Source: a bacterium | Lineage (GTDB): Bacteria > UBA8248 | Direction: 5' to 3' | DNA: 64,000 bases | NCBI GenBank assembly: GCA_965207065.1 | Contig: OZ242260.1 | Location: 4,096,001-4,160,000 of the forward strand | Shown here: positions 1 to 64,000 of the stretch, in pieces | Numbering within the stretch: position 1 is the first letter of the stretch | Layout of the letters: the number at the start of each line of letters is the position of its first letter | Notes under the pieces: generated by a model | Told to the model about the DNA's origin: nothing | What the model saw: the letters and a program-made list of their open reading frames with translations, nothing else | Databases searched by the model: none | Made by a program: the position numbers and the translations under genes

Positions 1-4
1 CGCG

Positions 5-634
5 ATGAGGAGACCCGAACGGGTTTACCAGAACGCGAAGCGCGCCTCAGAGCAGACCCTCCAGCGAGCCAAATCGATCGCTCACCGGCGAATGAGGCGC
101 GCAGAAAAGGATGCCGACAGCGTCGCCCGCAAGGCCATATCCGGTGCCAGAAACGCCTTCTCCGCTGCGAGAAGAAAGGCCCACCGCAAAACCAGGGACA
201 TCGAAAACGGAAGGAAAGCGAGAAGAGCCTTCCGAAAAGCCCGCCGAGAGGCCGAAACCGTTCGGAATCAAGCCATCAAGGAAGCCAAGGCCGCCCGGAG
301 CAAGGCTTTCCATGCCGCCAAGGCCGCTTACAGAGAAGACGTCAAAACCGCCGAGGCCGCTCGGGACATTACGATCAAAAACGCCAGAATCGCCCGGGAC
401 AGAACCGCCTATTCCGCAAGGCTCTCCCATCAGCGGGCTACCAAGGCTTACCGCGCCGCCTATGAAAAAGCCCGTGGAACATTGGGCGACGCCTATATCA
501 GGGCGTATGCGAACCCCTACGGCTTTCGCCGGAAGGTATCGGGATACACCAGGGAAGTCGTCCTGAAGGCGGCGTTCCACGAACGCGTTAATCAGTGCCC
601 GGAAATGCTCAAGAAACAACCCGAACCGCGATGA
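5..634 (+). CDS. Hypothetical Ala/Arg/Lys-rich, very basic helical-repeat protein (may extend upstream of the window)
   Basis: 209-aa ORF with low-complexity A/R/K helical repeats; no recognisable domain. Confidence 0.5.
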   Translation: MRRPERVYQNAKRASEQTLQRAKSIAHRRMRRAEKDADSVARKAISGARNAFSAARRKAHRKTRDIENGRKARRAFRKARREAETVRNQAIKEAKAARSKAFHAAKAAYREDVKTAEAARDITIKNARIARDRTAYSARLSHQRATKAYRAAYEKARGTLGDAYIRAYANPYGFRRKVSGYTREVVLKAAFHERVNQCPEMLKKQPEPR

Positions 635-819
635 CACGCTTCGGCGCGCCATGAATGATCCGGGCAGACCCTCCCGGCTCCTCCCCCAACCGGCCTGAAT
701 CCCCGCCAAAAATAATCCGCGCTTTTCCTGTGGCGAAATCCTCGCCCTGAGACCTATATTGGGAATACAGGTGAGCGACATCTCTATATCGCAAGCCAGA
801 GCCGCCGAAGGAGATCGGC

Positions 820-1023
820 ATGAGCGAATACATCTGGATTTGCCCGAAATGCCTGCACCAGTTTCATGGGCACGTGTTCGATGAGGGCACCTACGGGAAC
901 GGCCCCATCTGCAACACCTGCTGTGTGGAACTGGAATTCCTGCCCGCAGTGGATGTGGCGGACAAATCCGCGATCCAGGAACGGAACCGCGAGACGGAGG
1001 CCCCTATCCCTCACTCCGCTTGA
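820..1023 (+). CDS. Small Cys-rich zinc-ribbon-like protein
   Basis: AAGGAGA RBS upstream of ATG 820; CPKC...CNTC pairs. Confidence 0.6.
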   Translation: MSEYIWICPKCLHQFHGHVFDEGTYGNGPICNTCCVELEFLPAVDVADKSAIQERNRETEAPIPHSA

Positions 1024-1032
1024 GGTAGGAGC

Positions 1033-1109
1033 GCGTGATGCCTGCAGCGTTTTTCGCCGAAACAATGAAGTGAAACCCCGCATCCTGCCTGAAAACCGGA
1101 AAGTCCGTC
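1033..1109 (-). repeat. Eroded copy of the def 3' end (att-like remnant 1)
   Basis: Aligns with 3027-3102 and with def 4088-4164 (gcgtgat.cctgc...cgccgaa...cgcatcctg). Confidence 0.6.
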
Positions 1110-1275
1110 ATTCAGAGAGTTTTTTGTAGAGCGGCGCGTATCTCGCATGGCTCGCCTGATAGACCGCCATGACGTGGGGGCGCGGCCTGCTCCCGCTGCA
1201 CTTCTCGATCAGGTCGGCCAGCGCCTCATCAACCAGGGACTGAAGCTGCCGTCCCTCGCTGCGCGCAAGGTCGCG
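1108..1275 (-). pseudogene. 5'-truncated copy of the antitoxin-like gene at 3101-3331
   Basis: Translates RDLARSEGRQLQSLVDEALADLIEK...YAPLYKKLSE*; N-terminal ~20 codons and start are missing. Confidence 0.8.
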
Positions 1276-1544
1276 GCGGGCTTGATGAATCCGGCGCGGC
1301 TTCGATGAGTGGCGGGGAAAGGGAACCGACTACGCGGCGGGGAGAAAATTTTTTTTCCGCTCCCCTTCATCGGGGGAAATCGGCAAAACAGGGCTTCATG
1401 CTCCATGCCGAAAGTGGAAAGGGATTTTTTTATGCGCGCCGTCAATTTCATTACATGGCCGGGCGGGCATGATATGATCTCGCCCGGATGATAACGTCGC
1501 ATGGTTCGACCACTGATAAAGGAGGGAGACGGATAAGCGAGGCG

Positions 1545-1838
1545 ATGAAGTGGACACTCAAAATCACGAAATATGAAGATTATCACCTTAACAACTTAGG
1601 TGTCGACGAACTGAAATATCTCAACGCCAAGGAATGTTTTGCTGAAACGGAAGCGAGAAGAATAGCCTATGAAACCATCGAGAAGCTCATTGATGAATAC
1701 CCGAATCATGATGATAGATGGCTTGAAGGGTTTGAGATCACAATTACTTCCCCATCTGGGCAGGAACAGATCATCACCGCGAATGAGATACCAGAAGCTA
1801 GGCGTGAAAACCTGCGAAGAAAACGGGAAAATGCCTAA
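1545..1838 (+). CDS. Hypothetical protein, AT-rich cargo
   Basis: Open frame with low-GC codon usage; purine-rich RBS-like tract upstream of ATG 1545. Confidence 0.6.
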   Translation: MKWTLKITKYEDYHLNNLGVDELKYLNAKECFAETEARRIAYETIEKLIDEYPNHDDRWLEGFEITITSPSGQEQIITANEIPEARRENLRRKRENA

Positions 1839-1973
1839 GAACCGGGGGGGAGGGCCTGCCTTTTCCGCGCACGGCGGCGCATGGGCCGCTGATGGCACCG
1901 CCGCCGCTTACCGATAGGGCACACTTCGGAGGGGTGAGTGACGAACTACGCAGACAAATTGGAGGTACAAAAA

Positions 1974-2750
1974 ATGTCGCAATATCTAATAGTTGATGTG
2001 GATAGTTGGCTAACCCATACAGGAAACGAGAAACCGTATCTGGATGTTGCAATTCCTTCTGTCTTGGAGTCTGTCTTCTGCGCGCTGGTAGGTGCTTTCG
2101 GTAAGTTACCTGACGAACGAATTGAAGTCTCTTGGTGGAAAGATTTACCCAGAGTCCTTTTAGATTCCGGTCCTTATCAAATCCGTATTAATGCTCAAAA
2201 TAGGAATTGGTGCCAATACGTCTATGAGTTCTCGCACAAACTGTGCCATGTAATGACGAACTACAATCGCAACAAAGTACATCGCCATTGTTGGTTTGAG
2301 GAAAGTCTTTGCGAAATGGCGTCGTTATTTGTTTTGCATGAGCTGTCAGAATCTTGGAAAACCAACCCACCTGAGAATGTAAAGGGCGCAGCAGAATTTG
2401 CACCAAACCACGCAATATATTGTGAGAGTGCTGTACTGCAATACATGACCCCAGAAGAATACAACAATATTTCAAGTATACATTTACCAGAATGGTTCGC
2501 ATTAAAACTTAAGGATATGGAAGCCGATTCTTATCTTCGCGACCGCAATGTGGTTGTAGCCCTTGCCCTCTTGGAGCATTTCCAGAGTGCTCCTTCTCTT
2601 TGGGCGGACTGTGGATATCTAAATTATTGGAATGTTCATGAAAACGAAACTTTTGAAGACTATTTGAATTCATGGGAAAAGTGTTTGAAATGCAATGACT
2701 CTGATTCGGTTCGAGTACCTGCCCTCGTTAGAAAAATGTTTTACGGGTAG
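1974..2750 (+). CDS. Zincin-like hypothetical protein with degenerate HExxH (HKLCH)
   Basis: GGAGG RBS before ATG 1974; WCQYVYEFSHKLCH...WFEESLCE motif; low GC. Confidence 0.7.
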   Translation: MSQYLIVDVDSWLTHTGNEKPYLDVAIPSVLESVFCALVGAFGKLPDERIEVSWWKDLPRVLLDSGPYQIRINAQNRNWCQYVYEFSHKLCHVMTNYNRNKVHRHCWFEESLCEMASLFVLHELSESWKTNPPENVKGAAEFAPNHAIYCESAVLQYMTPEEYNNISSIHLPEWFALKLKDMEADSYLRDRNVVVALALLEHFQSAPSLWADCGYLNYWNVHENETFEDYLNSWEKCLKCNDSDSVRVPALVRKMFYG

Positions 2751-2756
2751 CAAGTC

Positions 2757-3017
2757 GTGAAGATAAACCAGTTGATCGCAAGTCTTGAATCCGCGCCCGT
2801 GGGCGACGGCGATCTACTTGGCAAGCCGTTCAAGGCTCTCCCGTATCAGCGCCGCTTCGTTCGCTCCGTGTTCGATGAGGGCACCTACGGGAACGGCCCC
2901 ATTTGCAACACCTGCTGTGTGGAACTGGAATTCCTGCCCGCAGTGGATGTGGCGGACAAATCCGCGTTCCAGGAACGGAACCGCGAGACGGAGGCCCCTA
3001 TCCCTCATTCCGCTTGA
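2757..3017 (+). pseudogene. Chimeric ORF: phage terminase large-subunit-like N-terminus fused to the C-terminal part of the zinc-ribbon gene
   Basis: GDLLGKPFKALPYQRRFVRSVF resembles the TerL N-terminal GxPxxLxP(W/Y)Q motif; junction at 2868 with the duplication. Confidence 0.5.
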
Positions 3018-3268
3018 GGTAGGGACGCGTGATACCTGCGGCATTCCCCGCCGAAACAAAGAAGTGAAACCCCGCATCCTGTCTAAAATCAGACAGTCCA
3101 TCATTCAGCAAGTTTCGTGTAGAGCGGCGCGTATCTCTCATGGCTCGCCTCATAGACCGCCATGACGTGGGGGCGCGGCCTGCTCCCGCTGCGCTTCTCG
3201 ATCAGGTCGGCCAGCGCCTCATCAACCAGGGACTGAAGCTGCCGTCCCTCGCTGCGCGCAAGGTCGCG
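2868..3268 (+). repeat. ~400-bp direct repeat, copy 2 (partner 874-1275)
   Basis: Direct sequence comparison. Confidence 0.95.
3027..3102 (-). repeat. Eroded copy of the def 3' end (att-like remnant 2)
   Basis: Translates with one frameshift as DCLILDRMRGFT/CFGGECRRYHA versus Def DGLIFIDRMRDFSTLCFGEEYRRYHA. Confidence 0.8.
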
Positions 3269-3331
3269 CATGGCGGCCAGAATCTCAGGATTCACCCGGG
3301 TAGTGAATTTCTCTCGACGGCGGGTCACCAT
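3101..3331 (-). CDS. Ribbon-helix-helix-like antitoxin (type usually paired with a Doc/Fic toxin); orphan here
   Basis: MVTRRREKFTTRVNPEILAAMRDLARSEGRQLQSLVDEALADLIEK; no intact toxin ORF downstream. Confidence 0.65.
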   Translation of the reverse strand: MVTRRREKFTTRVNPEILAAMRDLARSEGRQLQSLVDEALADLIEKRSGSRPRPHVMAVYEASHERYAPLYTKLAE

Positions 3332-3389
3332 AAAACCCCCAATCTTGGGCCCCTCACTCCTCATAATGCCGCACGAGCGCCTCAGACGC

Positions 3390-3971
3390 TCAGGGCCGGG
3401 CTCTCTTGATGCGCCACTGCTTGAACTTCTTCCCGGTAGAGGCGCATGGCGCGAGTTCGAGACCGCGCGACATGAACGGCCCGGCCGACCTGCTGGCGGC
3501 GCCTGCGACGAGGCAAAGCGTCGGATCCGCGCCGGGGCGGAACTCCATCGCCGCGCCGTCGTAATCGAAGTCCTGGCCTGAGGCGTCTTTTGCGCAATCC
3601 AGCAGGCCAAGCGTTACCCCGGCGGCGGCCGGCGCCAGCAGCGCGGCGCATTTCCCGGCAAAAGTGGCCGAAGCGATGCGACGCGCCGCCTCATCGTAGC
3701 GGAACTGCACGTCGCCGCCGCGCGGCTTGCACGAGTGCGCATGCAACCTATCGCTGAACCCGCGTCCACGGGTGTCGATGCACCAGCCAAGCCCATCCTG
3801 CTCGTCCAGGTTGTCCGCCAGGTAGATGACCGGCGCGGGAGTCTTGAGGTCGGGCGGGGCCGCATGCGCCGCTGCCGGGAGACCCAAAAGCAGGAGAAGC
3901 GCCACGCACGCGAGCGTCTTGACTCCCGAGGTGGCGCTGAGATAACCGCCCACAGCTGCGATTTTTTTCAT
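3390..3971 (-). CDS. Secreted ricin-B/beta-trefoil-like protein
   Basis: GGAGG RBS; signal peptide; paired cysteines (WCID...HSCK, KCAA...LDC, LCLV...APC) and terminal QW motif. Confidence 0.65.
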   Translation of the reverse strand: MKKIAAVGGYLSATSGVKTLACVALLLLLGLPAAAHAAPPDLKTPAPVIYLADNLDEQDGLGWCIDTRGRGFSDRLHAHSCKPRGGDVQFRYDEAARRIASATFAGKCAALLAPAAAGVTLGLLDCAKDASGQDFDYDGAAMEFRPGADPTLCLVAGAASRSAGPFMSRGLELAPCASTGKKFKQWRIKRARP

Positions 3972-4065
3972 TTTGGAATTCCTCCCTGTCTTCCTGCATT
4001 CCAGGGCCCGCCGCTTCGACCATGCCGAAGTGAGGGAAATGGCACTACCTGACGGGCCTGGCCCC

Positions 4066-4593
4066 TCACCCCTCCTTGGGACGCGGGGCGTGATACCTGC
4101 GGTATTCCTCGCCGAAGCAGAGGGTGGAGAAATCGCGCATCCTGTCGATGAATATCAATCCATCGAGATGGTCGTATTCATGCTGGCACACGCGCGAGGC
4201 GAAGCCTTCCAGCTCCTCGGAATAGGCGCGTCCCTCCGCGTCCAGGGCTTCCAGGCGCACGCGGTCGTTGCGCGGCACGCGGCCATGGATGTCCGGGATG
4301 CTGAGACATCCCTCCCAGTCCTCCCAACCCTCCGCGCCTAAGGCCGTGAGCTTCGGGTTCACGGCCACGCGCAGCGTCGCTTCGTCATCCGGGTCCGTCT
4401 GCATGACGAACAGCCGCAACCCCTCGTGCACCTGCGGGGCGGCGAGGCCCACGCCCGCATATTCTTGCATCGTCTCGATCAAATCGTCGATAAAGCCCGC
4501 AAGTTCGGGACTCCCGAGTCCCTCGGGCGCAATCTCGCGCGCCTTTTCGCGGAGCACGGGGTGGCCCATGCGGGCGACCTTCAGTATGGACAT
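4066..4593 (-). CDS. def: Peptide deformylase
   Basis: GVGLAAPQ, EGCLS and QHEYDHLDG motifs. Confidence 0.97.
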   Translation of the reverse strand: MSILKVARMGHPVLREKAREIAPEGLGSPELAGFIDDLIETMQEYAGVGLAAPQVHEGLRLFVMQTDPDDEATLRVAVNPKLTALGAEGWEDWEGCLSIPDIHGRVPRNDRVRLEALDAEGRAYSEELEGFASRVCQHEYDHLDGLIFIDRMRDFSTLCFGEEYRRYHAPRPKEG

Positions 4594-4602
4594 TCCCCTC
4601 TC

Positions 4603-5319
4603 CTATTCACCCGGGGACGAGGCCGGCGGCAGGGCGGCGAACCAGGCGGCCAGACCGCCCGGGTCCACGGTCTCTTCCAGCGAGTCCACTACGCGGTCGG
4701 CCTCAGTGAGCTTGTCGGCGGGATAGCTCGTCGTCACCGCGAGGGTCCGCATGCCGGCGGCATTGCCCGAGCGCACACCCGCGACGGAATCCTCCACCAC
4801 GAGGCAAGAAATCGGCCGAATCGGCTCGCTCAGATTCTCGCTCATTTGTGCAAGCGCAGTCAGGAAACTCTCCGGATCCGGCTTTCCCCGGCTCACCATC
4901 TCCGCCGTCACGATAATCGGAAAGCAGTCGATCAGACCCACCCGCTCGAGCACGGGCCGCACCTCGTGGCCCAGGGCGCCGCTCGCAATCGCCAGGGGCC
5001 AGTGGCCGGCGGAGGCGCGAATCATCTCCGCCGCGCCGGGCAGAATCTGCGGCGCCAGCGCGATTTCCTGATAGCGCGCTTCTTTCAGTTCCAGAAGCTG
5101 CTCGAAGCGATCGGCCTCGACGGCCACGCCGCGGTCGCTGAGCACGTGGCTGAACAGCAGCCTGTCGTCGAAGGCGAGGTAGCGCTCGGCGTATTCCTCT
5201 TCCGTCAGGTCCAGGTCCAGTTCTTCCGAGAGCACCGCCTGGAACGCCGCCAGGTGGAGCGGCTCGCTGTCCGCGATGGTGCCGTCGAAATCAAAAATAA
5301 TCGCTTTTAATTCCGGCAT
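4603..5319 (-). CDS. HAD-superfamily phosphatase (beta-PGM/CbbY-like)
   Basis: FDFDGT, KPDP and VEDSVAG motifs. Confidence 0.92.
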   Translation of the reverse strand: MPELKAIIFDFDGTIADSEPLHLAAFQAVLSEELDLDLTEEEYAERYLAFDDRLLFSHVLSDRGVAVEADRFEQLLELKEARYQEIALAPQILPGAAEMIRASAGHWPLAIASGALGHEVRPVLERVGLIDCFPIIVTAEMVSRGKPDPESFLTALAQMSENLSEPIRPISCLVVEDSVAGVRSGNAAGMRTLAVTTSYPADKLTEADRVVDSLEETVDPGGLAAWFAALPPASSPGE

Positions 5320-5404
5320 TCTCTCTCCGTTTCCATTGCGGCCACGCCCCGATGGAAGCCTCCGCCTCGCCGCCGCACGCTATCCGCCATCTTTTTGTGT
5401 GGCA

Positions 5405-6169
5405 TTACAGCCACCCTCCTCCGTCTTCGAATATGCTCTCGCCCGTGATGTAGGCCGATGCGTCGGACGCCAGAAAAACCGCAAGGCCCACGATGTCCGC
5501 AGGCTCGCCCACGCGGCCGAGTATCGTCCTCTCGTTCAAGCCCTTCTCGACTTCTGGGTCTGCGAGCGCGGGCGCCAGCATCGGCGTGCGGTGCACCCCC
5601 GGGCAGATACAGTTCACGCGAACGCCTTGCCCGCCCCACTCGGCGGCGAGCGCTTTCGTGAGTCCCACCACGCCGTATTTGCTCGCGTTATACGCCGCGC
5701 GCGCAGGCCTGTGGCCCCGCTCGCCCAGAAACGTGCCGATGTTCACGATGCTGCCCGCACCGCGATCGAGCATCCCGCGCCCGGCTGCCTGCGCGCACAG
5801 AAAAGCGCCCGTGAGGTTCACGTCAACCACGAAGCGGAAATCCTCAGGCGAGACATCCGCGCTCGGGTCGGCGTTGATAACGCCCGCTCCATTTATCAGG
5901 ACGTTGACGCCGCCCAAGGCCTCTTCCGTCTGCTCCACGGCGCGCGTTACGTCTTCAGCATTCGTGACGTCCGCTCCGATGGCGAGCGCGCGGCGTCCCA
6001 ATTCCTCGATTCGGCGCGCCGTTTCGGCCACCAGGTTCTCCCGCCTGCCGAGAGCGGCCACGTCCGCGCCCGCCTCGGCCAGACCCAGCGCCATCGCTGC
6101 GCCCAGGCCCGTGCCCGCGCCCGTCACCAGGGCCGCCTTGCCGTCCAAACGAAATTTATCAAGTATCAA
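5405..6169 (-). CDS. Short-chain dehydrogenase/reductase (KduD/gluconate 5-dehydrogenase-like)
   Basis: TGAGTGLG and YNASK motifs. Confidence 0.92.
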   Translation of the reverse strand: MILDKFRLDGKAALVTGAGTGLGAAMALGLAEAGADVAALGRRENLVAETARRIEELGRRALAIGADVTNAEDVTRAVEQTEEALGGVNVLINGAGVINADPSADVSPEDFRFVVDVNLTGAFLCAQAAGRGMLDRGAGSIVNIGTFLGERGHRPARAAYNASKYGVVGLTKALAAEWGGQGVRVNCICPGVHRTPMLAPALADPEVEKGLNERTILGRVGEPADIVGLAVFLASDASAYITGESIFEDGGGWL

Positions 6170-6370
6170 GGCAGAATCCTTTGAAGATGGTTCATTTATC
6201 GGCGATTCGCGCTGCTTCCCTAAAAGCGCCCCAAGCTAGGGGATGGCGCATGGGGGTGTCAATACGGGGGGCGATGTTTCGACCCGAGGCGAGAGCACGG
6301 TGGGACGTATTTCGTCGTGGGTTTGTTGAAGAAGTCCATGTATCCCCTTGGTCGGCGACGTGATGATCCC

Positions 6371-6465
6371 GTAGGGACAGGCCTCCGTGCCTGTCCTGAT
6401 TACACCCATCCTGCAAAAGGACAACCACGGAGGGCAGGACAACCCCGAGGAGGGGTTGTCCCTAC
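6371..6465. repeat. Inverted pair of GTAG-type REP sequences (REPIN/BIME-like)
   Basis: GTAGGGACAGGCCTCCGTGCCTGTCC at 6371 and inverted GGACAACCCCGAGGAGGGGTTGTCCCTAC ending at 6465. Confidence 0.8.
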
Positions 6466-6525
6466 AAGCGCCAACGCCTCTTTCTTCACCCTGAGTAGCC
6501 GCCGAAGATAAAACGCGACTGAGAA

Positions 6526-6755
6526 GGGGTTGTTGAAAAAGTCCCCCATTTTAGGGGGGTAGAGGGGACGTCCCTCTCGACAGGAAAAGCAACCCCCCCT
6601 ACCCCCCCTTGTCAGGGGGGTATAAAAAGGCGATGCATTCCCGCCGGGCAGTGGGGGCTTTGCTTTTTCTTGCCCCCCTGACAAGGGGGGGTAGGGGGGG
6701 TTGATCCTGCTGGATCATACCGACCACTCCCAAGGCCGGCTTTTTCAACAACCCC
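6526..6755. mobile_element. Non-autonomous MITE with perfect 16-bp terminal inverted repeats
   Basis: GGGGTTGTTGAAAAAG ... CTTTTTCAACAACCCC; internal palindrome CCCCCCCTACCCCCCCTTGTCAGGGGGG / CCCCCCTGACAAGGGGGGGTAGGGGGGG. Confidence 0.85.
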
Positions 6756-6832
6756 GTTGTTGAGGGCATACATACAGATTAAACTGCTCCGGATGCGACT
6801 GCGTCCTTCACCGCCCCAAGGTGGGCCGCTCA

Positions 6833-7516
6833 ATGTCCGACACAACAAGCCATACCCCGAAAGATGAACAGCATGAAACCTGCCCCCTCTGCGGAGCGAA
6901 CGAGGCCGGGCATTATCTTCACGCCGATGCGCGCGATTATTCGCACTGCCCGGTCTGCCGCCTCATTTTCGTGCCGCCCGGGTTCTGGCCCGCGCCCGAA
7001 GCGGAGAAAGCGAGATACTTACAGCACCAGAATTACGGCTCCGATGAAGGCTACATCGCCTTTCTCAGGCAGTTGAGCGAGCCCCTGGTGAGGTTGCTGC
7101 CCCAAGGCGCTCGGGGGCTTGATTTCGGCGCGGGACCGGCGTCGGACGGACACCCCGTTCTGTGCGAGTTGTTCCAGGCGCAAGGAATCAAATGCCTGCC
7201 CTACGACCCCTACTTCTTCCCGGAAACCCCCGACGGCCCTTTTGATTTCATCGCCGCGAGCGAGACGTTCGAGCATTTAAGACACCCGAGAGAAGAAATC
7301 AGGCGGATTTATGAAAACCTGAAACCGGGCGGTCTCCTGGGCGTCATGACGGCGTTCTGGGAGGAGGCGATGTTCGCCAACAACTGGCACTACAGGCGCG
7401 ACTTCACCCATCTTTGCTTCTACCGGATAGAGAGTTTCGCGTGGATCCAGGAGAATTTCGGCTTCGCATGCCGCTGGACGGATGAGCGCCGCGTCATCAT
7501 CCTGGAGAAGATTTAA
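6833..7516 (+). CDS. Class I SAM-dependent methyltransferase with N-terminal CxxC...CxxC module
   Basis: CPLC/CPVC; LDFGAGP; ETFEH. Confidence 0.9.
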   Translation: MSDTTSHTPKDEQHETCPLCGANEAGHYLHADARDYSHCPVCRLIFVPPGFWPAPEAEKARYLQHQNYGSDEGYIAFLRQLSEPLVRLLPQGARGLDFGAGPASDGHPVLCELFQAQGIKCLPYDPYFFPETPDGPFDFIAASETFEHLRHPREEIRRIYENLKPGGLLGVMTAFWEEAMFANNWHYRRDFTHLCFYRIESFAWIQENFGFACRWTDERRVIILEKI

Positions 7517-7563
7517 TAGGGCTCGGCTCGCATTGTTCTCTTTTAATGTGAGGAGATCCGAAT

Positions 7564-7949
7564 GGGGTTGTTGAAAAGTCCTGATAAATCAGGAATGGAT
7601 TTCTCAACCGGCATTCGCCTACCAAATGAATTTCCAAATTGAGGGTCGTCGGCGACTGATTAAGGAGGAAGAATCACTCCCCCCTTGAGGGGTCGGGCAT
7701 CCCGAAGGGAATGCCCGATGAAAAACTCCCCTTTTAGGGGGTAGAGGAGACACCCCTCTCGACAGGAAAGTCAACCCCCCCTACCCCCCCTTGTCAGGGG
7801 GGTATAAAAAGGCGATGCGCCCCGCCGGGCAGAGGGGGTTTTGCTTTTTCTTGCCCCCCTGACAAGGGGGGGTAGGGGGGGTTGACTTTATGGGGTTTCC
7901 CTTTCAAGGGGGTTGCCTTTACCCACTCAAGGGCTTTTTCAACAGCCCC
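7564..7949. mobile_element. MITE of the same family, carrying extra nested palindromic modules
   Basis: GGGGTTGTTGAAAAG ... CTTTTTCAACAGCCCC; ~7730-7885 nearly identical to ~6548-6703. Confidence 0.85.
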
Positions 7950-8060
7950 ACTCACGCCCCCTGTTTTCAAGATTGCTTGTTCGCGCCCATACGCTGTGGC
8001 ATTCTTGCGCGTGGGTAAAAAACCTCTTGATTCATGTGGGGAAACGCTCTCTTGCGCACG

Positions 8061-9785
8061 ATGAAAACGGACATCCTCATCCTGGGTTCGGGCGGGGCGG
8101 GCCTGCTCGCCGCGCTCGCCGCGCACACCCGAAACGCAGCCCTCGACGTCACCGTGGCGGTCAAGGGGCTTTTTGGGAAAAGCGGCTGCACGCGCATGGT
8201 GCAGGGCGGCTACAACGTCGCTTTGGCCGAGACCGACTCGGTGGAAAACCACTTTCTCGACACCCTGAAGGGCGGGGCGTGGATTAACGATCAGGAACTC
8301 GCCTGGACGCTCGTGAGCCGCGCGCCCGGCTGCGTGGAGCGGCTCGAAACCGTGTGCGGGTGCTTTTTCGACCGAAACGATGACGGCACGATCCACCAGA
8401 AAGCCTTCGCGGGCCAGAGCTTCGACAGAACGGTCCACAAGGGCGACCTGACGGGCATCGAACTCACCAACCGCGTCTCCGAACAACTCGTAAGGCGCGG
8501 GGTGGACGTTCTGGAGGAAACCAGGGCAGTGGCCCTCCTGCCTGCCAGACGCGAACCCGAGCGCGTCGCGGGCGCGCTGTTGCTTGACATCCAGAGCGGG
8601 GAGTTCATCGCCGTGAACGCGAAGTGCACGCTCCTCGCCACGGGCGGCGGCCCCACGCTCTACAAGATCTCCGCCTGCGCGCAGGAACTCGCCACCGACG
8701 GCATGGCAATCGCCTGGGAGGCGGGGGCATCTTTTTGCGACATGGAGATGGTGCAGTTCCACCCGACGGGCATCCTGACGGGAGACGGCTTACAAATTAC
8801 CGGTACGCTCCTGGAGGAAGGCCTGCGCGGCGCGGGCGGACACTTGAAAAACGCGGCGGGCGAGCGCTACATGGAGCGCTACGACGCCGAGCGCATGGAG
8901 CGCGCCACGCGCGACGTGGTCTCCCGCGCGGGCTACACCGAGATCATCGAGGGCCGGGGTACGGAGCGCGGCGGCGTGTTCATCGACGTGAGCCATCTGG
9001 GCAAATCCTTCGTGCGCAAGAACTTCAAGGGGATGGTCGAGCGCTGCGCCGACCTGGGCTACGACCTCGTAGGCGGCCCCGTGGAAGTCACGCCCACCGC
9101 GCACTACATGATGGGCGGCGTGAAGATAGACACCGCCTGCCGCACGAATTTAGCGGGGCTTTACGCCGCCGGCGAGGACGCGGGCGGCACGCACGGCGCG
9201 AACCGCCTAGGCGGAAACGGGGTGGCGAACGCCACGGTGTTCGGGGAAATCGCGGGCGAGGCGATGGCCGAAGAAGCGGCGGACTCTCCCCTCCTCCCCT
9301 ATGACGCGGAAGCGCTCGCAAGTGCCGAGGAGAAAACGCTGGACACGCTGGGCGAGGGCGAATCCCCCTACCCGGTCCGGACGGAATTGAAAGATACGAT
9401 GTGGAGCAAGGTGGGTCTCAGAAGAAACGGCGCGGACATCCAGAACGGGGTCCGTATCCTTCACGATTTGAAGAGACGCGCGGCAGACGCCCGCGCCGAT
9501 GGCGCGCGCGCCTACAACCTCGCCTGGCAGCACACGCTCGACGTGAGGAACCAGATCTGCGTCGCGGAACTCATCGCGTATTCGGCGCTCGAGCGCGACG
9601 AGAGCCGGGGCAGCCACTACCGGGATGACTGCCCCCATACGGGGGATGAGGACCTCTACAACGTCTATATCAAGCGGGAGGGTGACTCGGCGGTCATCGA
9701 GCGCAAACCCGTCGCGTTTCCCCGCCTGTATCCGCAGGCCGAACCGGCCGGGCAACTGGAGCCCGACCCCAATTTCATCGATTGA
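8061..9785 (+). CDS. Succinate dehydrogenase/fumarate reductase-like flavoprotein (atypical)
   Basis: GSGGAG, QFHPTG, TRDVVSRA, HYMMGG, HGANRLGGN, ESRGSHYR. Confidence 0.92.
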   Translation: MKTDILILGSGGAGLLAALAAHTRNAALDVTVAVKGLFGKSGCTRMVQGGYNVALAETDSVENHFLDTLKGGAWINDQELAWTLVSRAPGCVERLETVCGCFFDRNDDGTIHQKAFAGQSFDRTVHKGDLTGIELTNRVSEQLVRRGVDVLEETRAVALLPARREPERVAGALLLDIQSGEFIAVNAKCTLLATGGGPTLYKISACAQELATDGMAIAWEAGASFCDMEMVQFHPTGILTGDGLQITGTLLEEGLRGAGGHLKNAAGERYMERYDAERMERATRDVVSRAGYTEIIEGRGTERGGVFIDVSHLGKSFVRKNFKGMVERCADLGYDLVGGPVEVTPTAHYMMGGVKIDTACRTNLAGLYAAGEDAGGTHGANRLGGNGVANATVFGEIAGEAMAEEAADSPLLPYDAEALASAEEKTLDTLGEGESPYPVRTELKDTMWSKVGLRRNGADIQNGVRILHDLKRRAADARADGARAYNLAWQHTLDVRNQICVAELIAYSALERDESRGSHYRDDCPHTGDEDLYNVYIKREGDSAVIERKPVAFPRLYPQAEPAGQLEPDPNFID

Positions 9786-9810
9786 CACAGAAGCGGAGCG
9801 AAGAGAAAAG

Positions 9811-10161
9811 ATGACGAGCGTGAAAGACCCCGTGCCCAACAAGCCACCCGTATGGAAGATCAGCGCATGGCGCTCGATGTATCCGGGCATGTGGTCCTGG
9901 GTGCTGCAGAGGCTCTCCGCCCTTGCGCTCATCGTCCTGTTCCCGATCCACGTGATGAACCCCTACATCGACTCGGTGCGAATCACCATGCTGCTCCTCG
10001 TCGTCTGGCACTCCATGCACGGCATAAAAGTGATCCTGACCGATTTCGGCTTTCCGGATCGCCACCAGCGAAAACTCCTGTGGGTGCTGTGCGTCGTAGG
10101 CGTGGCCGCGTTTTTCTGGCTGGCCTTCATGCACAAGGAATACTGGAGGTTCATGTCGTGA
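9811..10161 (+). CDS. SdhC/FrdC-like cytochrome b membrane anchor
   Basis: WVLQRLS and HSMHGIKVILTDFG motifs; about three hydrophobic helices. Confidence 0.8.
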   Translation: MTSVKDPVPNKPPVWKISAWRSMYPGMWSWVLQRLSALALIVLFPIHVMNPYIDSVRITMLLLVVWHSMHGIKVILTDFGFPDRHQRKLLWVLCVVGVAAFFWLAFMHKEYWRFMS

Positions 10162-11009
10162 ACGAAGACGCCCGATTGAGCGAAGGAACGCAGGAAAAAC
10201 CGGCGCAGGAAGAACCGACTCCACAGAAAGAGGCGCAAGCGCAGGAAGCGCCAAATCGCCCGAGCGTGCGCGTCAGAATCCGCCGCGGCGGCGCGTCGGG
10301 AGATCCGGACGAGCGCTTCGACGAGTTCCAAGTCGAGACCGGCCCGCGCATGACGGTCCTGGACGCGCTCGTCGCCGTCCAGAGCGCGCAGGAGCCCGCG
10401 CTTTCGTTCCGCTATTCCTGCCGGGTGGGCATGTGCGGCACCTGCGCCCTGAAAGTCAACGGACGCCCCGCCTGGGCGTGCCGGACGCGCCTCGAAGGAC
10501 TTGGCGATGAAATCACGCTCGAGCCGCTCTCCAATTTCCCGGTTCTGAGCGATCTGGCGGTCGACATGTCGCCGTTCTTCGAAAAGATGAAACGCGCGCG
10601 CGGCTGGCTCGAACCCACAAGCCTGGCGGAGAAGGCTCCCGCGCTGATCGCGCCGAATTCGCGCGAGCGCAAGCGCATCGAACCGCACATCGAGTGCATC
10701 ACGTGCGGAATCTGCTATGCTTCTTGCTCTATTGTAGGGCATGATAGCGATTACCTGGGGCCTGCGGCGCTGAACCGCGCCTACACGCTCGTGAACGACA
10801 GCAGAGACGCCCTGGGGCTTGAGAGGTTATTGGAGGTTTGCACCGAGGACGGCGCCTGGCGCTGCCACTCGCAATACAACTGCACGGAGAGCTGCCCCAA
10901 GGGCATCAGCCCCACGGGCGCCATCAAGGGACTCAAGCGCCGCGCCGTTGCAGGCGGCGTCAAACGATTCGCCGCTTCCATCTTCCGGGGCCGCGCGCCC
11001 GGCGCTTGA
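10158..11009 (+). CDS. SdhB/FrdB-like iron-sulfur subunit
   Basis: SCRVGMCGTC, CITCGICYASC, CHSQYNCTESCP; GTG start overlapping the upstream stop. Confidence 0.93.
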   Translation: MNEDARLSEGTQEKPAQEEPTPQKEAQAQEAPNRPSVRVRIRRGGASGDPDERFDEFQVETGPRMTVLDALVAVQSAQEPALSFRYSCRVGMCGTCALKVNGRPAWACRTRLEGLGDEITLEPLSNFPVLSDLAVDMSPFFEKMKRARGWLEPTSLAEKAPALIAPNSRERKRIEPHIECITCGICYASCSIVGHDSDYLGPAALNRAYTLVNDSRDALGLERLLEVCTEDGAWRCHSQYNCTESCPKGISPTGAIKGLKRRAVAGGVKRFAASIFRGRAPGA

Positions 11010-11028
11010 ACGCGGGGAGGACAACGAC

Positions 11029-11979
11029 ATGCCGACTGTGGATACACAAGCCATCAGCAGCGAACTCATTAGAGAAGTGGCTTTCGAGCTCAACCGCCGC
11101 GCCGCCATCGGAATCCCCAAGGACGTGGGCGATACCATCGCCGACATGGCCGAGCGCGAAACCCAGAAACTCTCGAAGTTCGTACTGCTCGAGATCGTCA
11201 ACAACTACAAGGTGGCCGTGGACGAGCAGCGCCCCATGTGCGCCGATACGGGCCTCCCGCGCTTCTATGCGAAAATCGGGAACGACGCCGCTATCGAGGG
11301 CGGCTTCGTGGCGCTCGAACGCTCGGTCCGCCAGGGGACGGCTGACGCCACCGAGCGCGTGCCCCTGCGTCCGAACCGCGTGCACCCCATCACCCGGCAT
11401 GACTACAACAACAACGTGGGGATACACGCCCCCACGGTGGACTACTCATGGGAGCCGGACGTCGACTGGATTGAACTCACGAGCTTCCACAAGGGGGGCC
11501 TCTTCGGCGGGGACTACCGGATGCTCTTCCCCACCGACGGCATCGACGGCATCAAGCGCTTCTTTCTCGACGTGATCAGCGAGTTCTTCAAGCGCGGCCT
11601 CTCATGCCAGCCCGCCATCGTGGGCATCGGCATCGGCGGCACCAAGGACACCTGCGTGCGCCTCGCCAAGGAGGCGGCCTGTTTGCGCGTGGTGGGAGAC
11701 AGGAACCCGGATCCCGAAATCGGGAAACTCGAAGAAGAGCTGAACGAACTCGGCCGGAGGACCAGCCTCGGCCCCATGGGCTTCAAGGGCGAGGGCGCGG
11801 TGATGGACACCCACATCGAGGTGGCCTACACCCACACCGGCGGGATGCCCATATCGATCCACCACCAGTGCTTCGCGCTCAGGCGCGCCACCGCGCGAAT
11901 CCACACCGACGGCCAGGTGGAATACCGCGAAAACCCCGACTGGTTCACCGACTACTACCGCCGCGACAGCATCGCGTAA
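11029..11979 (+). CDS. Fe-S hydro-lyase alpha subunit (fumarate hydratase/L-tartrate dehydratase family)
   Basis: RPMCADTG, LRPN, SCQPAIVGIGIGG, HQCFALRRA; GGAGG RBS. Confidence 0.9.
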   Translation: MPTVDTQAISSELIREVAFELNRRAAIGIPKDVGDTIADMAERETQKLSKFVLLEIVNNYKVAVDEQRPMCADTGLPRFYAKIGNDAAIEGGFVALERSVRQGTADATERVPLRPNRVHPITRHDYNNNVGIHAPTVDYSWEPDVDWIELTSFHKGGLFGGDYRMLFPTDGIDGIKRFFLDVISEFFKRGLSCQPAIVGIGIGGTKDTCVRLAKEAACLRVVGDRNPDPEIGKLEEELNELGRRTSLGPMGFKGEGAVMDTHIEVAYTHTGGMPISIHHQCFALRRATARIHTDGQVEYRENPDWFTDYYRRDSIA

Positions 11980-12001
11980 GCGGCCCGGGAGATAATTGAA
12001 C

Positions 12002-12685
12002 ATGAGCGGCACCGCAGACCTGGAAATGAAGGAGCACCACCTCACGACGCCGGCCACGCCGGAAGACCTGGCGAAACTCGAACTCGGCGACGTCGTCTAT
12101 TTCGACGGCGTGGTATTCACGGGCAGAATCGGCCTCTACAAGAAACTTTTTGACGAAAAAGCGCCGCCGCCGGTGGACATCGCCTCGCTCACGAACGTGA
12201 CGTTCCACTGCTCGCCCGCCGTGGGACGAAACGAAGCGGGCGATTGGGAGGTGGCCGCCGTCACGGCCACGGCGAGCTTCCGCTTCGAGAAACACCTGCC
12301 CCTCCTGATGGACGAGCACGAGATACGCTGCGTTATCGGCAAGGGGGGCATGGCGCAGGAATTCTATGAGAAACACTTCAAGCGCCTCGGCGCGGTGTTC
12401 CTGAACACGGTGGGCTACGGCATCGGCGCGCAGTACGGGCGCGGCATCACGGGGGTCAAGGACGTCTACTGGCTCGATGAACTCGGCATCGCCCAGGCGA
12501 TGTGGGTGTTCGAGGTAAAAAATTTCGGGCCCTTCCTCGTGGAATGCGACGCCCGCGGGAACAGCCTCTACCAGATGGCGCTCGCCGAGACGAACGTGGA
12601 GCTGGGCAAGCTCTACGAGGGACTGCCGCTTCCCACGCTCAAGCGCATGGGCGAGGTGCACAACCCCGAAGACGAGGTTTTCTAG
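12002..12685 (+). CDS. Fe-S hydro-lyase beta subunit
   Basis: LELGDVVYFDGVVFTGR, IGKGGM, FGPFLVECDARGNS. Confidence 0.9.
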   Translation: MSGTADLEMKEHHLTTPATPEDLAKLELGDVVYFDGVVFTGRIGLYKKLFDEKAPPPVDIASLTNVTFHCSPAVGRNEAGDWEVAAVTATASFRFEKHLPLLMDEHEIRCVIGKGGMAQEFYEKHFKRLGAVFLNTVGYGIGAQYGRGITGVKDVYWLDELGIAQAMWVFEVKNFGPFLVECDARGNSLYQMALAETNVELGKLYEGLPLPTLKRMGEVHNPEDEVF

Positions 12686-12725
12686 CAAAACCCCCGGAAA
12701 TTCGAACCGAATCACCGACGAAAGG

Positions 12726-13739
12726 ATGAAAATGTCGAAAGGAATCGCCTGGGTCACCACCAGTTGGCTGAGCGGCTTGGAAGACCCGATGCGCCACTTC
12801 AAGCGGCTCGAAACCGAGGCGGGCCTCGAAGTCAGAATCGAGTCGAACGGCGTCGACAGGACCGAAGAGGAGCTGGTCGCCTCGCTTCCCGGCGTGGTCG
12901 TCACCTTCCCGAGCAACGACCCCTACAACGAGCGCACCCTGGCGGCGGGGACGCACCTCAAGCACATCGCCAGAACGGGGGTGGGCTTCAACTCCGTCGA
13001 CCTGGAAGCCGCCACGCGCCACGGGGTGGTCGTCACCAACGCGCCGGGCCAGAACTCGGATTCCGTGGCCGAACACGCGATCGGCCTCATGCTGTGCATC
13101 GCGCGGAACATCGCTCTCTCCGACAAGAAAATGCGGGCGGGCGAGTGGGCGGACCTGCGGGTTCCCATTTCGCCGCTCCGGGACAAGACGCTGGGCATCA
13201 TCGGTCTCGGCAACATCGGCAAGCACGTGGCGAGGCGCGCCGTGGCCTTCGGCATGGAGGTCATCGCGAACGACATCGTGCGCGATGAACGCTTCGCCGC
13301 CGAGGTGGGCGTATTCTATGAGCCTCGCGAGGAGGTGACGCGCCGGGCCGATTTCATCACCTGCCACGTGCCCCTGAACGATGGGACGCGCGGCATGGTG
13401 GACGAGAAATTCCTCTCCTCGATGAAGCCGGGCGCCTACCTCGTCAACACCTCGCGCGGCCCGGTGGTGGACCTCGACGCCGCCGCCACGGCTTTGGAGC
13501 GCGGCATCATCCAGGGCGCGGCGCTGGACGTTTTCCCGAATGAACCGGCGGATCACCGCCACCGCATCTTCTCGCTCGACAACGTCATCCTCACCCCGCA
13601 CATCGCGGGCCTGGGCGAGGACGCGTGTGAGCAGTCGCTCGAGTTCGCCGTCACCGCAGCGATCGACGTCATCGCCGGGAGGCATCCGGCGGGCCTGCTG
13701 AACCCCGAGGTGCTGGAAAAAACGGGCATCAAGGACTAA
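12726..13739 (+). CDS. D-isomer-specific 2-hydroxyacid dehydrogenase (SerA-like, no ACT domain)
   Basis: GLGNIG, NTSRG, DVFPNEP, TPHIAG. Confidence 0.92.
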   Translation: MKMSKGIAWVTTSWLSGLEDPMRHFKRLETEAGLEVRIESNGVDRTEEELVASLPGVVVTFPSNDPYNERTLAAGTHLKHIARTGVGFNSVDLEAATRHGVVVTNAPGQNSDSVAEHAIGLMLCIARNIALSDKKMRAGEWADLRVPISPLRDKTLGIIGLGNIGKHVARRAVAFGMEVIANDIVRDERFAAEVGVFYEPREEVTRRADFITCHVPLNDGTRGMVDEKFLSSMKPGAYLVNTSRGPVVDLDAAATALERGIIQGAALDVFPNEPADHRHRIFSLDNVILTPHIAGLGEDACEQSLEFAVTAAIDVIAGRHPAGLLNPEVLEKTGIKD

Positions 13740-13811
13740 AGTAATCGTCGCCTTATCTCCGAATCGCCGCTTCTGGATTATTAAGTTCGCCGCCGACACG
13801 AGGAAGAATCC

Positions 13812-15212
13812 ATGCGGAAAATCAATAAGCAGTATGCGCTGCTGATCTGCGCCTGCCTCCTCCTTCTCTTCGCCGGAGGCGCCATCGTTGCCGACGCCAA
13901 GACGGAGACCGCCCCCCTGCGCGTTCCCTGGAACGTGACCGAGCACAAGATGAAGAACGGCATGCGCGCCCTGCTCCTGCCCGATAACAGCGCGCCCATG
14001 GTGGTCATGAAGGTCTGGTACGCCGTCGGCAGCCGCGACGAGCAACCCGGCCTCACGGGCATCGCGCACTATCTCGAACACATGATGTTCCGCGGCACGA
14101 AGAAATACGGCCCCAAGGTATTCGACAAGATCATCAAGAAAAACGGCGGCTCCCACAACGCGTTCACGGGCTTCGACTACACCGCGTACTACGAGCGCAT
14201 CGCCTCGGACAGGCTGGAGCTCATTATCGAGCTCGAAGCGGACCGCATGGTGAACCTGCAGATTGAGAAGGCGGCCTTCGACGCGGAGAAAGACGTGGTG
14301 CATGAGGAGAGGCGCACCCGTTACGACAGGCCGGTGGGTAAGTTCTGGGAGCAGCTTCGCGCCGTCGCCTACACGAACCACCCCTACAAGAACCCGATCA
14401 TCGGCTGGCCCGAGGATATAGACGCCATCACCATCAAGGACATGGAGGCCTTCTACAAGCGCTACTACAGCCCCGAGAACGCCGTCGCCGTCCTGGTGGG
14501 CGACTTCAAGGTCAAAGAGGCCATCGCGCTGCTCGAAAAACACTTCGGGAAAATCCCCAAATCCCCGACCTTCCGGAAAAGGCCCGCACTCGCCGAGTTC
14601 CCCCAGAAATCGGAACGCAGGGTGTACGTGCGCGCCGATGCGCAGCTTCCCTATATGGCTATCGGCTATCACGCCCCCAACTGGAAGAGCGAAGACGCGC
14701 CCGCCCTCGTGATGCTGGAAGCCATCCTGGGCGGTGGAGAAACCTCGCGCTTGCACCAGAGGCTGGTGCGCAAGGACACGCTCGCGCTGGGCGCGGGATC
14801 GAATTACACCTACACCTCGGTGGACCCGATGATCTTCTACCTCTACGCGCGGGTGGCGCCCGGCAAGAAGGCCGCCGATGCGGAGAAGGCGCTTCTCGAG
14901 GAGGTGGAAAAACTCATCGAAAAAGGCGTGGGCGAAGAGGAGTTCCGCCGCGCGCTCAGGAGTATCGAGGCGAAAATGGTTTTCGCCATGGACTCGCATT
15001 ACTACCGCGCGAGGCTCCTCGGCACAGCGGCGATATCGGGCGACTGGCGCCTCCTCGAAGGCTACCTGCCCGCCCTCAGGAAGGTGACGCCCGCCGACGT
15101 GGCGCGCGTCGCCAGGAAATACCTGAACCACACAAACAAGACCACCGCCGAACTCATACCGACAAAGAAAAAACGCAGCGCGAAAGCCGCCAATAGCCGG
15201 GGAGGACGCTAG
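13812..15212 (+). CDS. M16 family zinc peptidase, catalytic subunit (exported)
   Basis: Signal peptide; inverted HXXEH motif (AHYLEHM). Confidence 0.93.
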   Translation: MRKINKQYALLICACLLLLFAGGAIVADAKTETAPLRVPWNVTEHKMKNGMRALLLPDNSAPMVVMKVWYAVGSRDEQPGLTGIAHYLEHMMFRGTKKYGPKVFDKIIKKNGGSHNAFTGFDYTAYYERIASDRLELIIELEADRMVNLQIEKAAFDAEKDVVHEERRTRYDRPVGKFWEQLRAVAYTNHPYKNPIIGWPEDIDAITIKDMEAFYKRYYSPENAVAVLVGDFKVKEAIALLEKHFGKIPKSPTFRKRPALAEFPQKSERRVYVRADAQLPYMAIGYHAPNWKSEDAPALVMLEAILGGGETSRLHQRLVRKDTLALGAGSNYTYTSVDPMIFYLYARVAPGKKAADAEKALLEEVEKLIEKGVGEEEFRRALRSIEAKMVFAMDSHYYRARLLGTAAISGDWRLLEGYLPALRKVTPADVARVARKYLNHTNKTTAELIPTKKKRSAKAANSRGGR

Positions 15213-15213
15213 C

Positions 15214-16545
15214 ATGAGGCTCCGACGCATTCTCTGGACACTGGCCGCCGCAATCTTCGTGCTGCCCGCTCTCGCAGGTGCGGACGTCATCACTTATGAG
15301 CGCGAGGAATTGCCCGGCGGCGGCGTATTGCTCGTCAAGCAAAGCAGGCAACTGCCCATGGTGCGCATCGCCGTCTCGATTCCGGCGGGCGCGCGCCATG
15401 AGGCGCCCGAGCGCGCGGGACTCGCGAACCTGACCTCCGCCATGATCACGCGGGGGACGAAAACGAGAAGCGCTTCCGACATCGAGAAGACGAACGACTC
15501 CCTGGGCGGCGGAGTGGGCATGGAGGTCGGCCGCGCGCGCGCAGAAGCCTCCATGCGCGTGCTCACGCGCGATCTGGAAGAGGGCCTCTCCCTGCTTGGC
15601 GACGTGCTCAGAAACCCCGTCTTCCCGGCGGAGGAGATCGGCAAGACGAAAAAGCGCATCGTGGGCGGCATGCGCAGGCAGCGAGAGCGTCCCGGCCACC
15701 TGGCGAACAAGGCGCTCCGGAAGAGTCTTTTCGGCGAAACGCCCTACGGCCGCCTGGTCGAGGGAACGGAAAAATCCATCAAAAATCTGGGGCGGGAGGA
15801 CCTCGTCCGCTTCCACAGGAAATGGTACGGCATGAAGGGGTCGATTTTCGTCTTCGTGGGCGATGTTTCGCTCAAGCGCGCGCGAGAACTCGTTCTGGCC
15901 CGCTTCAAAGGCTGGCAAGCAGAGGGAGGGAAAATTCCCGAGCCGGCGCCGCCCGGGACCCCCAAGAAGATGCAGGTGGTCAAGATCGACCGCCCACTCT
16001 CCCAGTCCACGGTAATTCTGGGCAACCGCTCGCTCAAGCGCACGCATCCTGATTTCTACGCCGCGCGCGTGATGAACTACATCCTGGGCGGGGGCGGGTT
16101 TTCCAGCAGGATCATGGCCAACCTGAGAGAAGAAAAGGGCCTCGTCTACAGCGTCTACAGCTATTTCGCCGCAGGGCGTCACGCGGGCCACTGGCGGCTC
16201 ATCCTCCAGACGAAAAACAAGACCGCGAACGAGGCCATCAAGGAATCGATCGCGGAGGTGAAGCGCATCAAGGAAAAAGGGGTGAGCGACAAGGAGCTTC
16301 AAGACGCCAAGGATTTCATTACCGGGAACTTCGCCACGCGCTTCGGCTCATCGAGCCGCATCGCAAACTACATTCTCGCGGTGGAGATTCTGGGCTTCTC
16401 CCCCGGATATGCGGATGAATACCTGAAAAAAATCCGCGCCGTCACAAAGGCGCAAATCCTCGCGGCGGCGAGAAAACACATCAAGCTCGACGCGTCCACC
16501 CTCGCGGTGGTAGGGAACCTGGGCGAGGCGAAACTGGCTTATTGA
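15214..16545 (+). CDS. M16 family peptidase, non-catalytic partner subunit
   Basis: Signal peptide; lacks HXXEH; LGGGGFSSR...LREEKGLVY. Confidence 0.9.
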   Translation: MRLRRILWTLAAAIFVLPALAGADVITYEREELPGGGVLLVKQSRQLPMVRIAVSIPAGARHEAPERAGLANLTSAMITRGTKTRSASDIEKTNDSLGGGVGMEVGRARAEASMRVLTRDLEEGLSLLGDVLRNPVFPAEEIGKTKKRIVGGMRRQRERPGHLANKALRKSLFGETPYGRLVEGTEKSIKNLGREDLVRFHRKWYGMKGSIFVFVGDVSLKRARELVLARFKGWQAEGGKIPEPAPPGTPKKMQVVKIDRPLSQSTVILGNRSLKRTHPDFYAARVMNYILGGGGFSSRIMANLREEKGLVYSVYSYFAAGRHAGHWRLILQTKNKTANEAIKESIAEVKRIKEKGVSDKELQDAKDFITGNFATRFGSSSRIANYILAVEILGFSPGYADEYLKKIRAVTKAQILAAARKHIKLDASTLAVVGNLGEAKLAY

Positions 16546-16580
16546 GGCTTGCCCGATAAATTTGGGGGAATCAACAGAAT

Positions 16581-16976
16581 ATGAAGCGCGAAACGGTGAC
16601 ACCGGAGTCGCTGGCCGCACCCGCCGGGCATTTCTCGCACGGGGTCATCACCGATGGCGGACGCACGCTCTACGTGGCGGGCCAGACGCCCCTCAATGAG
16701 GACGGCAACCTCGTCTGCCCGGGCAACCCGGAGGGGCAGGCGCGCCAGTGCTACCGTAACATTCAGAAGGTGGTCGAAGCGGCCGGCGGACGCATGGCGG
16801 ATACGGCGAAAATTCAGGTCTTCGTGACGAGTCTCGACTACAGGGCCGCCGTCGGCAAGGTTCGGGCCGAGTTCTTTCCCGACAACCCGCCCGTGAGCAC
16901 GTTTCTGGTGATATCGAGCCTGGCCGAGCCCGATTTTCTGGTCGAAGTCGAGGCGATCGTCCCCCTGCCCGATTAA
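16581..16976 (+). CDS. RidA/YjgF family protein
   Basis: LYVAGQ, LVEVEAI; lacks the catalytic Arg (PPVST). Confidence 0.88.
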   Translation: MKRETVTPESLAAPAGHFSHGVITDGGRTLYVAGQTPLNEDGNLVCPGNPEGQARQCYRNIQKVVEAAGGRMADTAKIQVFVTSLDYRAAVGKVRAEFFPDNPPVSTFLVISSLAEPDFLVEVEAIVPLPD

Positions 16977-16988
16977 GAGAGCGAAGCG

Positions 16989-17381
16989 GTGAGCGGAAAA
17001 ACCACCCTGCGCTGGGCGCTCGCGCTGGCATATATGGCGGGGATTCACCTCTGGACAGCGACGGGCGTGCGCAATCCCTCATCCACCCTGCCGTTCGGGG
17101 TGGACAAAATCGTGCACCTCTGCGAGTTTGGGCTTCTCGCCTGGCTGCTCTGGCGGCCATGGCGGGAGACTTGTCCCCGGTGGGCCGAGGGGAAGACCGC
17201 CGTCTTCGTCGTGCTCCTCACGGCGCTGAACGGCCTGGGCGATGAGTTGCACCAGGTTTTTCTCCCCCACCGGAACGCGACGTGGGGAGACCTGGCGGCG
17301 GACATAGCGGGGGGCGGGGCCGCCGTCATGTGGTGTCTGCACCGAGAAAAGGCCAGGCCCCGCGCGACGACGCAGGGATAG
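16989..17381 (+). CDS. VanZ family membrane protein
   Basis: DKIVH...DELHQVFLPHR...DLAAD. Confidence 0.88.
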   Translation: MSGKTTLRWALALAYMAGIHLWTATGVRNPSSTLPFGVDKIVHLCEFGLLAWLLWRPWRETCPRWAEGKTAVFVVLLTALNGLGDELHQVFLPHRNATWGDLAADIAGGGAAVMWCLHREKARPRATTQG

Positions 17382-17392
17382 GAGAATTCACG

Positions 17393-17842
17393 TTGTCCAG
17401 CATCCGGGACGCACTCACCGAAGACATGAAGGCCGCCATGCGCGCCAAAGAAAAGCTCAGGCTCTCCACCATCCGCATGGTGCGCGCCGAGATTTTGAAC
17501 AAGGACAAGGAAGACGGTGAAGAAACTTCACAAAAAGATATTCTCAAACTACTCCAAAGTATGGTAAAGAAACGAGAGGAAGCCGCAGAGCAGTACGCAG
17601 CCGCCGACCGCGAGGATATGGCCCGGCAGGAACGCGATGAGATTCAGATCATCCAGGGTTATCTCCCCGCACAGATGGCTGATGCGGAAATCGAAGCCGC
17701 CGCCCAGGCGGCCATCGAGGAAACAGGGGCCTCTTCGATGAAAGACATGGGCAAGGTAATGGGAATTCTCACACGTGAACTGGCCGGGCGCGCCGCAGGC
17801 GCCCGGATTTCCCAGGCGGTCCGGAAACTCCTGGGCACTTAG
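17393..17842 (+). CDS. GatB/YqeY domain protein
   Basis: DMKAAMRAKEKLRLSTIRM, YLPAQM, SMKDMGKVM; GGAG RBS then TTG. Confidence 0.92.
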   Translation: MSSIRDALTEDMKAAMRAKEKLRLSTIRMVRAEILNKDKEDGEETSQKDILKLLQSMVKKREEAAEQYAAADREDMARQERDEIQIIQGYLPAQMADAEIEAAAQAAIEETGASSMKDMGKVMGILTRELAGRAAGARISQAVRKLLGT

Positions 17843-17860
17843 GTAAGAAGGAGGTCTCCA

Positions 17861-18256
17861 ATGAAGAAGCCGGCCTATCGCTTAGAAGACGTCGCCACAG
17901 CGTACCAATGCGAATCCGAGCAGGAGGAGATCATCGCCGCTCTGGCCGAGCGTGACTACCGCGTATTCGAGGTCGAGCAGCCCGTCGGAGCCTTCGTGCC
18001 CTACCACACGCACGATGAAGAAGAAGCCGTGATCGTCATCGAGGGCCAGATGCAGTTCAACGTGGAGGAAGAACTCGTCCTCGTCCAGCCAGGCGATGTA
18101 ATCACCATCCGCGAGGAGGCGATCCACAGCGCCGCCCAAGTGGGAGAGGAGAAGGCGAAGCTCCTGCTCGCCTTCCCGAACGACGGGAGCGATCCGCCGG
18201 TCATCGACCTCGACTGGGAGGGCGACGAGGAGGACGACAACCTCGGCTACGCCTGA
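17861..18256 (+). CDS. Cupin domain protein
   Basis: HTHDEEE...GD...H cupin motifs; GGAGG RBS. Confidence 0.88.
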   Translation: MKKPAYRLEDVATAYQCESEQEEIIAALAERDYRVFEVEQPVGAFVPYHTHDEEEAVIVIEGQMQFNVEEELVLVQPGDVITIREEAIHSAAQVGEEKAKLLLAFPNDGSDPPVIDLDWEGDEEDDNLGYA

Positions 18257-18701
18257 TTCGAACTACTTCGCCTACGGGGCGAACCTGCACATCGCGCAAA
18301 TGAAGTCCCTGTGTCCGAAGAGCGCGCCCGTATGCACCGCGCGTCTCGCGGACTACCGCCTCACCATCGCCCTGCCCGCGTCATCGCCCGGAAACCAGCC
18401 CGGCTGGGCGACCGTAACGCCCCAAGAAGGCGCCGAGACGCAAGGTGCGCTGTTCCGTCTTCACGCGGACGATCTTCCCGCGCTGGATCATTTCGAGGAC
18501 TACCCCGCGCTCTACGACCGCATTGAGGTGGAGATCGTTACAGACGAAGGCCCGCTCCGGGCTATGCTCTACATCATGCGGCACCCTATCAGGGCGGCGC
18601 GCCCGGCGGCGCACTACGTCGAGACGCTCCGGCAGGGATACCGGGATTTCGACCTGCCGATGGAGGTGCTGGAGGGTGTTCTGGGGGAGGCCTTTTCCTG
18701 A
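18249..18701 (+). CDS. Gamma-glutamylcyclotransferase family protein (probable ACG start)
   Basis: YFAYGANL signature lies upstream of the first ATG (18300); LDHFEDYP motif. Confidence 0.8.
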   Translation, partial: TPDSNYFAYGANLHIAQMKSLCPKSAPVCTARLADYRLTIALPASSPGNQPGWATVTPQEGAETQGALFRLHADDLPALDHFEDYPALYDRIEVEIVTDEGPLRAMLYIMRHPIRAARPAAHYVETLRQGYRDFDLPMEVLEGVLGEAFS

Positions 18702-18702
18702 T

Positions 18703-19063
18703 GGGGATGTTGAAAGAGCCCTTTTCTGTTGAGAGTGACCCCTCGATGGTATTGAAGTTCACTCCCCCCTTGAGGGTCGGTCTTTCCTTCTCGGGAAGAC
18801 CGACGGTGAGGTAAGGGGGGTTTTACCCCCGAAACCGAACCGGTGGGGGGTATAACTCGGAATGGCGATAAAACGCATTTTACCCCCCACCGAATCGGCC
18901 TTCGCATAAAACGCTCGACCTCTTCGTCGGCTTTCCCCTCGGGAAGCCGACCCTCAAGGGGGGAGTGATTGTTTGGCGCTCTGCAACGGGGAAGTGATGC
19001 CTCCCCTCTCCCCGGTCGGTTACATTAGCCGAATAACAAAATCGGGACTTATTCAACAACTCC
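18703..19063. mobile_element. MITE-family element with nested TCACTCCCCCTTGAGGG...CCCTCAAGGGGGGAGTGA palindromic module
   Basis: Degenerate TIRs GGGGATGTTGAAAGAG / CTTATTCAACAACTCC; inner module ~18759-18968 matches ~24905-25080 in reverse. Confidence 0.7.
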
Positions 19064-19090
19064 TTGAGATGCTCATCTGTAGGCCCAACG

Positions 19091-19552
19091 TCAGTCGGCG
19101 GTCCTCTCCAACAGCCGTTGCAAGGCGAGCATCGCCGTCTCGCTCTGCTTCATCGTCAGTTCGCTTTGCTTGAGAAGCGCGTCCGTTCGCTTCGAGGTGT
19201 CTTCCTGCAACTTGATCAGCGCGTCCGTTCGCTTCATGGACTCTTCGTGCTGCCTGGCGAAGGCGTCCGCCATGATATCAGTCCGTCTCATGGACTCTTC
19301 CTGCAGCCTTGTCAGCGCATCCGTTCGCTTCATGGACTCTTCGTGCTGTTTGCTGAAGCCGTCCGCCATGACGTCGATCTGCTTCATCATGGCGTCGATC
19401 TGCCTGTCCGTCTGGATGGCGCGCCTCTCGGAGGCGTCGCTCATTCGCTTGATGCCGTAAAAGAACAGACCCGATTGCAGCATGCCCACGAACAGGGCCA
19501 CGCCGGCCTGAACCCATCCCACGAGCAATGTCGCCTGCTGAAACTCGGTCAT
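19091..19552 (-). CDS. Membrane-anchored coiled-coil protein with internal 32-aa repeats (MTE...ALxxLxxRT family)
   Basis: AAGGA RBS; N-terminal TM helix; repeated EESM(K/R)RTD. Confidence 0.8.
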   Translation of the reverse strand: MTEFQQATLLVGWVQAGVALFVGMLQSGLFFYGIKRMSDASERRAIQTDRQIDAMMKQIDVMADGFSKQHEESMKRTDALTRLQEESMRRTDIMADAFARQHEESMKRTDALIKLQEDTSKRTDALLKQSELTMKQSETAMLALQRLLERTAD

Positions 19553-19699
19553 TTCCTTCTCCCACGCCTGAGAATAAATCAATACGCGAGACGCCATCAA
19601 CTCGTCTCACCTCGGGTGGGTCCTCAGTTGTCGGTTCAATTGTAAAGGAGTATAGCAAAAACGAAATAAATACGTAAGCGCCGGGGTTAGGCCGTTTCC

Positions 19700-20185
19700 C
19701 TAGAAGTCGCCCTTTTCCTGCAGGTAGGGAATGAGGCCGCCCGCCTCGATCATCGACCACAGGCCGTCGGGGAATGGCGCGAAGGTAATCGTCTCATCGC
19801 CGGCGCGGGCCTCGCCCGCCATGGGGTCGACTTCTATCTCATCGCCCGCCTGGATGGCGTCGGTGTCGCACGCGATGACGGGAAGGCCTGAGTTGATGGC
19901 GTTCCGGTAGAACATGTGCCCGAAACTCCTGGCGAGCACGCAGCTTACGCCGAGTTCGCGGAGCACGACGGCGGCATCCTGACGGCTGCTGACGAGGCCG
20001 AAGTTCTCCCCCGCCACCAGCACGTCGCCGGACTGCACCTTCTCCGAGAATTCAGGGTCGATTTCCTTGAAGGCGTCGCGCTTTAGTTCCTCCAGCGTAG
20101 TGCCCGGCGAGCGGTATTTTACGGACAGATGCACGTCGGTGCTGATGTCGTCCCCGAAGCGGTGGACGCGTCCCCTCATCGCCAA
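19700..20185 (-). CDS. leuD: 3-isopropylmalate/homoaconitate-type dehydratase small subunit (type 2)
   Basis: FGDDISTD, AGENFG, ARSFGHMFYRNAINSG. Confidence 0.85.
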   Translation of the reverse strand: MAMRGRVHRFGDDISTDVHLSVKYRSPGTTLEELKRDAFKEIDPEFSEKVQSGDVLVAGENFGLVSSRQDAAVVLRELGVSCVLARSFGHMFYRNAINSGLPVIACDTDAIQAGDEIEVDPMAGEARAGDETITFAPFPDGLWSMIEAGGLIPYLQEKGDF

Positions 20186-20224
20186 AATTTCATTCTCCTC
20201 GTTATGTGTCCATACTCGTTTCGC

Positions 20225-21481
20225 CTAAAGAAATTCCCTGGGGTCGGTGATGCGGCCGGTCACCGCGCTCGCCGCCACCGTGGCCGGGGAGCCCAGATAT
20301 ATCTCGGCCTCCTTGCTGCCGAGCCTGCCGGGGAAATTGCGGTTCGCGGAAGATATGGCGCGCTCCCCGTCGGCCAGACAGCCGTTCCCCGTCATCGAGG
20401 CGCACGGCCCGCAGGCGGCGGTGAGCACGGCGGCCCCCGCTTCGGCCAATGCCCCGATGGCCCCGCTCGCTGCGGCGGCCTCGTAAATCTTCTTGCTCGT
20501 GGGCGCGACGTAGAAGCGAACGCCGGGCGCTATCTTCCTGCCGCGCACGATGCTAGCCGCGATTTCGATGTCCTCGAGCCGCCCGTTCGTGCACGTGCCC
20601 ACGAACGCCTGCTGGACGGGGAGGCCCGCGTAGTCCTCTACCGGGTGCGCGTTCCCCGTGGCGGGCGGAGCGGCCACGACGGGCGTGAGTCCGGAAATAT
20701 CGAGATGGATTCGCCGGGCGTATACGGCGTCCTCATCCGGGGCCACCGCCCCATCCACAGGCGCGCCGTGCGCACGCGCCCAGTCGAGCGCCTTCTCGTC
20801 CACCTCCATGACGCCCGTCTTCGCCCCCATGTCGACCGACATGTTCGCAACCGTGAAGCGCGCGTCCATCGAGAGGTCCGCGAGCGCCGCGCCGCCGTAT
20901 TCCACCGCCATGTAGTTCGCGCCGTTCTCGCCCATCTCGCGCGCGAGCGTCAGTTCCATGTCTTTCGAGAACACGCCATGCGCGAGCGCGCCGGTGAACT
21001 CCACGCGAACGCTCTCGGGCGTCTTGAACCACAGCTTCCCGGTGGCGTAGGCGGAGGCGATCTCCACGCTCTCCACGGCCACGCCCATCGCGCCCAGCGC
21101 CCCGTAGGTGCAGACGTGGCTGTCGCCGCCCACGGTGAGCGCGCCGGGACCCACGCGGCCCTCTTCGGTCACCACGGTGTGGCAGACGCCCGCGCCCGGT
21201 TCGAACACCTCGACGCCGTGCTCTTCGCCGAAAATTCTCAGCTTCCTGTGGTGGTTCGCCCAGAGCACGTCCTGCGCGGGCACGAAATGATCGATGATGA
21301 AATCGGTCTTCTTCGGGTCCATCCGGAACGCGAAGCCCGCCTCGCGGAAGATGTCGACCGCCTTCGGCCCCTTGGCGTCACCCGCCATGACGTAGTCGAG
21401 TTCGGCGATTACCAGGTCGCCCGCCCTGGCCTCGCTTCCTGAGTGCTCGGAGAGGATCTTCTCCGCCATCGTCTGCCCCAC
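20225..21481 (-). CDS. leuC: 3-isopropylmalate/homoaconitate-type dehydratase large subunit (type 2)
   Basis: GQTMAEKIL, GDSH, GTCTNGR, CGPC, NRNFPGR; AAGGAG RBS then GTG. Confidence 0.88.
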   Translation of the reverse strand: MGQTMAEKILSEHSGSEARAGDLVIAELDYVMAGDAKGPKAVDIFREAGFAFRMDPKKTDFIIDHFVPAQDVLWANHHRKLRIFGEEHGVEVFEPGAGVCHTVVTEEGRVGPGALTVGGDSHVCTYGALGAMGVAVESVEIASAYATGKLWFKTPESVRVEFTGALAHGVFSKDMELTLAREMGENGANYMAVEYGGAALADLSMDARFTVANMSVDMGAKTGVMEVDEKALDWARAHGAPVDGAVAPDEDAVYARRIHLDISGLTPVVAAPPATGNAHPVEDYAGLPVQQAFVGTCTNGRLEDIEIAASIVRGRKIAPGVRFYVAPTSKKIYEAAAASGAIGALAEAGAAVLTAACGPCASMTGNGCLADGERAISSANRNFPGRLGSKEAEIYLGSPATVAASAVTGRITDPREFL

Positions 21482-21517
21482 GGTGTTCTCCTTGCTGAAT
21501 TCCGTAACGCGAATCAC

Positions 21518-21712
21518 TTAAAAAGCTTTGGGAAGACCCGCCTGCTTGAGCACCGCGTTGGCCGTATGGCGGGACTTGATTTCATTATCCACCGGAAAAC
21601 GCTTCGAAGTTACGGGGCTGTACCAGATTTCATGATCGCCCCTGCCCTGCCGCTCGTAGCGGCAACCTTCCTCGCGCAGAAGTTTTTTCAATTCCCTGGT
21701 GTAATTTCCCAC
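21518..21712 (-). CDS. hicA: HicA family toxin
   Basis: RQGRGDHEIWYSP...KSRHTANAVLKQAG. Confidence 0.9.
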   Translation of the reverse strand: MGNYTRELKKLLREEGCRYERQGRGDHEIWYSPVTSKRFPVDNEIKSRHTANAVLKQAGLPKAF

Positions 21713-21715
21713 GGA

Positions 21716-21958
21716 TCAGGCGAATTGGACTTCCCGTTCGAACGCGCCAAAATGCGTTTTCGCCTGTCGCGGCGAGACGCCCTCCAAAAGGTGGTCATTC
21801 AATTCCAGGAGTTCCGGAATGAGCGTTTTCAGTTTCTCCTCGAGTTCCTCGGGCGTGGGCGCTTCGGCGACGAGTCCGGGTACGTCTTCGCTCTCGGCCA
21901 CCCAGACCCGAGCCTCCGAATCCCATTCAGCGAAAACTTGAATGATGTCCCGCGCCAT
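21716..21958 (-). CDS. HicB-like antitoxin (DUF1902-type)
   Basis: WDSEARVWVAESEDVPGLVAEA; directly upstream of hicA. Confidence 0.85.
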   Translation of the reverse strand: MARDIIQVFAEWDSEARVWVAESEDVPGLVAEAPTPEELEEKLKTLIPELLELNDHLLEGVSPRQAKTHFGAFEREVQFA

Positions 21959-22167
21959 TGTCCGTCTCCATCTGCGCCTCCGCCAAACGGCGGGAGGTAT
22001 TCTCATGTTATCCCTTCAGAATCTCGTGTCAATTCCCTGGGAGCCTCTCTCGATATTCTGTCTGTGAGGCGTCCGGCTCACGCCCCGGAATCACTTTGAC
22101 TTATCCTCCGCTATTGGAGAAACTGGCCGGACTGGCTGCTCCACGAGGACAGACAGGAGAGAACCGA

Positions 22168-22521
22168 ATGACGGAATACGAAGCCGCAAGCCTCGCCTTG
22201 CAAAAATCTGCTCTTGCGCTCCAACAAGCTTCCCTCGCTGCGCAGCAAGCCTCCGTGTGGGTCGCCGCCTTCGTCGGGGCCGCGCAATGCAGCCTCATCG
22301 GGATTGGCCTCTACATCATGCGGCAGGCCTCGAAGCAGCGCGACGCCCAGCACCAAGAGAACATGGCGCAGCACCGTGAGACCATGGCGTCGCTGCAGGC
22401 TCAGCGAGAGGCGCAAAGCGAACAGCATCAGGAAACCATGAAGGCGTTGGAAGGCCAACACAAGGCGCTGGAAAACCAGAGCGAAGCGCTCCGGGAACTC
22501 ATCCGGCGTACGTCGGCGTAG
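22168..22521 (+). CDS. Membrane-anchored coiled-coil protein (MTE...ALxxLxxRT family)
   Basis: AGGAG RBS; MTEYE start, TM helix, Q/E-rich heptads, ALRELIRRTSA end. Confidence 0.8.
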   Translation: MTEYEAASLALQKSALALQQASLAAQQASVWVAAFVGAAQCSLIGIGLYIMRQASKQRDAQHQENMAQHRETMASLQAQREAQSEQHQETMKALEGQHKALENQSEALRELIRRTSA

Positions 22522-22550
22522 TCTGTGCAAGGGGATGGTTAAGGGGGGCG

Positions 22551-22679
22551 TCACCGCCTCCGCCGTCTCGGTTTTTTCTTCACCCTCACCTCAAGCGGCG
22601 CGCGCATTTTCTCGTACAGTGTGAATAGGTGCTCCACGCGTTTGCGTTTGGTGGCGAAGCCGGTGCGGCGGTATAAACG
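22551..22679 (-). pseudogene. C-terminal remnant of an MmeI-like (type IIL) restriction-modification enzyme
   Basis: RLYRRTGFATKRKRVEHLFTLYEKMRAPL...* with no upstream gene body. Confidence 0.6.
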
Positions 22680-22754
22680 GATCATATATCGATAAGCAAC
22701 CTTCGCCGCGCGGATGCGCATCTTGTTCCAAGAATGACATACGACCTTCGAAAA

Positions 22755-23693
22755 TTACTGATCGAAATATTCCTCGTCGATCTGTTTGATCTTGTAATAA
22801 TCCTGTTGACGATCCTGATCCCGTGCGCGTACGCCGATATCGTAACGGACCATGAGGCGAGCTAGTTCTTCCCCATCAATCAAGACAATGCGCTTCGGGC
22901 TGCGCGCCACATAGTCCCTTGCGGAATTCGTGAAACTTGATGTGGTGACAAACACGCCCTTAGTAGTGCCTGCCGCGTCTATCGACCCGGCAAAGTTGCG
23001 CAGGTCACCCTCACCGACAGTATTACCGTCGGCATACTTCTTCGCCTGAACATAGACCTCGTCGAGACCGAGCGCATCTTCCTTGATCGTGCCATCTATC
23101 CCGCCATCTCCCGAACGTCCGGTCACTATTCCCTTCGCAGCGTCTCCACCGCCATAGCCCATGGCAATTAACAAATCGACAACCACCCGTTCAAGAAAAG
23201 AAGGCTGAGTATTACGGACTCGATCCAATACGTCGGCTTCCAGTTCGTTGCGCAGGTGCCTGGCTGCCTTCTCCAAAGCTTCTTCGGGTGTGTCGGTCGA
23301 ATCATCCGGCATAGAGTATTTGGTATCGTCATTCGAAGATGGCGTATTCCTTCCGGTTTGCCATGCGACATAAGTTGGATATTGGCGAAGATAGTTCATG
23401 TCGATACGGGCTGGTGCATCCACCAACAGTTTTTTGCCTTCTGAGGTCAGCCGCCAAACGCCGCGACTAACCCGTTCCGTCAAACCAGCGTGTCCAAGAT
23501 AAATGACCGCCCAACTTACCCGGTTCGTGAAAATCGGCTGGCGACCACTGGGAAGCATCTCCCGAACATCTTCTGGCGTCAGCCCTCCGGCGGCGGCGAT
23601 ACGTTCGCGTATTGCGGACATGGGCGTTTCCGCTCCGCTGGCAAGCGCTTTAATCGCCGGAAGCATGAGTGACTGAAAATCAGGGATGGACAT
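22755..23693 (-). CDS. mrr: Mrr type IV restriction endonuclease
   Basis: MSIPDFQSLMLP N-terminal winged helix; DGGIDG...VQAKK catalytic motif. Confidence 0.95.
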   Translation of the reverse strand: MSIPDFQSLMLPAIKALASGAETPMSAIRERIAAAGGLTPEDVREMLPSGRQPIFTNRVSWAVIYLGHAGLTERVSRGVWRLTSEGKKLLVDAPARIDMNYLRQYPTYVAWQTGRNTPSSNDDTKYSMPDDSTDTPEEALEKAARHLRNELEADVLDRVRNTQPSFLERVVVDLLIAMGYGGGDAAKGIVTGRSGDGGIDGTIKEDALGLDEVYVQAKKYADGNTVGEGDLRNFAGSIDAAGTTKGVFVTTSSFTNSARDYVARSPKRIVLIDGEELARLMVRYDIGVRARDQDRQQDYYKIKQIDEEYFDQ

Positions 23694-23969
23694 CGGTCTT
23701 CTCTCCTCTAAGCTAACGTTTACCGAGGCTTTACTCACTCTATGCTCCAGTGGCTCGTTTTGGTCTCAATATAGCAAAGCTCCCAGGACTATTGCGGGTT
23801 CAGCCAGAACTCCGGTGTCGTTCCAGGAAAGGCGCACGTATGGCCTCAGGCGATGCCGCGCCGGGCGGCGCTATGGGATGTATGGCGATGCGGTGCTTTC
23901 TTCCGGGTCCTCATGGAACAGGAATATCGCATATTTCGGGGCGCGGTTCCTAGCGGGGTGGTGAACAGA

Positions 23970-23995
23970 GCGGGCGGCTCGCGAGCCGCCCCTAC
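23970..23995 (-). repeat. Single GTAG-type REP
   Basis: Reverse complement reads GTAGGGGCGGCTCGCGAGCCGCCCGC. Confidence 0.75.
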
Positions 23996-24042
23996 AAAAT
24001 CCGCAAACCTTCGCCCCTTCACTCGGCAAATACTCGCTCCTC

Positions 24043-24198
24043 GGGGTTGTTGAAAAGACCCCTTTTCATGGGGTAGAGGGGACGTCCCTCTCGATTGGTA
24101 AAAAGCAACCCCCCCCTACCCCCCCTTATTAGGGGGGTAAAAAAAAGCCCCCTGCCAAGGGGGGTACTGCCCACGTCGAGGGTGTTTTCAACGGGCCC
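24043..24198. mobile_element. Short MITE-family copy
   Basis: GGGGTTGTTGAAAAG ... GTTTTCAACGGGCCC; interior matches 6541-6625. Confidence 0.8.
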
Positions 24199-24263
24199 AC
24201 CTCTCTCGCGTTTGACCCTCAAGGGGGGAGTGAAATTCCTTTCTCCTCAGTCGGCTTTGTCCC

Positions 24264-24812
24264 TCACCCGGCGGGTCGGTGGCGCGCCAGGGCGCGGGAG
24301 AGGATGTCGCGCGCAGGCGCTGAGCCGTCGAGCGGGCGCAGCTTCCGGCTCTTGATCTTCCAGCCCTCCGGCGTGCGCACGAGCTCCCAGTGGTTGGCGA
24401 GGACGCGGTGGATGCGGTAGCCGGTGGAGACGCCGTGGTTGGGCAGTTCGCGCTCCTCACCCCCGGCGTCCGGGTGGATGAGCTGCAGGTAGGAGGTGAC
24501 GAAGGCCGTGTCGCCGCCAAGTTCGACGTGCGGCAGCCCGGCGAAGTGGGCGAGGCCGCCCTGGATCGCCTCTTGATGCGCGGGCCTCAAGGTGATGGCG
24601 GCGATGGCCTCGTTTCCGAGCGTGCAGTCGAGGCTCTCGCCGCGGTCGAAGACGCCGTCCTCGGTGAAGACGGCGCGGGTGTAAAAATCCGCGCCCGTGT
24701 CCGCGCTCGGCGGATGCGAAGCTATCAAGTTATAGATTTCGAGCCTGTCCTCGATATCGCGAAGCCGCGCCTCTAGCGACTTAGGCTCCGATGCGCGTTC
24801 AGTATCAGCCAT
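24264..24812 (-). CDS. SnoaL/NTF2-like family protein
   Basis: RLRDIEDRLEIYNLI, FTEDGVFD, RTPEGWKIKSR; GGAGG RBS. Confidence 0.9.
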   Translation of the reverse strand: MADTERASEPKSLEARLRDIEDRLEIYNLIASHPPSADTGADFYTRAVFTEDGVFDRGESLDCTLGNEAIAAITLRPAHQEAIQGGLAHFAGLPHVELGGDTAFVTSYLQLIHPDAGGEERELPNHGVSTGYRIHRVLANHWELVRTPEGWKIKSRKLRPLDGSAPARDILSRALARHRPAG

Positions 24813-24904
24813 ATCGTTTCCTCCCCGGCGATTTGATGTGGGATGAGTATATCGCAAAATTGGGGGCGTGGTTTCTCCATGGCCGGATTTCATCCTGTGG
24901 GGAT

Positions 24905-25317
24905 TCACTCCCCCCTTGAGCGGTCGGGCATCCCGAGGGGAAAGCCAGACGATGAAGCCGAACGGTATTTGCGAAGGCTGAATCGGTGGGGGGTAAAATG
25001 CGTTTTATTGTCATTCCGAATTATACCCCCCACCAGTTCACTTTCGGGTTTACGCCCTCAGCTCACTGACTCCCCCTCTAGGGTCTGTTAAAAACCCCTC
25101 CTCTCTCGCAATTGACCAGCGCCGGAATGACGATCAAAAGCGAACAGCAAAACCACCCTCCCGCATTGGGCGGCACTCTTTGGCGCATCATTTCCCCCTA
25201 GAGGACTTTTTCATCGGGCATTCCCCTCGGGATGCCCGACCGCTCAAGGGGGGAGTGTACCTTGCGCTTTCATTGGAAGAGTCAATCCTCGTTCACCAGG
25301 AGTTTTTCAACAGCCTC
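24905..25317. mobile_element. Composite of palindromic repeat modules and a MITE-family copy
   Basis: TCACTCCCCCCTTGAGCGGTCGGGCATCCCGAGGGGAA with inverted partner at ~25214-25258; GGGTCTGTTAAAAA (25081) ... GTTTTTCAACAGCCTC (25317). Confidence 0.7.
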
Positions 25318-25587
25318 GAAGAGGAAGAGTTTGCGATAGCCCGGAAACGAGGAACATATCGGTTCGCAATTCCGCGCAGTTGCGCATATCGCGCGTGAAG
25401 CAATTTTCGCTACACTGGCGCGCAAGGTTCGCCGTCCGTGGCGGTTCGACAACTTGCGGGCGGGGGCGTTTCGGGAGAGCATCGAGAGCGGATCAGGGGG
25501 GTGGACGATGAGGCGAAGCGGTGGTGAATTCCAGACTTCGAACAGGGTTTCCCGAACGAGGTCCGCAGGCGCGGAGACGCCAACCGG

Positions 25588-25655
25588 AATTTCCGTAAAT
25601 TTCGATAAATATAGATAAATTCACGGGATTTTTCGATAAATTGCCGTAAATTGAA
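25588..25655 (+). promoter_or_regulatory. Phased cluster of TCGATAAATT-like decamers (element A)
   Basis: Perfect copy at 25633; near copies at 25592, 25602, 25612, 25643. Confidence 0.65.
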
Positions 25656-25830
25656 TTCCTGGGATATGACGCCCGGGGGCCGCGACGCAGGGGAATTCTG
25701 CCATGGCCCGCGCCTTCCGCGATAACGGAAAATGCGGGGAGTTGCGGGGGTGGATGCGCTTACAGTGAAATATACGCGCAGGCGTCATAACCGGCTGATA
25801 ATTAACGGGTAACCTAAAAAGGAGAGCATT

Positions 25831-26193
25831 TTGGACTGGATAGGAGTGGGACTTTTGGCGCTGGGCGCCATCGTGGGCACGCTCAACGCGGCCACTGGCG
25901 TGGGCTGGGGCATCATCATGATGCCCGTGCTGTTCCTCATCCCCGGGCTCACGCCCCAGCAGGCGGTGGCGGTCTCGATTCTCGCCTATCTGTTCAACTC
26001 GCTGGTCGCCTCGTTCGAGAACGTGCGAAGCGGCCTAATTGTCTGGAATTACGCGGTTTATCTCAGCATCGGGGCTATCGTCGGCGGCGTCCTGGGCGCG
26101 CATCTTCTCCAGACATTCTCGGCGCTGACGCTCAAGAGAATCGTGGGCGTCGTTGTGATCGGCGCGGGCGCGAGCCTGCTCATCAACCGCTGA
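25831..26193 (+). CDS. Half-size TauE/SafE (sulfite exporter-like) membrane protein
   Basis: AAGGAG RBS then TTG; GVGWGIIMMP, QAVAVS, GAIVGGVLGA. Confidence 0.82.
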   Translation: MDWIGVGLLALGAIVGTLNAATGVGWGIIMMPVLFLIPGLTPQQAVAVSILAYLFNSLVASFENVRSGLIVWNYAVYLSIGAIVGGVLGAHLLQTFSALTLKRIVGVVVIGAGASLLINR

Positions 26194-26226
26194 AAAGAAA
26201 ACCCCCCGTTTATGACGAGGGGTTTC
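26194..26226. terminator. Intrinsic terminator-like hairpin between convergent genes
   Basis: AAACCCCCCGT-TTATG-ACGAGGGGTTT with flanking A/T runs. Confidence 0.6.
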
Positions 26227-26473
26227 AAGCTGCTTGCGCTTCATAGGCTCCCGACTATACTGGCAGGGCATATAAAGTACACGAAATCAGCGATTTAACG
26301 TAATCTGTTTCATGCGATACATCGGCCGGCTATCCCAGCAGCTTCCTCTTCATCCAGCCCAAAGCCCGCGCCACGGCGGAGAACAGCCCGCCCACTCACG
26401 TGGGGCAGGCCGTTTGTTCCGGCGGCGTTTGGCCCTTATCGTGAATCTTCTCCTGCGTGGGGTTCGGCATGAT

Positions 26474-26827
26474 TCAGCCCTCTCCTCCCTGCGAGCTTTC
26501 GGCGCGTCCGGGGGCGATATCGTAAAGATAATCAAACGAATAGATGCCCGCGCCGCAGCCGCCCCGCCAGATGAAATTGATGGCGTAGCGCCCCACCATC
26601 TCCACGTTCTCGAGCTCTGTCGGCCCACTCGGCCCCGAGAGGACGGCGAGGGGGTTTTTCTCGCGCTCCTTGCGCTCCTCCTTGCAGTTCGCACACGGAC
26701 AAAGGGCCGCGAGGTAATCGAAGCCGTAGGCGCTCTTCTCCCCGCTCGCCCACTCGACGCGAAACTCGCGGGCGGGCTTGTCCACCGTGAGATCGACGGG
26801 ATGGGCCTTGTCGACAGGTGTGTTCAT
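26474..26827 (-). CDS. DUF971 / GBBH-like N-terminal domain protein
   Basis: LCPCANC, VGRYAINFIW, GIYSFDYL. Confidence 0.88.
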   Translation of the reverse strand: MNTPVDKAHPVDLTVDKPAREFRVEWASGEKSAYGFDYLAALCPCANCKEERKEREKNPLAVLSGPSGPTELENVEMVGRYAINFIWRGGCGAGIYSFDYLYDIAPGRAESSQGGEG

Positions 26828-26861
26828 AAGTCGTTGATCCCCTGAAGGTTATTGCGCCGCA

Positions 26862-27521
26862 CTATCTCGCCTTCATCCCGTATTTCTCATACTTCTTCGC
26901 CGAGGAGGTGCCGAGCTTGGCGGATTGGGGCGTCTTGAGCTCCAGCAGCCAGGGCCGCTCGGCCGAGGTGGCCCGCACGGCGTCCAATAGCCCCTGCTCG
27001 TCACCCTCGTTTTCCCAATCGCCTTCTTCGAGCTTCACGAAAACGGGTTTGCCCTCCCCGAAATCGAGCGTGGGAACGCCGAAGATGCCCTGCTCGGCCG
27101 CGTCCTCATGCTCTTGCGCAATGAGGGGGATGGTGGCGCCGTTTTTCATATCCTCCTCCCAGCGGTCGACGTCCAGGCCCACTTCCACGGCGATATCGCG
27201 CAGAACCAGCTCGCTGGTGATGTCCTTGCCGTCACGGTGCCTCGCCCGGTGGAGCGCCACGTGGTACTTGTCGAACTGCGTCTCGCCCTGTAAAGCCGCG
27301 CATTTAGCCGCCTGATGCGGGGGCAGATCCCTGCTCGGGAAGGTCTTGTCCTCCCAGGCCTTCCAGTCCTCTCCGCGCGAGGGGCCGAAATTCGCCTGCT
27401 CGAGCACGAAGGCCTTATAGTCCACATTCAAATCGCTTCTTTTCTCCTGAAGACGAACGAGCCACTCCATGGCCCTGTAGGCGTAGGGTCAGACGTAGCA
27501 GTTCCACATGGTGACTTTCAT
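26862..27521 (-). CDS. DsbA/FrnE-like thioredoxin-fold protein, probable selenoprotein (C-Y-V-U-P-Y-A)
   Basis: AAGGAG RBS, ATG 27521, in-frame TGA at 27489-27491 read into the 27470 ORF; GIFGVPT cis-Pro motif; hairpin 27459-27475. Confidence 0.85.
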
Positions 27522-27632
27522 GATTTTCTCCTTAACAAACCGGGACATAAAGAAACATTGCGCGCCAATCATACACCACAAGAACGCCGATGAAAAAGCA
27601 GGACAAAGTCTTTTGAAAATAGCCGTATTCCG

Positions 27633-28241
27633 CTATTTTTCAGGCGTGAGCGCCTTGTTCAGCAGGTCTTGCGCACCCGCATTCAAGGAAAGCTCCCTGG
27701 CGGCCTCCTGCCCGCGCGCGGACATTTTCGCCCAAGTTTTCCGCAAGATGCCGATGATTTTCTCCTCATCATGCAGGCGGGAGAAATCCCAGAAATAGCT
27801 TTCCAGAAACACCAGACAGGCGACATCCTCGAGTGTCTGGGTTTCCGTGTCTGACTTCAAGCCCTTTTTTTTCAACAGCATCCGCACACGGGCAGTCGTT
27901 TGCTCATCGTAGCCCACCTTCTCGAGTATCTCGGCCGCTTTCTCCCCATGATAGTCGTAAAGGCGGATCCGCCATTGATGATATCCCTTCCGACCCAGTG
28001 GATATTCCGAACGTGGAATCTCCCATCTGCGTATGTGCTGGCTTCGCACAGCCAGGCGCAGGGCTTCAGAGGCTTGCGGCTCTATGGTATCTAGCCAGTT
28101 CGTCATTCTCATCGAATACAAAAGCTCTTTGGGGTATTCTTCGCCCTCGAAACTCTCGTTATTCGGATCTTCAGAATTCGCCTCATCGATGAGGCGCAAA
28201 GCATCTTCAAAACGCGTGGGTTGTCCATTCATGATTCGCAC
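27633..28241 (-). CDS. DUF4202 family protein
   Basis: IDEANSEDPN, PKELLYS, RSQHIRRWEIPR, LEDVACLVFL. Confidence 0.88.
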   Translation of the reverse strand: MRIMNGQPTRFEDALRLIDEANSEDPNNESFEGEEYPKELLYSMRMTNWLDTIEPQASEALRLAVRSQHIRRWEIPRSEYPLGRKGYHQWRIRLYDYHGEKAAEILEKVGYDEQTTARVRMLLKKKGLKSDTETQTLEDVACLVFLESYFWDFSRLHDEEKIIGILRKTWAKMSARGQEAARELSLNAGAQDLLNKALTPEK

Positions 28242-28312
28242 CTTCTAAGTAGCGATAGGCACCAACTGATTCGTTCCAGACAAAACAACTCAAGAATAAA
28301 CACTTCTCTGGG

Positions 28313-28341
28313 TTGACAAAAGTGGGAAAGTGAAATATTTT
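28313..28341 (+). promoter_or_regulatory. Sigma70-type promoter for the siroheme/sulfite-reductase operon
   Basis: TTGACA-N17-TATTTT. Confidence 0.65.
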
Positions 28342-28349
28342 CCGCAAAA

Positions 28350-28368
28350 GTTAAGTAATTCACTTAAC
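28350..28368. promoter_or_regulatory. Palindromic operator candidate
   Basis: GTTAAGT-AATTC-ACTTAAC just downstream of the -10. Confidence 0.55.
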
Positions 28369-28405
28369 AATAAAAAGAAATTTGGACTTTATACGGGAAA
28401 TTCTC

Positions 28406-29215
28406 ATGTATCAAGGTAAAGTACAGATAGTCGGAGCAGGCCCCGGAGATCCGGACCTGCTCACACTCAAGGCGGCGAAAGCCCTGTCAAACGCAGACGT
28501 GGTGGTTTGCGATCGTCTCGTGAACCCTGAGGTTCTTGAACTTTGCCCGGAAAACTGTCAACTCATCAATGCGGGAAAATCAAGTGGTCGACACACCATG
28601 AGCCAAGATGACATTAACGAAGCTCTGATCCATTTCGCAAATCTCGGTTATCAAGTGGTGCGCCTGAAAGGCGGGGACCCCTTCGTATTCGGCCGTGGCG
28701 GCGAGGAAGCGCAAGCACTGGGCGAAGCCGGTATTCATTTTGAAATCATACCAGGCATCAGTTCCGCCCTGGCCGTGCCCGCCTATGCCGGAATACCCAT
28801 TACACACCGAAATCTCGCCTCGTCGTTCACGGTCGTAACAGCCCATGAAGATCCCGGCAAACCGGAAACGCAGGTGGATTACGCGCATCTGGCGAAGAAC
28901 AGGGGAACGCTCGTTTTCCTCATGGGCGCACGCTCCATCGGACGCATCTCCGCCGCTCTGATAGAAAACGGCATGTCAAAAGACACGCCCGCCGCCATCA
29001 TTGAAAATGGAACCACAAACAGGCAATTGGCATATCGTTGCTCTCTGGGAGAAGCATCGAGCCTTGCGCAACGCGAAGAAATATCCCCACCCGCTGTTTT
29101 TCTCGTCGGCCCAGTCGCCGGTCTTGAAGACCTTGTTTGGTTCGAGGCCGATGAGAGCCAAGAAATCTCCTGGCGCTGTTCCCCGGAAGAATCCCTGAGC
29201 AAAGCCATTTCGTAA
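28406..29215 (+). CDS. cobA: Uroporphyrinogen-III C-methyltransferase
   Basis: VGAGPGDPDLLT, RLKGGDPFVFGRGGEE, PGISS. Confidence 0.95.
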   Translation: MYQGKVQIVGAGPGDPDLLTLKAAKALSNADVVVCDRLVNPEVLELCPENCQLINAGKSSGRHTMSQDDINEALIHFANLGYQVVRLKGGDPFVFGRGGEEAQALGEAGIHFEIIPGISSALAVPAYAGIPITHRNLASSFTVVTAHEDPGKPETQVDYAHLAKNRGTLVFLMGARSIGRISAALIENGMSKDTPAAIIENGTTNRQLAYRCSLGEASSLAQREEISPPAVFLVGPVAGLEDLVWFEADESQEISWRCSPEESLSKAIS

Positions 29216-29236
29216 AGCCGGGCTTCAGCCCGGCCC
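29211..29236. repeat. REP-like intergenic palindrome
   Basis: GTAAA-GCCGGGCT-TC-AGCCCGGC. Confidence 0.5.
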
Positions 29237-29282
29237 TAGATTCATCATCCAATATGTATGTAGCTGTTCACGTAAGGAGCAA

Positions 29283-31088
29283 GTGATGCACGAAGAATCA
29301 CGAAAATCCCTATCTCGGGAACCACTGGGCGTCATTCCGGTGATCCCCGAAGAATTCGATGATTTTGAAACACAAGCCACCAGATTTCGAAACGGTCAAC
29401 TCGATAACGGCGAGTTCCTGCCTTATCGGCTCAGGCGTGGCGTATATGGCCAGCGTCAGGCGGATGTCCAGATGGTGCGCGTGAAAATACCTTTCGGCGG
29501 CCTGAGCGCTTCTCAACTCGAAGCCCTGGGCCGCGTATCTCGCGATTACACGCCGTTGGGAAAAGGCCACGTGACGACACGGGAAAACGTGCAGTTTCAT
29601 TTCGTCCCCCTTGACCAAGCTGCTGACGTCTTGAGGCTTCTGGGCGAAGTGGGCCTTACCACACGGGAAGCATGTGGAAATTGCGTGAGAAACGTTACTG
29701 GCTGTCCCTATGCGGGTGTTTGTAAGGATCAGGTTTTTGACACTACGCCCTACGCAGGCGCGTTTGCGCGTTACTTCGTCCGCAAGGACTTCACACAGGA
29801 CCTGCCGCGCAAGTTCAAGGTGGCTTTCTCGAGTTGTGGTTCGGACTGCGTGGTCGGCGGGATCCATGACATCGGTTTCATACCGGTCATCAAAGAGATG
29901 GAAGGAACTCCCGTGCATGGCTTCAAGATGCTCGTTGGAGGTGGACTCGCCACTTTCGCACGTACCGCCGAGGTGCTTTACGAGTTCGTTCCGGTGTCCG
30001 ATTTCCTGAGAGTGAGTGAAGCCCTTATTCGGGTTTTCGATCAAGCTGCTGAACTCAGAAAATCCCGTTTCAAGGCGCGCATCAAGTTCCTGGTGAGCAA
30101 GATAGGGATAGACGGGCTGCGTGAACGCGTCGAGGAAGAACTCAAAAAGGACTGGGCGAAAGATCCCGTCAGTCCCGAACCCTATCTCTGGAAAGATGAT
30201 GAAGAAAGCGACGCACCACCCGTCTTGAATACTCTGAACGGAGCAGGGGCCAGTCCGAATGGCGACGCCGCGGATTTTCACGCCTGGAGAAAAACGAACG
30301 TTACCGCGCAAAGGCAAGAAGGCTATTTCGCCGTCGAGGTCAAACTGCCATTGGGAAATATTCTTACGGATCAGTTCTTCGCTCTGGCCGACCTCACCCG
30401 ACGCTACTCGAGAGGACGCGCCAGAACGAGTTTCGAGCAAAACCTCGTGCTCAGATGGGTGCGTGAAGGGGAACTTTACCCCCTCTGGAAAGAACTTCAG
30501 AGAATCGGGCTCGCCGAAAAAGGCGCCCGAGAAATATCCGACGTGGTTTCCTGCCCGGGAACGGATTCATGCAAACTCGGTATTACTTCCTCCATGGGCC
30601 TGGCCAGCGCCATTCGTGAATCTCTTCATGAAATCGATCAGGACCCGCTAACACGAGAGATGCACATCAAGATGAGCGGTTGCCCGAATTCTTGCGGACA
30701 GCACCACATCGCCAACATCGGCTTTCACGGGGGAACGCTCAGGGTGAACGGCGCAATGCTGCCCGCATATGAAATTTTCCTCGGCGGCCAATACGACAAC
30801 ACCGATGGAGAAATCCGCATCGGCAAACGCATCCAGATTCGGATTCCTGCAAAACGCGTTCCCGCTGCGCTCAAGATAATGTTGTCCCACTACCAGGAGA
30901 ACAGGTACGAGAATGAGCGGTTCAACGAGTTTTTGGGCCGCGTAGGCAGCGCGTCTTTCATTGATTTGCTGCAAGAATTTCACCTTGCCGGTCAGTTCAA
31001 CGACGAACCCGATTCCGATTTGTTCATCGACTGGAGTCAGGACAGGCAATACGTATTGGAGAGAGGAGAAGGCGAATGTCTAGCCTAG
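29283..31088 (+). CDS. Siroheme/[4Fe-4S] sulfite/nitrite reductase (assimilatory, ferredoxin-type)
   Basis: TTRENVQ, LPRKFK, CPGTDSCKLG and SGCPNSC ligand motifs. Confidence 0.93.
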   Translation: MMHEESRKSLSREPLGVIPVIPEEFDDFETQATRFRNGQLDNGEFLPYRLRRGVYGQRQADVQMVRVKIPFGGLSASQLEALGRVSRDYTPLGKGHVTTRENVQFHFVPLDQAADVLRLLGEVGLTTREACGNCVRNVTGCPYAGVCKDQVFDTTPYAGAFARYFVRKDFTQDLPRKFKVAFSSCGSDCVVGGIHDIGFIPVIKEMEGTPVHGFKMLVGGGLATFARTAEVLYEFVPVSDFLRVSEALIRVFDQAAELRKSRFKARIKFLVSKIGIDGLRERVEEELKKDWAKDPVSPEPYLWKDDEESDAPPVLNTLNGAGASPNGDAADFHAWRKTNVTAQRQEGYFAVEVKLPLGNILTDQFFALADLTRRYSRGRARTSFEQNLVLRWVREGELYPLWKELQRIGLAEKGAREISDVVSCPGTDSCKLGITSSMGLASAIRESLHEIDQDPLTREMHIKMSGCPNSCGQHHIANIGFHGGTLRVNGAMLPAYEIFLGGQYDNTDGEIRIGKRIQIRIPAKRVPAALKIMLSHYQENRYENERFNEFLGRVGSASFIDLLQEFHLAGQFNDEPDSDLFIDWSQDRQYVLERGEGECLA

Positions 31089-31528
31089 AAAAACAATTGG
31101 AATTTCTGGACGAGACGCCTGAGGACCAGGTGAAAACGGCGGTCTTGCTCGTCGGTCACGGCAGCCGCGCCCGAAACGCCAACGATGCGCTTTTCCGCGT
31201 AGTGGACCATTTCCAAAAAGCGTGGCCTCATCGCATATTAAGGGCCGCTTTCCTTGAGATCAGCCCTCCCTCCATTCCCGAAGGAATCGACTTGTGCGTG
31301 GGAGAAGGGGCCGAGAGAATCATCGTTATCCCTTACTTCCTTTTCAGGGGCAATCACGTGAAAGTGGACTTGCCCATCTTCATCAAAGAAGGCCGGAAGA
31401 AATTCCCGGATATCGACATCATTTTGGGCCCGCATCTCGGCTTCCATCCCAAGATGATCGAGATTGTAGATGAACGAATCCAACAAGTGCTCGATACGCT
31501 AAAATTCGAGGAGAAAGCGCTCCCATGA
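31076..31528 (+). CDS. Sirohydrochlorin chelatase (CbiX/SirB-like, small)
   Basis: LVGHGSR, AFLE, PYFLFRGNHVKVDLP. Confidence 0.9.
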   Translation: MSSLEKQLEFLDETPEDQVKTAVLLVGHGSRARNANDALFRVVDHFQKAWPHRILRAAFLEISPPSIPEGIDLCVGEGAERIIVIPYFLFRGNHVKVDLPIFIKEGRKKFPDIDIILGPHLGFHPKMIEIVDERIQQVLDTLKFEEKALP

Positions 31529-32499
31529 CCGATCGAAACGGATCCGTCCGTCCCATCGCCATTTACTATGAACACCCCGAGTGGTTCAAAAAGCTTTTCG
31601 ATGAACTAGACAGGCGGAATATTGCATATCAAAAAATCGAAGCTCACAACCATCGCTTCGACCCGACCGAAACCGAATCACCTTATTCGCTGATTGTAAA
31701 CCGAATGAGTCCGTCCGCATGGGCGCGCGGGCACACCCATGCGATTCCCTACACACTCGAGTATTGCGCGCACCTCAAGGCGATTGGCGCCAACGTGATC
31801 AACGGCTACGAGGCCTACCTCCATGAATTCTCAAAAGTGCGCCAAACCCGCCTGCTCAAAAGCCTGGGCGTCAACCACCCGAGATCAGGGGTGATCAACC
31901 ACCCCTCCCAGGCTCCGGCGGCGGCTGAGGGATTCAGTTTTCCCGTCATCACGAAGGCGAATATCGGCGGAAGCGGAGCCGGTATACAAAAGTACGATAC
32001 GCCTGAAGAACTCCAGAGAGCGGCGGATGAAGCGAGTATTGATTTCGGCATCGACAATGTAGCGCTCGTTCAGGAATACATCCCGCCGCGTGGAGAGCAA
32101 ATTGTCCGTGTCGAGGTTTTGAATAGTAAGTTTTTATATGCGATCCAACTGGCTTTGGTGGATCCGAACTCGTTTAATCTCTGCCCGGGCAGTTATTGCC
32201 GCCGCAACGAGGAAATTGCATGCGGCGTGAACGGCAGGAGCGCGTTGATTGAGAAGGTCACACCCCCTCAAGAAGTAATTGAAACGGTCGAGAAAATCAT
32301 GCAAACAGCCGGCATAGAGATCGGCGGCGTCGAATATCTGGTCAGCGATAAGGATGGGGAAATATATTATTACGACATAAATGCGCTCTCCAATTTCGTG
32401 GACGATGCGCAAAATGTGATCGGTTTCGACCCCTGGCCGATGATGGCCGACTTCATCCTTGATCGCGCGCAGCACCCAGCTTCTACACTAAGTGTTTAA
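31525..32499 (+). CDS. ATP-grasp ligase (RimK/glutathione synthetase-like)
   Basis: KANIGGSGAG, VQEYIP, GGVEYL, YDINALSNF. Confidence 0.87.
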   Translation: MTDRNGSVRPIAIYYEHPEWFKKLFDELDRRNIAYQKIEAHNHRFDPTETESPYSLIVNRMSPSAWARGHTHAIPYTLEYCAHLKAIGANVINGYEAYLHEFSKVRQTRLLKSLGVNHPRSGVINHPSQAPAAAEGFSFPVITKANIGGSGAGIQKYDTPEELQRAADEASIDFGIDNVALVQEYIPPRGEQIVRVEVLNSKFLYAIQLALVDPNSFNLCPGSYCRRNEEIACGVNGRSALIEKVTPPQEVIETVEKIMQTAGIEIGGVEYLVSDKDGEIYYYDINALSNFVDDAQNVIGFDPWPMMADFILDRAQHPASTLSV

Positions 32500-32551
32500 C
32501 GCTTTGAACCAAAGCGCTATGATGGGCCTTCATACTTCTCTATAATGTGGT

Positions 32552-33448
32552 GTGTTTGAAACAGCCGCCGTATACGCACTCATATCAGCAGTTCTGCTTG
32601 CGCTAAGGGATATTTTCGGTCGCTTTGCGGTTCGTGGCATAGACCCCATCACCGGAACGGCCTTTACCGCCATCATCGGCCTACCCGTTCTCTGGTTTGT
32701 GTCCGCTGTGAGGGGGGATTTTTCAGACCCTTGGCCGGGCTTGGGCTGGCCTCTTCTCTTCATCGCCATCGCGGGAATTTTCAGGGTCTGCTTTGCGCGC
32801 ACCATGCTATTTGCCGCCACGCAACACATCGGGTCCGCGCGCACGAGCACCATCGTAGCGACGAATCTGATTTTCGCCGTAATCTTCGGCATCATCTTTC
32901 TGGGAGAGGCGCTTACATTCACAATTGGAATGGGCGCCTTTCTGGTGTTTGTCGGATATCTTTTCATCGCCAGGAGCCACACCAATCACAAGCGTGGAGG
33001 ATCCCAAAATTTCCCGTATGTCGGAATGGGACTGGCACTCGGCTGTGCACTGGCCTTCGGAGCGGCCGCGGTGCTTGTGCGCCCGGCGGTGGGGTTCTTC
33101 ACCTCCGCCAACGAGGCGAACTTTTATTCCAACACTTTCGCGGTAGCGGCCTTTATGCCTTTCCTTTTCCGTAAAGGAAAAATTAACGAAATCAAAAGCT
33201 GGACTCCGAGCAACTGGAGGTTTCTCGTTCTGGCCGGTCTATCCGCGAGTCTCGGCGTTACGTTTCTATATCTCGCGCTGGCGAACGCTCCCGTCGTCTA
33301 CGCATTTCCCATCTCACAATCAAGGCCTTTGTTCGTTATTGCGATATCATGGGTATTCCTCCAGTCTGAAGAGAGAATGAACTGGCGGGTAGTGGCGGGC
33401 GCGCTCGCCATTTTTACGGGCACAGTTACCCTGATTTTCAACGGATAA
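32552..33448 (+). CDS. DMT/EamA family transporter
   Basis: Two ~5-TM repeats; IFLGE motif. Confidence 0.88.
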   Translation: MFETAAVYALISAVLLALRDIFGRFAVRGIDPITGTAFTAIIGLPVLWFVSAVRGDFSDPWPGLGWPLLFIAIAGIFRVCFARTMLFAATQHIGSARTSTIVATNLIFAVIFGIIFLGEALTFTIGMGAFLVFVGYLFIARSHTNHKRGGSQNFPYVGMGLALGCALAFGAAAVLVRPAVGFFTSANEANFYSNTFAVAAFMPFLFRKGKINEIKSWTPSNWRFLVLAGLSASLGVTFLYLALANAPVVYAFPISQSRPLFVIAISWVFLQSEERMNWRVVAGALAIFTGTVTLIFNG

Positions 33449-33615
33449 GGCATTTTCGCAGCTTCACGAACAACCTCTGGAATCAACCTTTCATTTCCAG
33501 CCGAAAATCGCATGTGGCTCCGGGAGGAGAAAAAACAAGTTGCGGAAGACCATGCCTTGGGCTAAAGTTGAATAAAAATACCTAGTTGCCCCTCCATCAA
33601 GGAGAATTCCACGAC

Positions 33616-33954
33616 ATGATGAACATTGGGGAAGAAAAAGCGGATTCTGTGGTCATCGTTGCGATTGAGGGACGTGTCGACGGCACCACCGCCCCGGAAC
33701 TGGAAAACCGGATTTTGGAAGTCGTCGATCGTGGTGATGTGAATGTCTTACTTGATTGTGCAGGTATGACATATGTCAGTAGCGCCGGGCTGCGCATTTT
33801 TCTCACTAGCGCCAGAAAATGCCAGCAGAGCGGGGGCAGGTTGATGATCTGCTCGCTGCAGCCCGATTGCAAGACAGTTATAGAAACCAGCGGTTTCCAT
33901 ACCGTCATCGATTGCCACGACAATCGTGAGGCAGCCCTCGCGACGGTTTCATAA
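33616..33954 (+). CDS. STAS-domain anti-sigma-factor antagonist
   Basis: GRVDG, TYVSSAGLR. Confidence 0.9.
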   Translation: MMNIGEEKADSVVIVAIEGRVDGTTAPELENRILEVVDRGDVNVLLDCAGMTYVSSAGLRIFLTSARKCQQSGGRLMICSLQPDCKTVIETSGFHTVIDCHDNREAALATVS

Positions 33955-33965
33955 AGGAGTGCTCC

Positions 33966-34619
33966 ATGCTGACATTTGTCGATGAAATCCTATTGCTGAT
34001 GCTGGATGACGAGAAAGGTTCGTTCCTCCCCATTCGCGAAAGCACGATGGGATATGTGCTCGCGGGCGCCGTACTCATGGATCTGGCGTTTGCAAACCGC
34101 ATCGACACCGACCCCAGCCAGTTGATGGTTCTGGACAAAACCCCGATTGGCCACTCGCCGCATGACCGGATTCTCGAAAACATTACGACTTCCAACGAAA
34201 CCAGGGACACCAAGGCTTGGATCGAAACGATTTCCCGTGAGGCCAGTGAAATCCGCGAGCAGTCCCTCGCTAGCTTGGTCGATACCGGCATTCTGGAATC
34301 CCAGGAGGAAAAGTTCCTGTGGGTCTTCCGGGCGCGGAGATATCCGACGATCGATGGCCGCGCCGAGCGCGAAGTAAAGCTGCGCATTACGGGTGTGTTG
34401 CTATCGGATGAAACTCCGGACCCCAAAGATGTTGCTATTATCTGCCTTGCCGATGCGTGCAATATCCTGCGCGACGTGTTTTCCGAAAGGGAGATCAATC
34501 GGATCCGTCCCCGTATCGATCAGATCCGCAAGCTGGATCTCATCGGTCGTGAAGTCAGTGGAGCGATTCAGGAAATTGAACAAGCGATAATGGCGGCGAT
34601 GACGCATGCCCACCACTAA
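33966..34619 (+). CDS. GPP34/GOLPH3 family protein
   Basis: MLTFVDEILLLMLDDEKG, LAGAVLMDL, FLWVF..RRYP. Confidence 0.85.
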   Translation: MLTFVDEILLLMLDDEKGSFLPIRESTMGYVLAGAVLMDLAFANRIDTDPSQLMVLDKTPIGHSPHDRILENITTSNETRDTKAWIETISREASEIREQSLASLVDTGILESQEEKFLWVFRARRYPTIDGRAEREVKLRITGVLLSDETPDPKDVAIICLADACNILRDVFSEREINRIRPRIDQIRKLDLIGREVSGAIQEIEQAIMAAMTHAHH

Positions 34620-34750
34620 TCGTCAGGAAATTTAACCGCCTTCTGATGAGAAGGACACAGGAACTTATTTTATAGACGGTCGATGAGAAATAGGCTTTCC
34701 ATTTCACTTAACCACAAGCGTCATGCGCGAATGTGCCACGTGCCTCTTGC

Positions 34751-35218
34751 CTAAATACTTCCGTTATCCCGCCTGCGCACCAAATTCACGGAGCGTATAG
34801 AAAGCACCAGTTCATTATCCTGGTTGAAAGTCTTGAAATCCATGAGGACAATCCCGCGTTCAGGCTCCGAGCGGGACGCTCTTGTCTCGATGACTTCCGC
34901 TTCGACCCGCAATGTGTCGCCAGGACGAACGGGCTTCACCCAGCGGATGGAATCCATGCCGGGTGAACCCATGCCCGTGGTCCCGATGACGCCCGTATCG
35001 ATGAACAGACGAAACGAGGTTCCGATCGTATGGAACCCACTGGCGATAATGCCGCCGTATGGAGACTCGGCAGCCGCAATCTCATCGATATGGAACGGCT
35101 GCGGGTCGTACAGTTCGGCGAATTCTATGATTTCTTCTGCGGATAGCGTTTTTTCTTTCGTGTGAATTTTTTCGCCGACCCTGAAATCCTCAAAATATTT
35201 TTCTTCCATCAAAGACAT
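34751..35218 (-). CDS. MaoC family dehydratase
   Basis: YFEDF, YDPQPFH, IASGFHT, PVRPGD. Confidence 0.92.
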   Translation of the reverse strand: MSLMEEKYFEDFRVGEKIHTKEKTLSAEEIIEFAELYDPQPFHIDEIAAAESPYGGIIASGFHTIGTSFRLFIDTGVIGTTGMGSPGMDSIRWVKPVRPGDTLRVEAEVIETRASRSEPERGIVLMDFKTFNQDNELVLSIRSVNLVRRRDNGSI

Positions 35219-35233
35219 CCTTGAAGTCTCATG

Positions 35234-35632
35234 TTATCGCGAGGCGCCGGGGTATTTCTTCTCTGCTTCCTCGGCCCCTTGCGCCATGTTGTAATCTTCA
35301 TCCAACTCCCCCGTTCCGGCCGGGAATTTCACAGTGAAGAAAGTAGCTTCCCCACCGACGGCCCTGCTCCTGTGGTTCGTATACCTGGGGATGTGAATCA
35401 AATCCCCACGCTCCACGATTTTGTCTTCCTCATCGAGTATATAGTGCAACTTGCCATCCAGAATGAGCGTGAACTGCTCTTCGTTCGGGTGCATGTGCAG
35501 TGGGGGACCCTCCCCTTCCGGCTTCGTGACGATGCCGACTTTCATGAATTCGCCCACAACGCTTTTCGCCCTGACTTTGGGATTCGTTTTGCTGTTGCTC
35601 TCCTTCATTCCTTCAATTTCGTAAAAAGGCAT
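35234..35632 (-). CDS. Cupin domain protein
   Basis: HMHPNEEQ...GDLIHIP...H. Confidence 0.88.
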   Translation of the reverse strand: MPFYEIEGMKESNSKTNPKVRAKSVVGEFMKVGIVTKPEGEGPPLHMHPNEEQFTLILDGKLHYILDEEDKIVERGDLIHIPRYTNHRSRAVGGEATFFTVKFPAGTGELDEDYNMAQGAEEAEKKYPGASR

Positions 35633-35661
35633 GCGTATTTATCTCCGTTTGTTGGAAAAAT

Positions 35662-36783
35662 CTATAATTCTTCATACTCACTGATAGACATGGGTAATGG
35701 GACCGGCTCTTTTCGTTTCGCGGAAACGTCCATCGCCATGGTGAGCAGGAGATTACTATGTCCGTCCTGCACGGTAGCGTGCGGCGTGTCGAGCCCCGTG
35801 TAAACGCGGCCGAACCAGGCGTTGGTTTCTTCCCGCATCGGGCCCCAGAGTTGCTCGAAAACAACATCTCCAGGAGGATAACTCGTCAGAAAATCCACAT
35901 TTCGCTTCACATCGGGCGTGTAGCCTGCCGGTTGCGCATTTTCACTGGCAAGAACCAAATCCCTATGCGTGTCGTCGATAGTGAGAACGCCCTCTGTGCC
36001 CACGATGCCGATTTCCAGGCTATAGACAGAGCCGGGCCAAACCGTCGGCAACGCCCATGAGATATTCATGCTCCATATCGTGCCATCATCAAAACTAAAA
36101 ATGCCCAAGGTCGCGTCTTTGGTGCCATAGGACGCGCCAAGCGCCTTATCCATAGAACGGGCATAGATTTCGACGGGCGTTTTCCCTTCCATCAGCCACA
36201 TGCAGATATCGAGGCTGTGCGTTCCCGAGACGACCATCGGCGTGAGTATGCCTCGGTATTCCGTTTTTTCCACTGTAGCGATGGGCACCAGACGGTTCAT
36301 GAAGGCTCTCGTAACGACCGTGGTGACGTCCCCCAGCTGGCCAGTGCGAATCTTTTCCTTGGCGACCAGAAATCTTCTTCTGAAACGCTGGGTATAGCCA
36401 ATTACCGCATCGAGCCCCGCATCTTCGATGGCTTTAAGTACCCGTGCCGAATCGGCCGCATTCGTAGCCAGCGGCTTTTCGATGAACATATCGTGGCCCC
36501 CATCCACAGAAGCCAAGATGGGGCCGACATGCTCGTTCTCTTCGGTGGCGATAATCGAGGCAGTCACTTCCGGCCGGGCCAAGAGTTCCTTGTAGTCCGT
36601 TGTGAAAAAATCGGCATTCGTATCATCGGCGAGTTTTCTCCCCACTTTTTCGTTGATGTCACAAAGGCCCAGCCACTCGACGCCCGGATAATCACGGGCG
36701 AATTCAGCACGAACTCTTCCGATAGTCCCGCAACCAACGATCGCCAGACCGATGGGCTTTCTTTTTCCATTTTCAGTGTTCAT
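35662..36783 (-). CDS. Gfo/Idh/MocA family oxidoreductase
   Basis: GCGTIG, IEKPLA, GTHSLD. Confidence 0.92.
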   Translation of the reverse strand: MNTENGKRKPIGLAIVGCGTIGRVRAEFARDYPGVEWLGLCDINEKVGRKLADDTNADFFTTDYKELLARPEVTASIIATEENEHVGPILASVDGGHDMFIEKPLATNAADSARVLKAIEDAGLDAVIGYTQRFRRRFLVAKEKIRTGQLGDVTTVVTRAFMNRLVPIATVEKTEYRGILTPMVVSGTHSLDICMWLMEGKTPVEIYARSMDKALGASYGTKDATLGIFSFDDGTIWSMNISWALPTVWPGSVYSLEIGIVGTEGVLTIDDTHRDLVLASENAQPAGYTPDVKRNVDFLTSYPPGDVVFEQLWGPMREETNAWFGRVYTGLDTPHATVQDGHSNLLLTMAMDVSAKRKEPVPLPMSISEYEEL

Positions 36784-36892
36784 TCACTACTCCCTGATAG
36801 GTACGATGAAATACTCATGATATGTGCTCCAGTCTGACTTCCTAATCAGCGGGGAAACATAACAGGCACGCAAAATCGCCATATAATCAAAA

Positions 36893-37255
36893 CTAGTCTT
36901 TGATCTCTACGCGAATTGCTTTGAGAGGTTTGTCTCCATGATTCTCGACTGCGTGCAAACCCTCTCTGCCCAACCAGAAAGGGATACCTTCTTTGCGATC
37001 TTCGCTGATGGCGCAGGGCTCGCCTTTCTCGTTGTAATAGGTGAGTTTCGGAAAACTCATGATGGTGAACACGCTCTCCCATTTGTGCGTGTGCTCTTTT
37101 TCCAGTTCACCAGGCTGAATCGTCACCCGCAAAACGCGAACCCGTTCGTTTTCGAAAATAATTTCGTGATTGTCAGGGGCCGCGATTACGGCATCCAACT
37201 CTTCAGACGTTCCGGGAATGTATGGAGGCCTACTTCCTGTAGCATTTTCGCTCAT
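36893..37255 (-). CDS. Cupin-like protein
   Basis: FENERVRVL, HTH, HAVEN; GGAGG RBS. Confidence 0.82.
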   Translation of the reverse strand: MSENATGSRPPYIPGTSEELDAVIAAPDNHEIIFENERVRVLRVTIQPGELEKEHTHKWESVFTIMSFPKLTYYNEKGEPCAISEDRKEGIPFWLGREGLHAVENHGDKPLKAIRVEIKD

Positions 37256-37290
37256 GTTCTAACCCTCCTATGAGATTACAATCACGTAAA

Positions 37291-38226
37291 TCATGTGAAT
37301 AATGATTTCGGCAGCATGGCGTGAACTCCTTTCACGCCGTTTACGATTTGAGTAACCCTCAAGTCAACGGCGAGGCTGCAAAGCGTATAAGCGTCATCCT
37401 TGCTCATGCCGCGTAACTCTCCCAGGAATTTTATCGTCTCCCGCAGCGCCATTTTGGCCGCGTTATCAAGGATCGGGTCGAACCCCATCAGGATATAATG
37501 CGTGTCGGTTTCTGCGCGGGGATTTTCCAGGCGCATGTCTTTTCTGACGATGATTTCCATCGTTCCCGAGAGGCCCGTTTCAATGGCCGTCAAACAGGCT
37601 TCCCCGTCTCCCTGGCAGCCATGTCCGTCGCCTACGGAAAACAATGCGCCATCGTTGAAAATCGGAAAATACGCTATGGAACCCGAGAGGAGTTCCTTGT
37701 TGTCCAGATTCCCGCCCCAGGCGCTTGGGGGATAACTCCCCACACGGCCTACGGCAGGTGGAGGTGCAACGCCGAAGTTTCCGAAATATGGCCTGAGGGG
37801 CACCTTGACGCCCGCACCCCAGTCTCCCGTTTGCGCTTCCAAATCGAGGTCCACGATTACGGTGCGGGTATACGGAAAATCCTCTGGCAATCCGCCCATC
37901 ATCGGCCTGATGGTGTTATATCCCCAGTCATACCGCGTCTTGACTTCATGGATGCGGACTTCGAGCACGTCCCCGGGTTGCGCGTCTTCGATGGCGACGG
38001 GACCCGTCATGATATGGGGGCCAAGCTCTTGGGGAACCCGTGCGATGATATCTCTCAAATTCTGGGACGCACGGTCCCCGAGTTCCGCCAGATATTCCTC
38101 ACGGCCCGATTCTGTATGAACCTCCAGCGTATCGCCCGAGCGAATGTTCATCACAGGCTCCAGAGAGGCGTCATAATAGCCCCAATGGATAGTGTCCGGG
38201 TTCGCAATCAATTCATGAGTCGCCAT
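37291..38226 (-). CDS. Acetamidase/formamidase family protein (paralog 3)
   Basis: HIMTGP, GGNLD, GDGHGCQGDGE. Confidence 0.93.
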   Translation of the reverse strand: MATHELIANPDTIHWGYYDASLEPVMNIRSGDTLEVHTESGREEYLAELGDRASQNLRDIIARVPQELGPHIMTGPVAIEDAQPGDVLEVRIHEVKTRYDWGYNTIRPMMGGLPEDFPYTRTVIVDLDLEAQTGDWGAGVKVPLRPYFGNFGVAPPPAVGRVGSYPPSAWGGNLDNKELLSGSIAYFPIFNDGALFSVGDGHGCQGDGEACLTAIETGLSGTMEIIVRKDMRLENPRAETDTHYILMGFDPILDNAAKMALRETIKFLGELRGMSKDDAYTLCSLAVDLRVTQIVNGVKGVHAMLPKSLFT

Positions 38227-39173
38227 CAACACACTCCTTCGTCAAGAATACTCTTCGGCAATATCGCATGAACGCCTTTTACCCCGTTCACAATCTGCGT
38301 GACGCGCAGATCCACCGCCAGGCTGCAAAGCGTATAGGCATCATCTTTGCTCATGCCGCGCAATTCCCCTAAAAACCGAATCGTTTCTCTTAGCGCCATT
38401 TTGGCGGCATTATCGAGAATGGGGTCGAACCCCATGAGGATATAGTGCGTGGGCGTCTCCGCGCGGGGCATTTTCAGACTCAAATCCTTTCGGACGATGA
38501 GTTCGATCCTTGCGGACATACCGCACTCCAGCGCCGAGAGACAACTCTCCCCGTCTCCCTGGCAGCCGTGACCATCACCTATGGCGAACAAAGCGCCATC
38601 CTGGAATACGGGAAGATAAACGCGAGAGCCGGCGATGAATTCCTTGTTGTCCATGTTTCCGCCCCAGATTCCCGGCGGAGTAGACGGAACACGGCCAAAA
38701 TCGCTGGGTGGAGCCACACCGAAATTACCAAAATAGGGCCTGAGCGGCACCTGCACGCCTGCTCCCCAATCCCCTGTATTCGCCTCCTTGTCGATTTCCA
38801 CGATTACTGTTCTTGAATACGGGAAATCCTCAGGCAAGCCACCCGCCAGGGGCCGGATGACGTTAAAGCCCCAGTCATAGCGCGTCCATATATCCAGAAA
38901 TCTCACCTCCAGGACGTCCCCGACCACGGCCCCTTCCAACGCGATGGGACCAGTGAGGATATGGCCTCCCAGGTCTCTCTTTCCTCGATCGGCGATGTCT
39001 CGCAAGCTTTGAGACGCTCTTTCCCGAATCGGAGATTCAAGGGTTCTAATCCCAGGTTCCGTGTGAATTTCGAGCACATCCCCCGAAGCTATGGTGAGAA
39101 CCGGAGAAAGACCGGCATCATAATAACCCCACTGTATGTTGTCGGGGTCTTGCGCAATCACATGTTCGGCCAC
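38226..39173 (-). CDS. Acetamidase/formamidase family protein (paralog 2)
   Basis: HILTGP, GGNMD, GDGHGCQGDGE. Confidence 0.93.
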   Translation of the reverse strand: MAEHVIAQDPDNIQWGYYDAGLSPVLTIASGDVLEIHTEPGIRTLESPIRERASQSLRDIADRGKRDLGGHILTGPIALEGAVVGDVLEVRFLDIWTRYDWGFNVIRPLAGGLPEDFPYSRTVIVEIDKEANTGDWGAGVQVPLRPYFGNFGVAPPSDFGRVPSTPPGIWGGNMDNKEFIAGSRVYLPVFQDGALFAIGDGHGCQGDGESCLSALECGMSARIELIVRKDLSLKMPRAETPTHYILMGFDPILDNAAKMALRETIRFLGELRGMSKDDAYTLCSLAVDLRVTQIVNGVKGVHAILPKSILDEGVC

Positions 39174-39198
39174 TGGCGGCCCCTTCCAGAAATGGAAC

Positions 39199-40134
39199 TC
39201 ATTCGAACAATGATTTTGGCACCATGGCGTGAATCCCCTTGGTGCCGTTAACGATTTGGGTGACACGCAGGTCTACCGCCAGGCTGCACAACCTGTACGC
39301 ATCGTCCGGGCTCATGCCGCGAAGCTCACCCAGGAACTGAATCGTCTCCCGCAAAGCCATCTTTGCCGCGTTATCGAGAATCGGGTCAAACCCCATCAAA
39401 ATGTAGTGCGATTCCGTCTCCGCGCGTGGGGTCTTGATATTCATGTCCTTGCGGACGTTCATCTCGAAAGTGCCAATGAGGCCCATCTCGATTCCGTTGA
39501 TGTTCGCCTCGCCATCCCCCTGGCAGCCGTGCCCATCGCCTACTGAGAACAAGGCGCCTTCGTTGAAAACCGGCAAATAAATCGTCGAGCCTGCCGTGAA
39601 TTCCTTGCAATCCGTATTACCACCCCACTCTCCTGGAGGAGACGACGGTACACGTCCAAGCTCCGGTGCGGGCGCTATTCCGAAGTTTCCGAAAAAAGGT
39701 CCGAGTGGCACCTTGACTCCCGCGCCCCAGTCACCCGTTCCACTCTCCTCGTCAATCTCGACAAGTACGACTCTGGTATAAGGAAAATCCTCCGGCAGAC
39801 CACCCACCAAGGGCCTGAAGCCATTATAACCCCAGTCATAGCGGGCTTTGACCTCTTGAACCTTGATCTCCAGCACATCGCCGGGCTCGGCGCCCTTGAC
39901 CGCCACCGGACCCGTCATGATGTGCGCCCCGGGCCCCTGTTCCATTGTCTCCAGGATCCGCCTTAGATTTCCCGAAATTCTCTCGGGATGTTTTTCCAGA
40001 AAATCCTTGCGTCCAGATTCGGTTTTCACTACGAGCGTATCGCCGGAAGCAATCGTCAAGACGGGAGCAAGGGCGGCATCATAAAAACCCCAATGGCAAG
40101 TATCGACGGTGGTATCCAGTTCATGCGTGGCCAC
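39199..40134 (-). CDS. Acetamidase/formamidase family protein (paralog 1)
   Basis: HIMTGP, GGNTD, GDGHGCQGDGE. Confidence 0.93.
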   Translation of the reverse strand: MATHELDTTVDTCHWGFYDAALAPVLTIASGDTLVVKTESGRKDFLEKHPERISGNLRRILETMEQGPGAHIMTGPVAVKGAEPGDVLEIKVQEVKARYDWGYNGFRPLVGGLPEDFPYTRVVLVEIDEESGTGDWGAGVKVPLGPFFGNFGIAPAPELGRVPSSPPGEWGGNTDCKEFTAGSTIYLPVFNEGALFSVGDGHGCQGDGEANINGIEMGLIGTFEMNVRKDMNIKTPRAETESHYILMGFDPILDNAAKMALRETIQFLGELRGMSPDDAYRLCSLAVDLRVTQIVNGTKGIHAMVPKSLFE

Positions 40135-40301
40135 AAGCACCCCTCCCCTTCATTCACAGTGATACAAAAAATATCCTGGAAGGATATCGTCAGGCGTCCA
40201 ATGAATCCCCGGGCAATTATCATCCGGTTATATGTTCTGGATTCGCCGTCGACTCTATCATCCAGGGACTTGAAGATCAAAAATCCACTTGTTGAATATA
40301 T

Positions 40302-41075
40302 TCAAGCAAGAACTGCGTTCACGAGCGCAGGCAACACATTGCCCGTTTTTCCTTGAATCCGTATGTCCGCTTTGGCATCGAAGCGTGTGGGGCCTTCGTT
40401 CACGATGATGAGGCGCGCCCCTGCTTTTCTGGCGCGCTCGGGCAAGCCGCCTGCCGGCCTGACCGCCAATGAGGAGCCGGCAACCAGGAATACTTCGGCC
40501 GCTTTGGATGCTTCAACGGCTCTGGACAACTTTTCCGGGGACAACCCCTCTCCGAAGAAAACAGCATCCGGCTTCAGCAAGCTCCCACAATCTTCACATT
40601 TTGGTATCGCTTCGCCGCCCTGAACCCGCGCGTGCACCTCGGGACGAGGCAATTTCGCTCCACACCCCACACAAACACATACATGACTCGTTCCGTGCAA
40701 CTCCACAACCTTTTCCGGATCATGACCCGCTTTTTGGTGAAGCCCATCCGTATTCTGCGTCACGAGCAATTTCAGGTGGCCGTGCCAGGACAACCTCGCC
40801 AGGGCAAAATGCCCAATGGAAGGCGGGGCGTTTCGAACCAAGTTGTACCCATCCTGAGCCACCTCCCAGTAGCGCCTTCGTATGTCCTCCGAAGCGAGCC
40901 AACGACGAATTTCGAAATCCTTCGGATCGAATCGATCCCAGATCCCACCTTTTGACCTGAAATCGGGAATACCGCTTTCGGTGCTAATGCCGGCGCCGGT
41001 AAGGCACACGGTCGAGTGAGATTCCACAACCCATGCCGCCGCTTGTTCGATGAGTTTTTCCTGGAAATCACCCAA
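40302..41075 (-). CDS. cobB: NAD-dependent protein deacylase (sirtuin)
   Basis: TGAGISTESGIPDFRS, TQNTDGLH, ELHG, two CxxC. Confidence 0.92.
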   Translation of the reverse strand: MGDFQEKLIEQAAAWVVESHSTVCLTGAGISTESGIPDFRSKGGIWDRFDPKDFEIRRWLASEDIRRRYWEVAQDGYNLVRNAPPSIGHFALARLSWHGHLKLLVTQNTDGLHQKAGHDPEKVVELHGTSHVCVCVGCGAKLPRPEVHARVQGGEAIPKCEDCGSLLKPDAVFFGEGLSPEKLSRAVEASKAAEVFLVAGSSLAVRPAGGLPERARKAGARLIIVNEGPTRFDAKADIRIQGKTGNVLPALVNAVLA

Positions 41076-41193
41076 TCTTCTTCCCCGGGTTGAAATAAAT
41101 AATAGCAATAACAACAATGAGATGTGAAATTCAGCCGCCAATTGATGTATGGTACGCAAGAATAGAGCATGTGCAAACAATAAGTGATGAATC

Positions 41194-42477
41194 GTGGGGA
41201 TAAGAAAATTGTCTGACGCGAAAAAGCACTTGTTCAGATTAACAACACTCTTCACTCTTCTCGCCTTGGGAATGGGCTTGTCCGGCTGTGCCGATTCCCT
41301 TCTTCCTAAGGTGAATGAAAGTTCCGTTAAAATCCTGAAAACCGCCATTGAAGTGGAATTTACCCAACTGACCAGAGAATTCGACCAACTCGACCAAAGT
41401 GGCGATCTGGAGCTTTGCGCTCCCCTGCGATTCGGAGTAGCGCGTTATGCCGTTTATCAGGCGGTAGAGGAGAAAAGAACCGCCTCTATGGCGCAACTGA
41501 CCCGATTCATCATGAGAGCGCGGGCGGCCATCAAGCGCGCAGAAGAGAAAATGCAAAAAAAACAATGTGTCGATAAGGATGGGGATGGACTCACTGACCT
41601 TACGGAATACCGGAAATATAAAACGAAACCTGATAATTTCGACACCGATGGGGATAACGTTTCCGATGGCGAGGAAATCCGCCGGTTTCGAACCAACCCC
41701 CTCAAAGCGGATACGGATGGCGATCTGCTCGACGATGGGGACGAGATATCACGCGGCTTGAGTCCGCTCCTCGCCGATAGCGATGGGGACGGATTCATCG
41801 ACGGCATCGAAATCGCCAATGGTTCGAACGCGCGCGATGCGTGTTCTCAGCCCCTGGATGCGCAAAATCTCGACCGTCTGCGCGAATGCGGCCCAAAACA
41901 GGTTCACGCCAAACCGGTTCAAGTTCAAACACCGCAAATACGAACTCCGTTGCCCGCACCCAAAGTAAAACAAAATTCGAAGAAGAAAAGGAAGCTCAAG
42001 GCGCAAAAACCGAAAACGAAGCCCTCCCCCAAGCCTCCCGGAGAACGAGCCTCAAACATCGAAAAAGTAAATTTCAAAGAGAGAAAAACAAAACCTACCC
42101 TCAATGGCAACGGCTCGCATCCTGAACGGAAAACTCAGGTGACTCGAAACCGCCAGGCCAGCGTGGACACTCCTGCAGACAAAGAGTCTCAAAATGAGAG
42201 CATAGATGCGAAAAGAAATCATCTTCCTGAGAAACCACAGAATGCAAATCTACACATCTTGAAGAAAGTGAATGCAGAGGGAGTACAATCAATAACAAAT
42301 CCCGAAGAATCACCGAGCCGCACACCCAATACGGCTTTACTCATGGAAAACCAAGGAAAAACGGATAATCCAGCTACGGTTCCGCCGACACCCGAACCTC
42401 CAAAGCCAGCGAAGAAAAAGAACTTTCCTTCTACGCATGAAGCCTTCCCCTCCACGATTTTTTTGAGGTTATGGTAG
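41194..42477 (+). CDS. Lipoprotein with Ca-binding DxDGDG (thrombospondin type 3-like) repeats and a long Pro/Lys-rich tail
   Basis: Lipobox LSGC; four D(T/S/K)DGD repeats. Confidence 0.8.
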   Translation: MGIRKLSDAKKHLFRLTTLFTLLALGMGLSGCADSLLPKVNESSVKILKTAIEVEFTQLTREFDQLDQSGDLELCAPLRFGVARYAVYQAVEEKRTASMAQLTRFIMRARAAIKRAEEKMQKKQCVDKDGDGLTDLTEYRKYKTKPDNFDTDGDNVSDGEEIRRFRTNPLKADTDGDLLDDGDEISRGLSPLLADSDGDGFIDGIEIANGSNARDACSQPLDAQNLDRLRECGPKQVHAKPVQVQTPQIRTPLPAPKVKQNSKKKRKLKAQKPKTKPSPKPPGERASNIEKVNFKERKTKPTLNGNGSHPERKTQVTRNRQASVDTPADKESQNESIDAKRNHLPEKPQNANLHILKKVNAEGVQSITNPEESPSRTPNTALLMENQGKTDNPATVPPTPEPPKPAKKKNFPSTHEAFPSTIFLRLW

Positions 42478-42626
42478 AGTCAAACCTGATGTCTCTGGTA
42501 AATAGATACGCCTTAATCTTTGCGGCCACATGATGCGTATTATTCGGCGCCGAACGTTGAAAATTATCGCATTGCGATTTGTATTGTTTTCATCAGCTGG
42601 AGAAGAAGAGAATAGGAGAAAAGAAC

Positions 42627-44318
42627 ATGACGGAGCAGAAAACAGTCCTGAACCGATTTAGCCGGCGCATTACCCAGCCACCCTCGCAGGCCGCCTCTCA
42701 GGCTATGCTCTACGGTGCGGGTCTGGATGAAATCGACATGAAAAACCCCCAGATCGGTATCGCCAGCATGTGGTGGGAGGGAAATTCCTGCAATTTTCAC
42801 CTCAATCGGCTTGCCGAATACATCAAGCAAAGCGTGAACGCCGAGAAAAAAATGGTCGGACTCATTTTCAATACGATCGGAGTGAGCGACGGAATCTCAA
42901 TGGGCACGGAGGGTATGAAATACTCTTTGCAGTCTCGAGATCTCATTGCCGATTCGATCGAGACCGTCGTCGGCGCGCAATGGTATGACGCTCTGGTTAC
43001 ATTGCCCGGATGCGACAAGAACATGCCCGGCTCCATCATGGCCATGGCGCGGCTCAACCGGCCCAGCCTGATGGTTTATGGCGGCACCATCAGCCCTGGG
43101 TTTCTGAATGGAGACAAGCTGGACGTGGTCTCCGCCTTTCAAGCCTACGGCGAATACTTCTCAGATAAAATCGACGAAGAACGTTTCCAGTCGGTCATCC
43201 GGCATGCCTGCCCGAGTGGCGGTGCCTGCGGGGGCATGTACACGGCGAACACGATGTCCTCATCCATCGAAACGCTAGGCATGAGCCTGCCCTACAGTTC
43301 ATCGAATCCCGCCATGAGCGAGGACAAGAAAAACGAGTGTCTCGACGTGGGAAAAGCCATTTATCACCTGCTCGAAAACGACATCAAGCCCAGCGATATC
43401 ATGACAAGAGAAGCATTCGAGAATGCGATCACCATCATCATGGCGCTCGGCGGCTCGACGAACGCCGTCCTCCATTACATCGCCATCGCCAAGGCTGTCG
43501 GGGTCGAATTCACGATCGACGATTTTCAGGAAATCAGCGACAGGACGCCATATGTCGCGGATTTGAAGCCCAGTGGACAATTCGTCATGGAAGACCTACA
43601 CGACGTCGGCGGCGTACCGGCCGTCCAAAAACTTCTCTTGAAAGAAGGCCTGCTTCACGGTGATTGCCTCACCGTCACGGGCAAGACGCTCGGCGAGAAT
43701 ATCGAAGCCCTGCCCGACCTCCTTTCCGGCCAGAAGATCATCGTGCCGCTTGCCACCCCTATCAAGAAAACGGGACACCTCCAGATTCTCTACGGGAACC
43801 TCGCGAGTGAGGGCGCTGTCGCCAAGATTACAGGTAAAGAAGGCGAGCGCTACGAGGGCCCTGCGCGCTGCTTCGATTCCGAGGAAGACGCTCTCAAAGG
43901 ACTGGAAGAAAACAGAATTCAAAAGGGAGACGTCGTCATCATCCGCTACGAAGGACCCAAGGGCGGCCCCGGAATGCGGGAGATGCTGACGGTTACGTCC
44001 GCAATCATGGGAGCCGGACTCGGGAACGACTTGGCCCTCATCACGGACGGCAGATTCTCAGGTGGCACGCATGGTTTCGTCGTCGGACACGTCACGCCCG
44101 AAGCCCAAACCGGTGGTCTGCTAGCTCTCATTGAAGACGACGATATTGTTTTGATTGACGCCCAGAACCGCGTCATGGAGCTTAAGTTGCCCGAGGAAGA
44201 GATAAAGCGGCGACGGCAGAACTGGAATGCACCCCCGATAAAATTCACGAAAGGTACACTCTACAAGTACGCCAAGTGCGTATCTTCCGCGTCGGAAGGA
44301 TGCGTGACGGACGAGTAG
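42627..44318 (+). CDS. ilvD: Dihydroxy-acid dehydratase
   Basis: [37 protein letters not shown]. Confidence 0.97.
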
Positions 44319-44326
44319 GCACAGAC

Positions 44327-44365
44327 CCCAAAAAGAGGGGAGTCGTTTTCTCCCCTTTTTTTGGG
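44327..44365. terminator. Bidirectional intrinsic terminator
   Basis: CCCAAAAAGAGGGGAG ... CTCCCCTTTTTTTGGG between convergent genes. Confidence 0.85.
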
Positions 44366-44377
44366 ATGCAATGCCGT

Positions 44378-44842
44378 CTACGACCCGCCGCTGTTCTTAC
44401 TCCGGTTGGCGAATTCCTTAAAATACCCTCCGATGGAGGAAGCAGCCCAGTCAAAACCAATCTCCTGGGCTTTTTGCAGCACCTCGTCTCCGCTCAAGTC
44501 TTCTTCTTCGGCCAGATGAACAAGCGAGCAAATCCCGGCTCGCCCAACTCCTTTTCAGTGAACGTATACCGGACCGTCTTTCCTGGCCTCACGGAGCGCT
44601 TCATGGATTTGTCCCGATAAGGCATCATTCATGTTTGCGGCATTCACGGGAATATTCACAAAGTTCATTCCTAACTCTTGGGCCGCCTCTCGTTCCGCAT
44701 CGGGCGGCAACTCCGGTTCTTCCTCATCGGCGAAACGCAAATTGACGAGGGTTTTCATCCCATTATCCGCCAGATGCTCCAGATCCTTCCGTCCTGGCTG
44801 GCTTCCGAACACCAGATTTTCTGCCAACTCAAAGTAGTCCAT
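44378..44842 (-). CDS. DUF442/Blh-type PTP-fold sulfurtransferase/phosphatase-like protein, probable selenoprotein (H-U-K-G-V-G-R)
   Basis: In-frame TGA at 44555-44557 at the catalytic Cys position; frame stays open 58 more codons to TAG 44378, right before the terminator; hairpin 44522-44545. Confidence 0.85.
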
Positions 44843-44865
44843 ACCTTTTTCCCTCAACAATATAG

Positions 44866-45708
44866 TTAGATTCGTTGCACCAGTTCCCGACAACGAAGCA
44901 GGCAGGTCGCTTTTTCATCTTCTTCGTCGCGCTTATAAATTCCAAGCAGATTGTTGATCATTCTCTCCACGATACGGCGAGGAGGGGTTTCCTGTAAAAA
45001 CCGCATATCGAAATGATACCCGAGGCTCCGCACAATCGCCGCGCAATCCCCTACGCTCAAGCGCTTCCCCCTGTCGAATGGATCCAAAAATATGGGTTGC
45101 TCATCACCTTGGTATTTCACGATAAAATGTCCCGGCATTCCAACTCCGTGAAAGGGAAGCCCCAATCGAGCGGCAAGAATCAAATACAATGCGGAAAGCG
45201 ATATGGGGATTCCGAGCCTGCGCGCCAAAACGCGATTCATGAAACTGTTCTGCGCATCATAATAATTATCCCGCTCGCCATCGAAACGAAGCTCCCCGTG
45301 TAGATACTCCACGAATTCGTCGACAATGGCGTCGGCTTTAGTTATCCCCTTCAATCGCCTCCGCAAATGATTTTCCATGCTGAGTAGTTCGTCTTTTTTC
45401 ATCTCCATGTTTTCAAGCGGATGGCCGAAAGACGCCAGCAAGAAGCACGCGTCTTCCAAATTCACATCTTCCACCGAAGAAAGAGACCAATCCGAAAAAG
45501 CAGTTTCGATTTGCCCGTAATGGAATTCAATGAGCGATGGCGGCAGTATCACATGACCCGCATCACTTTTTTTCAGTATGCCCAGGAGTCTTTTTTGCTC
45601 ATCGGCCGAGAATTCCGAAACCTGGCGGTCCAAAGCTTCCGTCACGCCCGGTGAATCATCACCCAGCAAATGACAAATGGCCTCTAATTGCGAATCACTT
45701 AATGACAA
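44866..45708 (-). CDS. SirB1/transglutaminase-like (Transglut_core2) protein
   Basis: NYYDAQNSF, RRLGIPISL, GVGMPGHF, DPF. Confidence 0.88.
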   Translation of the reverse strand: MSLSDSQLEAICHLLGDDSPGVTEALDRQVSEFSADEQKRLLGILKKSDAGHVILPPSLIEFHYGQIETAFSDWSLSSVEDVNLEDACFLLASFGHPLENMEMKKDELLSMENHLRRRLKGITKADAIVDEFVEYLHGELRFDGERDNYYDAQNSFMNRVLARRLGIPISLSALYLILAARLGLPFHGVGMPGHFIVKYQGDEQPIFLDPFDRGKRLSVGDCAAIVRSLGYHFDMRFLQETPPRRIVERMINNLLGIYKRDEEDEKATCLLRCRELVQRI

Positions 45709-45815
45709 AATAGCGTCCTTAGATTGAGCAATTGTCTCTCACCCTACCCATGCCTTTGAATTATGGTATTATCATTCGAACTTATCCACAATTCGCGCTC
45801 GACGGGAGTAATCGC

Positions 45816-47441
45816 ATGTCCACGTATGCCGATGTGGTGGCGGAGGTTCTTCTAGATGCGGGTATCGAATTCATTTTCGGTGTTCCTGGAAGTTTAAGTT
45901 CCGTCGAACTTATTGAGGCTGCGAGAAAGCGGAACATTCGCTACATCCTTTGCAGCAACGAGAGCAGTGCGGCCGTGAAGGCGGGCACGTACGGCATCAT
46001 GACGGGACGACCGGGAGTCGTGAGTACGGGCGTCGGGCCGGGGGCGGCTGCCGTCCTCCACGGCGTGGCGAACAATTATCTCGAACGCGCACCCTGCCTC
46101 ATTTTGACCGACCGTTTTTCAGATGAGCAGTTCCACCGTGAGGGTCGGCAAAAACTCGACCAGGATCGGTTGCTGCGCCCTATCACGAAAGCCACCATCA
46201 AGCTCGCAAAAGACAACGCCGCGGTAGCCATCAGGCGCGCACTGGCCTTGACCGTAGAGGGAAGGCCTGGTCCCGTGCATGTAGACCTTCCCTACGACGT
46301 CATGCTGGCGAGCGCTGAAGAAAACGATTTCCCCCCTAAGGAAGCCCCACAAAAATTTATCCGCCGCACCGGCTCGGCTCACCCTGGCATCGTCACAACT
46401 CTCGACGCAATCTCGGAGTCGAAAAACCCGATAGTGATAGCAGGCCTTCAGATAAACCGCTCGGGAAGAGAAGCAGAAAAGGAATTCGTATCTTTCACCG
46501 AAAAACTCGGAGCGCCCGTACTCGCCGCACCGTCAGCTAAGGGCATTTTGCCGGAAAACCATCCTCTCGCCATGGGCACCTTCCGGGGCGCACCCTCTGA
46601 GCGAGAATTGATAGACAAGTCGGACCTGTTCATTCTGGTGGGCTTCGACACGGTGGAAGTGTTCGCCCCCGGAAATTGGGAATATCCCCAGAAAGTGATC
46701 AATTTGGATGAAGTGCCGCATCTCGATGATTTAATTCGGCCGGAAATAGAAGTCGTCGCTCATCTCGCCGATATTCTTAGAGAGTTGAGCGCCTCCGTCA
46801 CCTCCAACCATGTCTGGAACACAGAGGAGATGGACTCCTATAAGAAAATGAGGCAATCCGCCTTGTTCCCCACCGGAGAAGGCTTGATGCCCGGCGCCGT
46901 CATTCGGATTGCGCGGGAATGCCTCCCCGACAACGGCATCATGACTGCTGATGCGGGAAGCCATAAAGTACTCGCCAACGACATATGGGAGACGAGGCGC
47001 CCTCTGGGTTATCTGACCTCCAGCGGGCTGGGTTCGATGGCTGTTGCAACGCCAGCCGCCATGGCCGCCAAATTAACCGAGCCGGGCACGCCTGTTGTCT
47101 GCCTCACCGGCGATGGAGGTTTTCTCATGCGGATTGGCGACATGGAAGTCGCCGTTCGAGAAAATATCCCATTCGTCACCGTCGTATTCAACGACCGCTA
47201 CCTGAACCTGATCAAAATCAAGCAGGACAACCGATCTTTCCCGCGCCTTGGCACCGAGTTCCGCGATACCGACTATTCATCCGTGGCGAAAGGACTGGGT
47301 TGTGAGGGCGAGAGAGTTACTTCTGAAGAAGAGTTGAAAGATGCACTAAAGCGCGCATTTTCATCCGATAAACCCTGGGTCATCGACGCCGTCATCAATC
47401 CCGACGGTTATGTAGCTGTAAAAGACGTACGCGCGGAATAA
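45816..47441 (+). CDS. Thiamine-diphosphate-dependent enzyme (acetolactate synthase-like)
   Basis: FGVPG, GPG, RPGPVHVDLP, GDGG...ND motif. Confidence 0.92.
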   Translation: MSTYADVVAEVLLDAGIEFIFGVPGSLSSVELIEAARKRNIRYILCSNESSAAVKAGTYGIMTGRPGVVSTGVGPGAAAVLHGVANNYLERAPCLILTDRFSDEQFHREGRQKLDQDRLLRPITKATIKLAKDNAAVAIRRALALTVEGRPGPVHVDLPYDVMLASAEENDFPPKEAPQKFIRRTGSAHPGIVTTLDAISESKNPIVIAGLQINRSGREAEKEFVSFTEKLGAPVLAAPSAKGILPENHPLAMGTFRGAPSERELIDKSDLFILVGFDTVEVFAPGNWEYPQKVINLDEVPHLDDLIRPEIEVVAHLADILRELSASVTSNHVWNTEEMDSYKKMRQSALFPTGEGLMPGAVIRIARECLPDNGIMTADAGSHKVLANDIWETRRPLGYLTSSGLGSMAVATPAAMAAKLTEPGTPVVCLTGDGGFLMRIGDMEVAVRENIPFVTVVFNDRYLNLIKIKQDNRSFPRLGTEFRDTDYSSVAKGLGCEGERVTSEEELKDALKRAFSSDKPWVIDAVINPDGYVAVKDVRAE

Positions 47442-47605
47442 TGAAAATTTTTTGCTTGACACAATTCTCTCAACAACGCATGTTATACACTATCTCGTTC
47501 TCCAAGATGGGGAAAGCTGCATTTCCCTGTGAATCAGAGCCCAGGCAGGGGGCTGGGCATGATATCCTCGACCTCTTGAGGGGTCTCCGCGCGGGAGGAT
47601 TGTAG

Positions 47606-47812
47606 GTGCCAGAAGGAACAGTTAAGTGGTTTAGCGACAAAAAAGGGTATGGCTTCATTTCTCGGGAAGATGGCGACGACATCTTCGTTCACTTTTCCGC
47701 CATTGTTGCGGATGGATTCAAATCACTGAAAGAAGGTGAAAAGGTCACATTCGAGATCACCCAAGGTCCTAAAGGACTTCAGGCGGCGAATGTAACCAAA
47801 CTAGAAGAATAA
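47606..47812 (+). CDS. Cold-shock protein
   Basis: [29 protein letters not shown]. Confidence 0.97.
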
Positions 47813-47850
47813 CTTTCCTCCTTATCATCGTACATCTTATCGGGTAAATG

Positions 47851-49206
47851 TTACTCACAGGCCTCGGTATACTTTAATATCGCCTGAGCGGCATTTTCCC
47901 CGCTTCTCACCGCACCCTCCACGGTGGCCGGCAGGCCCGTGCGAGTCCAGTCTCCAGCCAGAAAAAAACCTTCTATCGGAGTTTTCGTATCTATCCGGTA
48001 CCTTTGCTCCGCGACTCCGTTCCCCCAGGTGGCCGCACGCTCCCGCACCACCAAAACATCCCGAATGGGGTTAAGGGGAATCATGCGTTTCAGGCAATCA
48101 CGTGCAGACGACTCGATGGTCGACCGTTCTGCGGATGCGATGGAATCCTCCGCTCCGGCCAACAGACACACCAGATTCTTCACGTCTACTCCACTTGCCT
48201 CCGGACGAAACAGCCAGTCCCACTCCTCATTAACAATCGCTTCGAAAGGAGGCCCCTCATCCGGTTCTTCAAGCCAGCAATATGCGCTGGCAATAGGCCC
48301 CGGGCGCAACTTTCCCAGATTCGAAAAAGGCGCCCGCTCACCGAGTTCTCCACCCAGCAGTCTGCCAAGGGCGTCGGGCGGCACAGCGGAAATGACTGCG
48401 GCAGCACCCAAGGTCTCGCGCTCTTTCAAAATCACACCTTTGATTGTCGAATCATGGACTTCAAGACCGACTGCGGACTGCTGAAGCCTCACTTCTCCAC
48501 CGAGTTGACGGATGCGTTGAGCCGCTCTGTTCGCCCACATAGTACCCAATGCCTTCATCGGGACTCCCAGGGCGGCTCCTTTCGGCCCATCGGAGAAGGC
48601 TTCCCGAATCACTGCCTTGAACAATGCCGCACTTCCCTCCTCCAATGGCAAGTTCAACACCGCGCGCGCAAACGGCTCCCAAAACCAGCGCACCGTTTCA
48701 TCCTTCTGGCCCAGTCGCCCCAGCATTTCACTCATGGATTCATTCGGGTATTCATCATTCGAATTGGAAATAATCTTTGACAGACCTATCAGAAGATTCA
48801 ATTTCGCCCATAACCGGGGGCCTCGCCATTTGAGCAAGCCCCGGAGTTGCGCCAAAACTCCTCCATCCTCCGGAAATGACAATTGCGTCCGTCTGGGTGA
48901 CTCCTCTTCCCGAATCCGGTAACTCACCTCCAGAGAGGGTGAGAACAAAACATCATCTACGGCGCCCACCCTCTCCAGCAATGAGCGCAGCGCCGGGTTG
49001 GCTGCCATGAACAAATGCGGGCCCCAGTCCAACTCCAGGCCCGTGGATGAGTGCATGAAACTGCGTGCCCGGCCACCGAGAAGCTTCCCCGCCTCGAGCA
49101 CGATGACTTTGACCCCCGACTCGGCAAGACGCAAGGCGGCGGACAGGCCCGCTGCTCCGGCTCCGATGATGATAACCGGCCTCTCGAATCCGCCAAGCTC
49201 AGTCAT
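47851..49206 (-). CDS. hpnE: Hydroxysqualene dehydroxylase (HpnE-like FAD enzyme)
   Basis: GAGAAG, LGGRARSF, ERAAT, LAGDWTRTGLPATVEGAVRSG; adjacent to hpnCD. Confidence 0.88.
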   Translation of the reverse strand: MTELGGFERPVIIIGAGAAGLSAALRLAESGVKVIVLEAGKLLGGRARSFMHSSTGLELDWGPHLFMAANPALRSLLERVGAVDDVLFSPSLEVSYRIREEESPRRTQLSFPEDGGVLAQLRGLLKWRGPRLWAKLNLLIGLSKIISNSNDEYPNESMSEMLGRLGQKDETVRWFWEPFARAVLNLPLEEGSAALFKAVIREAFSDGPKGAALGVPMKALGTMWANRAAQRIRQLGGEVRLQQSAVGLEVHDSTIKGVILKERETLGAAAVISAVPPDALGRLLGGELGERAPFSNLGKLRPGPIASAYCWLEEPDEGPPFEAIVNEEWDWLFRPEASGVDVKNLVCLLAGAEDSIASAERSTIESSARDCLKRMIPLNPIRDVLVVRERAATWGNGVAEQRYRIDTKTPIEGFFLAGDWTRTGLPATVEGAVRSGENAAQAILKYTEACE

Positions 49207-51366
49207 TTACGCTTCCAGGAAACAGCGAAGCGCTTCTAGTAGTTTTTCCCTGGACTTCAAAGAGGGGCGATAATGCATGTGCCGAAAATGATTCTTCTCC
49301 ATCTCACTCAGAAGTCTCCGATAAATCCGGCCCATGATTCTGGCGGGAAGAAGATTCTCTTTTTTCTCATGGCGCAAGGCTTCATTCGCCCGCTCATAAT
49401 ATATACGCGCCTGATGCGCCAAGAACCGAAGAAGGCTCAAAACCTGAGAAGTATCATTTTTGTCTTTCAAATCGGAGACGGATACTCCATATTTCTCCAT
49501 TTCACTTCTCGGAATATAAATACGCCCCTCCTCGGCATCTTCCCAAACATCTCGCAAAATGTTCGTCAACTGCAGCGCTCGTCCCAAACAAACAGCGTAT
49601 TCTTTCGCAAATTCCGATTTCGCACCAAAAATTCCCAGGCACGCCAGCCCTACTGCGGATGCCACTTTGTCACAATATTTTTCAAGGTCCGAGAAATTTT
49701 CAAATCTGCTTTCTTCCAAATCCATCGCCACGCCATCACAAATCGCCCGAAAATGCTCCGGCGGCAAGTCGAATTTCCGCGACGCCCAAGAGAGTTCCCC
49801 GATTATCGGGTGGGATGGACTTTCCTCGCCAAACCGATCCAGCGCCTCTTTCCATTCGGCCAGCGAGGTTTTTTTGCCGGATATCTCGCCCGGTTCATCG
49901 GCGATGTCATCGGCCATGCGGCAATATGCGTAAACTGCTGTAATGGCGCGCCTTTTCTCCGCAGGTAGGCTGAAAAAAGACAGATAAAAATTCGACCGGC
50001 TCGCCCGAATGAACCAGCGGCAGTAAGCGCGGTTCAATGTTTCTTCTGCCTGCCGATCCACATTGGATTCGAGTCGATAGACCGGGCGAAACGCAGCAAG
50101 CAGTGACTTGGCCTTATCCCGGCCATTCAAAAGCGGCGAGCCTGCGCAAACATTCCAATTCTCACGGGAAACCGAGTCCAGCGCCGCCACGCCGCCACGC
50201 CAAATCGCACGAAGTTCACGGCCCAATGCGCCGCGGGTCCGGTACAAAAGGGGCAGGCCTTGCTTGAAGAGGTGCTTTGTCCTCTTTATCTGAAAGACCA
50301 GGAACGCTCGCAGTTGAGGCGTCGCTACGTCCGCGATCAAATCTTCTTCCGAGACGGCGAACCGTTTCATCTCATCCTGCGGCATGTAGACGATGCCGCG
50401 TTCGGCATCTTCTTTCACGTCTTGTAAGTGATTCGCAATCTGCAATGCCGTGCAGATGGCATCCGACGCGCGAAAGGCCTCGTCATCACGTATCCCGTGC
50501 AGCATGAGAACGATTCTTCCGACAGGATCCGCCGATCGGCGGCAATAATCGAGCAAGGCTTCATAGTTCGGGTACCGGAGAACCGTGACGTCTTGTTTGA
50601 ACGCCGAAAGCAGATCCAGAAAAGGTTTTAAGGGCAATCCGAATTGTTGAATCGTGTGGGAGAGCGCTATGAAAACATCTGTTTCAGCGACACCCTTCTC
50701 AGCCAATAACAGCTTCTCTTCCCATACATCCAGGCGGGCAAGGCGCTCATCAATGGGCCTTGTCGTATCCGCGATATCATCGGCGCCTCTGGCGAATGCG
50801 TAGACCGCAGCCACGTGCGGCCTTATCTTCTTCGGCAGCAACTTCGAGGCGACGGGAAAATTCTCGTAGTGGCCGACTACGATTTTCATGCACGTATCAT
50901 AAGCGGCGCTTAAATCAGCCTCAGAACTATTCTTAACCTCTTTGCCTGAACCCTTTATTCCCTCGCCATTCATGAGAGATTCTATCAACTGCGCATCCGC
51001 CGGCAGGAATTCAAAATCCCCCAATGAGGCAGGATTCACCCATTCATGTCCCGCCACTCCCAAATTCTTCGCCACTCCCCTTTCCCATTCGCAACCATAA
51101 AAGCGAAGATGAACATCTCTATCGGGATAACGGTGGCGGGTCTCCCAATGAAGACTGCCAACGCGCACTTCGATGCCCAGTTCCTCGCGAATCTCCCGTT
51201 GCAAGGCTTCACAGGGTTCCTCACCATCTTCTATTTTACCGCCGGGAAACTCCCAAAAACCCGGCATGTGACCGCCCGCCGGACGCTGACAGATGAGAAT
51301 ACGCCCCTCGTTCCAGACAATACCGGCGACGACGCTTAGCTCTGAAGCGGCAGCTTCGCTCTTCAT
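49207..51366 (-). CDS. Nudix (MutT-like)-HpnC-HpnD triple fusion squalene synthase
   Basis: Nudix box GGKIEDGEEPCEALQREIREELG; HpnC HYENFPVAS/ADDIAD; HpnD SNFYLSF/CRMADDIAD/LQLTNILRD. Confidence 0.88.
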   Translation of the reverse strand: MKSEAAASELSVVAGIVWNEGRILICQRPAGGHMPGFWEFPGGKIEDGEEPCEALQREIREELGIEVRVGSLHWETRHRYPDRDVHLRFYGCEWERGVAKNLGVAGHEWVNPASLGDFEFLPADAQLIESLMNGEGIKGSGKEVKNSSEADLSAAYDTCMKIVVGHYENFPVASKLLPKKIRPHVAAVYAFARGADDIADTTRPIDERLARLDVWEEKLLLAEKGVAETDVFIALSHTIQQFGLPLKPFLDLLSAFKQDVTVLRYPNYEALLDYCRRSADPVGRIVLMLHGIRDDEAFRASDAICTALQIANHLQDVKEDAERGIVYMPQDEMKRFAVSEEDLIADVATPQLRAFLVFQIKRTKHLFKQGLPLLYRTRGALGRELRAIWRGGVAALDSVSRENWNVCAGSPLLNGRDKAKSLLAAFRPVYRLESNVDRQAEETLNRAYCRWFIRASRSNFYLSFFSLPAEKRRAITAVYAYCRMADDIADEPGEISGKKTSLAEWKEALDRFGEESPSHPIIGELSWASRKFDLPPEHFRAICDGVAMDLEESRFENFSDLEKYCDKVASAVGLACLGIFGAKSEFAKEYAVCLGRALQLTNILRDVWEDAEEGRIYIPRSEMEKYGVSVSDLKDKNDTSQVLSLLRFLAHQARIYYERANEALRHEKKENLLPARIMGRIYRRLLSEMEKNHFRHMHYRPSLKSREKLLEALRCFLEA

Positions 51367-51381
51367 TCCGTCTCCATGGGT

Positions 51382-52191
51382 TCAATACTGCGCATCTTGA
51401 CTCTGCGCATCTCCGATAATCGGTCTAAGAACGCTTGAAAATACAATAGGTTCCGCCAGGGGCACCGCTTCGGCCAATTCTTTTTCATTCTCAAAATACT
51501 CGCCCGGCAGGACCAATCCCGGCATCCGCAGCTTGATCGAATCCTCTGAAAACGGCCAAGGAGATATTTCCAGATCGTCCATCTTAGCGGTTTTCACTTT
51601 CAAGCCACTTTGCCTCAAGGGGTGGATGGCGTCATCGGGTGGGGTGATTTCCGGCGCCCGGCACGCCAATAGGGATAACGTATCGCAAACCCTCAGCAAA
51701 GACACGGAATTTTCGATTGCTCCTTTGTGCCCCGCTTCAATCAGGGGGTCCAACATTTTCTGCCGTTTCGATTCAGTGTGTATGAACCCGTTCAGTACTC
51801 TGGACACTTCACCGGGCGCACCCCTTCTCCCTCCCTCGGCGAGCGAAGAGAAGTGAATGCTGACCAGATAACCAGAAAACGGATGAAATGACGCGCAGGA
51901 ATCAATTCCCTCCGACCAAATCTCCACCGCCTTGTCCGCCGTTATGCCGAAAAAACTGTAGGGCAGTTTCGTCATTTCATCCCATTTCGGCGTAGCATCC
52001 GAGCGGCACCATCCAACGTCATGGTTATCGATGGCGAACAACACTTTTTCTCTGAGCTCATCCGGCGGTGAGGGAAGCGATTCTATTCCTATCCATTTTC
52101 GCGCAATCGTACCCGCGGCCCGGGCGTGGTCATGTTGACTGATGAGGCGAACATGGTTATCTCGCGGACAAACTATCATTTGAGACACCAA
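51382..52191 (-). CDS. DUF3891 family protein
   Basis: LISQHDHA, AIDNHDVGW, LVSIH, CDTLSL, PWPF. Confidence 0.8.
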   Translation of the reverse strand: MVSQMIVCPRDNHVRLISQHDHARAAGTIARKWIGIESLPSPPDELREKVLFAIDNHDVGWCRSDATPKWDEMTKLPYSFFGITADKAVEIWSEGIDSCASFHPFSGYLVSIHFSSLAEGGRRGAPGEVSRVLNGFIHTESKRQKMLDPLIEAGHKGAIENSVSLLRVCDTLSLLACRAPEITPPDDAIHPLRQSGLKVKTAKMDDLEISPWPFSEDSIKLRMPGLVLPGEYFENEKELAEAVPLAEPIVFSSVLRPIIGDAQSQDAQY

Positions 52192-52408
52192 TAACGGCAG
52201 AGATTACATTCCCAATCCGTTGAATCAACTGGTACAAGACTCAGGAATATTTTATTTCGCCGATGAAAAATGTAACAACCGCCATAACGACAAACAAGAA
52301 AAATCAAGTTAATTCATCATCCACTTGAACAAACGTGTGCAAAACACATAATTTTGCTACAAGTCAGTATATATTCTTGTCCTGGAAATAAGGAAATCGC
52401 GCCAAACC

Positions 52409-53845
52409 ATGAATCAAAAAAATTTCCCGCAGGATCCCGGTTCAGTCGGCCTCACGAAAACGCGGACCATAGCCCTTCCCGAGCCGTTTCGGACCGATTC
52501 CGGCGAAACATTGCCCGAAGTTCAGGTTGCCTATGAAACATATGGAGAACTCTCTCCCAGCGCAGATAACGCCGTTTTGGTCATCCATGCACTTACGGGC
52601 GACGCGCATGCTGCCGGCTTCCACAACCCAGACGACCCGCGCCCAGGCTGGTGGGACCCGATGATCGGTCCCGGCAAAGCCATCGATACCCGAAAATACT
52701 TCGTCGTCTCCTCGAACAACCTGGGGGGATGCTCGGGCACCACGGGGCCCACTACGATCAATCCCGCTACGGGCAGAGCCTACAACACCGCTTTTCCCGT
52801 CACCACGGTGGAAGATACCGTTCGCGTCCAAAAACTGCTTCTCGACCATCTGGGCGTCAAACGCCTCAAAACGGTCATCGGCGGCTCGCTCGCCGGGATG
52901 CAAACCCTCGAATGGGGCCTGCGCTACAGCGATTTTTGCGATTCCGTCATACCGGTCGCCGGAGCCGCGCGCCTGGACCCGATGGGAATCGCATGGGACA
53001 AAATCGCCCGCAGGGCCATCACTGCCGACGGCGCATGGAAAGACGGCGACTACGCCGCTGGAGAAGGACCACGCAAAGGTCTGAGCGCGGCGCGCATGCT
53101 GGCCCACATCACCTATCTGAGCCGAGGGATCATGTGGGAGAAATTCGGCCGCGAGATCAGGGATAAGGACAAAATGCTGGACGACATCGACTCGCGTTTC
53201 GAGGTGGAGAGCTACCTCGATCACCAGGGAGACAAATTCGTCGATCGTTTCGACGCCAATTCGTATTTATATATCTCCCGTATGATGGATCTTTATGATG
53301 CCTCCCTGGGTTTCGAGAGTCTCGAGGCGTCGCTGTCCCGGCTGAAAACCAAGTGCCTGCTTGTATGCTTCATTTCCGACTGGCTCTTTCCGCCGGAAAG
53401 AAGCATGGAGATCACTCAAATCCTCCAAAAACTCAGGCATGAAGTGGAGTTGCATACGGTGGAATCCACCTACGGGCACGACGCGTTCCTGGTGCAATAC
53501 GACAAGCTCACCGAAATCGTCGGTGGTTTTCTTGAAAGGCTCGAAAACGGAGGCCCGATCGGCATCAACGCGGCACCCATACCCCGGGGATGCAAGCGGC
53601 TGGTTCTCACTGTGCCGGGCCATCTCGTGCAGAAACCCATTTTGTGGGAACTCGGCCGAAAATACTCGTTTTCCATCAACATTATGAGAAGTGAGCTGGA
53701 TGCCCAATCCGGGTGGCAGGTATGCGAATTCGATGGAAACGAAGAGGAAATCGCACAAGCCGTGACGGAACTCCGGGAAATGGGAGTGTGGGTCGACCCC
53801 GGGGGGCATGACGCCATCGACCATGACCGCGCCGAAGTGGTATAA
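52409..53845 (+). CDS. metX: Homoserine O-acyltransferase with C-terminal NIL-like domain
   Basis: HALTGD, GGSLAG, FDANSY, YGHDAFL; extra ~80-aa C-terminal domain. Confidence 0.92.
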   Translation: MNQKNFPQDPGSVGLTKTRTIALPEPFRTDSGETLPEVQVAYETYGELSPSADNAVLVIHALTGDAHAAGFHNPDDPRPGWWDPMIGPGKAIDTRKYFVVSSNNLGGCSGTTGPTTINPATGRAYNTAFPVTTVEDTVRVQKLLLDHLGVKRLKTVIGGSLAGMQTLEWGLRYSDFCDSVIPVAGAARLDPMGIAWDKIARRAITADGAWKDGDYAAGEGPRKGLSAARMLAHITYLSRGIMWEKFGREIRDKDKMLDDIDSRFEVESYLDHQGDKFVDRFDANSYLYISRMMDLYDASLGFESLEASLSRLKTKCLLVCFISDWLFPPERSMEITQILQKLRHEVELHTVESTYGHDAFLVQYDKLTEIVGGFLERLENGGPIGINAAPIPRGCKRLVLTVPGHLVQKPILWELGRKYSFSINIMRSELDAQSGWQVCEFDGNEEEIAQAVTELREMGVWVDPGGHDAIDHDRAEVV

Positions 53846-53921
53846 ACCGGAAAATTGCCGCCTGGATATAAGCTCGCCGGTATTTTTTAGAGATTCGTTA
53901 CAAATCAGACGGAGGCACGCC

Positions 53922-54554
53922 ATGAGCAAGTTGAAAGAACCAATCGTTGTGGTGAAATACTCAGATTACACATGACCTTTTTGTTATGTCGCCACCGTAG
54001 GTGGTACACCCGTGATTGAAGAAGACCCCGACGTCGTCGTCGAGTGGGTGAGTTGGGAGGGGAGACCACCCGGCCAGGAGTTCGCCGGCTACTCGCCTGA
54101 GCAAAAACAAGAAAGTTACGAGACGAATCACAAACCTCTCGCCGAGAAGTACAACGTGCCCATCCGGGTGGCGGGGGGCGACTACCGCACCACCAACCTG
54201 CACATGGCCACCTATTACGCCCGCGACAAGGGAAAGTTCAAGGAATTCCGGAATCGCTGCTACAAGGCCCGCTGGGAGGACGACCTGAACCTGGAGGATC
54301 TGGACGTCATCGCAGGACTCGCCGAGGATGTCGGCCTGGACGGCGAGGAAATCAAGGCCGTCATCTCCGAGGGACGCTACATCGGCGCATTGCACAGCCA
54401 GCGCGCCCAGGGGAAAGGCCTGGGTATTTACGGCATCCCCACGTTCGTGGTGGAAGGAAAGCTCTTCTGGGGCAAAGACGTCATCGACGACGTCAAGGAC
54501 GAGGTCGCGCGCGTGAAGCAAGAACGGATCGAGAAAGAGAAACAGGAGAGCTAG
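53922..54554 (+). CDS. DsbA/FrnE-like thioredoxin-fold protein, probable selenoprotein (U-P-F-C)
   Basis: GGAGG RBS, ATG 53922, SDYT-TGA(53973)-PFCY in frame with the 54012 ORF; GIYGIPTF; hairpin 53987-54008. Confidence 0.9.
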
Positions 54555-54694
54555 CCTACGCCTCACCCGTATGAATCAGGCGCCCGCTCCCGCGGGGTCG
54601 CTGAACCGCCCCGTTTCGGGGCCGGGCGGCCCGGGCGGGCGGGTTCGCCGCGCGGGGAAACGCGGGCAATTGCGAGGCTGCGAAAAAACTTTTT

Positions 54695-54850
54695 AATTCG
54701 ATAAATTTCGATAAATCATTCATTATCTGCTTTATGTTATCCCGGTAACCGTTTGAATAAATATGAAATATAATTTTTCGTTCTATTCGATAAATTTTCA
54801 GGAATTTATCGAAAAACCCCGTGAATTTATCGATATTTACGTGAAATTGG
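54695..54850. promoter_or_regulatory. Cluster of TCGATAAATT decamers (element B; partly the reverse complement of element A)
   Basis: Perfect copies at 54698(+), 54787(+), 54803(-), 54824(-); near copy at 54708. Confidence 0.7.
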
Positions 54851-55234
54851 ATTATTTTTATTTCTCTGCCTGCCCCCGCGTCCATGAGCGCCACGGCCCA
54901 GGCCGTGTGAAGAACGCGGGGCGACGCCTCTGCCCTCGCCCGAAACAGGGCTTTGGCGAACGGCATCACGCGGTGAAGAACGCGGACAGACGCCCTTATC
55001 CTCTCTCGAATGCCCGATCCCATGAGAAAACCTCCTCTCGCCTCCGTCTCGGCCCACAAGCGGGAGAGTTCTCCCCCGCGCGGCGCGCACGATACACCGC
55101 TTCGGGGTTCGGGGGAGGACGGCAAATGCGCGCAAATGCGTGGATGCCCGGCCCCCTCGCCGAACCTCCCGATCCCTCTTGTCAGGGGGCTTTTTTGTCC
55201 CCCCGTCGAGGGCGTCGCCTTTATCCCCTGACAA

Positions 55235-55615
55235 GGGGTTGTTGAAAAAGCCGCCCCGCTCGTCCTCCCCCGGCCTTAAAAACCACTCCCCTTACCCCCC
55301 TTCATCGGGGCTGTTGAAAAACCTTCCTCGTATGACGACTGTAGGGGCGTCGAACTTCCCGAAAAGGGAAGTGCGACCATGGCCGCCCTTCGGTCATATT
55401 CACCCCGATATAGGAGGGGCGCGGGGACCTCGGACAGGCACAGGGGCCTGTCCGCTAAATGAGACGGTGCGGTTTTGTTCGTCATTCCGGCGAACTCTGC
55501 CGCATGGGCCTTTTTCAACAGGCCCTGTCGGGGGCATTGCTTTTTCCCCCCTGACAAGGGGGGGTAGGGGGGGTTGCCTTTATCCCCTGACAAAGAGGCC
55601 TTTTTCAACAGCCCC
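55235..55615. mobile_element. Nested MITE-in-MITE containing a REP pair
   Basis: Outer TIRs 55235/55615, inner TIRs 55307/55525, GTAG REP-like units 55341-55457. Confidence 0.8.
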
Positions 55616-55734
55616 TTGTCGAAGCGCTTTCAGCGGTCCCCTGCGGCGGGGTGTTTTTCGTTCGCCTTTTTGCCCTTTCATCCCCGATTCGATAAGCTGG
55701 AAGTTCTCTATCCACCATTTGAGGAGAGAATCCG

Positions 55735-57327
55735 ATGGCGCAATTCGATGGTGTTGTGATCGGTGCGGGACATAATGGCCTGGTATGCGCGGCGTATCTT
55801 GCTCGGGCGGGGCTCAAAGTCGCCGTTCTGGATTGCGAACCCGAAATCGGCGGCGGTTCGAGCACCAAGGAATTCCTGCTGCCCGGCTACCAATCGAACA
55901 TGCACGCGAATTTCTTCATCGGTCTGGATGATTTTCCAATCGTCAAAGACTTGGAATTGGACAAATACGGGTTCAACTGGCTCACGCCGGACGTGCAGCA
56001 CGCCACGTTGTATCGCGACGGCACGGCCATTCTCCTGCACCGTGACGCCGAGAAAAGCGCGGCATCCATTTCGAAATTTTCCAAGAAGGACGCCGAATCA
56101 TACGTCTACCTCCACCGGCGATTCGCCGTGGAACTCGCCCCGCTCCTGCGCAGTTTTTTGTTTCATCCGCCCCTGCCTCCAGATGAAATCGTCTCCCGGA
56201 TGGACAGCGATGCGGGACGGGAGATTTTGAGTTTTGCGAAAATGTCGATTTTCGAGGCTATCGAAACTCATTTCGAACATCCTAAAATGCGGGCCTTGTT
56301 CTTCTTGTTCTCTCACGCCATCACGGTCGAGAACGCGCCGGGTACAGGCATTTTCCTCCCGAGTCTCTTTTCCACCCACACGACGCTCGGTCTTCCGGTG
56401 GGAGGCGCGATGCAACTGCCTCTGGCGCTCGAGCGCATCGTCATCCAGAACGGAGGCGTTGTCCTGAGAAACAGCCACGTGCGGGAAGTGATACGGGAAA
56501 ACGGGCGCGCGACGGGCGTAATGCTCGATGGCGGCGAGAAGATGATGGCGACGCAATTTGTCGCTTCTAGCCTCAATGCGCCGGCATCCATCAAAATGGC
56601 GGGAGAAGACGCCTTCCCCGATGAGGTCAACGAAAAGGTGCGAAACTGGGACTGGGGTTTCCATTCCCTGAGCACGCTGCATCTCGCCCTGGCCGAAATC
56701 CCGCGGTATACCGCAGAGGATTTCGACCCGGACGTGGGCAGGGCCTACAACATCATCTTCGGGGCGGACTCTGGCGAGGAGATGGCCGAAAACACCGAAG
56801 AACGCAGAAAAGGACTCATCCCGTCGCGTCCGATGGGCAACGGCTCATGCAACAGCCAGCACGACCCCTCCTATGCGCCCCCGGGCGGTCACGTCGCCTT
56901 CTGGTGGCCGGGCGCGCCCTATGAGCTCAAAGACGGCGGCCCCCGGAAGTGGGATGAAATAAAAGAGGAATACACCGAACGCCTCGTAGACGTGTGGCGC
57001 GGCTACGCTCCCAATCTCACGCCGGACAACGTCCGCGCGGCGAAGCTCTACACCCCGCTCGACGTGGAACGCGGGAACAAGAACATGATCCGCGGCGGCG
57101 TGCGCATGGGGGCGTATATTCCCGAACAGTTGGGGATCAACAGACCCCATCCCTTACTCTCCGGCATGCGGACGCCTCTGGAGGGATTTTATCTGTGTAG
57201 TTCGAGCTGTCAGGGGGGTGGTCTGAACGGAGCGCCCGGCTATAACGCGGCCGGCGTCATCGCCGAGGACCTGGGCGTTGCGAAATGGTGGGAGCCGCTT
57301 CCTGCGCCCGCTACGCCCGCAGGCTAA
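55735..57327 (+). CDS. Phytoene desaturase-family FAD-dependent oxidoreductase
   Basis: GAGHNGL, EIGG, TPLD, RTPLEGFYLC, GAPGYNAA. Confidence 0.88.
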   Translation: MAQFDGVVIGAGHNGLVCAAYLARAGLKVAVLDCEPEIGGGSSTKEFLLPGYQSNMHANFFIGLDDFPIVKDLELDKYGFNWLTPDVQHATLYRDGTAILLHRDAEKSAASISKFSKKDAESYVYLHRRFAVELAPLLRSFLFHPPLPPDEIVSRMDSDAGREILSFAKMSIFEAIETHFEHPKMRALFFLFSHAITVENAPGTGIFLPSLFSTHTTLGLPVGGAMQLPLALERIVIQNGGVVLRNSHVREVIRENGRATGVMLDGGEKMMATQFVASSLNAPASIKMAGEDAFPDEVNEKVRNWDWGFHSLSTLHLALAEIPRYTAEDFDPDVGRAYNIIFGADSGEEMAENTEERRKGLIPSRPMGNGSCNSQHDPSYAPPGGHVAFWWPGAPYELKDGGPRKWDEIKEEYTERLVDVWRGYAPNLTPDNVRAAKLYTPLDVERGNKNMIRGGVRMGAYIPEQLGINRPHPLLSGMRTPLEGFYLCSSSCQGGGLNGAPGYNAAGVIAEDLGVAKWWEPLPAPATPAG

Positions 57328-57725
57328 GCCTCAGCACCCGGGATCATCACCACCGCCTCGATTTCCACTATGTCGTCCTGATTCAACCGGCTCACTTCGA
57401 CAATGGTGCGCGTGGGCAGGTTCGGCCCGAAGTATTCCTCATACAGCCGGTTGATGGCCGGGCGGTGGGCATCCATATCCTTCACGTAGACGACAGTGGA
57501 TACGAAGGTAGCCAGCGACCCGCCCGCCGCCTCCGCAATGGCTTTCAGGTTCTCGAAAGTTCTTCTGGCGCGCGCCTCAATGGTCTTCTCGACGAGTTCC
57601 CCGGAATCGGGGTCGATGCCGCGCTGGCCGGCGATGAACAACAGGTTCCCCACGCGGCGCGCCTGAACGAAGGGTCCGGTGGGGGATGGGGCCTGGTCTG
57701 TCTGGATGGTTTGAGGCGACTCCAA
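57324..57725 (-). CDS. RidA/YjgF family protein
   Basis: GPFVQA, FIAGQ, LPTRTIVEV, VEIEAV. Confidence 0.88.
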   Translation of the reverse strand: MESPQTIQTDQAPSPTGPFVQARRVGNLLFIAGQRGIDPDSGELVEKTIEARARRTFENLKAIAEAAGGSLATFVSTVVYVKDMDAHRPAINRLYEEYFGPNLPTRTIVEVSRLNQDDIVEIEAVVMIPGAEA

Positions 57726-57790
57726 GGCGTCCCCCCGGTTGGCAAGCAGGGAAAAGGCTGCCCGATTGGCTTTCCTGCCGTTCGTCGTCG

Positions 57791-58015
57791 CTATTTTTTC
57801 TTGCCTTTCGGCAATTCCGCCGGAAAAGCGATTTTGAGCCATTGCTGCGTCAGTATGGTCGCGGCGTTCTCATCTTTGCCGGGAATGAACGCGATGGGTT
57901 CCTTGGGCTGAGCGCCATCCTGCTCGAGCATATAAACGTCGACGCCAAACCCATACAGATCATGCTCCCGGGTTTCGAGGTTGTATTTCACCCCATTATT
58001 CGTCAATTGATTCAT
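57791..58015 (-). CDS. Hypothetical protein
   Basis: AAGGA RBS; protein-like composition. Confidence 0.55.
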   Translation of the reverse strand: MNQLTNNGVKYNLETREHDLYGFGVDVYMLEQDGAQPKEPIAFIPGKDENAATILTQQWLKIAFPAELPKGKKK

Positions 58016-58174
58016 CTGGGACTATCCTTTCAAGTTCGCTGGCGAAAACTCGACGATGATGATTTCGACTTTCGCTATCATAGCCGATGGCTTGAACCCC
58101 CGTAAAGTTTGGAGGCGGGCTAGAACACACCCGTTCTTGACCCTATTGGGGGCCTATGATAAACGCAAGACCCT

Positions 58175-58249
58175 GGGCCGTTAGCTCAGTGGCAGAGCGC
58201 TGCCTTCACACGGCAGAAGTCACTGGTTCAAATCCAGTACGGCCCACCA
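58175..58249 (+). tRNA. tRNA-Val (anticodon CAC)
   Basis: GGGCCGT/ACGGCCC acceptor stem, CTGCC-TTCACAC-GGCAG anticodon arm, GGTTCAAATCC T arm, encoded CCA. Confidence 0.97.
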
Positions 58250-58288
58250 GCCAAAATCCTTAAGATGCTCGAAGATACCCTGCGGCTC

Positions 58289-59341
58289 CTAGACGTCGAT
58301 ACCTTCCAGAAGTTCTGTCATCTGTATCTTTCTTCCCGCTTCCGCCGAACGACACGAACCCTCCACCAGCGCGAGGGCATGGACGGCCTCCCGGGGGCCG
58401 GTTTCAGGCGCTGCGCCCGTGCGCGCGCAATCGGCGAATTCCTCCACCTCGTCGATTATCATGTCCGCCATTTCGGGAACGGGCACATCCGTCCAGCCGG
58501 CCTCGCCCGCTTTTTGGATCGCCAGAGTCGTCTCATCATTCGTCCGGTGCGCCAGGGTGATGTTTTCCCGGACCATCTCGAGAGAGACCACCGCCTGGGT
58601 GCCATGCAGCTTGAGGGTAAAGACGCCCGGCGTCACGAAACTTGTCATCAGGGTCGAGACAGGACCGCCTTCGTGCTCGGTGATCGTCATCGTCACGTCG
58701 TCTATCTCAGCAGGCGTGGCCAGCTTTTTGTGAATCCCCGTCACGCATACGGGATCGCCCAGGAGGTAGTTCAGCGTGTCGCAGTGGTGAATCCCCATCT
58801 GCATGAGGGGGCCGCCCGGGCATTCATCCCGGAAATAACGCCATCTGTCGGTGGTGAAAAACTGGCCCATGTGATTTGAGAACACCGCCTCCGCCCAAAG
58901 CGGCCTGCCGATGGTTCCATCTTCTATCAGCGCTCGGATTTTCCTATTCCCCGCCGCGCGGCGATAGCAATGCCCCACCGCCAGGGTCTTGCTGGACGCT
59001 CTCCAGGCTTTGAGCACCCCAGGCGTTTCGGCCAGGATGTTGGTTATCGGTTTCTCCACCCAGACGTGCTTGCCCACTTCGAGCGCGGCTATGATCTGGG
59101 CCGCATGCACCTTGTTCGGCGTGGTGAGCAGGACTCCCTCCACGTCGGGATTCTCCAGTATCGCCTCATAGCTGGGCGCCGCCTCACATCCGTGTTCTCC
59201 CGCGAATGAGGCGCGCTTCTCTTCGTTGCGTGTGTAGCAGGCGACCAGGTCTATCTTCTCGCTTCTGCGGAGGGCATCGCCAATCGGCGTCGCCCACCAT
59301 CCGAGGCCCACGAGGGCCGTTCTGAAATTTTCGTGAGACAT
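58289..59341 (-). CDS. Gfo/Idh/MocA family oxidoreductase
   Basis: VGLGWW, VEKPI, GIHHCD. Confidence 0.92.
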   Translation of the reverse strand: MSHENFRTALVGLGWWATPIGDALRRSEKIDLVACYTRNEEKRASFAGEHGCEAAPSYEAILENPDVEGVLLTTPNKVHAAQIIAALEVGKHVWVEKPITNILAETPGVLKAWRASSKTLAVGHCYRRAAGNRKIRALIEDGTIGRPLWAEAVFSNHMGQFFTTDRWRYFRDECPGGPLMQMGIHHCDTLNYLLGDPVCVTGIHKKLATPAEIDDVTMTITEHEGGPVSTLMTSFVTPGVFTLKLHGTQAVVSLEMVRENITLAHRTNDETTLAIQKAGEAGWTDVPVPEMADMIIDEVEEFADCARTGAAPETGPREAVHALALVEGSCRSAEAGRKIQMTELLEGIDV

Positions 59342-59404
59342 TTTAACTCCCCGTTCTGAAATATCTGATTCCTGAGAATTTGGCTCCTTTGAGGATGAAT
59401 TTCC

Positions 59405-61978
59405 TCACATCAAACTCATCGGGTCTACGTCCACCGCCAGGCGAACGGAGGAAAAGGCCGCTTGCCCGTCAAATTCCGCTGTCAGCGAAGTGACCGCTTC
59501 GCCCAGGCGCTTCGACCCTTTGGCCTTCAAGATCATGTGATACCGCCATAGACCGCGAATCCTCACGAGAGGCGCCGGCGCGGGACCCAGATATTCGACC
59601 CCTCCAGGGCCGGCGGCGCGCCCGGCGGCGGCAACGCCATGTTTGCGTAAATATGAGGCCACCCATTCACCGGCTTTCGCCGCCAAGTGCTTGTCCTTGG
59701 ACTCGAAACGAAGTCTGGCCAGACGTCGATACGGCGGATAGCCCATCCGCTCTCTCGCCGAGGCTTCTCTCTTATAAAAACCGGCGTAATCATGCGTCCG
59801 CGCGCACTGTACAGCGAAATGGTCCGGCCTGAACGTCTGGATGATGACTTCACCGGGCAAATCGGCGCGGCCCGCCCGGCCGGCCACCTGCGTCAATAGC
59901 TGAAAAGTGCGCTCGCTCGCCCTGAAATCGGGCAGATGAAGCCCGACGTCGGCCACCACGACGCCCACGAGCGTCAGTTTCGGGAAATCATGGCCCTTCG
60001 CCACCATTTGCGTCCCGATGAGGATGTCTATCTCCCCGCTGCGCATGGCCCCGAATATGCTCTCATATGCGCCTGCCCGGCGGGCCGTGTCGCGGTCCAG
60101 ACGCTGGACGCGCGCCTCCGGGAATCGTGCCTTTACTGCCTGCTCGACGCGCTCGGTTCCCACGCCGAAATATCCCACGCGGTCACTGCGGCAGGAAGAG
60201 CATCTGCTCGGCGGATGGGCGCTGTAATCGCACCAGTGGCACTGCACCCTGCCCCCGCCTTCGCGGTGAAACGTCAGCGGGATGGAGCAGTGAGGACATT
60301 GGAGCGCCTCCCCGCAATCGCGGCACAGGATCACCGAAGAGAACCCGCGCCGGTTCAGGAACAACAGCGTCTGCTCGCCTCGCTCCAGACGATCGCCGAT
60401 GGCCGCCGCCAAATCGCGCGTGAGAAGCTCGGGCGTTTTGGGGTCGGAACCGGCCTCTTTTCTCAAATCCACCAGGCGCACCTGCGGCAAGGCTCCCCCC
60501 GTGGGTCGATGCGACAACGAGCGCAGGCGGTAGCGGCCGCTTCTGGCGCTCGTATAGCTTTCAATCGACGGCGTCGCCGAACCCAGCACGACCGGAACCC
60601 CCAGATTCCTGGCGCGCACGATGCCCGTATCCCGCGCATTGTAGCGAGGGGACTCCTCCTGCTTGTAGGAGCTGTCGTGCTCCTCATCCACCGCTATCAT
60701 CCCGAGATTCGCAACCGGGGCGAAGACGGCAGATCTCGTGCCCACGACGATGGGCGCATCCCCGTTCTTGATGCGCCGCCATTCCGATATGCGCTTTTTG
60801 TCAGTATAAGCACTGTGCAGACAGGCCACCGATTGCCCGAACCGCTCCTGGAAACGCGCCAATAGCTGGGGAGTCAAGCCGATTTCCGGCACCAGAATCA
60901 ACGCGCCCAACCCATTTTCCAAGGCTTTTTGCGCAAGCTGGATGTAGACTTCCGTCTTTCCGCTTCCCGTGACGCCGTGAAGAAGCGTGACCGAAAAATT
61001 CTTTTGCTCAATGTCGGTTTTCACAAGTTCAAACGATTCTTTCTGCTCATCGGTCAGGTCCATAGAGGGCGCATTGGGCCTTGGACTCGACTCTTTCAAA
61101 TCCTCAACATCAGGGAGGAGGTCTTCTACTACTTCGACCCATCCTTTTTTCTCCAAAGCCGCGCAAGCGGCGCGCGCGCCTTTCGAGAGGCTTTCCAGTT
61201 CCCCAAGCCGCACCCGCCCATCATCCGCCTGGTCCAACAGGCGCAGGATTTCCGCCTGCCGCTTCGCGCGTTTTTCCAAATCCTGAAACTCATCCTCTTC
61301 CGGCATCCTTCGAAGGCGCGCATACTTGACCATCCGCTGTTTAGAACCACCCACCTCGTCGACGATTTTCTCCACGAAGCCCGCATCGACAAGGCGCATG
61401 AGTTCCGGGCGCGTTCCGCGCCCGAACGACGCTGCAAGAGAATGAAGGGTCCGAGGAGCTTTGCGAAGCGCGACCAGGATGCGCGCCTTGTGGCTTCCCT
61501 TACCCTCCGAGGGTTTGAGGCCGGGGAGACCCAGTCCTCCTTCTTCGAACGCAGCCTCCAGCCTGCCCGCCTCACTCAGGCGGTAACGCTCTACGGTTTT
61601 CTTCTCCCTATGGGACGGCAGCGCGAATTTGAGCGCCTCCCCCCAGCCGCAGCAATAATATTCCGCCACCCATCTGGTGAGTTCCAGAAGCTCCGGCGTG
61701 AGCAGCGGCTCGTCATCAATTATCTCCAGAACGGACTTTATGGAACTGGGCTCAACTCCGGGTGGCGGGCTTTCGCCCGGCGGACGGATGACATATCCCG
61801 TCACCTTCCGCCTGCCCAGCGGCACCAGCACGCGCAGCCCGGGCGCGAGGCATCCCACGAATTCAGCTTCCACCCGGTAGGTGAGCGGCTTTAGCTGGGG
61901 GACGCTGAGCGCAACCTCTACATACCGGCTCCCCGGTTCATGCGCTTTCACGGCCTCTTTTTTGATGACGTATTTCAC
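59405..61978 (-). CDS. priA: Primosomal protein N'
   Basis: GVTGSGKT, DEEH, SATP, four CxxC, QVAGRAGR; GTG start overlapping the upstream stop (start uncertain). Confidence 0.96.
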   Translation of the reverse strand: MKYVIKKEAVKAHEPGSRYVEVALSVPQLKPLTYRVEAEFVGCLAPGLRVLVPLGRRKVTGYVIRPPGESPPPGVEPSSIKSVLEIIDDEPLLTPELLELTRWVAEYYCCGWGEALKFALPSHREKKTVERYRLSEAGRLEAAFEEGGLGLPGLKPSEGKGSHKARILVALRKAPRTLHSLAASFGRGTRPELMRLVDAGFVEKIVDEVGGSKQRMVKYARLRRMPEEDEFQDLEKRAKRQAEILRLLDQADDGRVRLGELESLSKGARAACAALEKKGWVEVVEDLLPDVEDLKESSPRPNAPSMDLTDEQKESFELVKTDIEQKNFSVTLLHGVTGSGKTEVYIQLAQKALENGLGALILVPEIGLTPQLLARFQERFGQSVACLHSAYTDKKRISEWRRIKNGDAPIVVGTRSAVFAPVANLGMIAVDEEHDSSYKQEESPRYNARDTGIVRARNLGVPVVLGSATPSIESYTSARSGRYRLRSLSHRPTGGALPQVRLVDLRKEAGSDPKTPELLTRDLAAAIGDRLERGEQTLLFLNRRGFSSVILCRDCGEALQCPHCSIPLTFHREGGGRVQCHWCDYSAHPPSRCSSCRSDRVGYFGVGTERVEQAVKARFPEARVQRLDRDTARRAGAYESIFGAMRSGEIDILIGTQMVAKGHDFPKLTLVGVVVADVGLHLPDFRASERTFQLLTQVAGRAGRADLPGEVIIQTFRPDHFAVQCARTHDYAGFYKREASARERMGYPPYRRLARLRFESKDKHLAAKAGEWVASYLRKHGVAAAGRAAGPGGVEYLGPAPAPLVRIRGLWRYHMILKAKGSKRLGEAVTSLTAEFDGQAAFSSVRLAVDVDPMSLM

Positions 61979-62943
61979 GGACGAGGCGTCCCGCCGCTGA
62001 GAATGATATCGAGGTGCTCGCTGGTGAGATTGCGCCCGCTCATAATTGCGGCGACCCGCTTGCCCTTCAGGTCCATTTTCATGGCGGCAGCCGTCGGGGC
62101 GGCGCCTGCGCCCTCGGCGATGACGTGTACTTCGGATACGAGCAGGCGGATGGCGTCGCACATCTCCTCCTCGCTTACGGTCACGATTTCATCCACGTAT
62201 CGTTTGATCATCGAAAATGTCAGATCGAAAGGCACCCGCGTAGCGAGCCCGTCAGCGAAGGTGTCCGCTGAGGGTTGGGGCAGCAATTCCCCTGCGTAGA
62301 AGCTCTTGTAGAAGGCGGGGGCGTTTTCCGCCTGGACCCCCACCACGTGGACCTTGGGGTTGACCTGTTTGGCGACGAGGCCTGCGCCGCAAACCCCGCT
62401 CCCCCCGCCCAGGGGGACGATGATCACCTCGATATCCGGATCAGATTCCATGATCTCGAGCGTCTGTGTCGCCACGCCCGCGATGAGACGCGGCTCGTTG
62501 GCCGAATGAACGTAGCGCATGCCTCGCTCTTCGCATTGCTCCTCGCACCACACCCTGGCGTCGTCGAAATCCTCCCCCACGAACGCGACTTCCGCCCCCA
62601 GCCTCTCGATGGCCGAGATTTTATCCGCATTCGCTCCGTTCGGGGCTGCAATCAGCGCATTGACCCCGAAAATCCGCGCGGCATAGGCGATGGACTGCCC
62701 GTGATTGCCGGTCGAGGCCGTGATGAGGCCCGCTTGCTTCTCCTCCGGCCCGAGCCTGGAGACGAGATTCACGCCACCGCGCACCTTGAACGCGCCGATG
62801 GGCTGCATGGACTCGAATTTCAGGAAATACCGGCACCCGATGCGTTCCGAGAGCACAGGCACCTCGTGAAAAGGCGTAGGCTGCAAGTAGGCGGCGATGC
62901 GTTTTTGCGCCTCCAGAACATCGTCAAACGTGGGCTCGCGCAT
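61975..62943 (-). CDS. PLP-dependent threonine/serine dehydratase-family enzyme
   Basis: GAFKVRG, STGNHG, PLGGGS, SGRN. Confidence 0.92.
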   Translation of the reverse strand: MREPTFDDVLEAQKRIAAYLQPTPFHEVPVLSERIGCRYFLKFESMQPIGAFKVRGGVNLVSRLGPEEKQAGLITASTGNHGQSIAYAARIFGVNALIAAPNGANADKISAIERLGAEVAFVGEDFDDARVWCEEQCEERGMRYVHSANEPRLIAGVATQTLEIMESDPDIEVIIVPLGGGSGVCGAGLVAKQVNPKVHVVGVQAENAPAFYKSFYAGELLPQPSADTFADGLATRVPFDLTFSMIKRYVDEIVTVSEEEMCDAIRLLVSEVHVIAEGAGAAPTAAAMKMDLKGKRVAAIMSGRNLTSEHLDIILSGGTPRP

Positions 62944-63190
62944 GGTTCCTCCACAGGTGGGCGTTTCACATCCTCTTATATCAAAATATCCGTCCCGGAG
63001 AGTCCCCGAAAGGCAAGAAGTCCATTGTTTGCGCTATCCGTCTGAAAACCTGCGCATTACCCCCTCATCGCGAGGCGAAGGTGATGACGGCGTCCGGGCC
63101 TGTCTCGTCCAAAGACGCAGATGTTGACCCCTTTCTTTGCGCAACTTAGAATGCCCTCGACCATAAAACTTTACACCGCCGTGGAGGGTC

Positions 63191-63523
63191 ATGATGAAAA
63201 GCGCCCTGGAAATTGCGATGGAGAAAACTTCCGCCATCGGCGAGCAAGCGCGCCAGGAACTGGAAAAACTCACTCCTGAGCAAAGGGACAAGATTGAGGA
63301 AATCAAAAAGGTATACGAGGGAAAAATCGCCGAAAAAGACGTCCTTCACCAGCAGGAATTGATGAAAATGACCGGCGGCGCTCCCATCGAAGCCATTGAA
63401 GCGCAACTGGAACCCGAGGCCAGAGAGGCGCTGGGCGCATTCCGCCAGAAATTCAGAAGCGAGCGTGAGGCGCTCGAAGCGGAACGCGACGATAAGATAG
63501 AAGCCATCAGAAAGGAAAGTTAA
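63191..63523 (+). CDS. Hypothetical helical protein
   Basis: GGAGG RBS; MKSALEIAMEK start; charged helices. Confidence 0.75.
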   Translation: MMKSALEIAMEKTSAIGEQARQELEKLTPEQRDKIEEIKKVYEGKIAEKDVLHQQELMKMTGGAPIEAIEAQLEPEAREALGAFRQKFRSEREALEAERDDKIEAIRKES

Positions 63524-63529
63524 CCGCAC

Positions 63530-64000
63530 ATGAGCCGCGTTGCGATAGTCCGTTGTGAAGACTACGACAAAGAGCGCGTGAGCGATGCCGTCGCCCAAGC
63601 CCTGGAAGCCCTTGGCGGCGCCGCGCAATTCGCCACTGAAACCGATGGGCTACTGCTCAAACCCAACATCTTGAAAGGCGCACCGCCTGAGAGCGCGCTG
63701 ACGACCCATCCTGAAATACTCCGGGCGGTGGCGGAGCAGTTTCAGAATATGGATGCGCCGCCACGGATAATATCCATGGGCGACAGCCCCGCCTGGGGGA
63801 GCCTCGCCGCTTGCGCCGAGCAAACCGGTCTGTCGAGTGTATGCGAGGAACTCGGACTCCCCCTCGTCACCTTCCGAAAAGGGGTGAAGGTTCCCAATCC
63901 CGATGGGGTCGTTTACACGCATCTCACCATGGCGAAAGAGGCCATGGACGCGGACGGAATCATCAACCTGCCGAAGCTGAAGACCCATTGCCAGCTTTAC
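63530..64000 (+). CDS. DUF362 family protein (runs off the window end)
   Basis: MSRVAIVRCEDYD...LLKPNIL...TTHPE...IINLPKLKTH. Confidence 0.85.
   Translation, partial: MSRVAIVRCEDYDKERVSDAVAQALEALGGAAQFATETDGLLLKPNILKGAPPESALTTHPEILRAVAEQFQNMDAPPRIISMGDSPAWGSLAACAEQTGLSSVCEELGLPLVTFRKGVKVPNPDGVVYTHLTMAKEAMDADGIINLPKLKTHCQLY

Follow-up and report, generated by a model that had tools for sequence, protein, structure and literature searches.

A DsbA-like selenoprotein with cysteine in place of the family aspartate three residues before selenocysteine

Thioredoxin-fold enzymes are usually sorted into those with a UxxC motif (Trx, Grx and DsbA) and those with a CxxU motif (SelW and Rdx). In the available parts of two earlier lists, the DsbA-like selenoprotein appears as UxxC only (PMC1088965, PMC9312934). 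A catalogue of 2026 lists two DsbA-like forms, form 1 (UxxC) and form 2 (DxxUP), and its accessible portion contains no CxxU form of PF01323 (PMC13188914). Among proteins of the same fold, DR2335 is described in two partly available reviews as cytoplasmic and DsbA-like, with a single conserved Cys; one of the two states that functional data had not been reported (PMC8945050, PMC6300522). The nucleophile of the family is the residue at position 11, and Rv2466c-type enzymes resolve through a Cys at +3 or through a small thiol, according to the accessible part of PMC8280269. A redox-active disulfide in a CxxU-register motif (−225 mV) is reported for MIEN1 in the portion of PMC3527542 that is available.

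Here we analysed a 64,000-nucleotide stretch of bacterial DNA (the window). On sequence grounds, its gene at 26862..27521 (minus strand) encodes a real but mis-annotated selenium-containing redox protein of the DsbA-like family. The gene is near-universal in the phylum of the host (49 of 51 genomes) and always has Sec, yet the annotated products that we found are short and lack the active site. One fold seems to hold both UxxC and CxxU types around a fixed Sec. The new part is the Cys at −3 (CxxUP), within a catalogued family; this is not a new system.

Gene structure and recoding of the in-frame UGA

The features of the gene are as follows.

26862..27521, minus strand: DsbA-fold (PF01323) selenoprotein gene, 219 amino acids, predicted motif C8-Y-V-U11-P-Y-A, without a signal peptide
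27528..27533, minus strand: Shine–Dalgarno sequence AAGGAG with a 6-nt spacer to the ATG; all 44 orthologs have a Shine–Dalgarno sequence
27498..27500, minus strand: Cys8 codon TGC, taking the place of the family Asp; all 62 distinct clade proteins have TGC or TGT
27489..27491, minus strand: in-frame TGA, predicted Sec11; TGA in 62 of 62 clade proteins and in 49 of 49 phylum pattern matches
27459..27475, minus strand: predicted SECIS hairpin, 7-bp stem, GGA loop 20 nt after the UGA
27327..27329, minus strand: Asp65 codon; position acidic only in rows without Asp8

Read from the ATG at 27521, the minus strand gives MKVTMWNCYV-TGA-PYAYRAMEW, continues in frame with the ORF that begins at 27470 and ends at a TAG at 26862; the TGA is the only one inside the 219-residue frame. 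The start, its AAGGAG and the shared frame are all as the earlier note had proposed. The Pfam DSBA model (PF01323) matches from residue 3 with 64.4 bits (cut-off 25.6), and no NCBIfam model scored above its cut-off for this protein or for eight relatives. The traits of a periplasmic DsbA oxidase (a signal peptide and CPHC) are absent, as strand 1 runs from residue 2 and the motif is UPYA. Sec aligns with the Cys of DR2335, FrnE and Rv2466c, which bears out its earlier placing at the attacking-Cys position.

To define the set of orthologs, we searched 61 genomes, 47 of which had some match and 44 a full-length ortholog. All 44 carry Cys-x-x-TGA-Pro-[Tyr/Phe]-Ala and a Shine–Dalgarno sequence before the upstream ATG. 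They also all keep the N-terminal segment, the absence of which from homologs had been named in the earlier note as evidence against its reading. The alternative start at codon 18 is ACG in 14 of the 44 and ATG in the other 30, none of which (0/30) has a Shine–Dalgarno sequence. A pattern search of 51 genomes of the phylum, which permitted TGA, TGC or TGT at the Sec codon and gave no control match, found the motif in 49, with TGA each time; in one of the two non-matching genomes, the gene is cut by a contig end. Cys occupies the Sec position in 12 distinct D-type proteins and in DR2335. The host genome encodes tRNA-Sec together with selA, selB and selD (above cut-off), and this selD itself carries an in-frame TGA.

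The hairpin GGGCCA-TGGAG-TGGCTC, noted earlier as starting 13 nt after the UGA, was found at 27475-27459 and folds, at −9.3 kcal/mol, into a stem of 7 bp and a GGA loop. Its stability by itself is no better than that of shuffled sequences (z = −0.73; 42 of 200 fold as well); the case for recoding beyond chance comes from comparative evidence. The bacterial SECIS model, as given in the accessible part of PMC13188914, specifies a loop of 3–9 nt, a stem of 4–16 bp, a G within the first two loop positions, a distance of 16–37 nt from the UGA and a minimum free energy of −7.5 or lower, and the hairpin lies within all four of its constraints (3-nt GGA loop, 7 bp, 20 nt and −9.3 kcal/mol). Among 31 sequences less than 90% identical, the stem codon Ala17 is GCC in 29 of 30; none of the other degenerate sites (48 in all, median 0.50) is as constrained, and GCC also holds in genomes with GC3 near 0.25. 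In the same 31 sequences, 98.2% of stem cells are paired and the loop-closing pair varies (C-G in 16, U-G in 9 and U-A in 6); none of 50 distinct stretches shows the mismatch ACG-GAA. A shuffle control for stem pairing gave 5 of 500, a count that ignores relatedness and is not a probability. These comparisons indicate that the hairpin is under synonymous constraint.

If the UGA were a stop, the true protein would begin at 27470 or the gene would be broken. Public annotation agrees with such a reading, as a word search returned 37 annotated homologs that are all truncated (at most 204 residues, covering at most 92% of the query), with the active site missing from all 30 that were aligned, and the unexceptional stability of the lone hairpin points the same way. 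We nevertheless consider a stop very improbable, given the TGA in 44 of 44 orthologs, the ACG and missing Shine–Dalgarno sequences at the alternative start, the Ala17 codon kept even at a GC3 of 0.25 and the complete Sec machinery of the host. According to the AlphaFold model, the shortened form would also be left without strand 1 and the active site. On comparative evidence, both the fold and the recoding of UGA11 to Sec, by way of the predicted SECIS element and the SelA, SelB, SelD and tRNA-Sec of the host, are strongly supported. Contigs from RNA runs of two studies (runs X3 and X4 being identical records) have an unchanged UGA region; such contigs cannot show transcription or strand, and we do not count them as support.

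Distribution and origins of the cysteine at −3

We examined 195 loci, of which 188 have the motif and 7 do not (cut ends, one possible frameshift and one case of Trp in place of Sec). L161, a D-type homolog (D-Y-L-W-P-Y-V) in which Trp replaces Sec, is possibly decayed. The motif types among 137 distinct proteins are C-x-x-U (63), D-x-x-U (60), D-x-x-C (12) and D-x-x-S (2). The residue at +3 is Val or Ala in 53 of the 60 distinct D-x-x-U proteins, and among 148 library representatives, 60 have a readable motif, with Cys at +3 in only 10. All 44 orthologs have Ala at +3, where form 1 has its resolving Cys. Given the D-x-x-U relatives, DR2335 and the catalogued form 2, absence of a resolving Cys is ordinary in this branch. 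Of the rearranged motif that the earlier note had described, the −3 Cys is conserved as a real difference, but the novelty of Ala at the resolving position was overstated, as this feature is family-wide and catalogued.

In the CxxUP clade, the Cys8 codon is TGC or TGT in all 62 distinct proteins, never Ser or Ala, with identity within the clade down to 34% (27-row subset). Its members come from the phylum of the host, from two Deltaproteobacteria-labelled genomes and from 4 of 56 genomes of a Planctomycetia-labelled class. In quick trees without bootstrap, the clade is one branch, with an SH support of 94 with the motif columns and of 87 and 91 with them masked. Two further proteins have a −3 Cys elsewhere in the fold: the metagenomic gene L143 (C-Y-T-U-P-W-V), which lies deep among Asp-type proteins with a support of 99, and a paralog of the host genome (C-V-H-U-A-W-C), which falls inside the FrnE-type branch. 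On a 42-row tree, for which 18 rows of an earlier tree were dropped (fragments, long branches and near-duplicates) and 4 added, parsimony gives 3 changes for gain of the −3 Cys, and a single clade is rejected (p-AU = 1.65e-12). By these trees, the −3 Cys arose at least three times in the DsbA fold.

A word search with residues 1–45 returned no full-length Cys homologs of the clade (its 3 candidates are truncated Sec genes), and no Cys-type clade homologs occur in the 51 phylum genomes. Two small clusters of Cys homologs (C-Y-V-C-P-Y) are broken-looking fragments of 99–115 residues, and one Cys-homolog fragment has Tyr at the attacking position. A loose DNA pattern run on 401 genomes of an outside phylum gave 89 matches, about the control level, with 0 homologs in 40 fetched loci, and the only real loci there were the two known ones, G061 and G062. 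We also considered Cys74 as a co-evolving second new thiol and rejected it, since the UxxC sister clade and a D-type row share it and the Planctomycetia-labelled branch, which retains Cys8, lacks it.

No DsbA-like protein with CxxUP turned up in our literature search; its coverage stopped short of two publications that may bear on novelty, the structure paper on DR2335 and Haft and Tolstoy 2025. No such protein was found in the available part of PMC5029168, supplement included, and a term search of PMC12013277 gave no match. BSepDB covers relatives, as the accessible part of PMC13326102 has a namesake of the L075 genome under GTDB UBA8248, with 54 selenoprotein genes, and the gene may therefore be listed there as DsbA-like. 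The supplement of that paper has no DsbA or motif entry.

Changes at a second position accompany the loss of the family Asp. Of the rows without Asp8, all 29 (27 from the clade, L143 and one Asn-type row) have Asp or Glu at position 65, whereas none of the 84 rows with Asp8 has an acidic residue there; this pattern represents two or three independent events only. The C-V-H-U-A-W-C lineage, which is outside that alignment, has Ser at the matching position; an acid at 65 hence accompanies Asp8 loss in two of the three −3 Cys lineages. In the AlphaFold model (pLDDT 94.8; 115-row alignment), strand 2–7 is followed by loop 8–11 and helix 12–27, and residue 65 lies just before helix 66–76. From these patterns, we infer that a carboxylate moved from position 8 to position 65.

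The Rdx selenoprotein of the host, to which MIEN1 is homologous, begins MKLHVEYC-E-K-U-N-Y and has C8, U11, Y13 and R16 at the same numbers as the query. Its model (pLDDT 76.5) has strand 3–7 and helix 14–27, and DSSP places CxxU between strand 1 and helix 1 in both models. HHalign aligned the DsbA-fold and Rdx motifs without a gap at a low probability of 7.4%. The 84 Asp-type rows alone gave 3.8%, and inclusion of the Cys rows gave 62%, a value that is circular; the signal is weak, but the register is the same in all three. Fold searches returned no Rdx chain among the 50 matches listed, which has no bearing on the register. The Rdx/SelW-like selenoprotein with C-E-K-U (L209; G000:C1:285684-285902, minus strand) was found in 19 of 31 genomes searched, all of the genus of the host.

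Proposed role of the second thiol, paralogs and gene neighbourhood

Cys8 probably gives the protein a different way of resetting its active site. The reading that we favour, to which we give about an even chance (probability of roughly 0.5), is that the protein is a thiol-disulfide reductase that works through its selenol in the cytoplasm and belongs to the DR2335/Rv2466c branch of the DsbA fold; Sec11 would attack and Cys8 would resolve. As in the family generally, Sec11, placed next to the cis-Pro loop (GVPT, 148–151) where helix 1 starts, would attack a disulfide or mixed disulfide. Because +3 is Ala, Cys8, where strand 1 ends, would resolve the mixed selenenylsulfide and yield a Cys8–Sec11 bond in the SelW/Rdx register, and Asp65 would take on the role of the lost Asp8 carboxylate. 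For re-reduction of the oxidised enzyme, we infer thioredoxin or a small thiol. The best local substrate candidate, in the family of the host only, would be the Cys-rich DUF971 protein encoded downstream.

In favour of a Cys8–Sec11 pair, all three −3 origins have Cys rather than another small residue. The invariance of Cys8 and the TGA in the clade, the C-Y-V-C-P-Y reading of the two Cys-homolog clusters, the register shared with the Rdx protein, the MIEN1 disulfide and the acid at 65 also speak for it. In addition, gshB, bshC, mshC and the PF04262 ligase were not found above cut-off in the host genome (96% complete; the MshC profile scored 290.7 against a cut-off of 485.1 bits), and the small thiols of known monothiol relatives may therefore be missing. 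Against a pair, the same genome encodes two GCS2-family ligases, so a small thiol may exist. Further points against it are the low HHalign probabilities, the few events behind the position-65 pattern and the fragmentary state of the Cys homologs. The C-V-H-U-A-W-C lineage also argues against it: all 25 loci have the −3 Cys and 24 of them the classical resolving Cys as well, so the −3 Cys is kept there even without need for a new resolving residue. In addition, 53 of the 60 D-x-x-U relatives are without any second thiol.

These last observations fit a mono-selenol enzyme, in which redox activity would belong to Sec11 alone, resolution would fall to a small thiol (coenzyme A, gamma-glutamylcysteine or another), and Cys8 would be structural or pKa-tuning, filling the space left by the moved carboxylate. 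DR2335 likewise has no second thiol, an acid appears at 65 where Asp8 is lost, Rv2466c, DsbM with GSH, HCCA isomerase and GST kappa are among the structural neighbours, and Rv2466c-type enzymes use a monothiol route (PMC8280269, accessible part). Also on this side are two distant homologs (P0056 and P0110) in which a dephospho-CoA kinase (PF01121) is fused to a DR2335-like domain, a hint that coenzyme A may be the thiol of the wider family. Of these two readings, both raised in the earlier note, the evidence leans to the pair, and we hold a mono-selenol enzyme to be possible but less likely: a merely small residue should vary (Ser, Ala or Thr), yet Cys is present in 62 of 62 clade proteins and in all three origins, and the third lineage has Cys without an acid at 65.

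It is possible, although somewhat short of an even chance, that the DsbA fold has repeatedly turned a U/C-x-x-C site on helix 1, the thioredoxin register, into a C-x-x-U site that precedes helix 1, as in SelW, with the same attacking residue, through replacement of Asp8 by Cys and movement of the carboxylate to the helical domain. If true, this would show directly how two thioredoxin-fold motif registers interconvert.

The host genome encodes five DsbA-fold selenoproteins and one Cys-type protein of this fold. Two of the paralogs are as follows.

53922..54554, plus strand: paralog D-Y-T-U-P-F-C (UxxC, form 1), 21% identical over 168 amino acids; for comparison only, not part of the locus
G000:C1:3649436-3650014, plus strand, outside the window: paralog C-V-H-U-A-W-C (L218/L227), Sec flanked by Cys on either side and not followed by Pro

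The first of these reads SDYT-U-PFCY; an ORF at 53267-53929 (minus strand) was rejected as the paralog because it is antisense noise, the paralog being on the plus strand. The second was found in 25 of 46 genomes searched and represents an independent gain of the −3 Cys. Also outside the window, L220 (G000:C1:4172515-4172994, minus strand) has E-Y-H-U-P-W-A, with Glu at −3 and no second thiol, and a further DsbA-fold selenoprotein of the host, L217, has D-F-L-U-P-W-C. One genome holds a natural series of D-x-x-U-P-x-C, E-x-x-U-P-x-A, C-x-x-U-P-x-A and C-x-x-U-A-x-C, the last of which would have two alternative resolving cysteines. As these paralogs differ at exactly two flanking positions, the role of the second thiol is testable by point mutants.

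The genes around the locus are the following.

26474..26827, minus strand: DUF971/GBBH-like_N (PF06155), co-oriented, with CPCxxC; linked in two families only
26330..26470, minus strand: C-P-T-U micro-selenoprotein candidate of 46 codons, after DUF971; in 31 of 66 loci
27633..28241, minus strand: DUF4202, upstream and co-oriented; linked in part of the family of the host only
25831-26193, plus strand: TauE ORF, covering positions 1-110 of a 237-position profile
31525-32499, plus strand: RimK-like ATP-grasp gene in the siroheme/sulfite-reductase block

Among 65 distinct loci with sufficient sequence, 50 have DUF971 downstream of the gene, and its distribution is by family: 36 of 36 genomes of families f1 and f2, 0 of 8 of f3 and f4, and 0 of 3 outside loci. 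Its protein has G-C-x-x-G-I-Y in 49 of the 50 loci, with D-G-H-x-x-G-I-Y in an f2 relative, and the sequence suggests that it carries a four-Cys metal site. The divergent cobA, NIR/SIR and cbiX block and the upstream DUF4202 gene are confined to the family of the host (about 37 of 81 loci). The convergent TauE fragment (about 120 residues), either a half-size transporter or a shared truncation, occurs in 20 of 81 loci, all of close relatives, and aconitase-type LeuC and LeuD are found downstream in 28 and 25 of 81 loci, respectively. Downstream of the gene in three f4 genomes (L037, L040 and L043) is a class II ribonucleotide reductase, which depends on a disulfide reductant.

The DUF971 (co-oriented), TauE and NIR/SIR neighbours on which the earlier note had drawn are thus present, with TauE half-length and convergent and the reductase genes divergent, but its hint at sulfur or selenium handling is weak, as all three links are lineage-local. 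We rejected the TauE and sulfite-reductase link as functional evidence for the same reason, namely lineage-local synteny. The motif is older than any neighbour link, and the neighbours therefore do not define the function.

The DUF971 gene also speaks for a metal-binding role, in which Cys8 and Sec11 would together coordinate Zn, Cu, Hg or an Fe-S cluster; the protein would then be a metal-thiol chaperone or sensor acting with the four-Cys DUF971 protein, and not a free oxidoreductase. Its frequent position next to the gene, nearly always with the Cys in G-C-x-x-G-I-Y, the Fe-S enzyme genes nearby in part of the set (aconitase-type LeuC/LeuD and NIR/SIR) and the resemblance of the paralog motif C-V-H-U-A-W-C to a ligand set are all consistent with such a role. 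It appears improbable, as all 8 genomes from two other families and all 3 outside loci lack the DUF971 link with the motif unchanged, and the cis-Pro loop and substrate-groove residues of the reductase family are retained.

Comparison with described systems

The branch nearest to the query comprises the D-x-x-U-P relatives (27–40% identity), which, judged by domain and motif, probably correspond to form 2 (catalogue representative MDP6049977.1). PF01323 and Sec-Pro at the attacking position are shared with form 2, whose listed motif has no Cys; form 2 has Asp at −3, whereas the protein described here has Cys at −3 plus an acid at 65. Form 1 or FrnE-type proteins (UxxC, such as the 53922 paralog) have the same fold, Sec position and SECIS position and are the sister group in trees, but have a resolving Cys at +3 and Asp at −3.

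DR2335 of Deinococcus radiodurans (PDB 7DK9/7DKA) is the best match both in sequence (E = 1.6e-38 with the family profile) and in structure (Z = 23.6; rmsd of 2.5 Å over 197 residues). It shares Ala at the resolving position (D-F-L-C-P-Y-A) and is predicted to be cytoplasmic, but has Cys rather than Sec, Asp at −3 and one conserved Cys only; in the CxxUP clade, Cys8 and Sec11 are both invariant and Cys74 is present in 26 of 27 rows. The mycoredoxins Rv2466c and NCgl2339 (PF22234) have the same fold, align over the full length and have their nucleophile at the same position. Unlike the query, which has no PF22234 match, they carry CPWC or CPFC with a resolving Cys at +3. They need mycothiol.

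Proteins of the Rdx family (SelW, SelT, SelH and MIEN1; PF10262) have a fold of about 80 residues without the DsbA helical domain and have no Pro after Sec, and the query does not match PF10262. Common to both are the Cys right after strand 1 and the Sec at +3 from it, before helix 1, a likeness that is motif convergence and not membership.

Follow-up and report, generated by a model that had tools for sequence, protein, structure and literature searches.

Within the window (the whole stretch of 64,000 nt that was analysed), a transglutaminase-like gene and a second gene lie in tandem on the minus strand, the latter being convergent with ilvD (Table 1). The open reading frame list, made with translation table 11, gives this second gene only as 44555..44893, which ends at a TGA directly after ...GPVYVH. 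Beyond this TGA (codon 96) the same frame continues as KGVGRAGICSLVHLAEEE...KAQEIGFD... for 58 codons until a TAG is reached, and a terminator-like hairpin, found on both strands by a pattern scan, begins ~21 nt past this TAG. The preliminary description of the locus had proposed both the 58 open codons and a bidirectional terminator behind them, and translation of the minus strand and the pattern scan bear this out. The GAGGG upstream of the ATG probably is the ribosome-binding site, and no signal peptide is evident when the sequence of the 154-residue protein is read by eye.

Table 1. Features of the predicted selenoprotein locus (positions in the window)
Feature	Positions	Strand	Details
Predicted selenoprotein CDS, 154 residues, DUF442/TIGR01244-like, PTP fold	44378..44842	-	ATG 44842, Sec codon 96, TAG 44380-44378
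In-frame TGA, predicted Sec (U96), at the catalytic-Cys position of the H-U-K-G-V-G-R (U-x4-R) loop	44555..44557	-	
SECIS-like hairpin, 7-bp stem GGCGAGC/GCUCGCU, loop CGGGAUUU	44523..44544	-	Starts 10 nt after the UGA
GAGGG, ribosome-binding-site-like	44851..44855	-	8 nt 5' of the ATG, in the 23-nt gap behind the upstream gene; read from sequence
Bidirectional terminator-like hairpin, common to the Sec gene and convergent ilvD	44336..44356	both strands	Pattern scan
Upstream neighbour, 280 aa, transglutaminase-like (Transglut_core2, SirB1-like)	44866..45708	-	Pfam PF13369, 8.8e-42

All 40 family genes that were extracted have the TGA in one and the same column. A search of 51 genomes of the phylum returned 57 full-length matches and two fragments (the latter left out of the TGA count), and all 57 full-length relatives, which reach down to 37% identity, keep the TGA, a cysteine codon (TGC or TGT) being present in none; the conservation of the TGA among relatives that the preliminary description implied is therefore upheld. 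The genes fall into two paralog groups (identity 64-88% and ~44%), with the TGA in both, and most genomes of the genus hold two paralogs, A (the copy in the window) and B. Among 21 orthologs, dN/dS is 0.19 for codons 108-131 versus 0.12 for codons 2-95, while nine genes of paralog B give 0.19 and 0.20, respectively, for the same two ranges. These ratios indicate that the codons past the TGA are under purifying selection. The matches to the Blh and TIGR01244 profiles likewise cross the TGA (residues 5-135).

A simpler reading would be that the TGA is a true stop, with a 95-residue product, or else that it reflects a nonsense mutation (i.e. a pseudogene) or a sequencing error. Public annotation is in line with this: table 11 reads a stop, and the 27 database homologs retrieved with a word-based search (the Cys forms surfaced only in an exhaustive profile search) are all fragments of at most 95 aa, 26 of which end at the TGA, so that the active site is missing from them. 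A divergent 94-aa fragment ending in ...VFVH (P0101) has Sec forms as its best blastp matches (46-47% identity), and a metagenome scan for it returned only distant Cys-type relatives (TGC) of 42% and 32% identity. Against a true stop, however, stand the conservation of the TGA down to distant relatives and the low dN/dS downstream of it, as well as the fact that a protein ending at residue 95 would have no catalytic loop at all. A sequencing error is opposed by an independent DNA run and by RNA-library contigs that carry the same TGA, the latter not being proof of transcription or translation; these contigs (X15; X16/X17) cover 44365-44607 only, and the equal size of X16 and X17 suggests that they may be a single data set. 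Taken as a whole, a stop or an error at this position is very improbable.

Bacterial SECIS elements are stem-loops shortly 3' of the UGA with a G in the apical loop, and the hairpin downstream of codon 96 has this form. In this genome the stem is longer than listed in Table 1 (GGGCGAGC/GCTCGCTT, with loop CGGGATTT) and starts 9 nt after the UGA, as the preliminary description had it; the additional G-U pair (44545/44522) is seen in this genome only, and relatives conserve just the inner 7 bp (44544-44523), which start at 10 nt. Across the relatives pairing is kept in 245 of 245 cells, and three stem pairs vary, each on one side only (A-U/G-U, G-C/G-U). Compensatory two-sided changes number zero in the stem (shuffle control 500/500), which makes the covariation shuffle control uninformative, and the freezing of synonymous sites was relied on instead.

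The hairpin is embedded in codons 100-107 (G-R-A-G-I-C-S-L), and it is only at codons 100, 102, 103, 105 and 106 that codon entropy is 0, compared to 0.29-2.36 bits for the 29 other conserved degenerate columns. At codon 101 only CGA and CGG occur, and either can pair with U; dS inside the hairpin is 0.21 versus 0.86-1.16 in the flanks. With the pairing intact and the synonymous sites frozen, the suspected hairpin is thus found to be conserved, although some of the conservation of its nucleotides could be due simply to the need to keep R-A-G-x-C-S-L in the protein. The 24-nt hairpin has a predicted stability of -11.3 kcal/mol, which is equalled or exceeded by 1.1% of 18,280 24-nt windows and by 0.9% of 1,981 TGA-anchored windows; the 76-nt context around the TGA is unremarkable in stability (z = -0.21). 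Rfam at gathering thresholds returned only a tRNA for the whole window, and no RNA family at the hairpin. In the same genome, a similar hairpin geometry follows the UGA of ten genes (selD, seven Prx-like genes and two rhodanese genes). A search for a Sec-containing formate dehydrogenase, whose SECIS could have been compared, turned up no gene interrupted by an in-frame stop.

In terms of family, the read-through product scores above the cut-offs of four Pfam families (PF22741, PF22785, PF22784 and PF04273). DUF442/BLH_phosphatase (PF04273) reaches 31.2 bits (gathering cut-off 26.1), and its three sister PTP families score higher, with PTP-NADK at the top (39.9 bits). In NCBIfam the best matches are Blh and TIGR01244. 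The score against TIGR01244 is 47.1 bits, below the curated cut-off of 85.85, and that against the bifunctional Blh (NF040641), in which DUF442 is joined to an ETHE1-type dioxygenase, is 63.8 bits, again below the cut-off (625 bits), the match being confined to positions 3-130 of the 423 in the profile. Judging from these profile scores, the protein is related to TIGR01244 yet lies outside the family as curated. No dioxygenase domain is present in the Sec protein, nor is there a match to the rhodanese domain PF00581 at E <= 0.1. The fold predicted by AF2 (pLDDT 92.3) is that of PTP/DUF442, the best Foldseek matches being 2f46 and 3gxh (both DUF442), followed by TpbA and Tk-PTP.

The nature of the residue at the TGA becomes apparent from the homologs. 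In the alignment, the TGA column coincides with the catalytic Cys of 2f46, 3gxg and TpbA, and the U-K-G-V-G-R loop aligns to C-R-T-G-T-R of 2f46. The column is represented in 157 homolog domains, of which 146 have Cys, eight Ser, two Asp and one Gly. The expectation that a catalytic Cys would align to the TGA therefore holds for the solved DUF442/PTP structures as well as for the homolog domains at large, and with it the proposed H-U-x4-R loop in which Sec occupies the position of the nucleophile. One Cys form (P0029) branches from within the Sec forms in a quick tree. The close Cys homologs P0031 and P0036 carry two fused rhodanese domains, accompanied or not by a metallo-beta-lactamase domain.

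The genome is also equipped for selenocysteine: selA (579 bits), selB (386 bits), selD (334.5 bits) and tRNA-Sec (selC; 75.9 bits) all exceed their curated cut-offs, so that the machinery whose presence the preliminary description called for is complete. The selD gene of this genome has a TGA of its own, and 49 of the 51 genomes searched for the phylum carry selA. This matters for another possible reading, in which Trp, Cys or Gly instead of Sec would be inserted at the TGA, either through a reassigned code or through near-cognate suppression. Whatever amino acid is assigned to the TGA, the frame does stay open, but 8 of the 40 family genes truly end in TGA, which means that TGA is not reassigned, and non-Sec read-through is further opposed by the complete Sec machinery, by a hairpin at the position of a SECIS element and by homologs with a catalytic Cys (the usual Sec/Cys pairing). 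Such read-through is very improbable. It is the comparative evidence (i.e. the conservation of the TGA and of the hairpin, and the low dN/dS) that is decisive here, and on its strength the gene very probably encodes a real selenoprotein, the incorporation of selenium itself being predicted.

In the mechanism that is proposed, UGA codon 96 would be decoded as selenocysteine by SelA, SelB, SelD and tRNA-Sec, which would be recruited by the SECIS hairpin 10 nt downstream, itself built from G100-L107, i.e. from the active-site loop and the next helix. Sec would take the place of the catalytic Cys at the base of the short anion-binding loop (U-x4-R), and its selenolate would attack the sulfane sulfur of thiosulfate, a persulfide or a polysulfide. 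An Se-S intermediate of the enzyme would then form, after which the sulfur would be handed to a thiol acceptor. The overall reading, namely a Sec-decoded, DUF442-like protein of the PTP fold for which sulfur transfer is the likeliest role, is given a probability of roughly 0.78. The function as such is set lower, at about even odds for sulfane-sulfur transfer, with both the substrate and the partner proteins being suggested by analogy.

This analogy is primarily with the Cys-type DUF442/PF04273/TIGR01244 domains, e.g. the N-terminal domain of Blh (Xylella and Agrobacterium) and the DUF442 domain of the SQR of Cupriavidus pinatubonensis. For Blh and for an SQR, two reports (PMC5823870, PMC9163753) describe the DUF442 domain as a rhodanese-type sulfur transferase that works through this very Cys. 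The Cys-type domains share with the Sec protein the PTP-like fold and a beta-strand that ends in the nucleophile and leads into the x4-R loop. The Sec protein differs from them in having Sec for Cys, in being a stand-alone protein of 154 residues, in scoring below the TIGR01244 and Blh cut-offs, in the absence of an adjacent SQR or persulfide dioxygenase gene, and in the Cys105-Ser106 pair after the loop, which is specific to its clade.

A second likeness is with the rhodanese-like selenoproteins (PF00581 forms 1-5; PMC13188914, Table 1), in which Sec likewise stands where a sulfur-transferase loop carries the persulfide. In the same genome, two Sec-rhodaneses support sulfur transfer through their similar U-x-x-G-x-R-A loops, which read U-Q-T-G-Y-R-A and U-R-L-S-H-R-A, versus U-K-G-V-G-R-A here. 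Their fold is unrelated, however, so that the resemblance is functional and convergent and does not amount to family membership. On the opposite side of the balance for sulfur transfer are the first rank of PTP-NADK in Pfam, the TIGR01244 score below the cut-off, the lack of an SQR or dioxygenase neighbour, and the phosphatase activity of NMA1982.

The last point leads to the alternative that the protein is a genuine selenoprotein acting as a phosphatase, or as another oxyanion hydrolase or reductase (e.g. an arsenate reductase), with Sec as the P-loop nucleophile and an Se-P or Se-As intermediate. It is favoured by the PTP/DSP fold, by the PTP-type families that head the Pfam matches and by NMA1982 of Neisseria meningitidis (2f46), which is the best match both in sequence (E = 1e-9) and in Foldseek (E = 8.7e-8) and has a C-x4-R loop of the same length. 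NMA1982 was reported (PMC10716126) as a secreted weak tyrosine phosphatase with D71 as helper acid, hydrolysing DiFMUP in dependence on C95 and R100. Its kcat is given there as 4.4e-5 per s, at least 100-fold under that of human PTPs, which reads as a side activity. NMA1982 moreover has Cys, shares 23% identity in the structural alignment, and has its D71 where, by residue count on the alignment, the Sec protein has Asn70; in a 20-sequence alignment, no Asp or Glu is invariant in residues 66-75, some members having Glu or Asp at 69 or 70. The classical PTP/DSP enzymes (TpbA, Tk-PTP, VHR) share the overall fold (TM 0.7-0.76) and a P-loop of the form H-C...R-[AST]-G, but they combine H-C-x5-R with a conserved general-acid Asp, whereas the loop of the Sec protein is x4, i.e. 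one residue shorter, and does not match H-C-x5-R. Since other DUF442 domains have been shown to be sulfur transferases (PMC5823870 and PMC9163753) and rhodanese and metallo-beta-lactamase domains occur joined to related Cys forms, a role in oxyanion chemistry is considered unlikely.

Another alternative is a selenol/thiol redox protein in which Sec96 would be joined to Cys105 by a selenenylsulfide bond, perhaps as part of a peroxide or disulfide relay with the OsmC-like selenoprotein near paralog B. Cys105 is invariant in the Sec clade (40/40), whereas Cys is found in only 6 of the 142 homolog domains with a residue in that column, and most known selenoproteins are redox proteins (PMC13188914). 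In addition, paralog B sits 22 nt after the gene of this OsmC-like U-x-x-T selenoprotein at 28 loci, a number in which some places retrieved with two tools are counted twice. The copy in the window (paralog A) is not beside an OsmC gene, however, and the codons of Cys105 (UGC) and Ser106 (UCG) are exactly complementary to those of Ala102 and Arg101 in the stem, which means that these residues may be set by the RNA and not by chemistry. A redox relay of this kind accordingly has only a small chance of being correct.

As for the surroundings of paralog A, the order SirB1-like gene, Sec gene, convergent ilvD is conserved. The SirB1-like neighbour is present in all 30 loci checked (L025-L047, L050-L054, L061 and L062), and ilvD also in 29 of these within the fetched DNA. 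The NCBIfam SirB1 match to the product of the neighbour in the window is weak. Because only 23 nt separate the two, the SirB1-like gene and the Sec gene are probably co-transcribed. No SQR, persulfide dioxygenase or sulfite exporter gene was found beside paralog A or B. A metallo-beta-lactamase gene near paralog B was considered as a persulfide dioxygenase, an identity that was rejected as it looks flavodiiron/ODP-like, and minus-strand ORFs that appeared to be neighbours of paralog B were discarded as antisense artefacts of the OsmC-like gene.

The preliminary description had also suggested that this fold is not among the commonly listed bacterial selenoproteins, and indeed none of the 119 families in Table 1 of a 2026 review of prokaryotic selenoproteins (PMC13188914) has the PTP/DUF442 fold. 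The species table in the BSepDB supplement likewise has no match to TIGR01244, PF04273 or related functions, which is weak evidence. The protein with a predicted Sec at codon 96 would therefore bring a further fold, PTP/DUF442, into the bacterial selenoproteins known so far. It would also expose a systematic annotation error, and homology-based catalogues built from known families would miss the family.

For the lineage itself, which is labelled Nitrospinota and is rich in Sec, the finding would mean two conserved paralogs whose partners (the SirB1-like protein for A and the OsmC-like selenoprotein for B) offer handles on their role. The catalytic Arg would be specified by the same 22 nt that fold into the SECIS stem, so that constraint on protein and on RNA would fall cleanly on one stretch. 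A bolder and rather doubtful extension is that this would be the first selenoenzyme of the Cys-phosphatase superfamily to use a P-loop selenolate on an oxyanion and not on sulfane sulfur, with Cys105-Ser106 rewritten by the SECIS element. If the oxyanion part were true, the protein would be a Sec phosphatase, an arsenate reductase or a selenium-oxyanion enzyme, with an Se-P, Se-As or Se-Se intermediate; if the other part were true, the catalytic pocket would, at Cys105-Ser106 behind the active site, have been shaped by an RNA element. With a selenolate in an anion-binding loop of the phosphatase type, the protein would in any case offer a natural experiment on what Sec does to P-loop chemistry, from nucleophilicity and resistance to over-oxidation to Se-S intermediates.

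Translation of the minus strand bears out the preliminary description, according to which the ORF track halts at GPVYVH-TGA while the frame itself remains open. The frame starts MDYFELAENLVFGSQPGRKD...GPVYVH and, after the TGA, proceeds as KGVGRAGICSLVHLAEEE...KAQEIGFDW... for 58 further codons up to a TAG; in the standard ORF list, an ORF (44555..44893) terminates at this TGA. Given the end of the upstream gene (44866), a GAGGG motif 8 nt upstream of the ATG and an M1 that is near-invariant across relatives, the start codon is the ATG at 44842. The bidirectional terminator described beyond the TAG was detected as a hairpin on both strands, common to the convergent ilvD. The homologs found in databases (n = 27) are all fragments of at most 95 aa, 26 of which end at the TGA; where they carry a name at all, it is 'sulfur transferase domain-containing protein'. 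In one 94-aa database protein (P0027), resembling the positional orthologs of the window gene, the N-terminal third is joined directly to the C-terminal helix, so that approximately residues 57-113 are missing and the Sec and P-loop with them. A deletion or faulty metagenome assembly may account for this.

Positions of the Sec gene, its paralog and related features (plain numbers, the window; G000:C1, contig of the source genome; L011 and L055, loci fetched from it)
Feature	Position	Strand	Remarks
Sec gene CDS	44842 (ATG) to 44380-44378 (TAG)	-	interrupted by TGA after GPVYVH
In-frame TGA, codon 96	44557-44555	-	from translation
Terminator-like hairpin	44336-44356	both	3' of TAG, common to convergent ilvD
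Group B copy in source genome	G000:C1:1354407-1354850		family copy, ~44% identity
OsmC-like selenoprotein gene	L055:4410-4985 (~G000:C1 1353809-1354384)	+	U-L-L-T; Pfam OsmC 2e-12 once read through
TGA of OsmC-like gene	L055:4674-4676	+	in-frame stop
selD	G000:C1:543537-544499 (L011)	-	own in-frame TGA in G-G-U-G-S-K, hairpin after TGA

The read-through product passes the Pfam cut-offs for PTP-NADK, Tc-R-P, PTP-SAK and BLH_phosphatase (DUF442), and it aligns across the TGA with NCBIfam Blh (residues 6-135, in the sulfur-transferase part of that profile) and with TIGR01244 (residues 5-132), with scores below the curated cut-offs in both cases; no dedicated NCBIfam model was matched. The family is matched in 33 of 61 related genomes. 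A profile search of 51 genomes of the phylum (E <= 1e-10) gave 59 matches in 35 genomes, and the in-frame TGA is conserved in all 57 full-length ones (the remaining two are fragments), with no Cys-codon version of the gene among the 59. In the extracted genes the TGA occupies the same column in 40 out of 40, within the motif H-U-x3-G-R-A-G-[IVL]-C-S-L. These genes form two paralog groups. Group A holds the orthologs found at the position of the window gene, with identities of 64-88% inside the genus, and group B (~44%) includes a second copy in the source genome. The lineage still uses TGA as a stop, since it is the genuine terminal stop in 8 of the 40 family genes. The region 3' of the TGA is constrained as protein, with a dN/dS of 0.19 for codons 108-131 and 0.12 for codons 2-95 in 21 group-A genes, and of 0.19 and 0.20, respectively, in nine group-B genes.

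A DNA run from another study bridges the TGA and keeps it, as do RNA-library contigs from two studies (such contigs being no proof of transcription), and the only nearby differences in these independent contigs are at spacer positions 44548 and 44549. RNA-library contigs of a near-identical strain show GGA to GGC (synonymous) and GTT to ATT in the spacer between UGA and hairpin, the hairpin being unchanged. One ortholog (L042, G010:C5:285631-286089), from a MAG with 9% contamination, has another TGA at codon 132, where all the other orthologs keep Trp (TGG); truncation, misassembly and strain variation are possible causes. A partial second copy in another related genome (G009:C10:131444-131719; residues 3-101), interrupted by a TAA, may be a decayed paralog.

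As had been claimed, the stem GGGCGAGC/GCUCGCUU (loop CGGGAUUU) starts 9 nt 3' of the UGA. Its core, GGCG(A/G)GC-CGGGAUUU-GCUCGCU, is nearly letter-identical in 40 TGA-registered sequences, and is kept between the paralogs at 44% protein identity. Over 35 distinct rows, the seven stem pairs are standard in 245 of 245 cells; three pairs vary, on one side each and with pairing kept (A-U/G-U, G-C/G-U, G-U/A-U), and because two-sided compensatory changes are absent from these rows, covariation statistics are uninformative. The freezing of synonymous sites is a stronger signal for the hairpin than covariation. In a comparison of 35 conserved columns with degenerate codons, only codons 100, 102, 103, 105 and 106 (GGG, GCC, GGG, UGC and UCG) have an entropy of zero. 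Codon 101 is CGA in 21 genes and CGG in 19, either of which pairs with the U across the stem, and the other 29 columns range from 0.29 to 2.36 bits. For codons 100-107, dS amounts to 0.21, versus 0.86-1.16 in the flanks. Folded by itself, the hairpin (-11.3 kcal/mol) ranks within the most stable 1.1% of 24-nt windows; the stability of the wider 76 nt around the TGA is not unusual. GC-rich hairpins 5-16 nt 3' of a UGA also occur in ten further genes of this genome that belong to known selenoprotein families (selD, seven among 14 AhpC/TSA matches and two among 12 rhodanese matches, each with one in-frame TGA); these hairpins have -4.1 to -14.0 kcal/mol and often GG in the loop, and the candidate hairpin (spacer 10 nt) fits among them.

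The hairpin overlaps the protein at Cys105, which is invariant throughout the Sec clade; among the best 150 homologous proteins, this column is filled in 142 domains, of which only 6 have Cys and the others mostly Phe, Leu or Met. The codons of Cys105 and Ser106 (UGC and UCG) are fully complementary in the stem to the GC of Ala102 and the CGR of the catalytic Arg101. Selection for the RNA structure may account for both residues; alternatively, Cys105 may serve to resolve a selenenylsulfide.

The Sec machinery, the presence of which had been proposed as a check, was found in full: the source genome has adjacent selA and selB, a tRNA-Sec (75.9 bits) and a selD, the product of which is itself of the selenoprotein type. 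Across the phylum, selA is present in 49 of 51 genomes, the two without it being 79% and 67% complete. According to BSepDB (PMC13326102), its ten most selenoprotein-rich organisms include three bacteria assigned to UBA8248, labelled Nitrospinota, Nitrospinaceae or Nitrospinae, with 48-54 selenoprotein genes each; the source genome presumably belongs to the same group, and its organism is rich in selenoproteins.

The AF2 model is of high confidence (pLDDT 92.3, pTM 0.88) and has the DUF442 structures 2f46 and 3gxh as best Foldseek matches, followed by TpbA, Tk-PTP and dual-specificity phosphatases. Profile-based sequence comparison with the PDB gives a concordant result, U96 being aligned to the catalytic Cys. 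An exhaustive profile search gave 7,365 proteins at E <= 1e-3, and in a census of 161 domains from 148 of the best 150 (two were omitted as fragments of Sec-family members) the Sec column is occupied by Cys in 146, Ser in 8, Asp in 2 and Gly in 1. It is empty in 4, three of which are 94-100-aa fragments ending ...VH right before that column. Nearly all census domains have a C-x4-R loop, and three have the C-x5-R of classical phosphatases. In a quick maximum-likelihood tree (165 rows in all, of which 40 are Sec forms and 125 are Cys-type domains no shorter than 125 aa, second domains being omitted as well), the Sec forms cluster and the Sec label takes two changes, with which a single origin is compatible; a Cys-form database protein, P0029, nests within the Sec forms (SH-aLRT 89). 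Support on this quick tree is generally modest.

Paralog A lies between a SirB1-like Transglut_core2 gene and a convergent ilvD, the former being present in 30 of 30 loci (L025-L047, L050-L054, L061 and L062) and ilvD too in 29, within the DNA fetched; this order holds even in genera with only ~40% protein identity. Paralog B lies 22 nt 3' of an OsmC-like selenoprotein gene on the same strand, which translation table 11 divides into two ORFs. Both the tandem and the in-frame stop of the OsmC-like gene recur in 28 loci, a count in which some places appear more than once. Elsewhere in the window, a 719-aa ORF (49207-51366, minus strand) combines a NUDIX domain with two squalene/phytoene-synthase stretches and has a flavin amine-oxidoreductase gene (47851-49206, minus strand) directly 3' of it. 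A 427-aa ORF (41194-42477, plus strand) has no Pfam match and weak NCBIfam matches to the calcium-binding repeat proteins CglD, MtsD and lanmodulin.

By analogy with its Cys-type relatives, there is about an even chance that the window protein is a sulfane-sulfur transferase, which would transfer sulfur via a Se-S intermediate. This function is favoured because the DUF442 domain of Blh uses thiosulfate as a donor of sulfane sulfur for cyanide or GSH (PMC5823870) and that of an SQR is a rhodanese acting through Cys94 (PMC9163753), because close Cys homologs carry two fused rhodanese domains, either alone (P0031) or together with a metallo-beta-lactamase domain (P0036), and because the source genome also has Sec-rhodaneses with loops resembling that of the window protein. 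Against it, no sulfide-oxidation genes flank paralog A or B. The other counterpoint is a phosphatase, as the closest solved relative, NMA1982 (2f46), which also has C-x4-R, is reported to be a genuine one, dependent on Cys and Arg, but with a kcat of only 4.4e-5 per s (PMC10716126). The window protein has Asn70 where NMA1982 has Asp D71, mutation of which costs only 50% of catalytic efficiency (PMC10716126).

The fold had been described as not among the commonly listed bacterial selenoprotein families, and indeed PTP-fold, DUF442, PF04273 and TIGR01244 are absent from the 119-family Table 1 of a 2026 review (PMC13188914), and a search of that paper's text for these accessions gave no match either. 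A full-text literature search returned no paper on a DUF442 selenoprotein or on selenocysteine in TIGR01244, and the part of the BSepDB supplement examined holds no match. The window gene almost certainly encodes a genuine, conserved selenoprotein from a family not yet catalogued, with a known fold, ordinary bacterial decoding and a standard recoding mechanism, and it is of solid interest to specialists in selenoproteins and in the PTP fold.

Follow-up and report, generated by a model that had tools for sequence, protein, structure and literature searches.

The window, the whole stretch of 64,000 nucleotides of genome G000 that was analysed, carries a gene in which a Nudix domain, HpnC, and HpnD are joined in one polypeptide of 719 amino acids. 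This triple fusion is real and old, and the architecture is restricted to one family. The Nudix domain is probably a housekeeping nucleotide sanitiser that became fused onto the neighbouring squalene enzyme, with two separate jobs carried by one polypeptide. As described in an earlier note on this DNA, the minus-strand frame has no internal stop, its translation contains both HYENFPVAS and SNFYLSF, and hpnE starts at the base next to the stop codon of the fusion (Table 1). The domains named in that note, a MutT-type Nudix, HpnC, and HpnD, agree with the NCBIfam and Pfam matches. NCBIfam has a MutT-like stretch at aa 9–135 and its best TIGR03464 (HpnC) and TIGR03465 (HpnD) stretches at aa 165–426 and 454–716, and Pfam gives NUDIX/NUDIX_4 plus two SQS_PSY stretches.

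Table 1. The fusion gene, its parts, and the adjoining genes, in positions of the window.
Feature	Position	Strand	Basis
Nudix-HpnC-HpnD fusion ORF, 719 aa	49207..51366	-	translation, NCBIfam, Pfam
MutT/NudG-type Nudix domain, aa 9-133, Nudix box intact	50968..51342	-	profile and residue comparison
Nudix-HpnC linker, aa 134-152, variable in length and sequence	50911..50967	-	alignment, pLDDT
HpnC domain, aa 153-428; predicted to convert PSPP to hydroxysqualene	50083..50910	-	NCBIfam, alignment, structure match
HpnC-HpnD linker, aa 429-445, helices with high pLDDT in the model	50032..50082	-	predicted structure
HpnD domain, aa 446-717; predicted to convert 2 FPP to PSPP	49216..50031	-	NCBIfam, alignment
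hpnE, hydroxysqualene dehydroxylase, start abuts fusion stop	47851..49206	-	TIGR03467
DUF3891 gene, 15 bases upstream of fusion	51382..52191	-	Pfam

In the locus comparison, the DUF3891 gene is the conserved upstream neighbour of the Nudix, fused or free alike. At 52409–53845 of the window is an alpha/beta hydrolase (homoserine acetyltransferase-like, as read from the translation) with a C-terminal NIL domain, which is syntenic across the family. At 41194–42477 there is a probable lipoprotein in which a calcium-binding motif of DxDxDG type recurs (a weak TSP3_bac match, below cut-off) and a long low-complexity tail.

The earlier note pointed to sister genomes as a check on the fusion, and it is indeed kept in 21 of the 22 other genomes of the same genus in the whole-protein search, which took in 61 genomes. 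Among 14 genomes of other genera there are nine full-length fusions, two that are cut by contig ends, and three with the Nudix alone. When the Nudix alone is searched for class-wide, there is exactly one match per genome in all 42 family genomes, the frame being long in 37 and 137–147 aa in the other five. Elsewhere in the class, a second family, represented by one genome, has one match, and two further families have no match in eight genomes. The fused members span at least eight genera and the family is a clade on the RpoB tree, which would date the fusion to about the family's ancestor. Named database homologues carry the labels Nitrospinota or 'Candidatus Tectomicrobia'. No second Nudix-SQS lineage is present among the 91 matches to the Nudix-HpnC junction (2067 candidates of 395–1259 aa), and no family genome was found that has a free Nudix plus intact hpnCD.

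Genomes hold at least 637 loci that match HpnC/HpnD, and the survey covers the 80 best of these, one from a family member and 79 from outside the family. Among these best 80, HpnC and HpnD are in one frame at 5/79 non-family loci, as they are in many database proteins, and a MutT-type gene is near hpnC/D at 3/79 (many flanks being short), in all cases as an unfused gene of Acidobacteriota that lies on the strand opposite hpnC/D. In these three (L103, L109, L117; Vicinamibacteria in two of the titles) the divergent mutT is about 1–1.5 kb from hpnC. The mutT gene of L109 comes after a mutY-like gene, so labelled from reading the translation, that is split over two frames; the MutT-type protein of this locus also has Asp at position 119.

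The five family genomes with a free Nudix are G009, which is nested in the same genus as G000, and four of genus g5; the locus is the same in the four of the five that were inspected. In G009 the DUF3891 gene is followed by a 137 aa Nudix that ends where the linker began, and hpnCDE is gone; the arrangement is the same in the three g5 genomes inspected. There is no SQS_PSY gene in any of the five (90–99% complete). In the one outgroup genome from the same order, G037, the Nudix is a gene of its own, and its stop codon overlaps the hpnCD start; hpnC and hpnD are joined there, hpnE follows, and the deposited HpnCD protein begins at the overlapping start codon. This arrangement in a single genome is likely to represent the state before the fusion. 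Two other genomes of the class (G039, G040) have separate hpnC, hpnD, and hpnE, and no Nudix.

In the case of g5, the trees favour a split from the fused state (SH-aLRT 94–97), which would suggest that this genus passed through the fusion and later split it; a basal g5 is not rejected by the AU test (LG+G4, 10 rows, p-AU 0.106), and the Nudix tree does not place g5. On either placement, with G037 as the outgroup, g5 would have lost hpnCDE and kept the Nudix. Relatives of G000 thus appear to preserve stages on either side of the fusion, G037 being the likely earlier one and G009 and g5 the later ones.

In each of the 37 family genomes searched, TIGR00586 (mutT) has exactly one match, always the fusion-type Nudix domain. 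The domain of G000 scores 95.5 bits against a cut-off of 97.9, which orthologues pass in 6/37 family genomes; the other four of the five Pfam Nudix matches in G000 score no more than 37 bits. On the NudG-type profile the domain scores 89.9 bits against a cut-off of 156, and Asp119 is present, but H28 and D77 are MutT-like. Its top NCBIfam match is PRK08999, and its best solved matches, in sequence and in fold, are BdRppH, MutT-like proteins of R. rubrum and Bartonella, NudG, MutT, and MutT2. As to a Type 1 IPP isomerase, there is no IDI model among the profile matches, and the Nudix box is complete and of the hydrolase kind.

Compared with E. coli MutT, the G000 domain keeps R23, H28, F35, D77, and R78, with Tyr for F75 and Asp for N119. 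Among 30 fused domains, a count that leaves out G010 (missed by the motif search), R23, F35, K39, E44, R52, E53, E56, and E57 are each present in 30/30, the residues of the MutT Nudix-box test (E53, E56, E57, K39) among them. H28 and R78 are present in 28/30, D77 in 26/30, and Tyr75 in 30/30. The Vibrio equivalents of R23, H28, F35, K39, and position 78 are described as 8-oxo-dGTP contacts, and a Tyr at position 75 is placed beside O8 (PMC4338371); most of the 8-oxo-dGMP contacts given there are among the conserved residues. The same source calls Asn119 key for 8-oxoG affinity; this residue is absent from the fused copies, which have Asp in 30/30. A related structure, 3GWY, is reported to prefer 5-substituted CTPs (PMC5158307).

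Asp119 and Gly98 did not arise through the fusion, since the nearest free homologues, many of them called MutT in their source records, have these residues as well (118/118 and 99/118, respectively). C26, W74, and L121 (the position of P116 in MutT) are present in 30/30 fused copies and also in G037 and G009, and are rare in free homologues; they differ in the copies of the hpn-less genus g5, which is a long branch. This set is a weak hint of an altered pocket or surface. The free Nudix of g5 (L033–L035, 2.1-Mb genomes) has Asn119, in 3/3 copies, and Pro116, like E. coli MutT and unlike every fused copy.

That the domain is the sole MutT-type gene, has the MutT pocket residues, and is kept where there are no squalene synthases argues for the sanitiser, and in view of the same three observations the FPP/PSPP diphosphatase that the earlier note had envisaged as built into the enzyme is poorly supported. 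The N-terminal domain, as the organism's only MutT-family enzyme, would hydrolyse damaged (d)NTPs independently of HpnCD; as its main substrate, 8-oxo-(d)GTP is somewhat more likely than 5-modified or oxidised (d)CTP. HpnD would meanwhile condense two FPP to presqualene diphosphate (PSPP), HpnC would convert this to hydroxysqualene, and the abutting HpnE would make squalene. The ancestral operon may have resembled that of G037, with the order mutT-hpnCD-hpnE and a stop codon overlapping a start codon; a minor change of the frame or of the stop, in the ancestor of the family, would then have captured the Nudix from its upstream position. Selection on both parts and the low cost of a flexible tether would account for the survival of the fusion, and lineages that gave up squalene synthesis would have retained a free-standing Nudix gene.

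Some observations count against this reading. The domain falls slightly short of the mutT cut-off and has Asn119 replaced by Asp, as in NudG. The classical GO system appears incomplete, because mutM/fpg was not found in any of G000, G001, G009, G026, and G037; mutY was found in 5/5 genomes tested and is present in the four of these named genomes that were tested for it. The C26/W74/L121 set also weighs on this side, as does an outlying close pair, G029/G033, in which the Nudix dN/dS is 0.76 at a dS of 0.07, with very few changes. The presence of UbiX means that retention of the Nudix could reflect a supply of DMAP.

It is rather unlikely that the Nudix also or mainly hydrolyses prenyl diphosphates, trimming FPP or leaked PSPP or converting DMAPP to DMAP for UbiX, with the fusion kept by placing the hydrolase where FPP is used. 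Chrysanthemyl diphosphate is the C10 analogue of PSPP. It is hydrolysed by TcNudix1 (PMC7194074), and AtNUDX1 dephosphorylates GPP and FPP in vitro (PMC8857926). In E. coli, DMAPP is converted to DMAP by NudB, F, I, and J, with MutT and NudG not named in the accessible part of the source (PMC12359138); these DMAPP-active enzymes match the domain poorly (NudI 40 bits; NudB and NudJ E >1e-4). The copies associated with hpn genes do have C26, W74, and L121 in common, but by sequence and by fold the domain belongs with MutT, NudG, and MutT2, it retains the nucleobase-pocket residues, and it is the only MutT-type gene of family genomes. UbiX, which needs DMAP, is present in 5/5 genomes tested, including four that are hpn-less. 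The Nudix does not occur only with the pathway that it would serve, being kept in 5/5 genomes without any SQS_PSY gene, although a role in making DMAP would fit the UbiX of the four hpn-less genomes; four other Nudix proteins in G000 could supply DMAP. While the fusion persists in at least eight genera, the 91 junction-search matches include no second Nudix-SQS lineage, and hydrolysing the substrate of a neighbouring domain would be wasteful. Co-option of a MutT-type domain for prenyl diphosphates as well as nucleotides, whether as an FPP/PSPP valve, a proof-reader, or a source of DMAP, is thus unlikely. If true, one chain would tie nucleotide sanitising to isoprenoid flux and give a bacterial squalene synthase its own Nudix control, a bacterial case of such control within a head-to-head prenyl synthase.

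In 136 pairs of 17 genomes of the main genus, dN/dS is 0.116 for the Nudix, 0.090 for HpnC, 0.105 for HpnD, and 0.256 for the linker. By these ratios the three domains are under similar purifying selection, and the freed Nudix copies likewise (in G009, dN about 0.16 and dS about 1.0; g5 pairs, about 0.12–0.15). An AlphaFold2 model of the fusion (107 rows) has a mean pLDDT of 90.6 and a pTM of 0.77. The Nudix-HpnC linker has pLDDT <50 at aa 136–146, none of its 19 columns is invariant, and its length differs widely between genera. The HpnC-HpnD junction is helical and confident in the model, and because this linker is ordered there, a rigid HpnC-HpnD unit is plausible; the model would suggest that HpnC and HpnD pack together and that the Nudix is held on a tether.

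It could be proposed that the fusion itself has been selected with no shared substrate, either for 1:1 co-expression of two oxidative-stress or membrane functions or to hold a sanitiser at the membrane. The long frame in 37/42 family genomes, with none having a free Nudix and intact hpnCD, and the linker dN/dS of 0.26 in the main genus would be in keeping with this. Splitting, however, would need a stop, a new start, and a ribosome site, which means that persistence would be expected without selection too; given that the genes are also separate in the outgroup G037 and that linker length varies so widely among genera, selection for the fusion is improbable.

The whole fusion stretch is intact, without indels, in contigs (not raw reads) of two DNA-type runs from two studies. 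Twenty listed variants are inside the ORF, of which 14 are synonymous and none is a stop, and seven more variants are outside the listing. Contigs of RNA runs overlap parts of the fusion gene, none of them bridging the complete Nudix-HpnC linker. In the alignment, no start-codon position conserved across genera was found ahead of HpnC that would allow an internal restart, and in the scan for promoters and terminators the signal is near chance. That the frame comes from misassembly, or that G000 recently lost a stop codon by chance, is as good as ruled out by the match of the independent runs' contigs to this frame and by the fused frames in 21/22 same-genus genomes and nine genomes of other genera, there being nothing in its favour in G000 and a sole hint from the short database protein P0166. 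P0166 is 141 aa, is 84% identical to the Nudix domain, and ends within the linker on a 6.8-kb contig; it may be another split or a frameshift. The chance loss of a stop codon between mutT and hpnC that the earlier note had considered is therefore upheld as an ancient origin, but not as a recent event, given the family-wide fusion and the purifying selection.

The HpnC and HpnD models score well above their cut-offs (TIGR03464, 465.8 against 250.45 bits; TIGR03465, 450.1 against 278.6 bits), each score being a sum over both SQS domains. The HpnC domain matches 63/63 of the HpnC columns that are ≥90% conserved (alignment A2), has HYENF and two Asp-rich motifs intact, and is 40% identical to its best solved match, 4HD1. 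The HpnD domain matches 52/53 conserved columns and has the DDxxD and NxxRD motifs. These intact motifs suggest that both domains are catalytically active, and a natural single-chain HpnC-HpnD would be material for testing PSPP channelling. For hpnE, TIGR03467 scores 290.6 against a cut-off of 283.05 bits, and the gene was found in 31/37 family genomes.

Two sister genomes, G007 and G001 (L020, L021; also L045, L046), both 99–100% complete, keep the triple fusion and have no hpnE. Their HpnC domains have changes in common at conserved columns (Y167P, A195T, A199S, D320N), with none in HpnD, and the same variant recurs as P0025 and P0026; it may be either decay or a new product. A CrtM-type switch, considered from the Cys in 'FCR' of these HpnC domains, was rejected, since 4HD1 carries the Cys too. 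Other combinations of these enzymes are seen in P0082, a 1034 aa database protein with SQS_PSY and amino-oxidase domains joined, which is probably HpnC-HpnD-HpnE, and in L121, L138, and L142, where HpnD and HpnE are in one stop-to-stop frame in which separate starts are possible.

The best match to squalene-hopene cyclase in G000 scores 267 against a cut-off of 431 bits and is an oxidosqualene-cyclase-type gene, so there is no shc-type cyclase. Indeed, any triterpene cyclase match is present in just 6/37 genomes of the family (f1), though most keep HpnCDE, which raises the question of what the family does with squalene when most members have no cyclase. A carotenoid sink was rejected, there being no crtI/crtN-family gene in 5/5 genomes. 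The matching G000 frame (C1:1536835–1540389, 1184 aa) combines squalene epoxidase and oxidosqualene-cyclase-type domains, and long-frame cyclase matches are present in 5/23 genomes of the genus, that of G000 alone having been examined. After the frame come a GPP34-P450 fusion and an MMPL/sterol-sensing transporter, and the region (C1:1532217–1540389; L175:8218–16390), which sits among integrase- and transposase-like ORFs as read from translations, is likely to be a sterol cassette. No description of a squalene epoxidase-cyclase fusion was found in the accessible text of PMC4919349.

Fused HpnCD has been published for Acidobacteria subdivision 2, some Actinobacteria, and Alphaproteobacteria (PMC5462960). 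As in that report, hpnC and hpnD are here in one frame with HpnC first, and hpnE is next in database loci; unlike there, a Nudix domain is present, none being mentioned in the accessible part of the paper. The acidobacterial HpnCD feeds hopanoids (PMC5462960), whereas canonical shc is present in 1/37 genomes of the window's family. In the HpnCDE pathway HpnD converts two FPP to presqualene diphosphate, HpnC converts this to hydroxysqualene, and HpnE makes squalene (Pan et al. 2015, via PMC7306690). All three activities appear to be encoded together here too, with catalytic columns intact, but two of the three enzymes are in one chain with a Nudix. The HpnCD fusion is known, and the added Nudix is apparently the new part, in that the Nudix-HpnC-HpnD form was not found in the literature searched, which took in few subscription journals; the lineage could be listed in the genome tables that accompany PMC7306690 and PMC9907078. 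Databases say only 'squalene synthase HpnC', which hides the sole MutT-type gene of the family.

Like E. coli MutT and NudG (Orf135), M. smegmatis MutT2, and Bdellovibrio BdRppH, the Nudix domain has the Nudix box with R23, H28, F35, D77, and R78. It differs from E. coli MutT in having Asp for Asn119 (as NudG), Gly for Glu98, and Leu for Pro116, and in being joined to an isoprenoid enzyme. The fold and catalytic box are the same as in AtNUDX1, RhNUDX1, TcNudix1, and E. coli NudB/F/I/J, by which such activity would be possible; these prenyl-diphosphate hydrolases are stand-alone and are not among the best matches of the domain. On the preferred reading, that of a housekeeping sanitiser welded to its neighbour, this would be a clean case of a misleading 'Rosetta stone' fusion. 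The junction-search matches show MutT-like domains in many other architectures. As in the PRK08999 family, where the partner is presumably a thiamine-phosphate-synthase-like domain, and in MutY with a C-terminal MutT-like domain, a MutT-type domain is joined to an unrelated enzyme; unlike in those fusions, the partner here is HpnCD, and the combination is seen in one family only.
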